From Phycisphaeraceae bacterium (GTDB lineage: Bacteria; Planctomycetota; Phycisphaerae; Phycisphaerales; Phycisphaeraceae): DNA of 64,000 nt. Shown here in pieces: positions 1-64,000 of this stretch. Made by a program: the position numbers and the translations under genes. How positions within the stretch are numbered: position 1 is the stretch's first letter; every line of letters begins with the position of its first letter. Under the pieces are notes generated by a model. It was given only the letters and a program-made list of their open reading frames with translations, made no database searches and had not been told where the DNA came from. Where the stretch lies: NCBI GenBank assembly GCA_963674705.1, contig OY771506.1, positions 2,656,001 to 2,720,000 of the forward strand. Direction: 5' to 3'.

Positions 1-9070: not shown

Positions 9071-9718
9071 TTGAAGCACGGTGTTATGACAAAAAAGCCC
9101 GCAAAACATGTCGATCAGGCATTAGTAACTGCGTGGTTGGACCGTTATAACGAGCTTGAAGCACGTTTGAGCCAACAGCCGGACGGGCAGTGGGCGTGGC
9201 TTTGGCGGGTACGTCGCGACATCTTGTTTTATCTGCTCAGTCAATACGGTCCGAGTGATTGGTCAACTGAGCACCGCAAGCAATCAAGCGAATCGGGGCA
9301 GGATAACGCAGCGACTGAAGAATCCATCTCGAGTTATGTGCAGCAAGCGGCGGACATATCAGCCGGGACCGGCGCGAAGTATCCGCTGCGCGATCAGGGC
9401 GCTTTCCGATCGCGGTTGCATCATCTGCGGTCGATCAACGATAAGGTCCGTGCGGAATATCCGGTTGATATGAATCCCAATATCGGTGTCGATCCGCGTG
9501 CCCTGATTATCCGCACGACTTATCCGGAATCGCCCCGGAGTTATGAGAATAAACGGCATAACGAAGTTCTGCTGGAGGTATTCAGCCGGGAGCTTGAAGG
9601 GATCCGTTCGTATCTGCAAGAGAACGGCCACAGTGTGCCGGAGGATGCACCATTAACCGAGAATGATGTGTTGGCTATTCTGCTTGGCGATGAAGCAAAC
9701 GAAGCCGACAGGGATTGA
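9071..9718 (+). CDS. Hypothetical protein
   Basis: 215-aa ORF filling the gap (start may be ATG 9086 region); no family recognised. Confidence 0.6.
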   Translation: MKHGVMTKKPAKHVDQALVTAWLDRYNELEARLSQQPDGQWAWLWRVRRDILFYLLSQYGPSDWSTEHRKQSSESGQDNAATEESISSYVQQAADISAGTGAKYPLRDQGAFRSRLHHLRSINDKVRAEYPVDMNPNIGVDPRALIIRTTYPESPRSYENKRHNEVLLEVFSRELEGIRSYLQENGHSVPEDAPLTENDVLAILLGDEANEADRD

Positions 9719-9743
9719 TGGTTCGATCTTATATACAACAGAA

Positions 9744-9773
9744 ACAGCCCGCCGGTTTATGTCGGCGGGCTGT
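9744..9773. terminator. Hairpin between convergent genes (probably bidirectional terminator)
   Basis: acagcccgccg / cggcgggctgt 11-bp stem. Confidence 0.7.
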
Positions 9774-9819
9774 AATCGATTTGATCAAACTTGATTGTCG
9801 AATCTGTATCAGAACCAGA

Positions 9820-11868
9820 TTATCTATTACGTCCGGCATTGACCTTGAACTGGCCCACCAGCCGCTGCAACTGTTCAGCCTTATTGCTGAGTTGCGCCGA
9901 GGCGGTGGCCGCCTGGTTGGCGCCTTCAGTCGCTTCTTGTGACACGGCATTGATCGACTGGATGCTGCTGCTGATCTCTTCGGCAGCGGATGACTGCTGC
10001 TCGCTGGCGGCAGCGATCGAACGGATCATCGACGCGACATTGCTTGCGCTGCCGACGATCTGATCAAGCGATTCTCCCGCCTTTTCTGCCAGTTCCACGC
10101 CTGCGCTGACACGTTCCGTGCCGGCACCCATACGTTCGACCGCCAGCTCGGTTTCGCTCTGGATAGCGCTGATGGACTCGCCGATTTCTTCGGTCGCCTT
10201 GGTCGTGCGGTCGGCCAGTTTGCGGACTTCATCCGCGACCACTGCGAAGCCTCTGCCGTGTTCGCCGGCACGCGCTGCTTCGATCGCAGCATTCAGAGCA
10301 AGCAGGTTCGTCTGATCGGCGATGTCGTTGATGACACCGATGATCTGCCCGATCTGCTCGCCACGCTTGCCCAGTTCATTGATCGCCGCGGCCGATTCAT
10401 TGACCACGTCGGCGATGGCCTTCATGCCATCGACTGACTGATCGACGACGCCGCCGCCTGCCTGGGCCTGGGCACCGGCATCTTCAGCGCTCTTGGCGGC
10501 TTCGCCGGCCTTACGCGCCACTTCGGCGACGCTCGCGGACATCTCTTCGATGGCGGCGGAGACCTGTGTCGCCTGTTGCGACTGCTGCTGCATACCGGTT
10601 GCCATCTCCTCGGAACTTGCCGCGATCTCGGTCGACGCCCCGGCTACTTCGTGTGTCGCGGCTGCGACTTCCACGATCAGGTCGTGGATCTTTTGCACGA
10701 ACACATTGAAGCGGTCGGCGAGCTGGCCGGTCTCGTCCTTGCTGTCGATGCTCAGGCGTTGTGTCAGGTCGCCGTCGCCTTGTGAGATTTCATGGATCGC
10801 ATCGGTGACACGTTTGACACCGGCACCGATACGTCGGCCCAGGAACACGGCACAAATGCCTGCGATAACTACGAATATCACGGTAGCCATAATCATGAAG
10901 TTACGTAATCTAATCGCTGCGGCGTTGTATTCATCCGCATAGGAACCGGCGGCAATGATCCAGTCATAAGGCTCATAGTATTCGTAAGCCGTAAACTTCA
11001 GACGGCCTTCCCAATCATATTCAACCCAGCCGCTCTTCTTTTCCTTCATCTCCGTGCAGAAGTCGTACTTGGACAGGTCGGACCCCACCTTTGCGGGGTG
11101 GATGACCAGGACGCCGTCGCCGCGCATGACGTAGACATAACCGGTATCACCCAGCTTGATCGAAGAGATGGCATCGCTCAGTGCGGTGAAGTCGGTGTGG
11201 GGTTTGGCCAGGCCTACCGCCGCCACAATCTTGCCGTCCGAGGAACGGATCGGTGAATAGGCGCCTTCATACAACTCGCCATTGATAAGATTAGTACCCG
11301 TGTAGTCTTTGCCGCTCATGATCTGTTTGTAGACCGGCGAGTTTCGATCGACTGCTGTTCCTGTGATGCGTTTACCGTTCGCATCAAAAATGCTGCTTGA
11401 TGCACGGACCAGGTCACCGTTGGTTACGATGAACAGGGCGGCGCCGCAATCGGTCGATTGGGTGATCGCATCAACCAATTTGTCATTGCCAATCAGTGAC
11501 AGATCACCAATTTTTACTTCGGGCACCGTGTACTGGCCGACCCGCTCGGTTTCGCCCGTCAGTTCAGCGCCGCTGGCCCAGTTGTCCTGGTTGCCGCTTG
11601 ACATCTTCATGTAGCTTTCAGCCAGCGCCAGGTCAGACTTGAGCTTCGATTTAAGCAGCTCATCCTGAGTCGCACATATTGCGCGGGCTTGTGATGCCAC
11701 GTGTTTGAGGTCATCGGCCGCGACATGATTCAGTGCGTTTTGAGCGTGGTACACAGCCAGGATGCTTACCGCGATCACCGGGATGCCCGTCAGGATCGAC
11801 GCCATCACGGCTACCTTCTTTGAGATGCTATTGAATTGTAATATGCCTTTAAACATGCTGAGACCCAC
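9820..11868 (-). CDS. Methyl-accepting chemotaxis protein with Cache-type sensor and HAMP domain
   Basis: Two TM helices, GDTGYVYVM...HP Cache motif, [47 protein letters not shown]. Confidence 0.95.
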
Positions 11869-11935
11869 TCCTATCTGTTGTCGTTATGACAGAATTCTGT
11901 GCCCCACCGGGTCTATACAGAACGTTTTCACTTGG

Positions 11936-13288
11936 TTAGAACAGTAATTGAACCTGTGTCCGTGCCACGATCTGTCCATCTTCATCCGTCGAATCGGTGC
12001 GCCAGCCGGTCAGGTTGCTCGAAAAAGTAGCGGGGACGGGCTCGGTGCCATAGCCGATGTCTGCACTGATCTTGACGCGGTGGCCCTGCACGTAATAGTT
12101 GCCGCCGAGGGTTACGATCCCCAGGTCATCCTGCCCATCGGTTGCCACTTCGAGGTCCGCCCATTCGTACCGGCCGAAGACTTCCAGTTTATCGGTCAGG
12201 AACAGGCCGCCCTGAACCATCACACCGAGACGATCGATCTCGGCCGTGTCGGATTCCTGATGGTCACCGATCACCGCGACGAACACGTTGGCGCCACCCA
12301 GGCCCCACGTGACGTCTGCCGTCCACCGCGTGATGTCGGATGTCTCAGCGGTTGTGCCGTTTTCACCCTTCTGATAATGGGCTGCACCGCCGACGACCAG
12401 CACGGGCTCTTCACCCCGGCTGGACATCCAGTCGCCGTAATCCGCCCACTGTCCATCAACCAGCCACTCGGCACGACCGGTGAACGCGAAGTCGACGTCG
12501 GTAGCGCTCCAGGTTGTGTTAATCCCCCCAAGCCCGTCGTTAAATGACAGCGTCAGGTGGATGTTGTCATTCTTGTAGTCGGCCATGATGCCTTGTGTGT
12601 AGCTGCCGGCCAGCCCGTTGAGCAACGAACGCTCAACCACTTGCTGCGACTTTTCGGAAACCAGCCATTCACGCCACATCGGCACCTTGAACTGACCGGC
12701 GGTCACGGACCAGCCGTTATCGAAGACCTTGGTGATGTAAGCATCCAGCAGCAGATCGCCGCCGGCGTTGCTGTGGCCGGTCCAGATCACGTACTTCCAC
12801 GTGGGATCAATCACATTACCAATGAACCCGTAGCGGATACGTGAAGCCTCGAAGCCGCTGACCTCGTCGTCGGTCGGGGATTGATCCTGCGTGTTAAACA
12901 CGTGCCGGATCTGGAGCATGCCGGCGACCTTCAGCAGGAATGCGCCGTCTTGCGATCGGATGTAGAAGTTCTTGCCGTCATGCCCGGCGGTAACGCCTTC
13001 ATCTAACAGGTTTGCCCTGGCGTCGGCATCCGAGAGCACTTCGCGGATCAGGCCCTTGACCTCTTCCGCCCGCCGCGCGTCCAGCCAATCGCCGTCGTTG
13101 ACAGCCATGCGGCTAATCATGGCTTGTTGCTTTTCAAGTAGCGCCTGTTGTGCTTCGATCTGCTGACCTTGTTCCGCGATCATCTGTCGCAGCTCATTGA
13201 TGTCTGCATTGCTTGAAGTGGTTTGGGCCTGTGTTGTCGCGCCGAACGCGAAAACGGTAGCCACCAATAGTTTGCCAAATGTATACAT
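11936..13288 (-). CDS. Outer-membrane porin (OprO/OprP-like beta-barrel) with N-terminal coiled coil
   Basis: Signal peptide, coiled coil, LLDAY, GQFKVP..RE motif, C-terminal RTQVQLLF. Confidence 0.8.
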   Translation of the reverse strand: MYTFGKLLVATVFAFGATTQAQTTSSNADINELRQMIAEQGQQIEAQQALLEKQQAMISRMAVNDGDWLDARRAEEVKGLIREVLSDADARANLLDEGVTAGHDGKNFYIRSQDGAFLLKVAGMLQIRHVFNTQDQSPTDDEVSGFEASRIRYGFIGNVIDPTWKYVIWTGHSNAGGDLLLDAYITKVFDNGWSVTAGQFKVPMWREWLVSEKSQQVVERSLLNGLAGSYTQGIMADYKNDNIHLTLSFNDGLGGINTTWSATDVDFAFTGRAEWLVDGQWADYGDWMSSRGEEPVLVVGGAAHYQKGENGTTAETSDITRWTADVTWGLGGANVFVAVIGDHQESDTAEIDRLGVMVQGGLFLTDKLEVFGRYEWADLEVATDGQDDLGIVTLGGNYYVQGHRVKISADIGYGTEPVPATFSSNLTGWRTDSTDEDGQIVARTQVQLLF

Positions 13289-13713
13289 GTTGCCTCCACT
13301 GTTGTTACCCGATCCACTTTTGTGGAACTAGGTATTTCCAGTAGATCGCATCTTTTTTAGGCGTGATTAATCATCTTTAACACTCGCAGCCTCATCCGGT
13401 GATGATTGCTGTACCGTTCGTAACGATTACGGTCATTAGTTTGCATACCGTTATAAATGTAAGTATTTAGTAATGCCAAGCATGCGACAATATCTGACGT
13501 TGACAATATGCCGATAATTAATCAGGTTAATCACGTATGTTTTGATTGAAAAAAACGTCCCAATAACTTGGTTACTCTGCGGTCAGCGCACGCGCCAACA
13601 TCACTCCCACCGGCCAAGAGCAGTAGCATCCCCGTCTATTCAGGCTCCTGGTTAATAACAAATAACTAACAAAACAGTTTAACCTCTTTTTAATCAGATT
13701 GGGTTTTCCCCGT

Positions 13714-13740
13714 CAAGTCCATCGGGCATGTATCCGATGC
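13714..13740 (+). promoter_or_regulatory. Possible sigma28 (FliA) promoter for the SBP-MCP operon
   Basis: CAAG-N15-TCCGATGC; a perfect GCCGATAA -10 box also occurs at 13510-13517 without a clear -35. Confidence 0.35.
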
Positions 13741-13927
13741 TGCGCAATGCCTGACTTTTGTCATGCAATACAGGCGTTACATAGTGACGCGCTGGTGTTG
13801 GCCCATTTCGTTCAGGGACTCAACCATTCATATTGCAGGTGTGATTCGTGACTAATTGGTCAGTTTTTTTATTGCCGTAACCCTCTATTAAGTAGTTTGT
13901 CCAGCTTCATGACCCAGGAGAACTAAC

Positions 13928-15118
13928 ATGCGATCAATGACGAAGTGGTGTGCTGCCTTTCTTGCGATGACGATGGTGGGTACGGCTACGTCCGATATCC
14001 ACGCGGAAAATGGTGTGACGGATTCAAAGATCATCCTCGGCCAGTCTTGTGCCTTGAAGGGCCCCGCGGCGGGCTTGGGGCAGGGGATGTCGACCGGATT
14101 GAATGTTTACTTCGATAAGGTAAACGCCGCCGGTGGTGTAAACGGCCGCACGATCGAACTGAAGAGCCTCAACGACGGCTATGAACCGGATCGTGCTGAG
14201 CAGACAACGAAGATGTTGATCGAGAACGTCAAAGTCTTCGCACTGATCGGAGAAGTTGGCACACCCACATCCTCGGTGGCGGTCCCCATCGCCGAAGCGG
14301 CCGGTGTCCCATTTATCGGCCCATTCACGGGCGCCGAATTCTTACGTAATCCATATAAGCCTCTGGTCGTCAATGTGCGTGGCAGTTACTACCAGGAGAT
14401 GGAACGTCTGGCGCAGTACCTGGTGGATGAAAAAGGTCTGGATAAGATCGCCTGCTTCTACCAGGATGACGGCTACGGCCGCGCGGGACTCAGCGGGATC
14501 AATATCGCTTTAGAGAAGCGTGGATTGAAGCTTGTGGCCGAGGGCACGTATAAGCGGAACACGACCGCGATCAATGAAGGCCTCAGTGCGATCGAAGGCA
14601 GTCAGCCGCAGGCCGTTGTCATGGTTGGTGCGTACAAGCCCTGTGCTGAATTCATCAAGTCCGCCAAGACCAATGCGAACCTCAAGGATGCATACTTCTG
14701 CAATATCTCCTTCGTGGGAACCAAGAATCTGGTCTCAGAACTCGGCGATGCCGGCGACGATAAGTGTCTGATTTCGCAGGTCGTGCCTTATCCCTGGGAC
14801 GAGAGCAACGGCTTGGTCAAGGAATACACCGAAGCGATGAAAGCGGCCGGTAAGGCCGACGACATCGGCTTCATTTCGCTGGAAGGCTATATGGTTGCCA
14901 AGTTCTTCACGGAGGCGATGAAGAAGGTTGATGGTGAGCCGACCCGTGAAAAATGGCTTGCGGCCGTAAGTGAAACAGGCACATTCGACCTCGGCGGTAC
15001 CGTTCTGGAATTTGGCGCTTCGGACAACCAGGGCATGGACAAGGTGTTCCTGTCGCAGGTGTCCGGCGGCAAGGCGATACCTCTGGGCTCAGATAGCTCC
15101 GTAGCAACTGCAGAATAA
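13928..15118 (+). CDS. Periplasmic ligand-binding protein, type 1 fold (LivK/branched-chain-like), no adjacent permease
   Basis: Signal peptide; GGVNGRTIEL..NDGYEP, GEVGTPT, YQDDGYG, SQVVPYP motifs. Confidence 0.9.
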   Translation: MRSMTKWCAAFLAMTMVGTATSDIHAENGVTDSKIILGQSCALKGPAAGLGQGMSTGLNVYFDKVNAAGGVNGRTIELKSLNDGYEPDRAEQTTKMLIENVKVFALIGEVGTPTSSVAVPIAEAAGVPFIGPFTGAEFLRNPYKPLVVNVRGSYYQEMERLAQYLVDEKGLDKIACFYQDDGYGRAGLSGINIALEKRGLKLVAEGTYKRNTTAINEGLSAIEGSQPQAVVMVGAYKPCAEFIKSAKTNANLKDAYFCNISFVGTKNLVSELGDAGDDKCLISQVVPYPWDESNGLVKEYTEAMKAAGKADDIGFISLEGYMVAKFFTEAMKKVDGEPTREKWLAAVSETGTFDLGGTVLEFGASDNQGMDKVFLSQVSGGKAIPLGSDSSVATAE

Positions 15119-15250
15119 ACCTACGATCCCTGGCGGTGGGTGACAGTCCATCGCCAGGATTTCCCTCCTGTATTGATTATGTGTTGTGTGAATGGACCGG
15201 TGTGATTCAGGAGCATGTGCCGGATCACGCGTAACTCGGAGGTAGCACAC

Positions 15251-17353
15251 ATGGCGCTGATTCATGTCCATTCGATACGTCAGAAGATCACGATCCTCTG
15301 TGGATTATTTCTGGTTCTGACCGTTGCTTCGATTGTCACGTACTCCGCGATATCAGTCCGAAAGTCTGCAATCGAGAACGCGAAGAACCAGGCTTTAGCA
15401 ACCGCCCACGAGCAGGCCGCCAGTGTCCGTGGCGAATTGGATGAAGCGCTCGACTCCGCCAAGACACTTGCCAGTACACTCTCGGCGGTAAAGGACGAGA
15501 ACGTACAGCTTGACATCACGCGAGAGGCGGTCAACGGCATCCTGCGCATCATTCTGGAATCCAACCCACGCTTTGTTGGCGTCTATACATGCTGGGAACC
15601 GGATCGTTTTGATGAAATGGATGTCGGGTTCGCTGATACCGATGGCCACGATGCGTCGGGACGGCTCATTCCCTACTGGTATCGTGATGCCGATGGGTCG
15701 TCCGTATCGCGCCCACTCGTTGGTTACGACAATGAACAGGCTGATGGTGAAGGCAAACGACCCGGCGATTACTACCTGATCCCCAAGCAGACGATGCAGG
15801 CCTGTATCCTGAATCCGCAGTTGCGAGAGGTTGAAGCAGATGGCCAGCGGTTGATCCTGCCGCTGTCGGTGCCGATTATTGCCAACGATACGTTCCACGC
15901 AACCGTCGGTATCGACCTGGCGATGGATCAATTGCAGAAGCATGCTGACGCCTTGGATATCTACAACCATTCGGCACAAATATTCGTATTCAGCCAGGAC
16001 GGCACGCTTATCTCCGCGACCGGTTCGCCGAACAAGGTTGGCCAAAAGCTGGCCACGGTTTTTGAAGACGCACCCCAGGTTATCGATCAAGTGCAGCGCG
16101 ATGAACAAAGCGCTGAGTTCGTTGGTGATTGGCTGCGCGTCACGGTCCCGATCGACATGGACCAGGCCGCGGACAACTGGGGTATTGTCATCCGGATCCC
16201 GCAGTCAAACATCCTGGCAGATGCCTCCAGCATGATGTGGATGCAGGTCTGGTTGGGGGTTGGTTGTGTGGCCGTGACAATTGTCCTGTTATGGTTGGCC
16301 GCTACGTCAATCACCCGCCCGATCCGCCGCATCAATGAGTTGCTTAAGGATATCGCTCAAGGCGAAGGCGATTTGACACGGAGGCTGGCGGTTAATTCCA
16401 ACGACGAGATCGGCGAGCAGGCCAAGTGGTTCAACACGTTCGTACAGAAGATCCATGATGTAATAGTTGAGGTGACACGCTCTGCGGACGAGGTTGTCCA
16501 AAGCGCTACCCGTATTGCCGCATCCAGCAGCGGGACCGCGGAGCAGATGCGCGCCCAGGCCAATCAGGTTCAAAGTGTTGCGTCCGCGATCGAGGAGATG
16601 GCGGCGTCCGTCGAAGAGGTCGCGAAGAAGTCAACCGAGGCAACAGAAACCGCGCAGCTTTCACGTGACAAAGCCGCGGCCGGTGGTGATATCGTCGGTG
16701 AGACGGTTCAGAGCATCAAGTCTATTTCTGCAAGTGTGGAGGAATCCGCCCTTGCGATTAACGAACTCGGTAAGCGCGGCGATCAGATAGGCCAGATCAT
16801 CGGGGTGATTAACGATATCGCCGATCAGACCAACCTCCTTGCATTGAACGCTGCGATCGAAGCGGCCCGCGCCGGTGAGTACGGAAGGGGCTTCGCTGTG
16901 GTCGCGGATGAGGTCCGCAAGCTCGCCGATCGCACGACAGCCGCGACGGCGGAGGTCGCGGATTCCATCAGTGCCATCCAGGACGAAACCAGCAAAGCGG
17001 TACAGCGCATGAATACCGGCTCCGAATGCGTGGAACACGGCGTCGGTATGGCGGAAAACGCCGGACAATCACTCAGTGAAATCGTCTCCGGCTCCGATAC
17101 GGTCTTGAATATGATCCGTTCAATCGCCTCTGCCACTGAGCAGCAGTCGGCCACCGCCACGGATATCACGACGAATGTCGAATCAATCAACAACCTGATC
17201 GGTAAATCCACCGACGCCACGGTCTCGTCTGCCATGGAAGCCGACGAAATGAGTTCCAAGGCACAGCACCTTCAGCAACTCGTCAGCCAGTTCAAGGTCG
17301 ACAACAGCCGGAATACAGGTGGAAGCACGTTCGAATCAGAAGCCGCCGATTGA
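15251..17353 (+). CDS. Methyl-accepting chemotaxis protein with dCache sensor
   Basis: [22 protein letters not shown] dCache motifs; HAMP; conserved signalling hairpin. Start at ATG after GGAGG. Confidence 0.95.
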
Positions 17354-17416
17354 TGCTAAAAATCCGGGATGCAAGGGGGGGGTTCTGCTACTCGATCCCG
17401 GCTGCCAGACAGTGAA

Positions 17417-17490
17417 TGGGCGATATAGGACTCGAACCTACGACCTCACGGGTGTGATCCGTGCGCTCTAGCCAACTGAGCTAATCGCCC
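17417..17490 (-). tRNA. tRNA-Val (anticodon CAC), CCA not encoded
   Basis: GGGCGAT acceptor stem, AGCTCAGTTGGCTAGAGC D-arm, CACGG-ATCACAC-CCGTG anticodon arm, GGTTCGAGTCC T-arm. Confidence 0.93.
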
Positions 17491-17571
17491 TGCGGGGCAG
17501 GGTTAGGCTGCCGAATACGAAACGATAACCGATCGTGGGTTCTGGTCAAGTAGGGGGGTAGGGCTGCCGGC

Positions 17572-18639
17572 TTATTCAGCGGTGGCCAGGACGACCAGGT
17601 CGTCGGCTTCGAAGCCCAGACGGACGTTGGGGTTGCTGATGCGGTGGGAGCGTCGACGGGTTTCATCGACCTGGATTTTGACCTCGTCGCCGAAGCGGAA
17701 GTCGTGCCGCAGGCCTCCGCCGCGGAAGATCGTTTCGCAGTGGATGCCGTCTACCATATTCGCTGCCTGGTCCGATCCATCCAGTAGCCTGATGCGTTCC
17801 GGGCGGATCATGCAGGTGACCTTGTCGTTTTTCTTGTGTCCGTTCATGGATGCACGCAGGTGTCCCAACGGCGTGGAAACGGTCGTCCCATCCGGGCCGC
17901 TTTCCTGAACGACGCCGCAGACAAAGTTCGCCGAGCCGAGGAAGTCGGCGACGAAGTGATTGACCGGCCGATCGTAAACCTCTTCCGGCGGGCCACACTG
18001 AATGATCCTGCCCTTATCCATCACCGCGATGCGGTCGGCCATGGAAAGCGCTTCTTCCTGGTCGTGCGTGACATAAACGCTTGTTGTGTTCGTGGTCTTG
18101 CAGACCTGACGGATGCCGGAACGCATCTCGGTACGCAGCTTGGCATCGAGGTTGGATAGCGGTTCGTCCAGTAGTAGTACATCCGGGTTCACCACCAACG
18201 CACGTGCGAGCGCGACGCGCTGCTGCTGACCGCCGGAGAGTTGTCCGGGCTTGCGGTCGGCCAGGTGATCGATCTGTACGGTCTTCATGATCTCGTCGAC
18301 GCGCTGCTTCTTTTCGTCCGCTGCGACCTTCTTGGCATCGAGACCGAAGCCGACGTTCTGACGGATGGTCATGTGAGGCCAAAGCGCGTAGTTCTGAAAG
18401 ACCATGGCGCAGTTGCGTTGGCCTGAGGGCATGCGGGTGACGTCGAGGTCCCCGAACAGCAGCTTTCCGCTGGTAGGTTCAAGCAGACCGGCGATCATTC
18501 TTAATAGCGTCGTTTTCCCGCAGCCGGAAGGCCCGAGCAGGAAGAACAATTCGCCCGGCTCGATACGCACATCAGCGTGATCCACCGCGTGCATGTGGCC
18601 GTAACTTTTCGTCAATTTTTCAGTGATGATGGGTATCAT
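17572..18639 (-). CDS. ABC transporter ATP-binding protein (PotA/FbpC type)
   Basis: GPSGCGKT Walker A, LSGGQQQRVALARAL signature, LLLDEP Walker B, TOBE tail; start at MIPIITEKL. Confidence 0.95.
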   Translation of the reverse strand: MIPIITEKLTKSYGHMHAVDHADVRIEPGELFFLLGPSGCGKTTLLRMIAGLLEPTSGKLLFGDLDVTRMPSGQRNCAMVFQNYALWPHMTIRQNVGFGLDAKKVAADEKKQRVDEIMKTVQIDHLADRKPGQLSGGQQQRVALARALVVNPDVLLLDEPLSNLDAKLRTEMRSGIRQVCKTTNTTSVYVTHDQEEALSMADRIAVMDKGRIIQCGPPEEVYDRPVNHFVADFLGSANFVCGVVQESGPDGTTVSTPLGHLRASMNGHKKNDKVTCMIRPERIRLLDGSDQAANMVDGIHCETIFRGGGLRHDFRFGDEVKIQVDETRRRSHRISNPNVRLGFEADDLVVLATAE

Positions 18640-18765
18640 TTCAGCGGATATTGTAGCCCCGAGGCGGAGCGCGCACATGCGTTGAATTGTTAATGTTTGG
18701 TTAGCAAAACGTGAGTGGATACGGCAAGTCGCAGGACGACGATATCTTGTTCCACGAAAACGTAA

Positions 18766-20214
18766 ATGAGCAAAATACTTCCTCAAGTGTTGGTGCTGTC
18801 GTTGCTGGCTCTGCTGATCGGAGCTCCGGTGCTGTGGCGTCCGGCGGAGTCAGTGCCGGCTGCGGATGCCAAGCGGTTGGTCATCTTTACGCCGCACAAC
18901 GAGCAGATACGCCAGGAACTCAGTGTTGCTTTTAATGATTGGCATATCGAGCATTACAACCAGCCGGTCGAGATCCAGTGGCGCGTCGGTGGTAGTGGTG
19001 AGATCCAGCGCATCCTTTTGAGCCAGTACCAGGCGGAGCTTGAGCAGGCTATCGCCCTGGGGCGGGATATTGAGCCGGTCGGGTATGACATCGTCTTGGG
19101 CGGCGGTGACTACATGTTTGACAAGTACTTCCGGCGCGTCGGGGTGGAGGTGGAAAATCCTGACGATCCGGAAAACCCCTATCACGCTTCTGTGACTCAG
19201 CCGATTGAGTTGCCTGAAGATCTGATTGAACGCGTCTACGGTGACGGAATGATCGCCGATGCAAGGACGTATGATCCGAACGGCCATTGGTGGGGGGTGA
19301 TCCTCAGCAGCTTCGGGATCGTCTACAACAACGATGCGGTCGAATCCATCGGGACCGGCACGCCAAGCGGCTGGAGCGACCTTGCGGATGAGCGTTACTT
19401 CCGCTGGCTGGCGATGGCGGACCCATCGTACTCCGGGTCGGTACGTGTGACGTATAACGCCATATTGCAAAGAGTTGGGTACGAGGAAGGCTGGCAGATC
19501 CTGCGCCGGATGTTTGCCAATTCCCGTTACTTCGCCACCTCCTCGACGAAGATACCGCTGGATGTGTCGGCGGGTGACGCGGCGGCGGGCGTGTGTATCG
19601 ACTACTACGGTCGATGGCAGGCTCAGTCGGTGGGGCACAACCGCGTTGGATTCATAGCGCCTGCTGATACAACAGTTTACGCGTGCGACCCGGTGGCGGT
19701 GCTCAACGGCGTCAAGGGCGAGCGGCTGGAATTATCGAAGCATTTTATTGAATTCTTGCTGTCTTACGAAGGTCAGGCCCTGTGGAACTTCAAAGCAGGT
19801 GACCCGGATGGGCCGCTGCATTACGAACTGAGGCGCCCCCCGGTCAGCCACCAGTTGTACACGCCGGAACTGATGGCTCGCATGGTCGACCCGGTGAACT
19901 ACTACGACATGGCCCGTCCGCTCAAGGATGGGACGCCGAATTACATGGGGTCTGTTTCCGTGGTGCTGCACGCGATGGCGATCGACACGCATGACGATCT
20001 GGTCGCCGCATGGCGTACGATCATGGCTGAACAGGACCCTGTGCGCAAGCAAGCGATGCTGGATGTTTTGGATCAGATGCCGTTTACCCAGGAAGAGTTG
20101 GCAGCGAGGCCCGACGCATGGGATCAGGATTCCGATCTGCGTGAACTGGACCGGATCGCGTGGACGCGGTTTTTCGCTAAGCAGTACAAGCGGATCGTGG
20201 AGGGTGACATTTGA
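18766..20214 (+). CDS. ABC transporter substrate-binding protein (Fe3+/AfuA-like)
   Basis: TPHNE, FGIVYN, W.DL.D, ADP..SGS, DPVAVL motifs. Confidence 0.85.
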   Translation: MSKILPQVLVLSLLALLIGAPVLWRPAESVPAADAKRLVIFTPHNEQIRQELSVAFNDWHIEHYNQPVEIQWRVGGSGEIQRILLSQYQAELEQAIALGRDIEPVGYDIVLGGGDYMFDKYFRRVGVEVENPDDPENPYHASVTQPIELPEDLIERVYGDGMIADARTYDPNGHWWGVILSSFGIVYNNDAVESIGTGTPSGWSDLADERYFRWLAMADPSYSGSVRVTYNAILQRVGYEEGWQILRRMFANSRYFATSSTKIPLDVSAGDAAAGVCIDYYGRWQAQSVGHNRVGFIAPADTTVYACDPVAVLNGVKGERLELSKHFIEFLLSYEGQALWNFKAGDPDGPLHYELRRPPVSHQLYTPELMARMVDPVNYYDMARPLKDGTPNYMGSVSVVLHAMAIDTHDDLVAAWRTIMAEQDPVRKQAMLDVLDQMPFTQEELAARPDAWDQDSDLRELDRIAWTRFFAKQYKRIVEGDI

Positions 20215-21947
20215 AAGAGCCACGCGTCCGTCATTATGTTGCATTTGGTGCGTGCTTCGCCGTGCTGGCTTTGTTCCTGCTTTGGCCTATCAGTTTGACG
20301 GTGATCGGCGCATTCAAGAATAAGGATGGCAGTTGGACGCTGTTGCATCTGTATCGCATCATCGAAGACCCGATCTTGCGTGAGGGTGTGGTCAATAGTT
20401 TCATCATCGCGTTCTGGGTGACGGGATTGAGCATCCTGATTGCCGGGCCTTTGGCGTGGTTAAGCGCGCGATATGAATTCCCGGGTAAGAAGCTGCTGAC
20501 GGGATTGGTGTTGTTGCCGTTGGTGTTGCCGCCGTTTGTTGGTGTGATCGGTTTGCAGAATATCCTAGGCCGATACGGCGCGATGAACGCGCTGTTGGTG
20601 AACCTCGGCATCATTGACTGGAATAACCCGATCGATGTGTTCGGCAACGCGCGGTTGACGGGCGTGATAATTGTCGAAGCACTGCACCTGTTCCCGATCA
20701 TCTACCTGAACCTGATCGCAGCGATTGCGAACCTCGATCCGTCTATTGAAGAGGCGGCGATCAACCTGAACGCCAGCCGATGGATGCGGTTCCGCAGGAT
20801 CATTTTCCCCCTTATTTTGCCGGGTATTTTCGCTGGCGGGACGATCGTATTCATCTGGAGCTTTACTGAGCTGGGCACGCCGCTCATGTTCGGGTTCAAC
20901 CGTGTCACGGCGGTGCAGGTGTTCTACGGCGTGCAGGAAATGGAAACGAGCCAACGGCCTTACGCGTTGGTTTTTGTCATGCTGACGATGGCGGTGCTGA
21001 CGTACTGGGTCGGCAAGATCCTGTTGGGTCGGCAGACGCACACGACGACGACACGCGCAATGCGTGCGGCGACGCCGATGAAACTGAGCGGCCCCGCGAC
21101 GCTTGGGGCGTTTGGGTTGTTCCTGTTTGTCGGTGTGTTGGCGCTATTGCCGCATGTTGGTGTGGTGTTGACGGCGTTCAGCCCGCCGGGCGGTTGGTAT
21201 CAATCGGTGTTGCCCGAGGGGATGACGATCGATCACTTCACGCGCGCGATGACGCACCCGCTTGCCGCGGCGTCGATCCAGAACAGCTTGAAGTACGCGA
21301 TCATTGCGACGCTGCTGGCGATGGTGCTCGGTGTGTCGATCGGGTATTTGAACACACGGTTCAAGCTTAAAGGCCGGTGGCTGTTGGATGGTCTTGGCAT
21401 GATGCCGCTGGCGGTGCCGGGCATCGTGATGGCGTTCGGGTATATCGCGGTGTCGATCGAGTTGCAGAAGTGGTTGCCTGACGGTTCGGTGCCTTCTCTA
21501 TTGCAGGTGTTGGGGGAGAATGCTGACCCGACAGCGTTTTTGGTGATCGCGTACATGATCCGTCGTTTGCCTTACGTGTTACGTTCGGCGGTGGCGGGCA
21601 TGGAACAGGTGCCGATCGAGTTGGAAGATGCGGCGTCGGTGTTCGGTTCGAGCTGGATCGCGACGATGCGAAAGATCGTGATCCCGCTGGTGTCTGCGAA
21701 CCTGCTGGCCGGGGGCGTGCTGGCATTTAGCTTCGCGATGCTGGAAGTGTCGGATTCGTTATTGCTTGCTCAAAGCGAACAGTACTTCCCGGTGACGAAG
21801 ACGATTTACACATTATTCGAACGGTTAGGTGATGGTCCGCAGGTCGCAAGCGCGTTGGGCGTCTGGAGTATGGGATTGCTCGGACTGACGCTGATTTATG
21901 TGTCGCTGATCTTTGGGAAGAAGGTCGGTTCGATATTCAGGGTGTGA
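20211..21947 (+). CDS. ABC transporter permease (FbpB/AfuB-like, two fused BPD domains)
   Basis: Two EAA loops (IEEAAINLNAS, LEDAASVFGSS); TTG start overlapping the upstream stop. Confidence 0.9.
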   Translation: MKEPRVRHYVAFGACFAVLALFLLWPISLTVIGAFKNKDGSWTLLHLYRIIEDPILREGVVNSFIIAFWVTGLSILIAGPLAWLSARYEFPGKKLLTGLVLLPLVLPPFVGVIGLQNILGRYGAMNALLVNLGIIDWNNPIDVFGNARLTGVIIVEALHLFPIIYLNLIAAIANLDPSIEEAAINLNASRWMRFRRIIFPLILPGIFAGGTIVFIWSFTELGTPLMFGFNRVTAVQVFYGVQEMETSQRPYALVFVMLTMAVLTYWVGKILLGRQTHTTTTRAMRAATPMKLSGPATLGAFGLFLFVGVLALLPHVGVVLTAFSPPGGWYQSVLPEGMTIDHFTRAMTHPLAAASIQNSLKYAIIATLLAMVLGVSIGYLNTRFKLKGRWLLDGLGMMPLAVPGIVMAFGYIAVSIELQKWLPDGSVPSLLQVLGENADPTAFLVIAYMIRRLPYVLRSAVAGMEQVPIELEDAASVFGSSWIATMRKIVIPLVSANLLAGGVLAFSFAMLEVSDSLLLAQSEQYFPVTKTIYTLFERLGDGPQVASALGVWSMGLLGLTLIYVSLIFGKKVGSIFRV

Positions 21948-21978
21948 GGGAAGCCGTTAGCCGTTAGCAAAGAAGATG

Positions 21979-21997
21979 CGCTAAGCCGCAAGCGGCT
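21979..21997. repeat. Dispersed palindromic repeat CGCTAAGCCGCAAGCGGCT
   Basis: Other copies at 37085-37101, 39564-39606 (inverted pair) and 60617-60635 (reverse). Confidence 0.8.
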
Positions 21998-22024
21998 TGT
22001 TTATGAGTGTATCGTCAGTGGTGG

Positions 22025-22069
22025 AGAAGATACCCGGACCTTCGCTGCGCTCAGGACCGGCGTTGGGTT
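22025..22069. repeat. Dispersed ~45-bp repeat (AGATACCCGGACCTTCGCTGCGCTCAGGACCGGCGTTGGGTT)
   Basis: Near-identical reverse-complement copy at 33574-33619. Confidence 0.8.
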
Positions 22070-22113
22070 GGATGACTACCGTCATCGAATTAATAAGCTT
22101 CAATCCCCAATCC

Positions 22114-22989
22114 CTACTCATAACCAAGTTTTGTGGGCAGGTTGCTGGCGGCGGCTTGGTAGGTGGCTATGTTGGAGTCGTCGAAGTGGTTTTGCCAGTC
22201 GCCGATGACACCTTTGCGGAAGAAGGATGCTTTGTCTTCTTCGCCGCGGGTTCTGCCTTCGGTGAGTTTCTTGAAGCTGCCGGCTTCGAGGCATTTTTCT
22301 ACTGTATCTTCACTGTCGTCCATCCCTAGGAAAGTCAGCATCGCGTGCGTCTGGTTGATGGGATCGGTGTGTAAATCTTCGTAGCGAAGTTCGTGGTATT
22401 GCTCGGGGTGTTGTTGGCCGAATTGCTGCGCATGTTGGATGTAGGGAAGCCAATGCTGTGTGACGGTGTATTGGATGTAGGTGTTGAGGTTGGGGAAGTT
22501 TTTAAGGAAGCTGGGTTTGGCCTGGCGCTGGTTGTGGAACCAGCCGGAGACGCAGACATCGCGGCCGTCACGTGTGATGTGGATGAACTTCGCGTTGGGG
22601 AAGCATTCGTAAAGCGGGTTCATGCACAGCGCGTGTTCAGGTGTTTTTTCGCCGATGGCTTTGACTTCATCGTCGCCGACCCAGCGTTTGAAGCTCAGGC
22701 CGACCGCGGTGCGGAGTAGTTCACGCAGGTCATCGTTGTTGAATAAGCCTTGCTCACCGGCTTTTTGTTTCTGGTTATACGCTTGAACGACTTGTTGCAA
22801 CAGCGGCATCATGACGGGGCCGAAGTAGGCTTCGCCGTGGCACCGGATGTCGGGGTGGCCGTTAAGTAGGCGCTGCACCCAGGTCGTGCCGGACTTCTGG
22901 CAGCCGACAATGAAGAATATCTGCTTGTTGAGCAGCTCGTCGATGCGCTTGAGTGTAGATGGTTTGTCGGGTGCGATGGTAGAAGTCAT
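22114..22989 (-). CDS. PAPS-dependent sulfotransferase
   Basis: 5'-PSB GCQKSGTTW, 3'-PB RDGRDVCVS, C-terminal RKGVIGDWQNHF. Confidence 0.92.
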   Translation of the reverse strand: MTSTIAPDKPSTLKRIDELLNKQIFFIVGCQKSGTTWVQRLLNGHPDIRCHGEAYFGPVMMPLLQQVVQAYNQKQKAGEQGLFNNDDLRELLRTAVGLSFKRWVGDDEVKAIGEKTPEHALCMNPLYECFPNAKFIHITRDGRDVCVSGWFHNQRQAKPSFLKNFPNLNTYIQYTVTQHWLPYIQHAQQFGQQHPEQYHELRYEDLHTDPINQTHAMLTFLGMDDSEDTVEKCLEAGSFKKLTEGRTRGEEDKASFFRKGVIGDWQNHFDDSNIATYQAAASNLPTKLGYE

Positions 22990-23840
22990 ACGGCAGTGCT
23001 TTCCTGCACTCTGGGCAATGTGATTTTAGGTTTCAAAGTAGGGGACTTCTGAGGCTTTCCCAGGCAGTACCTGTATTCCGGTTTGTGTTTGTGCAGGAAC
23101 AGGTCATCGATCACACGGTGCATGTATTCCAGGTCGTATTCTGCAAACAGCGACTTCTTCTCCCGACCCGCGCTGCGCACTTTAAAAGTTTGTGGATCAT
23201 TGGGATCGATCGGCGCGATGACCGTGCCGGCATATTCAGGCGTTATTGAAAGACGTTTCATGTTCTCGAAGCCGGCGTCTTCGACGACTTGCTCGAGCAG
23301 GTTTTCATCGACGCGCAGGTCAAGTGATTCGATGACGCGGGTAAAAACGGTTTTGGGGTTTTCGAGCAGTTCTTCGTAGGCGAACACATCGCATCTGGCA
23401 ATATCAGGGCGGATATATTCCAGGATGTTGTAGAAGGTGACGAGTTTGATGATGCCGAATCGTGGGTCGCGAAGGAAGTCGCTGGGGGTTCCTCGAAAGA
23501 CCTTGATACGGTCGCGTGCCTGGAAGTACGCACTGGTGAGTGTCGACTGGAAGTTACGGGTCAGGATCAACCATGGCACGCGTTGCATGGATTCACCCAA
23601 CCGCCAGCCGCCCATGGCCCAATAGGGCAAGCAATCGATCATGGCTCCCGAAAGGTGCGTCCACTCGATCGGATGAACCTTCTTCAGTTGATTTTCGGCT
23701 TCAAATACGTTCGAGCAGTTCAGATCAAAAACCCGGCACAGGTAGCTGTCGACCATGAATCGCAGCCAAGTTCGGCCTGACTTCGGGTAAGAGAGAATGA
23801 TGTGCATAGGGCGACTCTGTGGGTTTGAGGGATAGTGCAT
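22986..23840 (-). CDS. Sulfotransferase-domain protein
   Basis: SYPKSGRTW PSB loop, RN...S motif, YEEL..NP, F..MK, FKVR; 4-bp overlap with the next gene. Confidence 0.85.
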   Translation of the reverse strand: MHYPSNPQSRPMHIILSYPKSGRTWLRFMVDSYLCRVFDLNCSNVFEAENQLKKVHPIEWTHLSGAMIDCLPYWAMGGWRLGESMQRVPWLILTRNFQSTLTSAYFQARDRIKVFRGTPSDFLRDPRFGIIKLVTFYNILEYIRPDIARCDVFAYEELLENPKTVFTRVIESLDLRVDENLLEQVVEDAGFENMKRLSITPEYAGTVIAPIDPNDPQTFKVRSAGREKKSLFAEYDLEYMHRVIDDLFLHKHKPEYRYCLGKPQKSPTLKPKITLPRVQESTAV

Positions 23841-23931
23841 TATTGTTATCGGTCATGCGGCGGGCGTCCGGTGAAAATCGATGTGTCTTGTAAGTCTTTT
23901 ATATGTTAGAGTTAAGGTGTTTTAGTAAAAT

Positions 23932-23967
23932 CACCTCCGGCAGAGTGTTAGCATTCTGCCGGAGGTG
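23932..23967 (-). terminator. Intrinsic terminator after the DUF2202-type gene
   Basis: cacctccggcaga/tctgccggaggtg 13-bp stem followed by TTTT on the minus strand. Confidence 0.75.
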
Positions 23968-24009
23968 TGTCGGTGGATAATCAGTTTTTATCGCGGCTGA
24001 ATAATCCGC

Positions 24010-24552
24010 TTAATCGAGCATGGATGAGAACGCTGCCAGGTGGTTGTATGAGCCGTTGAGCAGGTTTGTGTAGACACGTTTGATGTCGGATTTGGTGGTT
24101 TCCGCGATGAGGATTTTCAGGTCGTCGATGTCGAGTTCTTCGATGGCGACGCCGACCTTGTAGGCTTCTTCGACGGATTGGTTGCCTTGTGCGACGAGTT
24201 GATCGAACAGTTCGGTGAAGACGGGATCGGTGAATTCACCGATGCCGTTGCCCGCAGCGGGGTCCGCCAGGCCGTACTTATCCAGCAGGTTCTTGACGGC
24301 GTCCATGTGGCGCTGTTCGGAAGCGGCGATGTTGTCGAAGATCAGCTGGTTCCATTTTTCGCCGAGTGTGAGGTAGACATCGCGGGCCAGTTTTTCCTCC
24401 TCGCGCATCGCCAGCAGGCCGGCGGTTTCGGCGTCGGTGAGGGCTGGGGTGCTGCCGCTACCGCCACCACCGCGTTTCTTTGCGGCTTCGGTGAAGGTAG
24501 ACATGCTGGCGATCACGACGACGATCAGAGCGAGGTAACCCAGACGTTTCAT
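24010..24552 (-). CDS. Secreted ferritin-like protein (DUF2202 type)
   Basis: MREEEKLARDVY, F.NIA.SEQRH, IEELDI.DL, GS.NHL.AF motifs. Confidence 0.85.
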   Translation of the reverse strand: MKRLGYLALIVVVIASMSTFTEAAKKRGGGGSGSTPALTDAETAGLLAMREEEKLARDVYLTLGEKWNQLIFDNIAASEQRHMDAVKNLLDKYGLADPAAGNGIGEFTDPVFTELFDQLVAQGNQSVEEAYKVGVAIEELDIDDLKILIAETTKSDIKRVYTNLLNGSYNHLAAFSSMLD

Positions 24553-24841
24553 TACTGCATCTCCTTGATATTGTTGTGTTAACAGCGATCAAGCCCATCG
24601 GTTTTGAGCCTGGAGAAGCGGTGTCTTCTCATTGGTTGATACGACTGGCTAGGGTTTTCCCTGCTGTGGTATTTAGAATATTTTTAAGTTTTGGATTTTT
24701 GACCAGTGGTGGCTGGATCAGGTTGGGAAGTGGGGGGGGCGAAGTGCGCAAATAGAAACGGCGACCGTTTCCGGCCGCCGTTCCGCATCAGTGATCGGAT
24801 GCCCCGCGTGTTTCGAGGCGTCCTACGATCTGTTTACTCGG

Positions 24842-26362
24842 TTACCCGAGCAAGGAGAGTACTGACTGTGGTTGACTGTTGGAGATACTCAAGACATTGG
24901 TTGCCGCATTGACCAGGATCTGGCTGCGAGTCAGTTCCGCCGTCTCTGAGGCGAAGTCGGTGTCGCGGATCGAACTTTCAGCGGCGCTGGTGTTCTCAAG
25001 GGCGACGCCCAGTGAGTTGATGGTTGCGCCGATGACGTTCTTCTGGAACGCACCGAGTCGTCCACGCAGGCTAGAGACCTGAGTGATTGCATCATTGATG
25101 ATCTTCTGACCCAGTTCGAGGTTGCCGTCCACGACGTTGGCGGTCTTGGAGGAGCCGAGATCGTCGAGGTAACCATTTTCCAGTGAGCCGAGGTTACGCG
25201 ATGCGACATTTTCGATGCCGATGCTGACCTGGTTCTGGATATCGACGTTGGGGCCGAGGTTGAACTTGGCGCCGCCGCCGGTGATGGTCATGGCGCTGAT
25301 TGAACCGAGCGTTTGTGCGCCGGTTGTGGTCAGATCGAGTTCGACATCGAGGAAGTCGGAGACGATCCGAGCGGTCTTGCCATCCGAGGTAGCGGCGATG
25401 CCGTTGATGATAGCGCCGACGTCCTGTCCGTCGTCACGCTTGCCGCCGTCACCCAGGTCACGGACTGCCGTGATTGTCTGGATGTTGGAAGCAACGGTGC
25501 TGAACGTGTTCTCGTCCGTTGCCGACATGGTCGTGAAGCTACCGGCCTGGCCGGCATCATCCTTGACGACGATGCTGACGAACTGGTCGGAGCCGAACTC
25601 CGTGCTCTTGAAGACGATGGCACTGGTCTGCGGTGCTGCGGCGGAGACACCCGTGATGGAACTGAACGTGTTGATCGCGGCGACGATGTCAGCCATCGTG
25701 GTACCGGATGCAAACGTGAATTCGCGGGATCCGAGAGCGCCGGTGATCTCGAACTGGAACTGCGCGGTGGACGCGGACAGGTCCAGGGCGGTGCCGCCGG
25801 TTGAGAGCACGAGTGCGGCGTGCTGCGCCGAGTTGGTCACGAGCACTTCGACGTCGCGGTGATCGCTGCCTTCAAGTTTGGCGGCATTGATCTGGAAGTC
25901 CGCAACGGATGTTGACTGTCCGGAGACAGTAAAGTCGAAGGTTCCGTTAAGCAGCTTGGTGCCTTGGAAGCTTGTGGCCGAGGAGATCCGGTCGATCGTC
26001 TGGAGGATCGAGTCGATCTCCAGCTGATTGGCCTTTTTCTCTTCATCACTGAGACCGGCGTCGTTGGCCGAAGCGCCGACGAGGCTCTGGATCTGCAGCA
26101 GCAGAGAGTTGATTTCCTGCAGGCCACCTTCGGCGATGTTGATCACCTGGTCAGCGCGTTCGGCGTTATCGATGGCTGCGGTGATGGACGCCTCTTCCGA
26201 TCGCAGGTTTTCACTGGCGATCAGGCCGGCCGGGTCATCGGCGCCGCGGTTGATGCGGAAGCCGGTGCTCAGCCGTTCGAGCGACGTGCTAAGAGAGTTG
26301 TTTTGCTGGGTCAGGATTCTCTGAGCCAGCAGTGAGTTAACGTTTGTGTTGATACGACTCAT
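24842..26362 (-). CDS. fliC: Flagellin
   Basis: MSRINTNV...LERLSTGFRINRGADDPAGL N-terminus; SSIRDTDFASETAELTRSQIL...VLSLLG C-terminus. Confidence 0.97.
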   Translation of the reverse strand: MSRINTNVNSLLAQRILTQQNNSLSTSLERLSTGFRINRGADDPAGLIASENLRSEEASITAAIDNAERADQVINIAEGGLQEINSLLLQIQSLVGASANDAGLSDEEKKANQLEIDSILQTIDRISSATSFQGTKLLNGTFDFTVSGQSTSVADFQINAAKLEGSDHRDVEVLVTNSAQHAALVLSTGGTALDLSASTAQFQFEITGALGSREFTFASGTTMADIVAAINTFSSITGVSAAAPQTSAIVFKSTEFGSDQFVSIVVKDDAGQAGSFTTMSATDENTFSTVASNIQTITAVRDLGDGGKRDDGQDVGAIINGIAATSDGKTARIVSDFLDVELDLTTTGAQTLGSISAMTITGGGAKFNLGPNVDIQNQVSIGIENVASRNLGSLENGYLDDLGSSKTANVVDGNLELGQKIINDAITQVSSLRGRLGAFQKNVIGATINSLGVALENTSAAESSIRDTDFASETAELTRSQILVNAATNVLSISNSQPQSVLSLLG

Positions 26363-26548
26363 GGTGTCGATCCTCCGTGAAACACGCGGTTCTGTGGTTC
26401 ACCCTTAATCGGGCGCCTGGCTCCTGCCTGGTTACGGTCACAGATCTCCGATCCGATGTGATGCTTTTTTGAACGTGGGTAACAACGCGTTACCCGGTAC
26501 TTTTTTTAACTTGTTGTTCAATGCTTTTGACAGATTTTGTTTTTTATG

Positions 26549-26588
26549 TCATCTGCTCATGTCACCGCTCCTTTCTCCATCCTTGGAG
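26549..26588 (-). promoter_or_regulatory. CsrA-type hairpin + SD + 3-codon mini-ORF (Met-Ser-Arg-stop)
   Basis: Minus strand CTCCA-AGGA-TGGAG AAAGGAG CGGTGAC ATG AGC AGA TGA. Confidence 0.55.
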
Positions 26589-26807
26589 CACGGGAGCCGG
26601 GCGGTGGTCTACCACCCGAATGGATCGTGGGGCTGTCTCGCTTGGCCGACCCTGGCCCTCGATGCAGCCCCGATGCCTGACCAAATTCGGCGGGCCGGGT
26701 CCGCTTTCGCCACCCGGTTATCGAACTTGTCTTATCGGAACAGCGGTCCATTGCGTTCTCCGTTCGCATCCGGGCAGAGGTTTTTGACCCTGCCCGTGCA
26801 ACCGGAG

Positions 26808-26834
26808 TGATCGTCATAACCGGAACACGGCTTA
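26808..26834 (-). promoter_or_regulatory. Probable sigma28 promoter upstream of flagellin 1
   Basis: TAAG-N15-GACGATCA versus consensus TAAA-N15-GCCGATAA. Confidence 0.5.
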
Positions 26835-26995
26835 AGCGCCTCATAATCGGAATAATCGGCCCGCCGATAATCTGTGGTGTGGCGCGCACCAAACCGTGAA
26901 AAGGGGTCCAAAAAAATCGTGATTATTTCGGGCAAAGACGCTGAAGACAGGCTGTCTACGGTAAAGACAGGGCGGCGCGCCGGGTTGAAGCGCGC

Positions 26996-27031
26996 AAAAA
27001 AAAGCGGTGACCGAGTTCACGGCCACCGCTT
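26996..27031 (-). terminator. Intrinsic terminator after flagellin 2
   Basis: AAGCGGTGGCCG...CGGTCACCGC followed by a T8 tract on the minus strand. Confidence 0.8.
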
Positions 27032-27065
27032 GGAGTTTTGTTTATACGGACCTTACTTCGTTTAC

Positions 27066-28589
27066 TTACCCGATCAGGGCCAGCACGTTCTGGGGTCGGC
27101 TGTTGGCGATCGCCAAACTGTTGGTCGCCGCGTTCACCAGGATCTGGTTCCTTGTCAGGGTTGCGGTTTCCGCTGCGAAGTCGGTATCGCGGATGGCACT
27201 TTCTGCCGCGGTCATGTTCTCCAACGCGATGTTCAGAGAGTTGATCGTCGATCCGACCACGTTCTTCTGGAACGAACCGAGTTTGCCGCGGAGGCTCGAA
27301 ACTTCGTCGATGGCGTTGTTGATGATCCGCTGGCTGATGCTCAGGTCACCGTCATCAAGGTCAAAGAGCTTGCCGGAGCCGAGGTCGTCGAGGTTATAGG
27401 ACACACCGCTGACGTATTCACCGCCGAGGTTGCGGGTGGCGACGTTGCCGATGCCCAGACGTGTCTGGTTGGCGATGTCGACTCGAGGTCCGATATTGAA
27501 TTCGGCGCCGCCGCCGGTGATCGTAAAGGCGCTGATGCTGGCGATGGCTTGTGCGGCACCAGAGTTCAGCATGATGGTGGCGTTGAGGCCTTCGGTATTA
27601 ACCGCGAGTTTCAGGCCGTTGCCTGCGGCGGTGTTGCCGTTGATGGTGGCGGCCACGTCCTGGCCGTCGTCACGGATTGCACCATTGGCTGCGGCGAAGG
27701 TGGTATAGCTTGCGGCTTCGGTGGACACGGTGCTCTCATCGGAAGCCGAGGAGAAGTACACACCGGTGTTACCGGCCAGGCCCGGTGCCGCGTCAACATC
27801 GACCGACACGAAGGCGTCTGAACCGAATGCCGTACTCTTAAGCTGCACACCGGTGGTGCCGTCGGACGCCGAGACGCCTGTTACGCCCTTGAAGGCATTG
27901 ATGGCGGTCACCATGTCGGCCACCGTGGCGCCTGAGGCGAAGCTGAACTGGCGTGAGCCCAGCGTGCCGGCGACTTCGAAGGTTAGCCTGCTGTCGGCAT
28001 CGTCATCGAGTTCCAGGGCGCCGGCGGTCGACAGGAAGATCGAACCACGCTGGGCGGACTGGGTTACGAGGACGGACACGTCGGTGTTGGTGCCGTCGGT
28101 GAACTTGGCCGCATCGACCTGTACGTCCAGGACGGTGGTCGCCTGGCCGGAGATCTGGAAGTCGAACGAGCCGTTGAGCAGCTTGGTGCCCTGGAAGCTC
28201 GTGGTCGACGCGATACGGTCGATGGTCTGCAGGATCTGGTCGACCTGCAATTGGTTGGCTTTGCGCTCTTCTTCGCTCAGGCCCGCGTCGTTGGCACTGG
28301 AGGTGACCAGGCTCTGGACTTCCAGAAGCAGGTTCTGGACTTCCTGCAGGCCGCCTTCAGCGACGTTGACGACCTGTTCAGCACGCTCGGCGTTGCCGAT
28401 GGCGGCTTCGAGAGTCACTTTTTCTGAGCGCAGTTTTTCACTGGCGATCAGGCCAGCCGGATCATCGCTACCTCGATTGATCCGGTAACCCGTGCTCAGC
28501 CGCTCCAGCGACTTGGTCAGGCCTTGATTCTGTTGGCCCAGGATGCGTTGGGCGATCAGCGAGTTAACATTGGTGTTGATCCGACTCAT
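27066..28589 (-). CDS. fliC: Flagellin (paralog)
   Basis: Same conserved termini as 24842-26362 with a divergent central domain. Confidence 0.97.
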   Translation of the reverse strand: MSRINTNVNSLIAQRILGQQNQGLTKSLERLSTGYRINRGSDDPAGLIASEKLRSEKVTLEAAIGNAERAEQVVNVAEGGLQEVQNLLLEVQSLVTSSANDAGLSEEERKANQLQVDQILQTIDRIASTTSFQGTKLLNGSFDFQISGQATTVLDVQVDAAKFTDGTNTDVSVLVTQSAQRGSIFLSTAGALELDDDADSRLTFEVAGTLGSRQFSFASGATVADMVTAINAFKGVTGVSASDGTTGVQLKSTAFGSDAFVSVDVDAAPGLAGNTGVYFSSASDESTVSTEAASYTTFAAANGAIRDDGQDVAATINGNTAAGNGLKLAVNTEGLNATIMLNSGAAQAIASISAFTITGGGAEFNIGPRVDIANQTRLGIGNVATRNLGGEYVSGVSYNLDDLGSGKLFDLDDGDLSISQRIINNAIDEVSSLRGKLGSFQKNVVGSTINSLNIALENMTAAESAIRDTDFAAETATLTRNQILVNAATNSLAIANSRPQNVLALIG

Positions 28590-28838
28590 TTCTCCGGTCC
28601 TCCAGTGGTGCCTTTCAGGCTTCGTTCCAGGGGGACTGACTCGGCCACGTGCCGTGTCAATTGGGTCCTGCTGGTCGACCCTGGATTGCCCACCGATTCA
28701 CTTTTATGTGCCCACGTATCATGGGACGACAGGACCAGACATCGACCCGAGATGTCCGAATCATCAGCTTCTGCATTCATGTTGGGTATTATTTGCCGAT
28801 CATGCGACCGACCAGACGGCACAATCGGTACAGCCGGA

Positions 28839-28865
28839 CCATCGATTGGCCCCTATGAGCCTTGA
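28839..28865 (-). promoter_or_regulatory. Possible sigma28 promoter upstream of flagellin 2
   Basis: TCAA-N15-ATCGATGG; weak -10 match. Confidence 0.3.
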
Positions 28866-28950
28866 CAGGCGGACGAGGCCAATCCTGGAAAAGCAAGGGA
28901 TTCTACGGATTAGTGATAACAAGGTATGTGCGGTTTGACGTTTAGTCTGG

Positions 28951-30792
28951 TTATCGGAAACGATTGCACATCATTACTGAAGAAATCCCCAACAATATTA
29001 AAGTGCCCGGTTCGGGGATAGAGGAATATATAGTTGCACCAGGAGGAGTGTCGGTGTTCCAGTTGGCCAGTAATAAATCCAAGTCATCCAGCCCGACATA
29101 ACCGTCGCCGGTAGTATCACCGGCGGTGAAGTCCCAGGGGGTGACGGATTGATTCCAGTTATTCAAGATGATGTCCAGATCGTCGAGGCCGACGAAGCCG
29201 TCGCCGTTGAAGTCGCCTGATGGGCGGGTGTTGGCGACGAAGATACCGGACGTACCGTCGGTGAAGGTTAGAGTGAATGCGAGCTGGCCGGCATTGTTAA
29301 ATGATGGCGGCTGGCCGTTATTACCGGTATCGCTCGCAGAGAGGAAAGCAAATGAATCGATGGTCTTGTACTCTTCAATAAATGGATCGTCGTTGACATC
29401 GAATAAGTCATCCTCTCGAACGATAAGTTGGAGCGTGCCCGTACTGTTGATAACCCATAGACCACCATCATTCAATTCAGTGATGCCCGGGCCGTTAAGC
29501 AAAGCCCCGAAGGCAACCTGTCCCACGTCATTGAGCAATAGTGAGCTAGTGAAGTCACCACGGAAGACAACTCCCGGCTCGAAGCCCGGTGCGGGTTGGC
29601 CGGTTCTGATAAGAAGCTGCGGTGCATCACCTCGATCAATCCAGATGCTGCCATTGTTCGTCTGATCGACGCTGTCGCCATGTAACCTGGCAGTGAACAC
29701 ACAGTCCCCATTGCTGTTGATGGCGGGATTAGAAAAATCGAAGAATCTGACGCCGGCTTCGGTGCCGGGGGCCGGCTGACCTCCGCGGGCAATGAGCGAC
29801 AAGTCATCACTTCGTTGCGCCCATAGGCCCCATTTGTTGAGATCGTCAACATCTGGTCCAGCCAATACGGCGCGGAAGACCACATCGCCTGTGTCATGAA
29901 TCACAGGTTTTGTAAAGATGTAGTAGTACTCGTCAGGCGCTGTTCCCGGGGCATGCGTCCCCTCCCGGGCAATCATAGAAAAAGCACCTGAATTGCCTGC
30001 CCAGATGGCTGTGTCATTTGAAGGGTATACCCCGTTACCCGTCAGTATGCCCAGGATTGCAGCTTGCCCGTTGGTGTTGAGTGACACGTTTTGTTGTTCA
30101 TAGGTTAAATAAAACAACGCGTGCGTTGCTGAATCCACGACGGGATCGCCTGATCGGGAGACCATGTTTAACGCACCCGGTTCGCCGTACCAGACGCCCA
30201 TGCTGTTGTCAGCATTCACACCTGCGCCAATCAGCGACGCCAGGATTGTGGTTTGGCCGGAGGCATTAAATGAAGTTCCTCGTATGGTGTTGAATTCTGA
30301 TCCGGTACCGGGAGCGATATCGCCAATCTGAAGAAGTAACTCGATGTTATTGTTGGCAAGACGCCACAAACCTTGGCCGTTGCTCAATGGGCCGTATGTC
30401 TGGCCCCCGAGCAGAAAGTCACCCATATTGTTTATCTTCCCGCCCACACTTGTAAAGTAAGTGCCCGGCTCTGCACCAGTTGCCGGGTCGCCGGTTTGAA
30501 TGACAAGTTCGATACCATCTTGGGATGCAAGCCATAGCCCGGCTGAGTAAGTGCCGGCCGGGATCGAAGGCCCGCTTAATTCACCTCGGATCAATAGCTG
30601 TCCGGCATCGTTGATCGTGGGGTTGAATAATCTGGAAAAGACAACATCCGGATCGGTTCCCGGTGCGGCCTGGTCAGTCATCACAACCGTTTGGAATGTG
30701 ATTGCTGCTTGTGTGTTGCTACTGAACGCAAAAGAAAGTACCAGCATCGCGCTCGTCATTATCGACAGCGCGCTTGTATATCTCGTGTGCAT
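28951..30792 (-). CDS. PEP-CTERM surface protein with NxxGxxAF tandem repeats and dockerin-like domain
   Basis: Signal peptide; repeated APG...F.....IN..G..AF units; GDFNGDGFVGLDDLD x2; IPEP tail. Confidence 0.9.
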   Translation of the reverse strand: MHTRYTSALSIMTSAMLVLSFAFSSNTQAAITFQTVVMTDQAAPGTDPDVVFSRLFNPTINDAGQLLIRGELSGPSIPAGTYSAGLWLASQDGIELVIQTGDPATGAEPGTYFTSVGGKINNMGDFLLGGQTYGPLSNGQGLWRLANNNIELLLQIGDIAPGTGSEFNTIRGTSFNASGQTTILASLIGAGVNADNSMGVWYGEPGALNMVSRSGDPVVDSATHALFYLTYEQQNVSLNTNGQAAILGILTGNGVYPSNDTAIWAGNSGAFSMIAREGTHAPGTAPDEYYYIFTKPVIHDTGDVVFRAVLAGPDVDDLNKWGLWAQRSDDLSLIARGGQPAPGTEAGVRFFDFSNPAINSNGDCVFTARLHGDSVDQTNNGSIWIDRGDAPQLLIRTGQPAPGFEPGVVFRGDFTSSLLLNDVGQVAFGALLNGPGITELNDGGLWVINSTGTLQLIVREDDLFDVNDDPFIEEYKTIDSFAFLSASDTGNNGQPPSFNNAGQLAFTLTFTDGTSGIFVANTRPSGDFNGDGFVGLDDLDIILNNWNQSVTPWDFTAGDTTGDGYVGLDDLDLLLANWNTDTPPGATIYSSIPEPGTLILLGISSVMMCNRFR

Positions 30793-31068
30793 GACCTAGC
30801 CCCCTATATAAAGAAACTGTCTTCGGGGGCGATGTTAACAGTTGGGCTAAGGCGTTTCAATGCATATCGATTCAACAAGCCTGATATTGACATCCTGTAC
30901 CATCCCTGCATCAATCAAGCGATCTGTTCCTCGTACAGAAACCCGGCATGGCATGTCTTTCAGCGCATCAAAATGCGCGATGCGATTGTTTTAATGGAAT
31001 GCGATACGTAGAGAGATGTCTGACTGGCATGGTTGGGTAATATAGGGATTCAAAGCTCAATCGTAACG

Positions 31069-31599
31069 CTACTTGTTGTCCCGGCCTTCGATGCGTTCGA
31101 TGTCTTTGATGTAGGCTTCGGTGCGGTCGAGTTCGCGCTTCAGGTGGCGAACGCGCAGCAGGCTCTTGACGCGGGTGATGAGTTCTAGTTTGTTAACCGG
31201 TTTGGTGACGAAGTCATCGGTGCCGGACTCGACGCCGCGTTCGATGTCGCCCAGTTCGTTGAGCGCGGTCACCATCATGATGGGGATGGTGCGTGTCTCG
31301 GGGTCGTTTTTCAGCCGCTTGCAGACGTCGAAGCCTGACATCTTGGGCATCATGACGTCGAGCAGGATCAGGTCGGGGGTCGGGCGGTCCGGGTCTTCGA
31401 TCAGCTCGATCGCTTCCAGGCCGTCGTAGGCGGTCAGGACCTGGCAGGGCATGTCGTCGAGGTAGGCCTGCATCAGTTCGACGTTCTGCTGGTTGTCATC
31501 AACGACGAGGATGACGGACTGGCTGAGGTCGATCTGCTCCTGGTCGGCGTTGGCGATCGTATTGTTGCCCGTCTGGTCGGGACTGTTGGTATCTGTCAT
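31069..31599 (-). CDS. Response regulator (receiver domain with helical tail, PleD-N-like)
   Basis: ILVVDD, PDLILLDVMMP, IPIMMVTA, DDFVTKP. Confidence 0.93.
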   Translation of the reverse strand: MTDTNSPDQTGNNTIANADQEQIDLSQSVILVVDDNQQNVELMQAYLDDMPCQVLTAYDGLEAIELIEDPDRPTPDLILLDVMMPKMSGFDVCKRLKNDPETRTIPIMMVTALNELGDIERGVESGTDDFVTKPVNKLELITRVKSLLRVRHLKRELDRTEAYIKDIERIEGRDNK

Positions 31600-32309
31600 A
31601 GCTGAGAATCCTGAGTGATCATCTCCAGGCGTTGTGCCAGGCGTTTAAGTGCCGGCTCCTCGGCCGACTGGAGTCTTTGCCGCAGTGCTTTGAGGTCCTT
31701 GACGTCGTCTACATCCTGCCAGGTGGGCAGTTGCTCGAACGTCAGGCCGGCCTTTTGTGCGGCATCACGCGTCTGATGGTACACCGCAGTGGTGCCCCAG
31801 TCGATGCCGGCCAGCAATTCGGGGGTATATCGTCGAGCAGCCAGGCACCAATAACCTCCATCATCCACCGGGCCACACGCCGCGTCGGCTGACTGAAGGG
31901 CGATGGGGATGCTATCCAGGTGTGATTTCGGCACATCCGGGCAGTCCACGCCGAAGAACACAGCCGATCCAGATCCGATCTGACGCCAGACGTGGTCCAG
32001 TCGATCACCGAGTGAACCGGCACCTTGGTCTATAACTGTAGTGTTTTCAGGGATATCCAGTGAAAGTGCCGGGTCATCGTGGGAGAACGGGGCCTCATGG
32101 TCATTTACAGCTATAAATAGTTGTCCCAAAGAGGCTTGGGTTAACCTCTGGACCGTGCATCGCAGCAGATCGGTATGGATGATGGCGGCTTGATAGGCGT
32201 TGAACTGGCCGATCAAGCGGGTTTTTACCTGTCCCGGCACGGGTCGTTTAGCCATGACCACACAGCTCAATACGTCCTTGCGCAAATCTGTTGGACGGGT
32301 GTTAGGCAT
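31596..32309 (-). CDS. DUF2064/TIGR04282-type glycosyltransferase-like protein
   Basis: AK.P.PG.VKTRL, Q..GSLG.RL, G.DCP, GP..DGGYW, IDWGT, DVD. Confidence 0.88.
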   Translation of the reverse strand: MPNTRPTDLRKDVLSCVVMAKRPVPGQVKTRLIGQFNAYQAAIIHTDLLRCTVQRLTQASLGQLFIAVNDHEAPFSHDDPALSLDIPENTTVIDQGAGSLGDRLDHVWRQIGSGSAVFFGVDCPDVPKSHLDSIPIALQSADAACGPVDDGGYWCLAARRYTPELLAGIDWGTTAVYHQTRDAAQKAGLTFEQLPTWQDVDDVKDLKALRQRLQSAEEPALKRLAQRLEMITQDSQL

Positions 32310-32486
32310 TGTAATTACTGAATTTATGGCTATTATTGCGGGAACAGTGTTTGCGGGAACAGTGAATAATGGCTATGATGCGGGGCTACGCCATTATCCG
32401 CAAATATTAATAAACGCGAATCAGATCGGCACTTGTGCGTTGGGCAATGCGTATGGGCGGCCTAAGATTTTCGGGCAATACAGAGA

Positions 32487-32984
32487 ATGACAGCTATGGC
32501 AAAAATTGAGGAATATAAAGTCAAGAGCCCGTGGGAAGACCGTTGGGTCCAGCCGGAGCTGGCGCAGTTGCTGAATCCCCTGGATGAGCAGCGTCGTAAG
32601 ATTGTGGACATCCTGATCGAGAAGATCAACGAGTTTCCGGGTGTCCACCAGGGCCTGATCTGGCACGGTGCGGCGTGGCGCTGGACGCTGGAATTCTCGC
32701 TTTATGACGAAGATGGCAAGCTGCTTGAAACATTGGCGTATCTGGTGCCGAATCCCGAGACGCCGGTGTTGTGTGTGCCGATGAAGTCGCAGATGGTTGA
32801 GAAGCTGCCGATCAAGCGGCTGAACCGGTACATCCGTGACGGGATCCGTGTTGCCAAGCGTGCGATGGATACCCATTGGGCGGTATGGACACCGACGGCC
32901 GTGACGGAGACCGAACACCTGATGGATTTGATCAAACGTCGCCACAAGATCCTGCTCGCTGAGCGGACTGAGGATGCGGCGTGA
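32487..32984 (+). CDS. Conserved hypothetical protein
   Basis: 165-aa ORF with typical codon usage; no family assigned with confidence. Confidence 0.7.
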   Translation: MTAMAKIEEYKVKSPWEDRWVQPELAQLLNPLDEQRRKIVDILIEKINEFPGVHQGLIWHGAAWRWTLEFSLYDEDGKLLETLAYLVPNPETPVLCVPMKSQMVEKLPIKRLNRYIRDGIRVAKRAMDTHWAVWTPTAVTETEHLMDLIKRRHKILLAERTEDAA

Positions 32985-33136
32985 CAGATATCAGTTGTGC
33001 GCTATAACGGGCATCTGATTGTTACATTTTTCGGACCTTGTCCAATCCAATTACCTGTTCATGTAGATAAACGGATGCAGGTCATCTCGGTGGGTTAACT
33101 TGTGCGCGAAAGTGTCAGAAAAAAGTTAGAAAATGA

Positions 33137-33164
33137 TTGACCTGGCGGGGGTGTAGACGATAAT
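33137..33164 (+). promoter_or_regulatory. sigma70-type promoter
   Basis: TTGACC-N16-GATAAT with an A-rich upstream element. Confidence 0.7.
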
Positions 33165-33169
33165 TAGGT

Positions 33170-33520
33170 TGTCGACCGAGCCTGCTGATAGTAAGCGAGA
33201 AAACCTCTCTGAATGTCAGTATGAGCGGAGTCGACCGAGCATCGGATCGTAGACCCCTGCGGCCGATGAGCGCGGTGCCCCGGTAAGACGTTACGGGGCG
33301 GAAAGACTCCGGCGGCCACGGGTCGTTCGCATACGGCAACGACACGAGATGGTGACGGCTGGGATTGGCTCTTTTCAGAATGGAGGTGATCCTTGGATAA
33401 CGACTGTATGAGCGTCTGGAGTGGGCTGCGTTAGGCAGCTCGACGGGGCTGTAGAGCAGCTCCCACTACCAGACCATCAAGCTATGCCCGCCCCGATGCG
33501 TTGGGGCGGGCTTATTTTTT
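33170..33520 (+). ncRNA. Putative ~350-nt structured RNA / small-ORF transcript of unknown class
   Basis: Bounded by a promoter and a terminator; many hairpins; GTCGACCGAGC x2; GGAGGTGATCC; 13-codon ORF at 33393-33434. Confidence 0.6.
33486..33520 (+). terminator. Rho-independent terminator
   Basis: GCCCGCCCC...GGGGCGGGC followed by TTATTTTTT. Confidence 0.9.
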
Positions 33521-33573
33521 GGGGGTAGCGATTTTTAATCGCTAATTTCGAATCGTTAATCGCTAATGTTTCT

Positions 33574-33619
33574 AACCCAACGCCGGTTCTGAGCGCAGCG
33601 AAGGGCCGGGTATCTTTCT
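33574..33619. repeat. Reverse copy of the 22025-22069 repeat
   Basis: aacccaacgccggttctgagcgcagcgaagggccgggtatctttct. Confidence 0.8.
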
Positions 33620-33701
33620 GTGATTCGGTGAATTTCATTTTCTGCATTTTCTGCTTTTTTAATTTCCAGTTTTCCTATTCCCCCTCCGCCCGATTACACT
33701 C

Positions 33702-34859
33702 TTGTCCATGTCATCCCGGGAACATGATGCACTTCTGGCTCTAACACTTTCCGAGGGTTTCGGACAAGCCACGATTCAACGTTGTGTCGAAACGTTCGGC
33801 AGCGCTGCGGGCTCGCTCGATGCTTCGGCTGAGCAATTTGCACGTCTCGATCAAGTGGGAATGCAGCGTGCACGCAAGTTGCGGGCGGCGCTCGATCGAA
33901 CTTTACAAAGCGGGTTGGTAGAAGCTGAGCGGGAATTGATCGCATCGCATGATGTGCATCTGATTGCGTTTGGTGATGAAGAATACCCGCAGCTACTGAA
34001 GCACATCCCCGATCCGCCAACACTGCTTTGGGTGCGTGGGCGGATGGTTGAAGAAGATGCGCTGGCGCTTGGGATAGTGGGTTCTAGACGTTGTTCTCAC
34101 TATGGCAGAGAGCAGGCGGATCGGTTTGCGAGTTTGTGTGCACAGAGTGGGTTGTGCATCGTCAGTGGTGGGGCACGCGGGATCGATGGAGCGGCGCATC
34201 GCGCGGCTCTGCGCATGGGTGGGCGGACGATCGCTGTGATCGGTTCGGGGTTGGCGCAGCCTTACCCGCATGACCATAAAGACCTGTTCGATGAAATCGT
34301 GGCCTCAGATGGCGAGCACGGCGCGGTGATCAGTGAGTTTCCGATGTCAACGCCGCCCAGCGCACAGAACTTCCCGCGGCGGAACCGGATCATCTCGGGT
34401 TTATCATTAGGCGTGCTGGTTGTCGAAGCGGCGCAGCGGAGCGGGGCGCTCATCACGGCGAGGGTGGCGGTCGAGGAACATCATCGGGAGTTGATGGCGA
34501 TCCCGGGGCGTGTTGATTCGCAGGGTTCGGCCGGCTGCCACAAGATCATCCGCGAGGGCTGGGCGACGCTCGTGACGAGCCCGGCGGACGTATTGGATGC
34601 GCTGGGTGAAGCGGGACAAATGCTGAAGGTCGGGCTGACGAAAGAAGAACCGAAAGAGGATCAGAGCCTGTTTACGGATATCGGGTTGACTGAGAAGCAG
34701 AAGCAAATCCTGGAAGCAATGAACGGGACCTGCAGCCTGGATCAGATCGTGGCGCACAGCGGATTGCCGATCGAGAAGGTGCAGGCGGAGCTGACGATGC
34801 TGGAGCTGCGGGGGCTTGTGAAGCGGCGGGGCGGGTTGTTTACGCGGAAAAAAGGGTAA
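33702..34859 (+). CDS. dprA: DNA-processing protein DprA
   Basis: YP..LK.IPDPP.LL, IVGSR, VSGGARGID..AH, FPRRNRIISGLS, SGALITA; C-terminal winged helix. Confidence 0.96.
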   Translation: MSMSSREHDALLALTLSEGFGQATIQRCVETFGSAAGSLDASAEQFARLDQVGMQRARKLRAALDRTLQSGLVEAERELIASHDVHLIAFGDEEYPQLLKHIPDPPTLLWVRGRMVEEDALALGIVGSRRCSHYGREQADRFASLCAQSGLCIVSGGARGIDGAAHRAALRMGGRTIAVIGSGLAQPYPHDHKDLFDEIVASDGEHGAVISEFPMSTPPSAQNFPRRNRIISGLSLGVLVVEAAQRSGALITARVAVEEHHRELMAIPGRVDSQGSAGCHKIIREGWATLVTSPADVLDALGEAGQMLKVGLTKEEPKEDQSLFTDIGLTEKQKQILEAMNGTCSLDQIVAHSGLPIEKVQAELTMLELRGLVKRRGGLFTRKKG

Positions 34860-34978
34860 GAATCAGGCGAAGAACGCGAGTAAACTCGCTCGCTAAACGG
34901 GGGTGGGGTTTTGCTACAATACGCGGCTCGACTGCGCCGAGTGTGGCGTGGTTTGTTTAAGCAGACGGAAGGTGCAAC

Positions 34979-36301
34979 ATGTTCCCGGTTTATGATCTTG
35001 GTACACCCGACGGCAACGCGGGGCTCGACGCTTGCCTTGAACGTTTACGCGCTACGACCAGTGCCGGCGGCGACGCTGCGAAGGTCGTGACAGATATCCT
35101 CGCGGACGTGCACGAGCATGGCGACGAGGCGCTGGTGCGCTACGTTCAGCGGTTCAGCGATCCGGGATTTACGATGGACCGTCTGCGCGTCAGCAGCGAA
35201 GACCTCGCCGGTGCTGCGGCTAAGGTTGAGCCTGCGCTGCTCGATGCGATCAAGACGGCGATTCAGCAGGTGCGTGAATATCAGCAGCACGTGATGCCTG
35301 AGCCGACGCAGCCGATCACGATCGGCGGGGCGGAGTTGGGCTTGCGTTTCTCGCCGGTCGATAGTGTGGGATTGCACGTGCCGGGCGGGACGGCGGTGTT
35401 GTTCTCAACGTTAATCATGCTCGCGGTGCCTGCGATCGTGGCGGGTGTTGACCCGAAGAAGATCAGCGTGGCGCACCCCTTACCGACACGGCGAGGTGAT
35501 GCAGAAGGCGCAAGCGACATTTCGCCGATCGTGCTGGCTGCGGCTCACATGCTGGGGATCGACAAGGTGTACCGCGTCGGTGGGGCGGAGGGTGTGTCCG
35601 CGCTTGCCTACGGCACAAAAACGATCGAGCCTGTCGACTTCATCGCGGGGCCGGGCAATGTTTACAGCCAACTCGCCAAGGCACAGCTCAACGGGAAGGT
35701 CGGCATCGACGGGTTCTATGGCCCAAGTGAAATCGTCACGATTGCAGACGAAACCGCGGATCCGGTGCGCATTGCCGCGGACCTGATCGCACAGGCGGAG
35801 CACGACCCGGGCAAGTGTTTCCTTTTAGTCTGGTCGCGCGATGTGTTAGAGAAGATCACAGCAGAAGTTGCCAAGCAGATCGAGCAACGTAAGCGCAAGG
35901 ATGCGATCGTGCGTGCGTTTGAAAATGAATCCTGCGCTGTGATCGTGAAGGATATCGATGAAGCTGCGGAGATCGCGAACCGATTTGCCGCTGAGCACGT
36001 GAACTTGGCGGTTGCCGATGTTGATGCATTGCTTGAGAAGGTGCGTCACGCCGGTGAGGTGTTCCTGGGCGACACGACCCCCGTCGCGTCGGGCGATTAT
36101 TACGCGGGACCGAGTCACTGTTTGCCGACCGGCACGACAGCCCGCTTCACCAGCGGCATCAGCGTCTACACGTTCCTGAAACGCACCGGCACCGTTGCCT
36201 ACCGCAATGCCATGCCCGCCATCGCCATCGACCACATCGCAAAGATGGCCGAGGCCGAGGGATTGGATGGGCACGCACATTCGGTAAGGGTGAGGGGTTG
36301 A
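34979..36301 (+). CDS. hisD: Histidinol dehydrogenase
   Basis: VPGG, GPGN.Y...AK, GID...GPSE, DLIAQAEHD, AEH, GDYYAGPSH.LPT. Confidence 0.96.
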   Translation: MFPVYDLGTPDGNAGLDACLERLRATTSAGGDAAKVVTDILADVHEHGDEALVRYVQRFSDPGFTMDRLRVSSEDLAGAAAKVEPALLDAIKTAIQQVREYQQHVMPEPTQPITIGGAELGLRFSPVDSVGLHVPGGTAVLFSTLIMLAVPAIVAGVDPKKISVAHPLPTRRGDAEGASDISPIVLAAAHMLGIDKVYRVGGAEGVSALAYGTKTIEPVDFIAGPGNVYSQLAKAQLNGKVGIDGFYGPSEIVTIADETADPVRIAADLIAQAEHDPGKCFLLVWSRDVLEKITAEVAKQIEQRKRKDAIVRAFENESCAVIVKDIDEAAEIANRFAAEHVNLAVADVDALLEKVRHAGEVFLGDTTPVASGDYYAGPSHCLPTGTTARFTSGISVYTFLKRTGTVAYRNAMPAIAIDHIAKMAEAEGLDGHAHSVRVRG

Positions 36302-36330
36302 CAAGTATGTATATCGTGGGCTATACTTGT
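36298..36330 (+). promoter_or_regulatory. sigma70 promoter with overlapping inverted repeat (candidate HicB operator)
   Basis: TTGACA-N18-TATACT; ACAAGTAT (36301-36308) / ATACTTGT (36323-36330). Confidence 0.6.
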
Positions 36331-36484
36331 GTTGTTCCAATAGAAAGGAGCGACAGCGGTCACGCCCTAGATAGTTTGCATACTCAAACTCTTACTGCAC
36401 GAAAACCTCATTTTCAGGCGTGGCTGTGTTAATATATTTTCCGGGGTGATTCGTGGAAGGTTTTCGTGTGGTCGGAGTTTATCC

Positions 36485-36694
36485 ATGCCCAGCGATGTTC
36501 CCTTTTCACAGGTCAGAAAACTACTTGAATCACACGGATGGACATGTAGTCGGGTTCGCGGCTCGCATCATGTTTTCACCAAGGAAGGCGAAACGCCGAT
36601 TATTATTCCGGTCCATCGTCGAAAGGTGAAGTTTGGATATGTCCACCGGATCAAAAAACAACTCGAAGAAGAAGGCAAAGGGCAAGGCGATTGA
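36485..36694 (+). CDS. hicA: HicA-family toxin (mRNA interferase)
   Basis: LLE.HGW...RVRGSHHVF.K.G...IIIPVH. Confidence 0.9.
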   Translation: MPSDVPFSQVRKLLESHGWTCSRVRGSHHVFTKEGETPIIIPVHRRKVKFGYVHRIKKQLEEEGKGQGD

Positions 36695-37067
36695 TGCGCC
36701 GTTTGACCCCAAGCTCTGGAAGCAGGCGGCCGAGATCGCTTCGACCTATCGTTTGATTATTGAGAAGGAGCCGGAGGTAGGGGGGTACCTGGGGCGTTCG
36801 GTGGAGATGCCGATGGTGATGTCGGATGGGCCGACGATCGCCAAGTGTGCGACCGAGACGCTTGAGGCGATGACGCTGGCAGTGGCGACGATGCTTGAAG
36901 ACGGGGAACGTCCGCCGATGTCCAGCAAAACTGAAAAACGCACGGCCCAGGTCAACGTGCGGTTGACCGAGGAAGAAAAACTTCGGTTGGAAGAGGCTGC
37001 CAAGCGGCAGGGGTTTCGGGGTATTTCGGATTACATCCGGTCGGCGGCGCTTAAAGAAGCAAGCTAA
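36633..37067 (+). CDS. hicB: HicB-family antitoxin with C-terminal ribbon-helix-helix domain
   Basis: GGY.G..VEMP.V.SDG.T...EA.......G..PP, then QVNVRLTEEEK..LEEAA..QG..ISDYIR. Confidence 0.88.
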   Translation: MDMSTGSKNNSKKKAKGKAIDAPFDPKLWKQAAEIASTYRLIIEKEPEVGGYLGRSVEMPMVMSDGPTIAKCATETLEAMTLAVATMLEDGERPPMSSKTEKRTAQVNVRLTEEEKLRLEEAAKRQGFRGISDYIRSAALKEAS

Positions 37068-37106
37068 ACCTGAAAGTGAACGCTCTAAGCCGCAAGCGGC
37101 TTTGGG

Positions 37107-37973
37107 CTAGCTTTGGAAGTCGAGGCCCAGGGCTTTGGCGGCTTTTTCGCATGCGCCAAAGTCGTCGCAGACGAGGAAGTAGATGATGTCGCCGCTGCGC
37201 CAGATGAGCATGGGGTGGTCGGCGTCGGGGCCGGCGGCGATGGCGTGGTGGCCGTCTTCGAGGTCGATCTTCCAGGGGGGCAACTGAGAGAAGAGGCTGA
37301 TGAAGTCGCCTGTTTCGGTGGACTCGTAGAGCAGGTGCAGGGTCTGGCCGCCGGGGACGTGGCATGGGCCTGCGCCGGCGAATTCGTAGCCGATGGATGA
37401 CAGGTCGGGGGTCAACACCGGTTGCGACATGAACTTTTCCGCAGCCGGGCCGAGGTCGGAGATGGAGCGAGGGAAGTCCGGGTCGATGAAGTGGTCTTCG
37501 AGCGTGGAGCATGCCAGGTGCTTATTGGTGACCGACTCGGCGAGTTGGGCGAGGGTGTAGGTTTTCTTTTCCTGGATCGGGCCGAGGTTTGTGTTTGAGT
37601 TCAAGCTCATGACATAGAGCGATGCGCCGACAACGATCAACAGCATGGCTGCGACAGCAGAAAGAGTGGTCCACCACGGCCAGGCTTTGTGCCGCGTCGC
37701 GCTATCATTGATCGGTTTGGCCTCATCATTGAATGGTATGGGCTCTGAATCGATGTCAAGATTGGCGATCATTTGACGGAGGCTGTCGGGCGCTTTGGGG
37801 GTGGCGCTGTGGATGGCTTGCCGGGAGGCTTTGCGGAGTTGGGTAAGTTCGTCGAGCCTGGTCGCGAGGTTCGGGTGCTCGGCGAGTGCGCGCTGAACCG
37901 CCGCACGGCGATCTTCGTTTAATTCGCCGTCGACGTATGCCAGCAGTTCTTGATCGTGGATAGGGTCACTCAT
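37107..37973 (-). CDS. Transmembrane anti-sigma factor
   Basis: LLAYVDGEL N-terminal anti-sigma domain, single TM, extracytoplasmic PDL...GY...G..C domain; coupled to the ECF gene. Confidence 0.85.
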   Translation of the reverse strand: MSDPIHDQELLAYVDGELNEDRRAAVQRALAEHPNLATRLDELTQLRKASRQAIHSATPKAPDSLRQMIANLDIDSEPIPFNDEAKPINDSATRHKAWPWWTTLSAVAAMLLIVVGASLYVMSLNSNTNLGPIQEKKTYTLAQLAESVTNKHLACSTLEDHFIDPDFPRSISDLGPAAEKFMSQPVLTPDLSSIGYEFAGAGPCHVPGGQTLHLLYESTETGDFISLFSQLPPWKIDLEDGHHAIAAGPDADHPMLIWRSGDIIYFLVCDDFGACEKAAKALGLDFQS

Positions 37974-38592
37974 TTTTTTTCGAGCCTGTTTCGCCCCTGT
38001 GAACAATGCGCAAGCCGGGTTCTTTGTTCACATCCTCGGAAGGTATTTTTAGTGTATCGATCAGTTTTTTTCTGGCCCGGGACAGCCTGCTCATGACGGT
38101 GCCGATCGGGACTTCAAGTACATCCGCGATCTGGCGATACTTCATGTCTTCGGCGGCGAACAAGAGGAAGGTCGCACGCAGATCGTCGGGCAGATTGTGG
38201 ATGGCATCTTTCAATTGATCGTCCACCTGCTCCCAGTCTATGCTCGAGCCTTGCTCGTGTGTTGGTTCATCCCATATCTCGGTTTCGGTCTCCGGTGCGA
38301 TGACCTGCTGCATGATCCGGCATTCGACGGAAGAGCGTCTAAGCCGGGCGAGAAAGAGATTGTGGAGTATTTTAAACAGCCACGGCCGGATCGAGCTGGT
38401 GTCATTACTGAATGTATCTGCTGATCGGAATGCCCGCAGATAGGTTTCCTGCACCAGGTCTTCCGCTTCCAGGCCGTTGCGACACAGATGCAGCGCGAAG
38501 CGGTAGACGGCATCGAGTTCCGTCATCGCTAGTTCTCGGAATCGCTCCTGATCAAGCGGCTTTACTGGTTGGTGTGTGTGCGGCATTCGCAA
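37966..38592 (-). CDS. ECF RNA polymerase sigma factor
   Basis: AEDLVQETYLRA, WLFKIL.N, Y.QIA.VL.VPIGTVMSRLSRAR. Confidence 0.95.
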   Translation of the reverse strand: MRMPHTHQPVKPLDQERFRELAMTELDAVYRFALHLCRNGLEAEDLVQETYLRAFRSADTFSNDTSSIRPWLFKILHNLFLARLRRSSVECRIMQQVIAPETETEIWDEPTHEQGSSIDWEQVDDQLKDAIHNLPDDLRATFLLFAAEDMKYRQIADVLEVPIGTVMSRLSRARKKLIDTLKIPSEDVNKEPGLRIVHRGETGSKKNE

Positions 38593-38747
38593 GTGCGTTT
38601 TATTTGTTATTCAAAAATCACGATCTCCAAGTGAATAACCATCAACGGCTGCGCATATTCCAACTAAACGCACGAGTTGAAAAACTTTTAGAGGTAACGG
38701 CCTGCCTCGTGCGCGATCCCATTCCCTACTTTTAGAAGGAGAGACGT

Positions 38748-39542
38748 ATGAAGTATCAAACAATCCTAGGTTCGGCGGCGGCATGTGTGACATTATTAGC
38801 CGGTAGCGCTGTACAGGCTGCCCCGGTGCAGGTGAAGGTCACGATCGAAAATCTTGGGCCTTCGGACAGCATCGCCTTTTCCCCGTTCTTTGTCGCGGCG
38901 CATGACGGCACCTTTGATGCGTTCGATGCAGGATCGGCTGCGAGCACGGGTGTGCAGAACATTGCCGAGGCGGGCAACGGCGCTGATTTGGCTACCGCGT
39001 TTGCAAGTTCCAATCCATCCGGTGTATCCGGCACAGTGGTCGCGACTTCCGGCGGCTTCGGCCCGGGCATCTTCCCCTCCGGTGCAAGTGGTTCACTTAT
39101 CCTGAACCTCGATTCAGATCAGCATCGTTACTTCAGCTTCGGTTCTATGGCGGTTCCCAGTAACGATTACTTCGTCGGCAACGAATCCGGTACGCAGATC
39201 GAGTTGTTCGATGCCGGGGGCAACTTTGTCGGTTCAACCGTGACGCTGACCGGCGCTGATATCTGGGATGCCGGCACGGAAGTCAACGGCCTATTCGGCG
39301 CTGCCTATGTGGTTGGACAAAGCGGCGGCGACCACATTGATGAAAACGGCGTGGTGACACTCGGTGCCGACTTCAGCACCTTCTTTGGTCAATCGACACC
39401 GACCGGTGCGACGTTCAACTTCAATCCCGGTTCGGGTGACCAGATTGCACGGATCTCGTTCAGCGTCGTGCCGGAGCCGGCTTCGGCAGCGTTGATGGTC
39501 GGCGCATTGGGATTGGGGCTGGTGCGTCGTCGCGTGGCCTGA
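38748..39542 (+). CDS. Spondin_N-domain PEP-CTERM protein
   Basis: FSPFFVAAHDG, AS.G...IAEAG, SM.VPSND.F, IWDAGTEVN; VPEP tail. Confidence 0.9.
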   Translation: MKYQTILGSAAACVTLLAGSAVQAAPVQVKVTIENLGPSDSIAFSPFFVAAHDGTFDAFDAGSAASTGVQNIAEAGNGADLATAFASSNPSGVSGTVVATSGGFGPGIFPSGASGSLILNLDSDQHRYFSFGSMAVPSNDYFVGNESGTQIELFDAGGNFVGSTVTLTGADIWDAGTEVNGLFGAAYVVGQSGGDHIDENGVVTLGADFSTFFGQSTPTGATFNFNPGSGDQIARISFSVVPEPASAALMVGALGLGLVRRRVA

Positions 39543-39609
39543 AAACGTAGCTAATTTTCTGATCGCTAAGCCGCAGGCGGCATGATTATGTTCGCTTGCG
39601 GCTTGGTTT

Positions 39610-40236
39610 TCAGTGTCGGTAGCGGTGCAGCGTCTGGACGATTTTCTGATGGACTTCCATGGGGTGGTTGAGCATCAGCCAGAAGGTTTCGCTGATCGCT
39701 GAGCCGGCGGTGGCGAAGCTGATCGTGCCCAGGCTGAACACGCTTTCGCGTAAGGTGATGATGGTGTTGGTGTGCTGGATGTTTTTCAGTGTCGTTTCAA
39801 ATACGACCACACGCAGGACACCGGAGACGGTGATGATCCGTCGATCGGTAAGTACATAGACCCGTGAAAGCCATTCAAGGAATTGCCAGAACAGCCGCAC
39901 AAGCATCAGTGCCAATCCAATCATGACGATGTTCTGGCTGTGGTAACCGAGACCTGCCCGGGTGTTGATGCCGTAAGCTACGACGGTGAAGATGAGGATC
40001 AGCGAGAGTGTTCGCAGAGGCGCCAGGAGGATGAACCAGACGCTGGGTTTAAGTAGCAGGATGATGATCTCACCGGGTTGAAGCAGTTCGGCCGGGAGCA
40101 TCCCCGCCGCCTGTGCGGTGATATCACCGGCGCCGGCATCTCCCGTCAGGTCCTCGGCGAGGTACCGGTCCTTGAGCTGCTTATGCTCGGGCAGCGCGCG
40201 CTTGGTCGGGGGTGGTTCGACGGTGATTGGTGTCAT
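39610..40236 (-). CDS. Membrane protein with bacterial PH (bPH_2) domain
   Basis: Two TM helices, then Y.LTDRRII..SGVL...I....LGTI.F.TAG. Confidence 0.8.
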   Translation of the reverse strand: MTPITVEPPPTKRALPEHKQLKDRYLAEDLTGDAGAGDITAQAAGMLPAELLQPGEIIILLLKPSVWFILLAPLRTLSLILIFTVVAYGINTRAGLGYHSQNIVMIGLALMLVRLFWQFLEWLSRVYVLTDRRIITVSGVLRVVVFETTLKNIQHTNTIITLRESVFSLGTISFATAGSAISETFWLMLNHPMEVHQKIVQTLHRYRH

Positions 40237-40251
40237 ATCGAAGTACTATCG

Positions 40252-40845
40252 TCAAGCCTGTTCATAGACGTGCTGTTTGAGTGTAACGATGTCGGGCAGG
40301 TTGCGGTAGTAGTCGTTGAAGTCCAGGCCGTAGCCCACGACAAATTCATCGGGGATGTCGAAGGCGACATAATCCACATCGAAGCTCATGGCCGACGGGA
40401 TCTTTTTACGCAATAAGACGCAGGTCCGGAGGCTGATCGGATTACGTTGTTCGATGGTCTGCTTGACCAAACGCAGGGTATTCCCGGAATCCAGAATGTC
40501 ATCGACGATCAGCACGTGGTTGGAGCTGAGGTCCTCTGGCAGCTTGGTCAGGGCGGCCTCGATACTGGCGCCTTTGCTGCTGGTGGCAGTGCCGGGGTAG
40601 CTGGTGACGCTCATCACGCGGATCTGCATGGGCAGCGGCAGCCTGCGGATCAGGTCGGCCAGGAAGATGATGCTGCCGGTGAGGATGGGTACGAGGGTGA
40701 TCTCGCCGGGGCTTCCCGAGCTGTTTTTACCCGATTCTGACTCGGTTTCGGCCTGAAGATCGGCGGCGACCTTCTTGGCAAGCTCGTCCAGCCGGCGGCT
40801 GATGGTATCTCGGTCGATCAGGATGTGGTCGATGTCGTCTTGCAT
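40252..40845 (-). CDS. hpt: Hypoxanthine phosphoribosyltransferase
   Basis: VLIVDDILDSGNTL PRPP motif; FVVGYGLD...YRNLP. Confidence 0.95.
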   Translation of the reverse strand: MQDDIDHILIDRDTISRRLDELAKKVAADLQAETESESGKNSSGSPGEITLVPILTGSIIFLADLIRRLPLPMQIRVMSVTSYPGTATSSKGASIEAALTKLPEDLSSNHVLIVDDILDSGNTLRLVKQTIEQRNPISLRTCVLLRKKIPSAMSFDVDYVAFDIPDEFVVGYGLDFNDYYRNLPDIVTLKQHVYEQA

Positions 40846-40936
40846 GGGCCTAGTGTAACAGGACAGCCCATTTCAGGTTAACGCTTGACCCGGGCCGGAG
40901 CTGGGGCGACAATAACCTTTTACCTGACCCGTATGT

Positions 40937-42928
40937 ATGACCGGCAGGAGTAATATGAAGCATCATCAACGTAACGGCGTCCGACCGTCCCGATCAGGCG
41001 GCCGGCGATGGGTTGTTCGATGGCGTGGGGCGGTTTATAGCGCTCTAGCCTTGGCTGTGTTATCGCTGGCGCTGATGCCGGGGATGGTGGGCTGCGATAC
41101 GAACAAGCCGCGCACCCGCGCGCCCGGTGTCGCCCCGATGCCGACCTACACGGGCCCGGCCTACCTGCGGGGAACGATCGGGTCGCTGACACGGCTGCGC
41201 CCGGGTACCGAGCAGCCCATGCTGGTCAACGGCTACGGGATCGTGGTCAACCTCAACGGCACGGGATCAACGACCGCACCCCCGGCCCTGCGGCAGGCCT
41301 TGATCAACCAGATGAAGAAGTACGGCCTGGGCAGTGCTAATCTCAAGACATTAGATATGACACCCGAGCGTGTGCTGGCCGATCCGAATACAGCGGTCGT
41401 CCGCATTGATGGGTTGGTTCGGCCCGGAGCTTTGCCGGGACAGCGTTTTGATGTGCTGGTCAGCGCGATCGATTCGCAGACGACCAGCCTCGATGGCGGC
41501 ACGCTCTGGACATCCACGCTCGCGGTCGGCGGGGCGCAGCAGGCATTTAAGTATTTGCGGGAGCAGGCCACGGCGTATGGCCCGATCTATGACAACCCAT
41601 ATCGCGATGAGACGAACTCCGATGGGTCGCAGGAATTCGGCCGGGAACAGGCGATTGTCGTGGCGGGCGGCACGGTAACTGCTGCCCGTGACCTGGAACT
41701 GGTGTTGAATCAGTCCAGTTACACACGCTGCCGAGCCATCGCGGACCGTATCAACGAGCGTTTCGGCAAGACGACGGACGCCAAACCCTTGGCGCATCCA
41801 GTAACTGACCAGCTCATCGAGATCAATGTTCCGCCGCGATACGCTGATGATCCGGGCCAACTGATAGAGTTGATTATGCACCTCTATTTGCAGACCGGGC
41901 CGGGGTTTGAGGAACAGCAGGCGACCCGTCTAGCGGAGATATTGCGTACTGATCCGGAAACAGAGCGATCGGTTCGTCTGGCGTGGCAATCGCTTGGCAG
42001 GCCGACCGTGCAGGTGCTTCGGCAGTATTACAACGATCCTGATATGCACGTCCGATTAGCGGCTTTAGAGGCCGGGGCGTGGCTGGATGATGAACGTGCC
42101 AGCGAGTCGCTATCTGAGCTGGCGGAGAATCCTGATCCTGCTTTGCGCATCCGAGCAGCCAGGGCGTTGGTGAGTCTGCCTCGGTCCATCAAGGGATCCC
42201 GGGCGCTCAAGTCGCTTCTGGATGATGAAGAAACTGCTGTACGCATCGCGGCTTATGAGTCATTATCAAGCATCAACGACGGGGTTATCAGCGAGGGGCG
42301 GGTTTTTGTGACGGATGAGCTGGGTAATGACCTGAAGTACATCATTGACGCGGTGCCCTCGGAACGGCCGCTGGTTTATATCACGCAGGTCGGTGTGCCG
42401 CGTATCGTGATCTTCAAACCCGATCTGGGGTTCAAGACGCCGCTACTTACGCATATGTGGGATCACCGGCTGATGCTGACAATGGACCCGGGCCAGAACT
42501 ATTTGAATCTCTTCTACCAGCCGGCATTCAAGACGAACCCGGATGCACCGTCATCGATCAAGCTCAAGACCATGCCGGACCTGAAAACCCTGGTCTACGT
42601 GCTGGGTCACAAGCCTACGATCGAGCAGCCCAATGAAGGGCTGGACCTGACCTACAGCCAGGTGGTGAATGTGGTTTACCAGCTATGTCAGCAGGGGGAT
42701 GTCGAAGCCCCGATCGAGGTGGTGGTCAGCCCGTTGGCGAAGCAGGTCACTGATTTTGAAAAGGCCGATACCGTGCCTGATCGCCTAGAAACACGGCCGG
42801 AAACGTCGGGACCTGATGATGTGAGTCAGACAGACCCCGGGGCGTCCCCCGGAGTGGCTCCGGTGCCGACATCCCGGCCTGACACAACTTATCCATCCAC
42901 CGATACACAAACGACTTCCAGTCGCTAA
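40937..42928 (+). CDS. FlgI (P-ring)-like domain lipoprotein with HEAT repeats
   Basis: Lipobox-like MVGC; GYGIVVNLNGTG, TAVV...PG..PGQRFDVLVSA...SL.GGTL; HEAT-like repeats (VRLAA, VRIAAYE.L). Confidence 0.8.
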   Translation: MTGRSNMKHHQRNGVRPSRSGGRRWVVRWRGAVYSALALAVLSLALMPGMVGCDTNKPRTRAPGVAPMPTYTGPAYLRGTIGSLTRLRPGTEQPMLVNGYGIVVNLNGTGSTTAPPALRQALINQMKKYGLGSANLKTLDMTPERVLADPNTAVVRIDGLVRPGALPGQRFDVLVSAIDSQTTSLDGGTLWTSTLAVGGAQQAFKYLREQATAYGPIYDNPYRDETNSDGSQEFGREQAIVVAGGTVTAARDLELVLNQSSYTRCRAIADRINERFGKTTDAKPLAHPVTDQLIEINVPPRYADDPGQLIELIMHLYLQTGPGFEEQQATRLAEILRTDPETERSVRLAWQSLGRPTVQVLRQYYNDPDMHVRLAALEAGAWLDDERASESLSELAENPDPALRIRAARALVSLPRSIKGSRALKSLLDDEETAVRIAAYESLSSINDGVISEGRVFVTDELGNDLKYIIDAVPSERPLVYITQVGVPRIVIFKPDLGFKTPLLTHMWDHRLMLTMDPGQNYLNLFYQPAFKTNPDAPSSIKLKTMPDLKTLVYVLGHKPTIEQPNEGLDLTYSQVVNVVYQLCQQGDVEAPIEVVVSPLAKQVTDFEKADTVPDRLETRPETSGPDDVSQTDPGASPGVAPVPTSRPDTTYPSTDTQTTSSR

Positions 42929-43071
42929 ACTAGAGGACCCCGTTTCATGGTGTTGACGAAGGGGAGCAACATTGCCCGTGCTAGTTTGGGCGGGCCCACG
43001 GAGTCCGAGCCTTTTGGAGTAGGGCGGGTCCGGTGGTCGATGTATTTAGAGTCGACATGGAGGTCGATCGT

Positions 43072-46000
43072 ATGCGCTTAGCTAAGGTAACCCTGGCGGG
43101 TTTCAAATCTTTCGCCGACAAGACCGAGATCAAGTTCGATGCCCCTGTGGTGGGGATCGTCGGACCGAACGGTTGCGGTAAATCCAATATCGTTGATGCG
43201 ATCAAGTGGGTGCTCGGTGAGCAGTCCGCCAAGAGCCTGCGCGGTGGGGCGATGATGGACGTGATCTTCAACGGTTCGTCCAACCGTAAGCCTTCCGGCA
43301 TGGCGTCGGTTACCCTCAGTTTTGAGAATAAAATCCGCGAAGACGGCACGCGGCACCTGGCGATGGACCAGGACGATGTGTCCGTCACCCGCCAGCTTTA
43401 TCGCGACGGCACCAGTGAGTATCTGGTCAACGGTCAGCGTGTCCGGCTCAGGGACATCCGCGAACTGTTCATGGATACCGGCGTCGGCACCGATGCGTAC
43501 TCGGTGATCGAGCAGGGCAAGGTCGATGTGCTGCTGCAGTCCAATCCGGTGGAACGCCGGGCTATCTTCGAGGAGGCCGCCGGGATCAGCCGGTTCAAGG
43601 CCCGGAAGAAAGAAGCGATCCGCAAACTCGAACGCACCGAGCGGAACCTGGAACTGGTCCGCCAGCGTTTGGAAGATACCGAACGGCGTTTGCGCAGCGT
43701 GAAGATGCAGGCGGCCCGTGCACGTTCTTACCAGGAACACACGGCACGGCTGCGTGAATTGCAGTTGAGCTATGCACTTGCTGAGTACCACAAGCTGCGG
43801 ACGGAGCTGCAAGGGTTAGCCGATCTGCTGGAGCAGGCCGAGGCCGATCGGGCGCAGACCGCGCGTCACTTACATGAACGCGAGCAGGGCGTAGCCGATG
43901 CGGAACTGGAACTGCAATCCATCCAGGGCCGGCTCAAGCACCTTGATCACGATCGGCTCGAACAGCAATCGCTCAAGGATCAGGCGCAGCAGCGTATCAA
44001 CTACGCCCGCAGCAGTCTGGAAGAAGCACAACGACAGGCGAAGCGCGACACCGATCGTCTGGCTGAGCTTACCGAAAACCGTCAGCAGCTTGAAAACGAT
44101 CTGCATGAGCAGAACGAACTGGCGGAGAGTCTCGAACAACAGCAGGGCGATTGCCAAAGACGCCTGGAAGAAACGCAGCGTGCACACCGCGAACTGCAGC
44201 ACGAACTGAACGAGAAGCGTTCCCGGCTGGAAGACGACAAGGCGGGCATCATCAACCTGATGCGCCGCACCTCGCAGCTTCACAACGAAATCAACGCGCT
44301 GGATGCGTTTGAAAACAGCCTTGTTTCGACACGTGACAAGCTCAATCAGCGGGCGGACAGCGTTGCGGAGCAACTGGAAGAATTGCTCAGCTCTCGCGAC
44401 AAAGCCTCTGCCAAGCACGAAGAGGTCAAAGAGCTGCTCGCTGCTGAAACTGCCCAGCTTGATCAGCAGAAACAGCTTGCTGAAAAGTTCGATACCGAGC
44501 AACGCGACCTGACCCGGCGTCTGGGCGATGCCAAGGAAAAACGATCCGGTCTTGAATCACGCCGCTCACTCTTGCAGGAAATGCAGGATAAGCAGGAAGG
44601 CGTTGCAGACCCGGTCAAGGCAGTGCTCGCCCGAGCCGCTTCTCACGATGGTGAAGAACACAATACCTTCGGCTTTGTCCGTGGTTTGTTGGCCGAGCTA
44701 CTTGATACCGATGTCGAACAGGCGGCGATTATCGAAGCGGCGTTGGGTGACTATCAGCAAGCCCTGGTGGTCAACAAGCTTTCGGATGTCTGCTCGGACA
44801 ACGGCGGGAAAACCGCGATCGAATCACTCGCGGGCCGCGTGACGTTTGTCGCACTCGATAAGCCGCCGCTACCGGCTAACGTGGGCAGTGAATTGCGAAA
44901 GGTCGGCGATGGCAAGTTCGTCAAGCTGACTGCCGCGATCGATCTGGTGCGCTATCCCGACTGGGTGGGGCCGGTTGTCTGGCGTCTGCTGGGTCGGACC
45001 TACGTGGTGGGCAACCTGACTGAAGCGCATTCCCTGCGATCGCAGATGCCTGATGGATGCCGGTTTGTCACGGAGAACGGCGAACTGCTGGAAGACGACG
45101 GCCGCGTGCTGGCGGGCCCGCTTAATGGTGCTGCCGGCGGTCTTATCAGCCGACGTAGCGAGTTGGCGATGCTGCAGGTGCAAATCGCTGAACTCGATAA
45201 GACGATTCATTCGGATTCACAGATGCTCTCGGAGTTGTGCGACCAGGCAGCCCACGCCGAGCGTGTGTGTGATGAACTGCGTCAGTCGATCCTGGAAGCC
45301 AAGTCGATGTCTGCCGAGCTTGGCAGTAAGGTGGAATCGCTCGGTTCGCAGATCGCGAACCTTGAGCGTGAACAACCCGTGCTCGCTGCGGAAACCGAAC
45401 AGGTCCATCGTCAGCTCAAGGAAGCGGACGAGAAGCGCAGTGGGCATCAGAGTGAAGCCGATCGGCTTGAGCAGGATTCGGCCGAGCGTCAGCAGCGAGT
45501 GGAAGATGCGCAGGTCGAGATCGATGAGCTTGCCGGGCGTGTTGAGAACGCCAGTGAAGCAGTGACCGCCGCGCGTATCGATTCGAGCAAGCTCGCAGAG
45601 CAGTTGTCCGCAGCACAGCGGCAGGTCCGACAGATCGAGATCGCCTCGGCGGACGTTGAGCGTCAACGCACGCTGCTGGAGGATCAACTCGCAGGTTACC
45701 GCGAGCGTATCGCCGGCTTCGAGGCCACCCAGGCCGAAGCCGAGCAGCAGGCCAAGGATGCGGACCACAAGCTCAACGAACTGATCACACAATGCGAACT
45801 GGCGCAGCGTAAGGCCGACCAGGCCGAGACGGCGCTTGGTGAATTGAAGAAGTCGGTGCAAGCGTATCGGGCCGAGGTCGAGCAGGCGGACAATGCCTTG
45901 CATAAGTTGCAGGTCCATCAGCGTGAACTCGAAGTCAAGATGGACAGTGTGCGTCAGCGAGGCCACGAACAACTCGATCTGGACGTGACCGAAGCATACG

Positions 46001-47133
46001 AACGAGCGCTACAGGGCATTTCTGTTGACGAGGAAGAACCGACCGATGCGAATGCCGGCGGTGATGAAGAAGATCAAGCCGACCTGCGAGCGCTGGATGG
46101 CGATGAAACCGTAGCGGAAACGGATGAACAGGCGGAAGAGGAAACCGCCGACCCGTTCGACATCGACTGGCCGGCGGTTGAATCCGAGATCACTGATCTG
46201 CGTGGCAAGATCGCACGCCTGGGTACGGTGAACATCGACGCCATCGCCGAGCAGGATCAACTGGAAGGCCGTCAGGACCAGCTTGCCGACGAGGTCAACG
46301 ACATCGCGCAGGCCAAGCACGATCTGGAGCAACTGATCCAGCAGATCAACGAGGATTCACGTAAGCGTTTCGAGTTGACCTTCGAGACAATCAAGAAAAA
46401 CTTTGCCGGGCAAGACGGCCTGTTCCGCAAGCTTTTCGGCGGCGGACGTGCCGACTTGTTCCTGCAGCCGGATGAAGAAGGTAACGTGGATGTGCTTGAA
46501 TCCGGTATCGAAATCCGTGCCAAGCCCCCCGGCAAGGAGCCGTGCTCGATCAGTCAGCTTTCCGGTGGTGAAAAGACGATGACCGCGGTCGCGCTATTGA
46601 TGGCGATCTTCAAGACGCGGCCCTCGCCGTACTGTCTGCTGGACGAAGTCGATGCGGCGCTGGACGAGGCGAACGTCGAACGCTTCACGCAGGTGATCCT
46701 AAGCTTCCTGGACCTATCGCACTTCATCGTGATCACGCACCACAAGCGCACGATGCAGGTCTGCGACATCCTCTACGGCGTCACGCAACAGGAACGCGGC
46801 GTGTCCAAGCGCGTGGCGGTCCGGTTCGATCAGGTCGCCTCCGACGGCCGGATCTCCGATGATGCGGTGCGCGAGCAGGAAGAGCAAGACCAACTGCAAG
46901 CCGAGATCGAACCCGAACCTGAGCCGGAAGTGGATGAGGCGCAGCCACAGATCATCGAGCCGGTTGAAGAAGCAATGGAAGAGCTTGAGCCGGTTGGTGT
47001 GGCCGCTGAATCCGGATCGAACGGCAACGGTAACGGCAGCAACGGCAACGGGCATCTGGAAAAGATGACCAAGCGTGAGCAGCTTGCATCGATGCTCTCC
47101 GAGCGCGAGCCCGTTGAGGTAGAAGCTAATTGA
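43072..47133 (+). CDS. smc: Chromosome segregation protein SMC
   Basis: [16 protein letters not shown], long coiled coils, hinge, [16 protein letters not shown]; start after GGAGG. Confidence 0.97.
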
Positions 47134-47140
47134 TACGCCA

Positions 47141-47935
47141 TTGAACGTCATCCACGTAGCCGATGTTGATGATCCACAGTTGCGGCCATACACCGCGCTG
47201 AAAGATCGGCAACTGGCTTCGGAGATGGGGCTATTCATTTGCGAAGGCGAGCATAATGTCCGTCGCCTGCTTGCGTCGACTATGCAAACACATTCGATCT
47301 TGATCGCAGAGCACAGGCTAGCCGAACTGGCGGATGCGATACCTTGTGATGGCCCGGTTTATGTCGTGGATAACCCGATGTTGTCGAGCATCGTCGGGTT
47401 CGAGTTTCACATGGGCGTGTTAGCCTGCGGCGTCCGGCCGGTTGATCGACCCCTGGCATCTTTGTTGCCGGCACAAATGTTGATTGTGTTGCCTGAGGTA
47501 AGGATTGCTGAGAATCTTGGATTGTTGATCCGGGCGGCGCATGCATTGGGTGTTGATGGCATGCTGTTGAGTGATGTCGGTTGTGATCCATTTACACGAC
47601 GGGTGATACGTGTGTCGATGGGCTCCGTGTTCAGCCTGCCGATCGTTCGGTCTGATAAGCTCGAAGATGATCTGCAATGCCTGCGGGAGTCACATGGTTT
47701 TTCGCTTCTGGCCTCGGTTTCGGATGCAGACGCGATTGCTATTCATGACTATGCAAGGCCAAGCGGTGGGGTGGCTGTATTATTCGGAAACGAGCCGGAG
47801 GGTCTGGATAACCGTTGGGTGAAGCTGTGCGATCAGCGCGTGACGATCCCGATGGTTGAGGGTGTTGATTCCTTGAATCTGGCCATCGCGGCGGGGATCG
47901 TGATGCATCGATTGGTGAGTCAGAACGACCGGTAA
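47141..47935 (+). CDS. TrmH/SpoU-family RNA methyltransferase
   Basis: FICEG, NLG..IR.A.ALG, R.SMG, FGNE..GL, IPM...DSLNLA.AA. Confidence 0.93.
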   Translation: MNVIHVADVDDPQLRPYTALKDRQLASEMGLFICEGEHNVRRLLASTMQTHSILIAEHRLAELADAIPCDGPVYVVDNPMLSSIVGFEFHMGVLACGVRPVDRPLASLLPAQMLIVLPEVRIAENLGLLIRAAHALGVDGMLLSDVGCDPFTRRVIRVSMGSVFSLPIVRSDKLEDDLQCLRESHGFSLLASVSDADAIAIHDYARPSGGVAVLFGNEPEGLDNRWVKLCDQRVTIPMVEGVDSLNLAIAAGIVMHRLVSQNDR

Positions 47936-48011
47936 TCTTTGCTTATTTAACTGGCCCTTGAATTATGTCGATCCTGCGGGTTGTAAGGGTTACTAACACA
48001 AGGGGCCGGTT

Positions 48012-48353
48012 ATGGAAACGCAACCCAGGTGGAACGGGGAAGAACGACGGGCCACACCGCGTGTCGCCGGTCAAGGTGAACTGAAAGCGGCGGTGCTTGA
48101 TGCACATGGTCAGGCACGCAAGGTGCTTGAACAGGCTCAGGTCGTCAACGTCAGCGGCGGCGGTATCGCCTTTACCTCGACCGAAGCTTGCGAGATCGGT
48201 GATCAGGTCAACATCACCACCATGAGTAATAAGTACGCCAAGCCTTTCAGTGTCCGCATCGTCGGCGCGAACCGTCGCGGCGACGGCCGCAGCGAACTGC
48301 GTGGGCAATTGGTTGAAGGTTCCGTCCCGGCGTGCCTGATGTACGGGTGGTAA
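48012..48353 (+). CDS. Stand-alone PilZ-domain (c-di-GMP-binding) protein
   Basis: ERRATPR (RxxxR) and NVSGGG ([D/N]xSxxG) motifs. Confidence 0.85.
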   Translation: METQPRWNGEERRATPRVAGQGELKAAVLDAHGQARKVLEQAQVVNVSGGGIAFTSTEACEIGDQVNITTMSNKYAKPFSVRIVGANRRGDGRSELRGQLVEGSVPACLMYGW

Positions 48354-48403
48354 TCGCTCGTAATCTTGCGTACAGATTCAGAACGAAGAAGACGCGCACT
48401 GTA

Positions 48404-49552
48404 TCAGTGCGCGTTTTTTACGTCGTATTCGTTGATGCGATCGATCATCATGCGCAACCGGCCGTAGGCTCGCTTGGCGAAGACGAAACGCAACCGTGGT
48501 AAATCACGGTACCGACGTTCCTGTTCTAACGGGCCGGACTGTTCGATGCGGCCTTCCTTGACTAGATCAGCAAATTCTTCGTTCAACGCTTCGACTTGTT
48601 CATCACGCAGGGGCCTGCGCATGCGGAAGACGAGGATGTCGTTGACGAACCGCTGGGAGTGGTAGTTGCGGTAGAAGTCCAGCACGTGTTGAACCGCCTG
48701 CAGGGGATCGTCATACACGCGGTATAGTGAAAGGTCTTCTTCGCTGATGAGACCTGAAGCAAGCAGCTCCTCACGGACGTATTGGTCCCAACGCTTCCAG
48801 TAGGTTCTACCGGGTGCATCGACCATCACGATCGGGATCGTGGGGGCTTTGCCTGTCTGGACCAGGGTCAAGGCTTCGAAGCCTTCATCTTGTGTGCCGA
48901 AGCCGCCTGCGAAGAGAGCGATGGCCTTGGACTGCCACATGAACATCAGCTTGCGCGTAAAGAAGTAGCGGAAGTTGATGAGTTTGGGGTCGCCGACGAT
49001 GTGCTCGTTGGCGTTGGTTTCAAAGGGCAGTCGGATGGAAACGCCGAAAGACGCCTCGCGGCCTGCGCCGCCGTTGCCTGCCGCCATGATCCCGCCACCG
49101 GCGCCGGTGATGACCATCCAGCCGCTTTCAGCCATCAGCTTGCCGAAGGTAAGACAGGCTTTGTAAGTCGGGTCGTGTTCGGGTGTGCGAGCGGAGCCGA
49201 AGATCGCGATCTTGGGGATTTCCTGGTACTCTCGGAATACCTTCATCGCGTAGCGCATCTCTTTGAGGCTGCGACTTACCAGTTTAAGTTCGCCACCATC
49301 CGCGCCATCATTCATCAGTTTGGTGGCGGTGTGGATCATTTCACCGATGCGTTTGCCTTCCCAGGAATCGGGATCGCCCCCGGCCTCCCTGATCACATTC
49401 TGCATCGCCTGCACCAGGCCCGGATTGGCGGGTTGTATGTTAGTTCTTCCATTTCCCCGATCGTTGGTATTCAATGTGTCCGTCTGTCTATCCGTGTCGT
49501 TCGTCTGCTTCATCATCCTCTTTCTGTCTGTCAGTTCATCGTTTTTCATCAA
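48404..49552 (-). CDS. LOG family protein (YgdH/TIGR00730-like nucleotide-binding)
   Basis: IFGSART, ITGAGGGIM.AG, FRYFFTRK, GGFGT.DE.FE.LTL.QTGK. Confidence 0.9.
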   Translation of the reverse strand: MMKNDELTDRKRMMKQTNDTDRQTDTLNTNDRGNGRTNIQPANPGLVQAMQNVIREAGGDPDSWEGKRIGEMIHTATKLMNDGADGGELKLVSRSLKEMRYAMKVFREYQEIPKIAIFGSARTPEHDPTYKACLTFGKLMAESGWMVITGAGGGIMAAGNGGAGREASFGVSIRLPFETNANEHIVGDPKLINFRYFFTRKLMFMWQSKAIALFAGGFGTQDEGFEALTLVQTGKAPTIPIVMVDAPGRTYWKRWDQYVREELLASGLISEEDLSLYRVYDDPLQAVQHVLDFYRNYHSQRFVNDILVFRMRRPLRDEQVEALNEEFADLVKEGRIEQSGPLEQERRYRDLPRLRFVFAKRAYGRLRMMIDRINEYDVKNAH

Positions 49553-49717
49553 ATATTGTCAGCCCCGTATTGTAACATGCCCGGCGTTATCACCAAGCAG
49601 AATCCGCAGATTTGCTTGACCACCGATTGGAGCGGCGCAGATAGCAGCAGCGTGCGAAAATACAGCAAACTTCTTGTGCAGAAGTGACTTACCCGCTTTG
49701 CTGGTGTACGAAATAAA

Positions 49718-50224
49718 CTAGAAGTTGCCCGCAACGATCGCTAAAACGATGAAACCGATAAACAGCAGGGCAAGCAGCAGTCCGACGATACCGCAGACCA
49801 TGCCGGCCGTGGCCATGCCGGTGGAGGCACCGCCGGCTTCGCCGCGTTCAACTTGTTTTTTGGCCATGATCGAAAAGACGATCGCCAGCGGGCTGCAGAT
49901 CAATGTGGGGAGCCCATAAAACATACACATGGCAATGGAACAAATACCCAGCACCATCGAAGCCACGGCTTTACCCGAGGTCGGTAGTGTCGGGCTGTGA
50001 AAAGATGGCGCAACCATTCGTCCACACTCAGGACAATGTGATCCGATCGCGACGCCGGTCAGGTTGTAACCACACTGGATGCAAAAGACCGAGGTCGGGC
50101 TGACGCGCGAGGACGTATGTGATGGATGCGGAGCTGGAATCGGTTCTGCCTGGGGTTCATTTGCCAGATCGTATTGCTCATCCGGCATGTCATGGCCTTG
50201 CGGTTCGCGATCAAAGTCATCCAT
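49718..50224 (-). CDS. Zinc-ribbon + DUF4190-type membrane protein
   Basis: CIQCGYNLTG...CPECG; GKAVASMVLGI...GMATAGMVCGIVG. Confidence 0.85.
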   Translation of the reverse strand: MDDFDREPQGHDMPDEQYDLANEPQAEPIPAPHPSHTSSRVSPTSVFCIQCGYNLTGVAIGSHCPECGRMVAPSFHSPTLPTSGKAVASMVLGICSIAMCMFYGLPTLICSPLAIVFSIMAKKQVERGEAGGASTGMATAGMVCGIVGLLLALLFIGFIVLAIVAGNF

Positions 50225-50264
50225 GTCAATTATCCTTCAGCCAAGTCTTGCCGGCATTAAATTC

Positions 50265-50735
50265 CTAGGAGACGGGTTCAAAGCTGATGCCTTGCGATGT
50301 GACGACGGCACAATAGCAATCGATATTGTCGAGGCCGGTCGCTTTTTTGACTGCTTCAGCGGCACGGATGACGTCGGCATCCTGCAAGGGACGCAATTCA
50401 TGGGTTTTGATACCGAGCTTGTGCTGATAGAAGCCGCAATCGTCATGCTGGATCAGGATCACTCGCTCAAGCTGGTGCGCCTGTACCAGGAAGGTTAATT
50501 CATCCAGAACCGCGTTATCGGCAAATGCAGGGTCGTCGTATCCCGCGAGGCGGGCGGGGCCGCCGGGGACAACGATCAGGTCGCAACGGTCGATCCCCAG
50601 GCCGTGACGCAGGAAGTCCGCGCACTGAGCCTCGAAACGCCCATCGCTGCAATAAACCGCCGCGACGCGGACGCCGTGATCCTGATACCTGATAGATGAC
50701 TGAAATGCCGACTGAGATCCATTGAATGTGTCCAT
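50265..50735 (-). CDS. Beta-carbonic-anhydrase-like zinc protein
   Basis: CSDGR, PGG, HxxCG ligand pattern. Confidence 0.75.
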   Translation of the reverse strand: MDTFNGSQSAFQSSIRYQDHGVRVAAVYCSDGRFEAQCADFLRHGLGIDRCDLIVVPGGPARLAGYDDPAFADNAVLDELTFLVQAHQLERVILIQHDDCGFYQHKLGIKTHELRPLQDADVIRAAEAVKKATGLDNIDCYCAVVTSQGISFEPVS

Positions 50736-50811
50736 GGCTTTGATTGTAGCGAATGTTTTACGCCGGTAATAGTGGGTTGCTGGGCTTCATAGACACGATT
50801 GATACAGGTAA

Positions 50812-53016
50812 TCAATCGCAATTCAGTTGGCCCGTGAGGCTGCTACGGCACCTTGTCCAGGCGATCGCCATCGCGACATCGGTCTGCCACTTCCACGTGG
50901 TGTAGGCTTTGAAAGAAAATTCCAGGTTCTGCTTGAGTTCCGGCCGGTTCTCGGTTGAACGTATGGAGGCCTGCTTCGCCAGGGCGACAAGATCAACTTC
51001 CTTCGCTGAGAGCAGCAGCGTGGCAAGATAAGCATTAGGCAGCAATCTTGACCAGTCGAGGATGAAGTGTTCAGCCATCAGCATGCCCGGTTCATCGAAC
51101 TCATCAACTCGGCGGGATGTCGTGAGTAAGCCCGGCAGCATGTAAGGATTATCCGGCAAGGCCTCTGCCACCTCGGGCCAATGCATATTCACCGCCAGAT
51201 CAAGATCGATCCGGTTGGGAGGCGAGAAGTGGTGCTCTGTTCTGGCTTGCTCGATAAGTTTGCGGCGGACCTTTTCCTGTCTTTCGGCCGGCCATGTGCG
51301 TAACACCTGATACTCTGGGACGTCGTCATCCGATTCGGTATTTTGAACCTGGCCGCGTTGGAAACAGGACTCGTACCGGATCGCGGTGGGGTCTCCCAGC
51401 TTTGCTCGCTGCTCGGTGTTTGCAATCCCACCATACGAATCGACGAACACATACTTCGCGACTTCGGGGAACTTATGCCGGTAACGCCATACGATACCCA
51501 CGAGTGCGTCATCGATATTTTCGTAGCCTTCGACTTGCGACATCAGTTGTTGAACCGCTTTGTCCGCGCCCGGATCATTTGCATCGAGAAGGATGGTCAC
51601 CGCGGTAGGTGAGGTATAGGATTCCTTCATTTCCTGTTTGGCAAGGCCAACCCATTCGTCTTGCGAACACCAGGAATCGATAGCGGGATCGTAGTATCTC
51701 GGTTGGTGGTAGTACTGGAGTGTGCTGGTACTATTCTTGAGTGTCGCAAGTACATCAGACACAAACTGATCCATGGTTTGGATGCGTTCAGGTGTCGGGT
51801 CCACCAATAGCGATGTACTTCGTGTAGCATCCGGTGGGTAGGGGCGCAGCGATACTTCTGCTGGGGCGGTGGCGGGAGTAAGGTCTTCGCTCAGTCGACT
51901 CACACAGGATTCGGCGAAGTCCGGGTGGTCGGTAAAGATGGCTCGCAGCGCCTGGTCCGGCGTGTTTTTCTTCAAGGCATCGGTGAGTGTCCTGCCGGGA
52001 TCAAATGCTACTTCTTGATAGACATCACCTAGCCATGTTGTTTTTGCATCATGGGAGAACGGCAATCCTTTGAAGTTGTCGCATGACCAGTTGCGGTCGA
52101 TCGCCGCGGTCCAGATGGCGTTCAGAACGCGCGTGCGTGCGTCATCAAGCCGTTGGTATTGTTCGGCGAGACTATCTGCGGCCTGATCGATGCCGTGCTC
52201 TGATATCTGTTTCGCAACTTCGCGCGACTTTGCAGCAACCGCAAAGCTATCGTATCTATCCGTGAAGTTGATCTGTAACTCCCCCGGCTTAACCATATCG
52301 ATCCATGCGTCGTGTCCGGGCAGTAACTGATCGAGCTTGAGCAGTACCTGCTCAATTCGGCCTTGTTTTTTGGGTCTATTCCTGAATGTCTCGAGATCAT
52401 CAGCTTCGGCCAGCAGGTCAAGTTCTCTGCATGCAACAAGGGCTCTCGCTGCCTGGGCGATGCTTTGTGTTTCGTCGTCACATTCATCGGACGCTGCATC
52501 GTTTCTTGTTTGGAGGTCAACATCCAGGGGCCGTTCGTTCTCGGGTGGTAACGGCATGCCGAGGTAACGATTCATGCGCTTTACGGATGGGCCCTTACCC
52601 ACGAAGTGATACTTCATCAATTCGATCAGGCTTTCCCGTACATCACTTTTTTGTTGAACGATCCTTGTGAGTGCCATGCCGACTTGGATCGTTGAGCTTA
52701 AGCCGCCTTTTGCTTCCCAGTGCCAGTCGCCGCTGGGGCATCGGTTCACGCGGATATTCTTTTCCGCCAAGTGATGGCGTACAGCATGGATGACCTGGCC
52801 GCGTACGCGATCGATGGTTTCGAATTCAGCGATCAGATCGCACTGCGGTTCAGGGCCTTCGGGGCCGCACACAATAGTCGAGAACACCTCGCCGGGTAAG
52901 ACCCAGAAAACGTCGCAGCCGTCAGAAAAGCCTATACCAACGCCCATTTGCGTGTCATGTACTTCCAATCCATGGGTTTTTGCATAGCCAAGCAGTTCTG
53001 TTTTCCAATCGTTCAT
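50812..53016 (-). CDS. Large hypothetical protein with an apparent internal duplication
   Basis: Long ORF; start MNDWK after GGAGGA; no family recognised. Confidence 0.7.
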   Translation of the reverse strand: MNDWKTELLGYAKTHGLEVHDTQMGVGIGFSDGCDVFWVLPGEVFSTIVCGPEGPEPQCDLIAEFETIDRVRGQVIHAVRHHLAEKNIRVNRCPSGDWHWEAKGGLSSTIQVGMALTRIVQQKSDVRESLIELMKYHFVGKGPSVKRMNRYLGMPLPPENERPLDVDLQTRNDAASDECDDETQSIAQAARALVACRELDLLAEADDLETFRNRPKKQGRIEQVLLKLDQLLPGHDAWIDMVKPGELQINFTDRYDSFAVAAKSREVAKQISEHGIDQAADSLAEQYQRLDDARTRVLNAIWTAAIDRNWSCDNFKGLPFSHDAKTTWLGDVYQEVAFDPGRTLTDALKKNTPDQALRAIFTDHPDFAESCVSRLSEDLTPATAPAEVSLRPYPPDATRSTSLLVDPTPERIQTMDQFVSDVLATLKNSTSTLQYYHQPRYYDPAIDSWCSQDEWVGLAKQEMKESYTSPTAVTILLDANDPGADKAVQQLMSQVEGYENIDDALVGIVWRYRHKFPEVAKYVFVDSYGGIANTEQRAKLGDPTAIRYESCFQRGQVQNTESDDDVPEYQVLRTWPAERQEKVRRKLIEQARTEHHFSPPNRIDLDLAVNMHWPEVAEALPDNPYMLPGLLTTSRRVDEFDEPGMLMAEHFILDWSRLLPNAYLATLLLSAKEVDLVALAKQASIRSTENRPELKQNLEFSFKAYTTWKWQTDVAMAIAWTRCRSSLTGQLNCD

Positions 53017-53189
53017 GTGATCCTCCGGATAGTCAATCTGATGTGCAGGCATCCAGTAATACTTGCTAATTGCTGCTGCACGAAGAGTGCGGCATCGTAA
53101 CGAGCCCGAATGATGTACGCCAGTTAAGTGCAGCAATCGACATCTAACTGCTTATTTTACAGATTTGGATTGACAGGAAGCGATTGTTG

Positions 53190-54119
53190 TCACTCAGTGC
53201 CGAGGTGATAAAGGTTCGGCACGTATCGCTGGGCGGACTTGGGTGGTCGGCGATAGTCTTCGTCCTGCTGTCGCTCAGGCAGCTTGATCGACTTCGGTGG
53301 GGCAACCTCATAAGGGATCAAACTCAGCAGGTGCCTGATGGTATTCAATCGTGCCTTGCGTTTGTCATCGGCGTCGACCACGTACCAGGGCGCGATGCTC
53401 GTGTCGGTGTACTTGAACATCTCGTCCTTGGCTTTGGAATATTCCACCCACTTGGTGCGTGACTTCAAATCCATCGGGCTGAGCTTCCAGCTCTTGGTTG
53501 GATCGTGGATACGTGCCTGGAAGCGTTTTTCCTGCTCTTCATCGCTGACCGAGAACCAGTACTTGATCAGTTGTATGCCGGACAACACGAGCATACGCTC
53601 GAACTGTGGGCAAGCGCGCAGGAATTCCTGGTATTCTTCTTCGGTGCAGAAGTTCATGACGTGTTCGACGCCGGCGCGGTTGTACCAGCTGCGGTCGAAC
53701 AACACGATCTCGCCGGCGGCGGGTAGGTTGGCGACATAGCGTTGGAAGTACCATTGTGTCTTTTCGCGTTCGGTCGGCGTGCCGAGCGCAACGACCCGGA
53801 ACGTACGCGGGCTAACCCTCTCGGTGATCCGCTTGATCACACCGCCCTTACCGGCGGCGTCACGGCCCTCAAAAAGCACGACGATTTTCAAACCCTGATC
53901 ACGTACCCATTCCTGAAGGTGGACCAGTTCTACGTGCAGTTTTTCAATTTCCTGTTCGTAGTAGTCTCGCTTAAGTTTGCCGTTGGCCTTGAGTTGCGGT
54001 GAATGGGGCTTGGGCAGATCAGCAACTACCGCCTTGCCCGCGTTTTTATTATCAGTCTTATGCTTCTTGGAGGATTTATTCTTAGACATGGTGCGTGGCC
54101 TCGATAGGGTCATCGACAC
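53190..54119 (-). CDS. ppk2: Polyphosphate kinase 2
   Basis: FEGRDAAGKGG, WYFQRY, FDRSWYNRAGVE, WKLSPMD. Confidence 0.96.
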   Translation of the reverse strand: MSMTLSRPRTMSKNKSSKKHKTDNKNAGKAVVADLPKPHSPQLKANGKLKRDYYEQEIEKLHVELVHLQEWVRDQGLKIVVLFEGRDAAGKGGVIKRITERVSPRTFRVVALGTPTEREKTQWYFQRYVANLPAAGEIVLFDRSWYNRAGVEHVMNFCTEEEYQEFLRACPQFERMLVLSGIQLIKYWFSVSDEEQEKRFQARIHDPTKSWKLSPMDLKSRTKWVEYSKAKDEMFKYTDTSIAPWYVVDADDKRKARLNTIRHLLSLIPYEVAPPKSIKLPERQQDEDYRRPPKSAQRYVPNLYHLGTE

Positions 54120-54133
54120 AAGCCCGTGTCAGC

Positions 54134-55828
54134 TTAATCCAGGTCGCGGATGTGTTTGGCGATCCGTCGGGAGACATAATACACCCGCTTGATCTGACCG
54201 CGAACCTCGGATTCCATGCGGTAGAGTTGTGCACGTCCCGGGGCATCTGCGCCGAGACGGTTGGCGAGATGGTGGTTCAGCTCTTCCGCTTGGCTGTAAA
54301 TGTCCGCTTTCATCTGGATCACCTGCTCCGCCAACCCGACATCACAGGCCTGCAACGCATCAACTGTCTGATCCACCGCGGATTGTGTCACATCATGCAA
54401 CGACCAGAGCAGCGACTTGGTTTGCTCGGATACCACCACATTCTGTTTGTTCATGCCCGCGACCGCGGCGGCTAGATCGTCGGCTATGATCTCGGCCAGG
54501 CTGCTGAAGTGGCTGGCGATCGCGAGTAAGGCTTCACTTCTTAATCGCAATTCTTCCGGCAACTCTTTGCGGGATACTTTTGATAGGTAAGCCAACACAT
54601 GGTCATAGAGCGTGTCGACTTCCGCTCGGTTTCGGGTCAATGCTTTGGATGCTTCTACCGCGTGGCTACCGATCAGTTGCGGGGCCGCACGGAACATACG
54701 GGCGATGCGTTCGCCAAGGCGTGACAGTTCCAGGCGAGCATAGTCCAAGGCTAGTGATGGCGTATCCAACGCATCCCTATTCAAATACTTCGGTACAGCA
54801 ATCGGCGTCTCGATGCTTGGACGATCCGGGATGATCCTGGTTACCAACCACGCAAGCGGCGTGATCAGCGGGAGCACGAGCAGGGCATTGATGATGTTGA
54901 ATAACGTATGTGCGTTAGCGATCTGGCGCGGGGCTTCAGCGGCAAACCTGGCAGCGCCTTGCAGGTCCGGCTTGGTTGGTGATATGTCTCTGACGATCTC
55001 AGCAAACTGCGGGATAAACGCGATCCAGATCAACACGCCAAATACGTTGAAGAGGACATGAACAATTGCGACTTGTTTGGCGACGCGTGGTTTGCCAAAC
55101 GACGCCAGCAATGCGGTAAGGCATGTGCCGATGTTCGCCCCAAAGGCGAGTGCGATGCCCGCTTCCAACGTGATAGCGCCTTGGCCGGCAAGCACGATAA
55201 CCATCGCGGTGGTTGCGGCAGAACTCTGGATGATGGCTGTCACCATGGCGCCAATCAGTACGCCCCAGACCGGATTATCCATCCCGCTCATCAGATGGAT
55301 AAACGTCGGATGACCCCGCAGGGGATGCGTCGCCTCGGACATGAACATCATCCCCAGGAAGACAAGCCCTAATCCCAGCATCATGGTCCCGAGGCTGCGT
55401 ATCCTTACGTGGCGAGAGAGCATTTGTGTGAAGAAGCCGACCGCGATCATCATGGGCACATAACGATCGATATTGAAAGCGATAATCTGTGCGGTAAACG
55501 TCGAGCCGATGTTGGAGCCGAGGATCACTCCTATGGATTGAGACATCGATATCAGCCCGGCCGAGGCAAACCCGACCAGCAGCACGGTTGTGACGGTTGA
55601 TGATTGCGTGAGTCCGGTGATCACGACGCCTGAAACGGTGCCCATGAACCGGTTCGTCGTGAGTTTGGCCAGCATTTTTCGCAGCCCGTCACCCGCAGCG
55701 GACTTCAGGCCGTCGGTCATCACCCCCATACCGAGCAGGAATATCGCCAGCCCGCCGGCAAGGTTAATGATGATCTTGAACCAGTCCAGGCTCTGAAGCG
55801 AAGTATCAGCAAGCAGGATCGTCGGCAC
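54134..55828 (-). CDS. Na/Pi cotransporter family protein with PhoU-like C-terminal domain
   Basis: Two QSS repeats, G.NIG(S/T) motifs, ANAHTLFN, helical C-terminus. Confidence 0.92.
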   Translation of the reverse strand: MPTILLADTSLQSLDWFKIIINLAGGLAIFLLGMGVMTDGLKSAAGDGLRKMLAKLTTNRFMGTVSGVVITGLTQSSTVTTVLLVGFASAGLISMSQSIGVILGSNIGSTFTAQIIAFNIDRYVPMMIAVGFFTQMLSRHVRIRSLGTMMLGLGLVFLGMMFMSEATHPLRGHPTFIHLMSGMDNPVWGVLIGAMVTAIIQSSAATTAMVIVLAGQGAITLEAGIALAFGANIGTCLTALLASFGKPRVAKQVAIVHVLFNVFGVLIWIAFIPQFAEIVRDISPTKPDLQGAARFAAEAPRQIANAHTLFNIINALLVLPLITPLAWLVTRIIPDRPSIETPIAVPKYLNRDALDTPSLALDYARLELSRLGERIARMFRAAPQLIGSHAVEASKALTRNRAEVDTLYDHVLAYLSKVSRKELPEELRLRSEALLAIASHFSSLAEIIADDLAAAVAGMNKQNVVVSEQTKSLLWSLHDVTQSAVDQTVDALQACDVGLAEQVIQMKADIYSQAEELNHHLANRLGADAPGRAQLYRMESEVRGQIKRVYYVSRRIAKHIRDLD

Positions 55829-55942
55829 GTGCGGTCTCCATCGAAAGTGTCATATACCATTATCGGCTTGCCAAGCCGATCGCGACAGGTTTAGATATGC
55901 CCCACACTTCCGTCCAGGGCGGGCGGCACAAGGAGGTTTGGC

Positions 55943-56431
55943 ATGTCGATCCCAAGGATCGCGCCGGTTTTTACGTTTGACGTTAAAGGCCCGGCCGACG
56001 AAGTCTGTAAGCGGTTGCGCACATTAATGAATCAGGAGACAGGGGCCTATGAGGGCAGCGTGGCCGGGAACCATATCACGTTGACGATCCGCGAGGGCGA
56101 ACGCCACTTCTGGTCACCCTGGTTGCACATCGAGCTGACCGAACTGGACGATATGACGCATATCCGTGGCCGATTCACACCACACCCGAACATCTGGACA
56201 GGTTTCGCTTTCAGTTATTTTTCACTGATTACCATTGCCGTATTCGCGTTGATCTGGGGCATGAGCCAATGGATGCTGCAGCAGAGCCCGACAGCGCTGT
56301 GGGTGGGGTTGATGTGTGCCGCACTGGTAGGTTTACTTTGGTGGATGGCTCAGGTCGGGCAAAAGTTGGCGCGGGAGCAGATGCATGCGCTAAAAGACGC
56401 AGTCAGTGCGATAAATATCAGTGTTTCATAG
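55943..56431 (+). CDS. Hypothetical membrane protein
   Basis: HFWSP.L, GRF.P.P.IWT, two TM helices; AAGGAGG SD. Confidence 0.75.
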   Translation: MSIPRIAPVFTFDVKGPADEVCKRLRTLMNQETGAYEGSVAGNHITLTIREGERHFWSPWLHIELTELDDMTHIRGRFTPHPNIWTGFAFSYFSLITIAVFALIWGMSQWMLQQSPTALWVGLMCAALVGLLWWMAQVGQKLAREQMHALKDAVSAINISVS

Positions 56432-56439
56432 TTACTACG

Positions 56440-57148
56440 GTAGCGACGCGACTTGTCGCGCTACTCATCATACGGAACAGTCATCTTCCAGTACTGTCTT
56501 TTGAATCCAGCTTTGATGGGGTTCTGATCAACATAACGGATGGCGGCACGCATATGTTCTTTACCACGAATATAGGGTGCCCAGTAATTTCTTGCCCACG
56601 GCGAAGGGAATGTGCCATTGGTGCGTGGATAGTCGGCCAGTGGGTGCAGGTTCTCGCTGTTTTGTTTAGCGGTGGCTCTGGCTTTGAATTGAGCTGATAT
56701 CCGGTCAATGTCTGTCTTATCCCAACACATCAACAGGTGCACATGATCCGGCAGGATAGCCAGTGCATGGATAGCGTAGTTTTGGTTGCGTGCAACAGTA
56801 GCGGAACCATTGGCGATAGCTCTTGCCTGTTGTCCGTTGAACTTCACGGGCGGATAATGCAGTGCCTTTTTTGCTTCGCGGCGTTTTATGGAATCGTGGG
56901 GTGTGGCGGCAACAGATCGAGTTGTTTCGATCTTGGTCGCGGGGCCATATTTGAGTAAGTCGAATTGACGGATGGTGGTGGACCATAAACCGCGTGGATC
57001 GTTGGGAAGCCAGAAACCGTAGGCGCTGAAGATGAAGTGGAACCCCAGGGTCATGATCGAAGTATATGTAAATCTTCGATAACGCGACAAGTCGCGTCGC
57101 TTCGTTGGGAAGTTGAGGGGATTCCGCGAAGCTTCGCGACTTGTCGTG
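56440..57148 (-). mobile_element. REPtron: Y1 (HUH) transposase flanked by three REP palindromes
   Basis: REPs G(T/A)AGCGACGCGACTTGTCGCG at 56440-56460, 57083-57103 (reverse) and 57128-57148 (variant). Confidence 0.75.
56461..57054 (-). CDS. REP-associated tyrosine transposase (IS200/Y1 HUH family)
   Basis: YGFWLP.DPRG N-terminal motif, PDHVHLL HUH motif, K..A, W...W, AIRYV.QNP catalytic Tyr. Confidence 0.85.
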   Translation of the reverse strand: MTLGFHFIFSAYGFWLPNDPRGLWSTTIRQFDLLKYGPATKIETTRSVAATPHDSIKRREAKKALHYPPVKFNGQQARAIANGSATVARNQNYAIHALAILPDHVHLLMCWDKTDIDRISAQFKARATAKQNSENLHPLADYPRTNGTFPSPWARNYWAPYIRGKEHMRAAIRYVDQNPIKAGFKRQYWKMTVPYDE

Positions 57149-57169
57149 TGTGTCGGTTTTTTTAAAAAA

Positions 57170-58408
57170 TCAATCCATATGCTTGATAATAGCATCCCCG
57201 AACTCACTGCACTTCAGCAGGGTTGCGCCTTCCATCAGGCGTTCAAAGTCATACGTCACGGTCTTGGCGCCGATCGCGCCGTCGATGCCTTTGATCACGA
57301 GGTCCGCGGCTTCGGTCCAGCCGATGTGGCGTAGCATCATTTCGCCGGAGAGGATGACGCTACCGGGATTGACCTTGTCCTGGCCAGCGTACTTAGGTGC
57401 GGTGCCGTGGGTGGCTTCGAAGATGGCGTGGCCCGAATCGTAGTTGATATTGGCGCCGGGCGCGATGCCGATACCACCGACACATGCGGCCAGTGCGTCT
57501 GAGATGTAGTCGCCGTTGAGGTTCAGTGTCGCGATCACGTCGTACTCAGCAGGGCGCGTGAGGATCTGCTGAAGCATGGCGTCGGCGATGACGTCCTTGA
57601 TCGTGATCGTCTTACCATTCTTTGGGTTCTTGAATGTACACCACGGCCCGCCATCCAGTTCCGTTGCACCAAAGTACTGCTTGGCACATTCATAGCCCCA
57701 GTCACGGAACGCGCCTTCGGTGAACTTCATGATGTTGCCTTTGTGTACGAGCGTGACCGAGTCGCGTTCGTTGTCGATGGCATACTGGATCGCGGCTTTG
57801 ACCAGGCGTGTCGTACCTTCCTTGGACACCGGCTTGATACCGAAGCCGGTCGTGTCGGGGAAGCGCACCTTCTTATAAGGCTCGGGGAACGCATCGGCGA
57901 AGAGCTTGCGGAACTTCTCGCAGTCTTCACTGCCTTGCTCGAACTCGATGCCGGCGTAGATGTCTTCGCTGTTTTCACGGAAGATGACCATGTCGGTCAG
58001 GTCAGGCCGTTTGACGGGGGAGGGCACACCCTGGAACCAGCGCACGGGACGCAGGCAGGTATACAGATCGAGGATCTGGCGCAGGGCGACGTTCAGCGAA
58101 CGGATGCCGCCACCGACGGGCGTGGTCAGAGGGCCCTTGATGCCGACGCGGTAGGTCTTGAAGGCTTCGAGCGTTTCTTCAGGCAACCAGCTACCGGTCT
58201 GGTTGAACGCTTTTTCACCGGCAAGCACTTCCATCCAGGCGATGGATTTTTCACCGCCATAAGCCTTTTCCACCGCGGCGTCGAAGACCTTCTGGCTGCC
58301 CGCCCAGATGTCCGGCCCGGTGCCGTCACCTTCGATGAAAGGGATGATCGGGTGGCTCGGAATGCTGAATTTGCCGTTGGTGAATTCAATAGGCTGGCCC
58401 TGACTCAT
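57170..58408 (-). CDS. icd: Isocitrate dehydrogenase (NADP+)
   Basis: [50 protein letters not shown]. Confidence 0.97.
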
Positions 58409-58592
58409 GCTGATTTGCTCCAATATTTGTTGTCTACTGCCCTGATCCTGCGATCCCAGTGTCAAACTGGGGTATTTTGGCATGCCTGATAAAAATCCAG
58501 GCATCAAAGGGCCGCGTAGTATAATCAATCAGGTTGATCTATTCTCGATGTGGGGTTTATTTACACTGGCCCCGGGCCGTGCGGAGAGGTGA

Positions 58593-60344
58593 ATGAAAAA
58601 GATACAACGGGCTGTTTATGGCGCGGTGGTGTTGTCTTTGACACTAGGCGGTCGTTCCGCGCTGGCGGTTCAGGAGTCCGTCGAGGTGGTCCGGGCTCTG
58701 CCAAGTCAACTCTTGGACTACCAGATCGACGGCAACGCCCTCGACGGCTCCGGCATCATCATCGCGGATCTCGATACCCAGATCGATGCGGAACATCCGG
58801 CGCTGGCTGGCAAGATCATTTCACAGGCTGATTACTCCGGGGAAGGTCTACTTGATCCGGACACATCGTTTTATGCCTATCGCAGCACAAACGGCGAACG
58901 GGTATGGCTGAATGATTTACACGCCACGGCTGTTGCCGGCGTCATGGTCAGCAACGGTTTGGATAGTAATGGCACGCAGACCGGTCACGTCGGCATCTCT
59001 CCCGGCGCATCAGTAGCGGTCGGGAAGTTTTGGGAGAGTAATCTGGATAAGAGTACTGATGGGGCGATTGAAGCGGCGTTTGATCTGACAAACGCGACCG
59101 CGAGTATCCTGTTGATCGAGGATCAGGGGATTGATACATACGCACGGGGTGATTCAAGATTCACGTTGGCGGTTGATTACCTGACTGAAACGCGAGATGT
59201 GTTGGTGGTAATTCCTACCGGGAACACCGGGCCGAACAATATCGCATTTACCATCCCGGCTGATGCGTACAACGGCCTGACCGTCGGCGCGACCGATCCG
59301 AGGACAAACCGTGTCGCTTCATTCAGTACGACAGGTCCGACCGATGATATCGGGACCGGCCGATCCAAGCCGGACCTGGTTGCCCCGGGTGTGGGGATGG
59401 TCGTGCCGTTCGGCGGTTGGGAAGACGATGACGGCCGGGATTCGAGCAGCGCCATCAATTACAAACATGCAAGCCTCCCGGCGGATGTGACGCAGTTCAT
59501 GTCACCCAACATCAGTACTGAAGATGATCTGGACCCGGATTGGGCTACGGTTTCCGGCACCAGTTTTTCCGCGCCTGTTGCTGCTGGGGCGGCGGCGTTA
59601 CTTCAGCAGTGGGGCAACTATCGGGGCATGGATACTTCCAGTCAGACGATGCGAGCGGTGATGGTGAACTCGGTGAACAAGGTGGACGGCCTGCTGGGGA
59701 TGAGTCTGACGATTGAAGATCGTGAAGGATTGAACTGGCTTTCCAGCGAGGCGTACACCGATCAGACAGTACCTCTCGATAACCAGATGGGCGCGGGGCA
59801 ACTGGACGTCTCACGGGCGTTGACGCAATACGATGCTGGAGAGCAAGGCCCCGGTGTGGTTGAAAACATCGGTTGGGATAGTCATTTTGCTTTGACCGAG
59901 GGCGATTACTTCGATTACGAATTTGAGGATTCATTGTCAGCCGGTGACTTCATAAGTGCGACGCTGGTCTGGGATCGCTCGGTGTATTTTTTAGACAACG
60001 GCATCCTTGGTTCTTATGAGTCGGAAACGGATTCCTTCTTTGGACTTCCTCTTGATAACATGGACCTTTACCTGATGCACAGCGATGACACGCTGACGGA
60101 GCAAGCGGTCTGGAGTTCGATCAGTGAGGTAGATAATCTCGAGCATATCTTCTGGCAGATCGAGCAGTCCGGGGTATACAAACTAAGAGTTGTTTTCACT
60201 GAGGACACGACCTTCTATCCCGGATTCGAAACGCTGCCGGACTTCACCTTGGCCTGGTGGGCGGGGGTACCGGAGCCGGCCAGTGGGGCGATACTGCTGT
60301 TCATGGGTCTTGGTTTGGGACGACGTGTTGGTCGAAATGAATAG
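58593..60344 (+). CDS. Secreted S8 (subtilisin-like) serine peptidase with PEP-CTERM tail
   Basis: Catalytic D (IADLD), H (HATAVAG), oxyanion GN, KPDLVAPG, SGTSFSAP; VPEP tail. Confidence 0.92.
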   Translation: MKKIQRAVYGAVVLSLTLGGRSALAVQESVEVVRALPSQLLDYQIDGNALDGSGIIIADLDTQIDAEHPALAGKIISQADYSGEGLLDPDTSFYAYRSTNGERVWLNDLHATAVAGVMVSNGLDSNGTQTGHVGISPGASVAVGKFWESNLDKSTDGAIEAAFDLTNATASILLIEDQGIDTYARGDSRFTLAVDYLTETRDVLVVIPTGNTGPNNIAFTIPADAYNGLTVGATDPRTNRVASFSTTGPTDDIGTGRSKPDLVAPGVGMVVPFGGWEDDDGRDSSSAINYKHASLPADVTQFMSPNISTEDDLDPDWATVSGTSFSAPVAAGAAALLQQWGNYRGMDTSSQTMRAVMVNSVNKVDGLLGMSLTIEDREGLNWLSSEAYTDQTVPLDNQMGAGQLDVSRALTQYDAGEQGPGVVENIGWDSHFALTEGDYFDYEFEDSLSAGDFISATLVWDRSVYFLDNGILGSYESETDSFFGLPLDNMDLYLMHSDDTLTEQAVWSSISEVDNLEHIFWQIEQSGVYKLRVVFTEDTTFYPGFETLPDFTLAWWAGVPEPASGAILLFMGLGLGRRVGRNE

Positions 60345-60382
60345 AAACTCATGAGATTCTGCTGGATGGCCGATCCAAAGGG

Positions 60383-60412
60383 TTGACAAGACCGCTGGGA
60401 ACCACTTACGAT
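60383..60412 (+). promoter_or_regulatory. sigma70 promoter of the leuA leader
   Basis: TTGACA-N18-TACGAT. Confidence 0.65.
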
Positions 60413-60421
60413 ACGTTGCTC

Positions 60422-64000: not shown

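Follow-up and report, generated by a model that had tools for sequence, protein, structure and literature searches.

The 717 bp gap between a gene for a 165-aa protein and dprA in the genome of this Phycisphaeraceae bacterium holds an RNA gene that, judged by comparison with its relatives, is real: a conserved, structured and nearly always single-copy element. It lies in the 64,000 nt stretch of DNA that was analyzed (“the window” below), and gene context and comparative data support a stand-alone transcript with its own promoter and terminator. The putative transcript carries a short ORF that has an extended complement of the 16S rRNA 3′ tail (SD1) in front of its start codon and a second Shine–Dalgarno-like word (SD2) in front of its stop codon (Table 1; the labels P1–P7, SD1 and SD2 are coined in the present analysis). 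We propose, at a probability of about 0.4, that this RNA stands alone and serves to load a ribosome and tether it at termination, which would park the ribosome and shield its anti-SD. A preliminary description of this DNA had suggested a stand-alone structured RNA with a long anti-SD complement and a short ORF; the sequences that it quoted are all present where it placed them, and the comparative data back the conservation of structure, SD1 and ORF. The layout has precedents among catalogued RNAs.

Table 1. Predicted parts of the RNA element and its neighboring genes (positions in the window)
Feature	Position	Strand	Remarks
Sigma70-type promoter (TTGACC 33137-33142, GATAAT 33159-33164)	33137..33164	+	10/12 match; columns invariant in 10 genus sequences
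Predicted transcript, ~350 nt	33170..33520	+	Ends inferred from promoter and U-tract
P1, variable long hairpin	33170..33235	+	Closed by GTCGAC/GTCGAC
P2 hairpin (CGAGC...GAGCG)	33236..33272	+	Covaries within genus
P4 hairpin	33277..33299	+	GACG tetraloop 33287-33290
P5	33308..33363	+	Helix TCCGGC/GCTGGG, internal loop G / GACG (33354-33357), apical hairpin that varies
P5 apical loop	33330-33336	+	Pairs with ORF
SD1, extended complement of 16S 3′ tail (AGAAtGGAGGTGATCC)	33377..33392	+	11 perfect nt at 33382-33392
13-codon ORF (MDNDCMSVWSGLR)	33393..33434	+	TTG start, TAG stop
ORF strand of predicted pseudoknot (CTGTATG)	33404..33410	+	7 bp with P5 loop CATACGG
SD2, second SD-like word (GGAGTGGG)	33418..33425	+	Aligned spacing 5 to last sense codon
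P6	33414..33474	+	ORF end 33414-33429 paired with 33456-33474; masks SD2, encloses stop codon and P7
P7 hairpin, right after stop	33435..33452	+	GACG tetraloop 33442-33445
Intrinsic terminator	33486..33520	+	
Upstream neighbor, 165-aa protein	32487..32984	+	No Pfam/NCBIfam family; outside RNA
Downstream neighbor dprA	33702..34859	+	Outside RNA; conserved neighbor in part of family only

The locus

The promoter and terminator lie where the preliminary description had put them and are the sole promoter-like (10/12) and terminator-like sites in 32600-34000. Each taken alone is at the level of shuffled sequence (means 1.0 and 1.5, respectively), but a TTGAC-N16-21-TAAT promoter and a terminator are present in all 16 parsed homologs. 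The 33170-33520 segment folds with z = -5.64 (0/100 shuffles as good). Immediately after the terminator (33523-33575) the window has an AT-rich dispersed repeat of AATCGCTAAT-like units, similar copies of which are numerous in the genome by BLAST, 16 being counted with a strict pattern; it looks like a REP-like intergenic repeat. Elsewhere in the window a gene for a HicA-family toxin is followed by one for a HicB/NikA-like partner (36446-37067), and two tandem minus strand genes (24842-28589) are presumably flagellin-like. Outside the window about 30 tRNA genes are arrayed on one strand (G000:C1:622407-634804), and there are two tRNA-Sec calls in the host genome.

Distribution in the Planctomycetota

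BLAST finds the element in nine of ten congeners. A pattern search matched 66 of 251 genomes of the order (Phycisphaerales), the reversed control giving 6; the 93 loci examined were reduced to 75 by removal of 8 rejected loci and 10 duplicates, and to 74 when one near-identical copy was dropped. A covariance model (R1) built from 40 sequences matched 103 of 141 order genomes, representing all six families, with a single match in each except one genome with two; this tally includes one unpublished genome (G131), whose locus is left out of the later alignments and counts. In the phylum at large R1 matched 31 of 150 genomes, and another pattern search had matches in 81 of 301 (control, 9 genomes); from the 30 loci that this pattern returned, 10 without the ORF layout and 8 others missed by the parser were dropped. 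The resulting set (n = 139) has 86 members from the order and 53 from outside it, and addition of 10 of 16 metagenome matches gives a set of 149.

A broader model, R2, matched 65 of the 150 phylum genomes once each, many of these being the R2 training set; in it the four outer P7 pairs are one column off and P6 is omitted, and it was used for searching only. Among its 17 new matches 14 have SD1 and an ORF, one of these ORFs being 33 codons long, and several families in the phylum sample have no R2 match (for example, 0/8, 0/8 and 0/4). Conservation across the Planctomycetota, a check that the preliminary description had proposed, is evident from both the order (R1) and phylum (R2) counts. Loose patterns applied to viral and genome contigs returned 240 loci, 10 of them homologous and all 10 titled Phycisphaerae, Phycisphaerales or Phycisphaeraceae, and the strict pattern matched 0 viral contigs.

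Secondary structure

In 68 realigned order sequences 29 of 32 base pairs show changes on both sides and 94.6% of the cells are paired. This covariation, in an alignment that was fitted to the model, exceeds that of 500/500 shuffles and of every slid control, though permutation counts overstate significance for sequences that, as kin, are not independent. The stems P4, P5, P6 and P7 all covary, as the preliminary description had expected of a functional RNA that could be checked in this way, and in P4 all eight pairs have both-side changes. A GACG tetraloop caps the P4 stem in 64 of 74 order homologs, P7 with its own GACG tetraloop lies 4-14 nt past the stop codon in 58 of the 74, and a third GACG, owed to the way the loci were selected, is present in the P5 internal loop. 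At the 5′ end the letters of what had been described as “tandem GTCGACCGAGC units” are present, but these are two strands of one helix, P1, since GTCGAC is palindromic and the strands covary in the genus; two exact GTCGACCGAGC copies occur in only one of 86 order homologs.

The apical loop of P5 is complementary to codons ~3-6 of the RNA's own ORF in 68 of 74 order sequences (the other 6 were not parsed), which points to a pseudoknot. The loop:ORF duplex has -5.7 kcal/mol, vs -4.5 kcal/mol for permuted partners, and 0/100000 permutations are as good. The signal is strong for RNAs with a short P5 (0/50000) and weaker for those with a long P5 (575/50000); it survives thinning to 52 sequences and is absent from two control regions in the same permutation test.

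The 3′ part of the RNA can be drawn in two ways. The hairpins of the preliminary description, which stand side by side, are present as sequences, but that arrangement is not the favored one: a nested fold, in which GGGCTGC of the ORF pairs with the last GCAGCTC around the GACG-capped hairpin, is better (-37.5 vs -31.2 kcal/mol). Side-by-side pairing probably exists as an alternative state of the RNA, but not as its ground state. In the 68 homologs the nested helices are paired in 94% and 89% of cases and the side-by-side helices in 83% and 81%, and this retention of pairing in both folds suggests that the 3′ part may switch between them. It is also conceivable, and this is a guess by analogy, that the P4 and P7 GACG loops make a kissing contact; in murine leukemia virus (MuLV) paired GACG loops form loop–loop contacts (PMC5874298), where the gammaretroviral SL-C/SL-D pair consists of two stems with conserved GACG caps, a resemblance to the element that is purely a structural analogy.

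The short ORF

The 13-codon ORF that had been noticed is present and its frame is retained in relatives, where indels within the genus are of 3 nt and so preserve it. The ORF has 9-15 codons in 130 of the 139 members and 10-14 codons in 124 of them, the outside-order members having been selected for an ORF of 6-25 codons. Start codons are GTG (98), TTG (21) and ATG (20), and stop codons are TAG (53), TAA (46) and TGA (40). In the order the peptides follow the pattern M-x-D/E-C-x-K/R-G-L-R/H, with Cys in 77, GL in 66 and DC or EC in 48 of the 86; outside the order Cys is found in 25 of 53 and the peptide is not conserved. In some lineages (L013:1540-1740 of G026, L276, L298, L299 and L292) runs of Cys codons enlarge the ORF without a change of frame, the largest variant being metallothionein-like (35 aa with 11 Cys), with C-terminal GLR and flanking structure intact. 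One genus (g28; L369, L371, L374 and L385) has a Cys-free variant of 18-19 codons in which the P4 loop is altered and an extra hairpin stands before SD1.

The RNA could be a ribosome-driven sensor that acts in trans, loaded and unfolded as in the tethering reading but serving to read translation capacity or the supply of Cys-tRNA, in which the position of the ribosome would flip the nested and side-by-side folds; the flip would make the 3′ strand or the GACG loops accessible or inaccessible to a protein or a target RNA, much like an attenuator without a downstream operon. The maintenance of both 3′ folds in the order and of GACG at three fixed places agrees with such a device, as do the prevalence of Cys in the order ORFs, its encoding by TGT, the less used codon, for 98 of 114 Cys (35% TGT in the genome) and the Cys runs mentioned above; SD-like words near the stop codons of attenuator leaders are, moreover, cited in PMC5737721. 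The TGT codon falls in the pseudoknot strand, however, which can account for the codon choice, 28 of the 53 outside-order ORFs have no Cys, and the GACG hairpin after the stop codon is found in 0/20 of the Myxococcota-type and 0/13 of the Acidobacteriota-type RNAs discussed below. No target or partner protein emerged, and we consider such a sensor doubtful.

That the element is a small mRNA, or an RNA of dual function, made for the 10-14-aa peptide itself (x-D-C-x-K/R-G-L-R in the order), with a structure that would set stability and timing, seems to us unlikely. Preservation of the frame, by indels of 3 nt, by synonymous substitutions and by exchange of stop codons, counts in its favor, as do the narrow range of lengths, the Cys-rich 35-aa variant and the occurrence of S/D-C-T/S near the start of Myxococcota-type ORFs as well. 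Yet peptides from outside the order share little (endings are, for example, RRPSS, RGGTA, RRWVR and EVAAS), starts are the weak GTG or TTG in 119 of 139, and what is kept before the stop codon is a nucleotide word that persists across reading frames, beyond what synonymous codons would predict. The structure-gated micropeptide that the preliminary description had offered as a product is weakened by the fall in Cys from 77/86 to 25/53 beyond the order.

SD1 and the 16S rRNA tail

The host's own 16S gene ends in GGCTGGATCACCTCCTTTCT (this is the gene sequence, and the mature end may differ), in agreement with the complementarity to the 16S tail that had been claimed from a canonical sequence. 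The SD1 11-mer occurs three times in 5.5 Mb (in the 16S gene, the element and one other place). Its duplex with the tail has -24.9 kcal/mol, whereas the strongest among those upstream of the ATG starts of 1740 long ORFs has -23.5. The comparative data bear out that SD1 is unusually long. All 149 homologs have a complement of 9-18 perfect nt, which is partly due to their selection, and it lies 5-6 nt upstream of the start codon in 130 of the 149; at up to 18 nt it reaches both the start codon and helix 45 at its base. The idea that the genome is simply poor in SDs was rejected, since long ORFs show an enrichment of GGAG in front of them, at -13 to -10, and the genome has bS21. A scheme in which reloading is blocked by SD1 pairing anew with the 3′ strand once this is free was likewise dropped: such complementarity is at shuffle level in the order (42/86) and modest outside it (38/53).

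The great length of SD1, reaching as far as it does, is also what an untranslated anti-SD decoy or a guide for the 16S 3′ end would have; SD1 would then pair with the 30S subunit or pre-16S rRNA and the ORF would be incidental. We think this very improbable, given the usual distance of SD1 from a start codon, an intact short ORF whose three stop codons are freely exchanged, and the placement of P6, P7 and SD2 relative to the stop codon and not to SD1.

Gene context and expression

Among the 139 members, a rough composition score calls a co-directional downstream gene in 58 and a convergent one in 41 and makes no call in the other 40, and the co-directional genes are mostly unrelated; convergent and unrelated downstream genes argue for an independent transcript. 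Upstream, the 165-aa protein gene precedes the RNA in many members of its own family. Cys-rich leaders exist among leader-peptide attenuators, and leaders of the trpL/rnTrpL type share with the element the short ORF, alternative hairpins, a terminator and an SD-like word near the stop; unlike them, the element has no fixed downstream operon and has a 220-nt structured 5′ domain and an extreme SD1. The element has its parts in the order of an attenuator (a promoter, then the short ORF, the alternative hairpins and the terminator), and dprA lies downstream at 11 distinct loci in its own family's range. We nevertheless give almost no credence to a riboswitch or leader-peptide attenuator that would act in cis on the gene downstream, here dprA: the context largely refutes it (41 of 99 called downstream genes convergent, co-directional ones unrelated), the element is single copy and no antiterminator is seen.

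RNA contigs of relatives, from four metatranscriptome runs in three studies that were picked for containing words of the stretch, are 152-268 nt long, have depths of 2-108 and lie only within 33207-33487; such contigs reveal neither strand nor termini and could derive from DNA, so they give a weak hint of expression. The flanking genes are represented in these runs by one 36-nt piece only, which carries little weight, as the relatives' genes diverge.

Comparison with known RNA classes

A search of the element against Rfam 15, as had been advised in the preliminary description, gave three matches, all at chance level. The absence of tmRNA, RNase P, SRP and 6S hallmarks that it had noted also stands, and counterparts are found elsewhere in the genome. 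ARAGORN finds no tmRNA in the window and one at C1:4163111, the RNase P and SRP models of Rfam match above cut-off at other places and not at the element, and a sub-threshold 6S-like match likewise lies elsewhere. The element resembles tmRNA in being ~350 nt and single copy and in having a pseudoknot beside a 10-14-codon ORF and a hairpin at the stop, but it differs in carrying its own SD and start codon and in lacking the tRNA-like domain with CCA end; a resume codon without an SD is also absent here. Type I toxin mRNAs encode a hydrophobic peptide of 20-60 aa opposite an antisense promoter; the peptides here are polar and of 10-14 aa, and no minus-strand promoter-like site was found. The Rhodopirellula-1 motif (Weinberg 2010) is not a match either, as its published alignment rows and consensus are unlike the element (PMC2864571 supplement), and key words of the element are absent from eight supplement files. 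The planctomycete family is not in Rfam 15, and the literature searched describes neither it nor an SD-ORF-SD layout in Ms_IGR-5 or CC2171, two Rfam families considered below, although a description may exist in supplements or subscription-only papers beyond that search.

SD2 and a proposed function

It is the second SD-like word that, we infer, specifically supports the trapping or positioning of ribosomes that the preliminary description had raised. A purine word is kept at about -15 to -9 from the stop codon irrespective of peptide or frame. Its score measures anti-SD pairing in a fixed register, and the word was in no search pattern, though R1 spans it. Scores of at least 12 at spacings of 4-6 are found in 56% of the 86 order members and 75% of the 53 outside-order members, and in 7% of 1993 of the genome's own long ORFs; after synonymous recoding 0/2000 runs reach the observed mean score, the rare codons AGG and GGG being the ones that carry SD2. 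The host's own SD2 is modest (GGAG core, score 11) and weaker than that of many relatives, and 24 of the 86 order members score <12 at all spacings. In the modeled fold of the free RNA SD2 is masked by P6, its 5′ bases least, and part of its conservation may be structural, since it is one strand of P6. An SD placed 9-14 nt before a stop codon raises mRNA affinity 7-fold and makes release 50-fold slower, an effect that lasts only until subunit splitting, after which the mRNA leaves rapidly (PMC5737721), and an oligonucleotide whose sequence is the complement of the anti-SD protects 30S subunits against RNase R (PMC10901742).

In the reading that we prefer, a loading and tethering RNA, SD1 with its mostly GTG or TTG start would recruit the 30S subunit tightly. 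The pseudoknot at codons 3-6 and P6 over SD2 would gate and slow the ribosome, which would melt both as it unfolds the RNA across some dozen codons. With the stop codon in the A site SD2 could then pair with the anti-SD, and the RNA would stay on the post-termination ribosome or on the 30S subunit. A ribosome in this position would cover the 5′ strand of P6 and that of P7, with the result that the P7 GACG loop would be lost and the alternative 3′ hairpin could form, the free RNA being possibly closed by the P4–P7 GACG kissing contact. The purpose would be a ribosome store or a shield for the anti-SD. The loop loss and refolding and the purpose are the weakest parts of this scheme. Long-term parking would need an extra factor, as the SD effect described above ends at subunit splitting (PMC5737721). 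The HPF/RaiA (Ribosomal_S30AE) family has four matches in this genome (C1:2421896, 2620929, 2805514 and 4808585), which counts against the parking reading, as do the unequal SD2 spacings of the groups (3-6 vs 7), the weak SD2 of CC2171-type RNAs and the Cys and GL retained in the peptides of the order.

Similar layouts in other phyla

Outside the Planctomycetota R2 matched 1 of 101 genomes in a Myxococcales-centered sample, and a hold-out search was made there with the 17-mer of SD1 plus GTG alone. This SD1-only search matched 21 of 181 genomes in a Myxococcota-centered sample (control 0), 2 of 131 in a sample around a Desulfatitalea record and 16 of 201 in an Acidobacteriota-centered sample (control 0; the 16 include the unpublished G1125, and the other 15 were then examined). 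ORFs of 13-21 codons follow in 21/21 and 2/2 of the first two groups, with SD2 best at spacing 7 in 15/21 and 2/2, respectively; in the third 12/15 have 14-15 codons with SD2 spacing 7, one has 6 codons and two have long ORFs. For the Myxococcota the recoding control is weak, 58/2000 synonymous runs reaching the observed SD2 score. A GACG-containing pattern gave 9/121 and 7/121 matches in Verrucomicrobiota- and Acidobacteriota-centered samples, near the control and with no such layout by eye; the Verrucomicrobiota blank does not mean absence, because the Acidobacteriota RNAs surfaced only with the SD1-only pattern. Five contigs of a viral collection match CC2171 below threshold, and a plasmid search with the alpha-type member gave one 33-nt match.

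One Acidobacteriota-sample match passes the Ms_IGR-5 model (RF02471; 67.7 vs the cut-off of 45 bits). In Actinobacteria all five Ms_IGR-5 genomes inspected have one copy with SD1, a 12-codon ORF and SD2 at spacing 7. Like the element, this single-copy RNA has AGGAGGTG(G/A)TC, a short ORF, SD2 (GTGAGGTG) ahead of its stop codon, a 3′ strand with complementarity to this SD2 and a terminator-like end. The order SD1, ORF, SD2, stop, 3′ strand, terminator is found in the element as well, with a spacing of 5 here and 7 in Ms_IGR-5. Unlike members of the planctomycete family (spacing 3-6), Ms_IGR-5 has no 5′ domain and reads across SD2 in a different frame, and GACG loops and a pseudoknot are not seen in it. 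Its model (cut-off 45 bits) has 0 matches at E <= 1 in the host genome and matches 0/20 planctomycete relatives, and R2 scores the five Ms_IGR-5 loci at 9-22 bits (9-32 bits for Ms_IGR-5 and CC2171 RNAs overall). Ms_IGR-5 is reported to be transcribed (PMC8079986, PMC8780764) and to have Ribo-seq reads, in a paper that also warns that most ncRNAs show footprints (PMC4974804); the accessible text of this literature mentions neither the ORF, SD2 nor a function.

CC2171 (RF01867), of Caulobacter and other Alphaproteobacteria, starts with GAAAGGAGGTGATCCAGTG, which equals the 17-mer consensus of the order, and has a short ORF and a terminator; in contrast to the element, its SD2 is weak (best scores 10-13) and the 5′ domain is absent. 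Such RNAs are present in four of five alphaproteobacterial genomes, one above the cut-off, with SD1, 14-25 codons and a weak SD2. The CC2171 feature of a 5′ AAAGGAGGTGATCCAGTG followed by a short ORF is found in the order consensus, the host genome having the variant AATGGAGGTGATCCTTG. The CC2171 model (cut-off 75 bits) does not match the element and gives 24-39 bits in 8 of 20 relatives, scores that SD1 and the terminator can explain. CC2171 is confirmed by Northern blot, and the same source identifies no function for it (bioRxiv 2022.01.24.477521). The comparisons show a layout common to the element and Ms_IGR-5, and its SD1-ORF part to CC2171; common descent is not implied.

These RNAs might form a multi-phylum, housekeeping-like class of dead-end mini-mRNAs, in which one SD would capture a ribosome and a second keep it after termination, an RNA counterpart of hibernation factors. 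The class would span Planctomycetota, Myxococcota, Acidobacteriota, the actinomycetotal Ms_IGR-5 and probably the alphaproteobacterial CC2171, and its members would park ribosomes and protect the anti-SD against RNase R as well as against toxins that cut it. We put this generalization forward as speculation, with the odds against it. If it is true, an RNA holds terminating ribosomes in bacteria of several phyla, of which we know no example. The element brings to light a design shared with two Rfam sRNAs that have long been orphans. All have a very short ORF whose start follows a maximal SD, and in Ms_IGR-5 another SD lies where it would hold the ribosome once the stop codon is reached; if the reading is correct, orphan RNAs of Streptomyces, Mycolicibacterium and Caulobacter would become directly testable.
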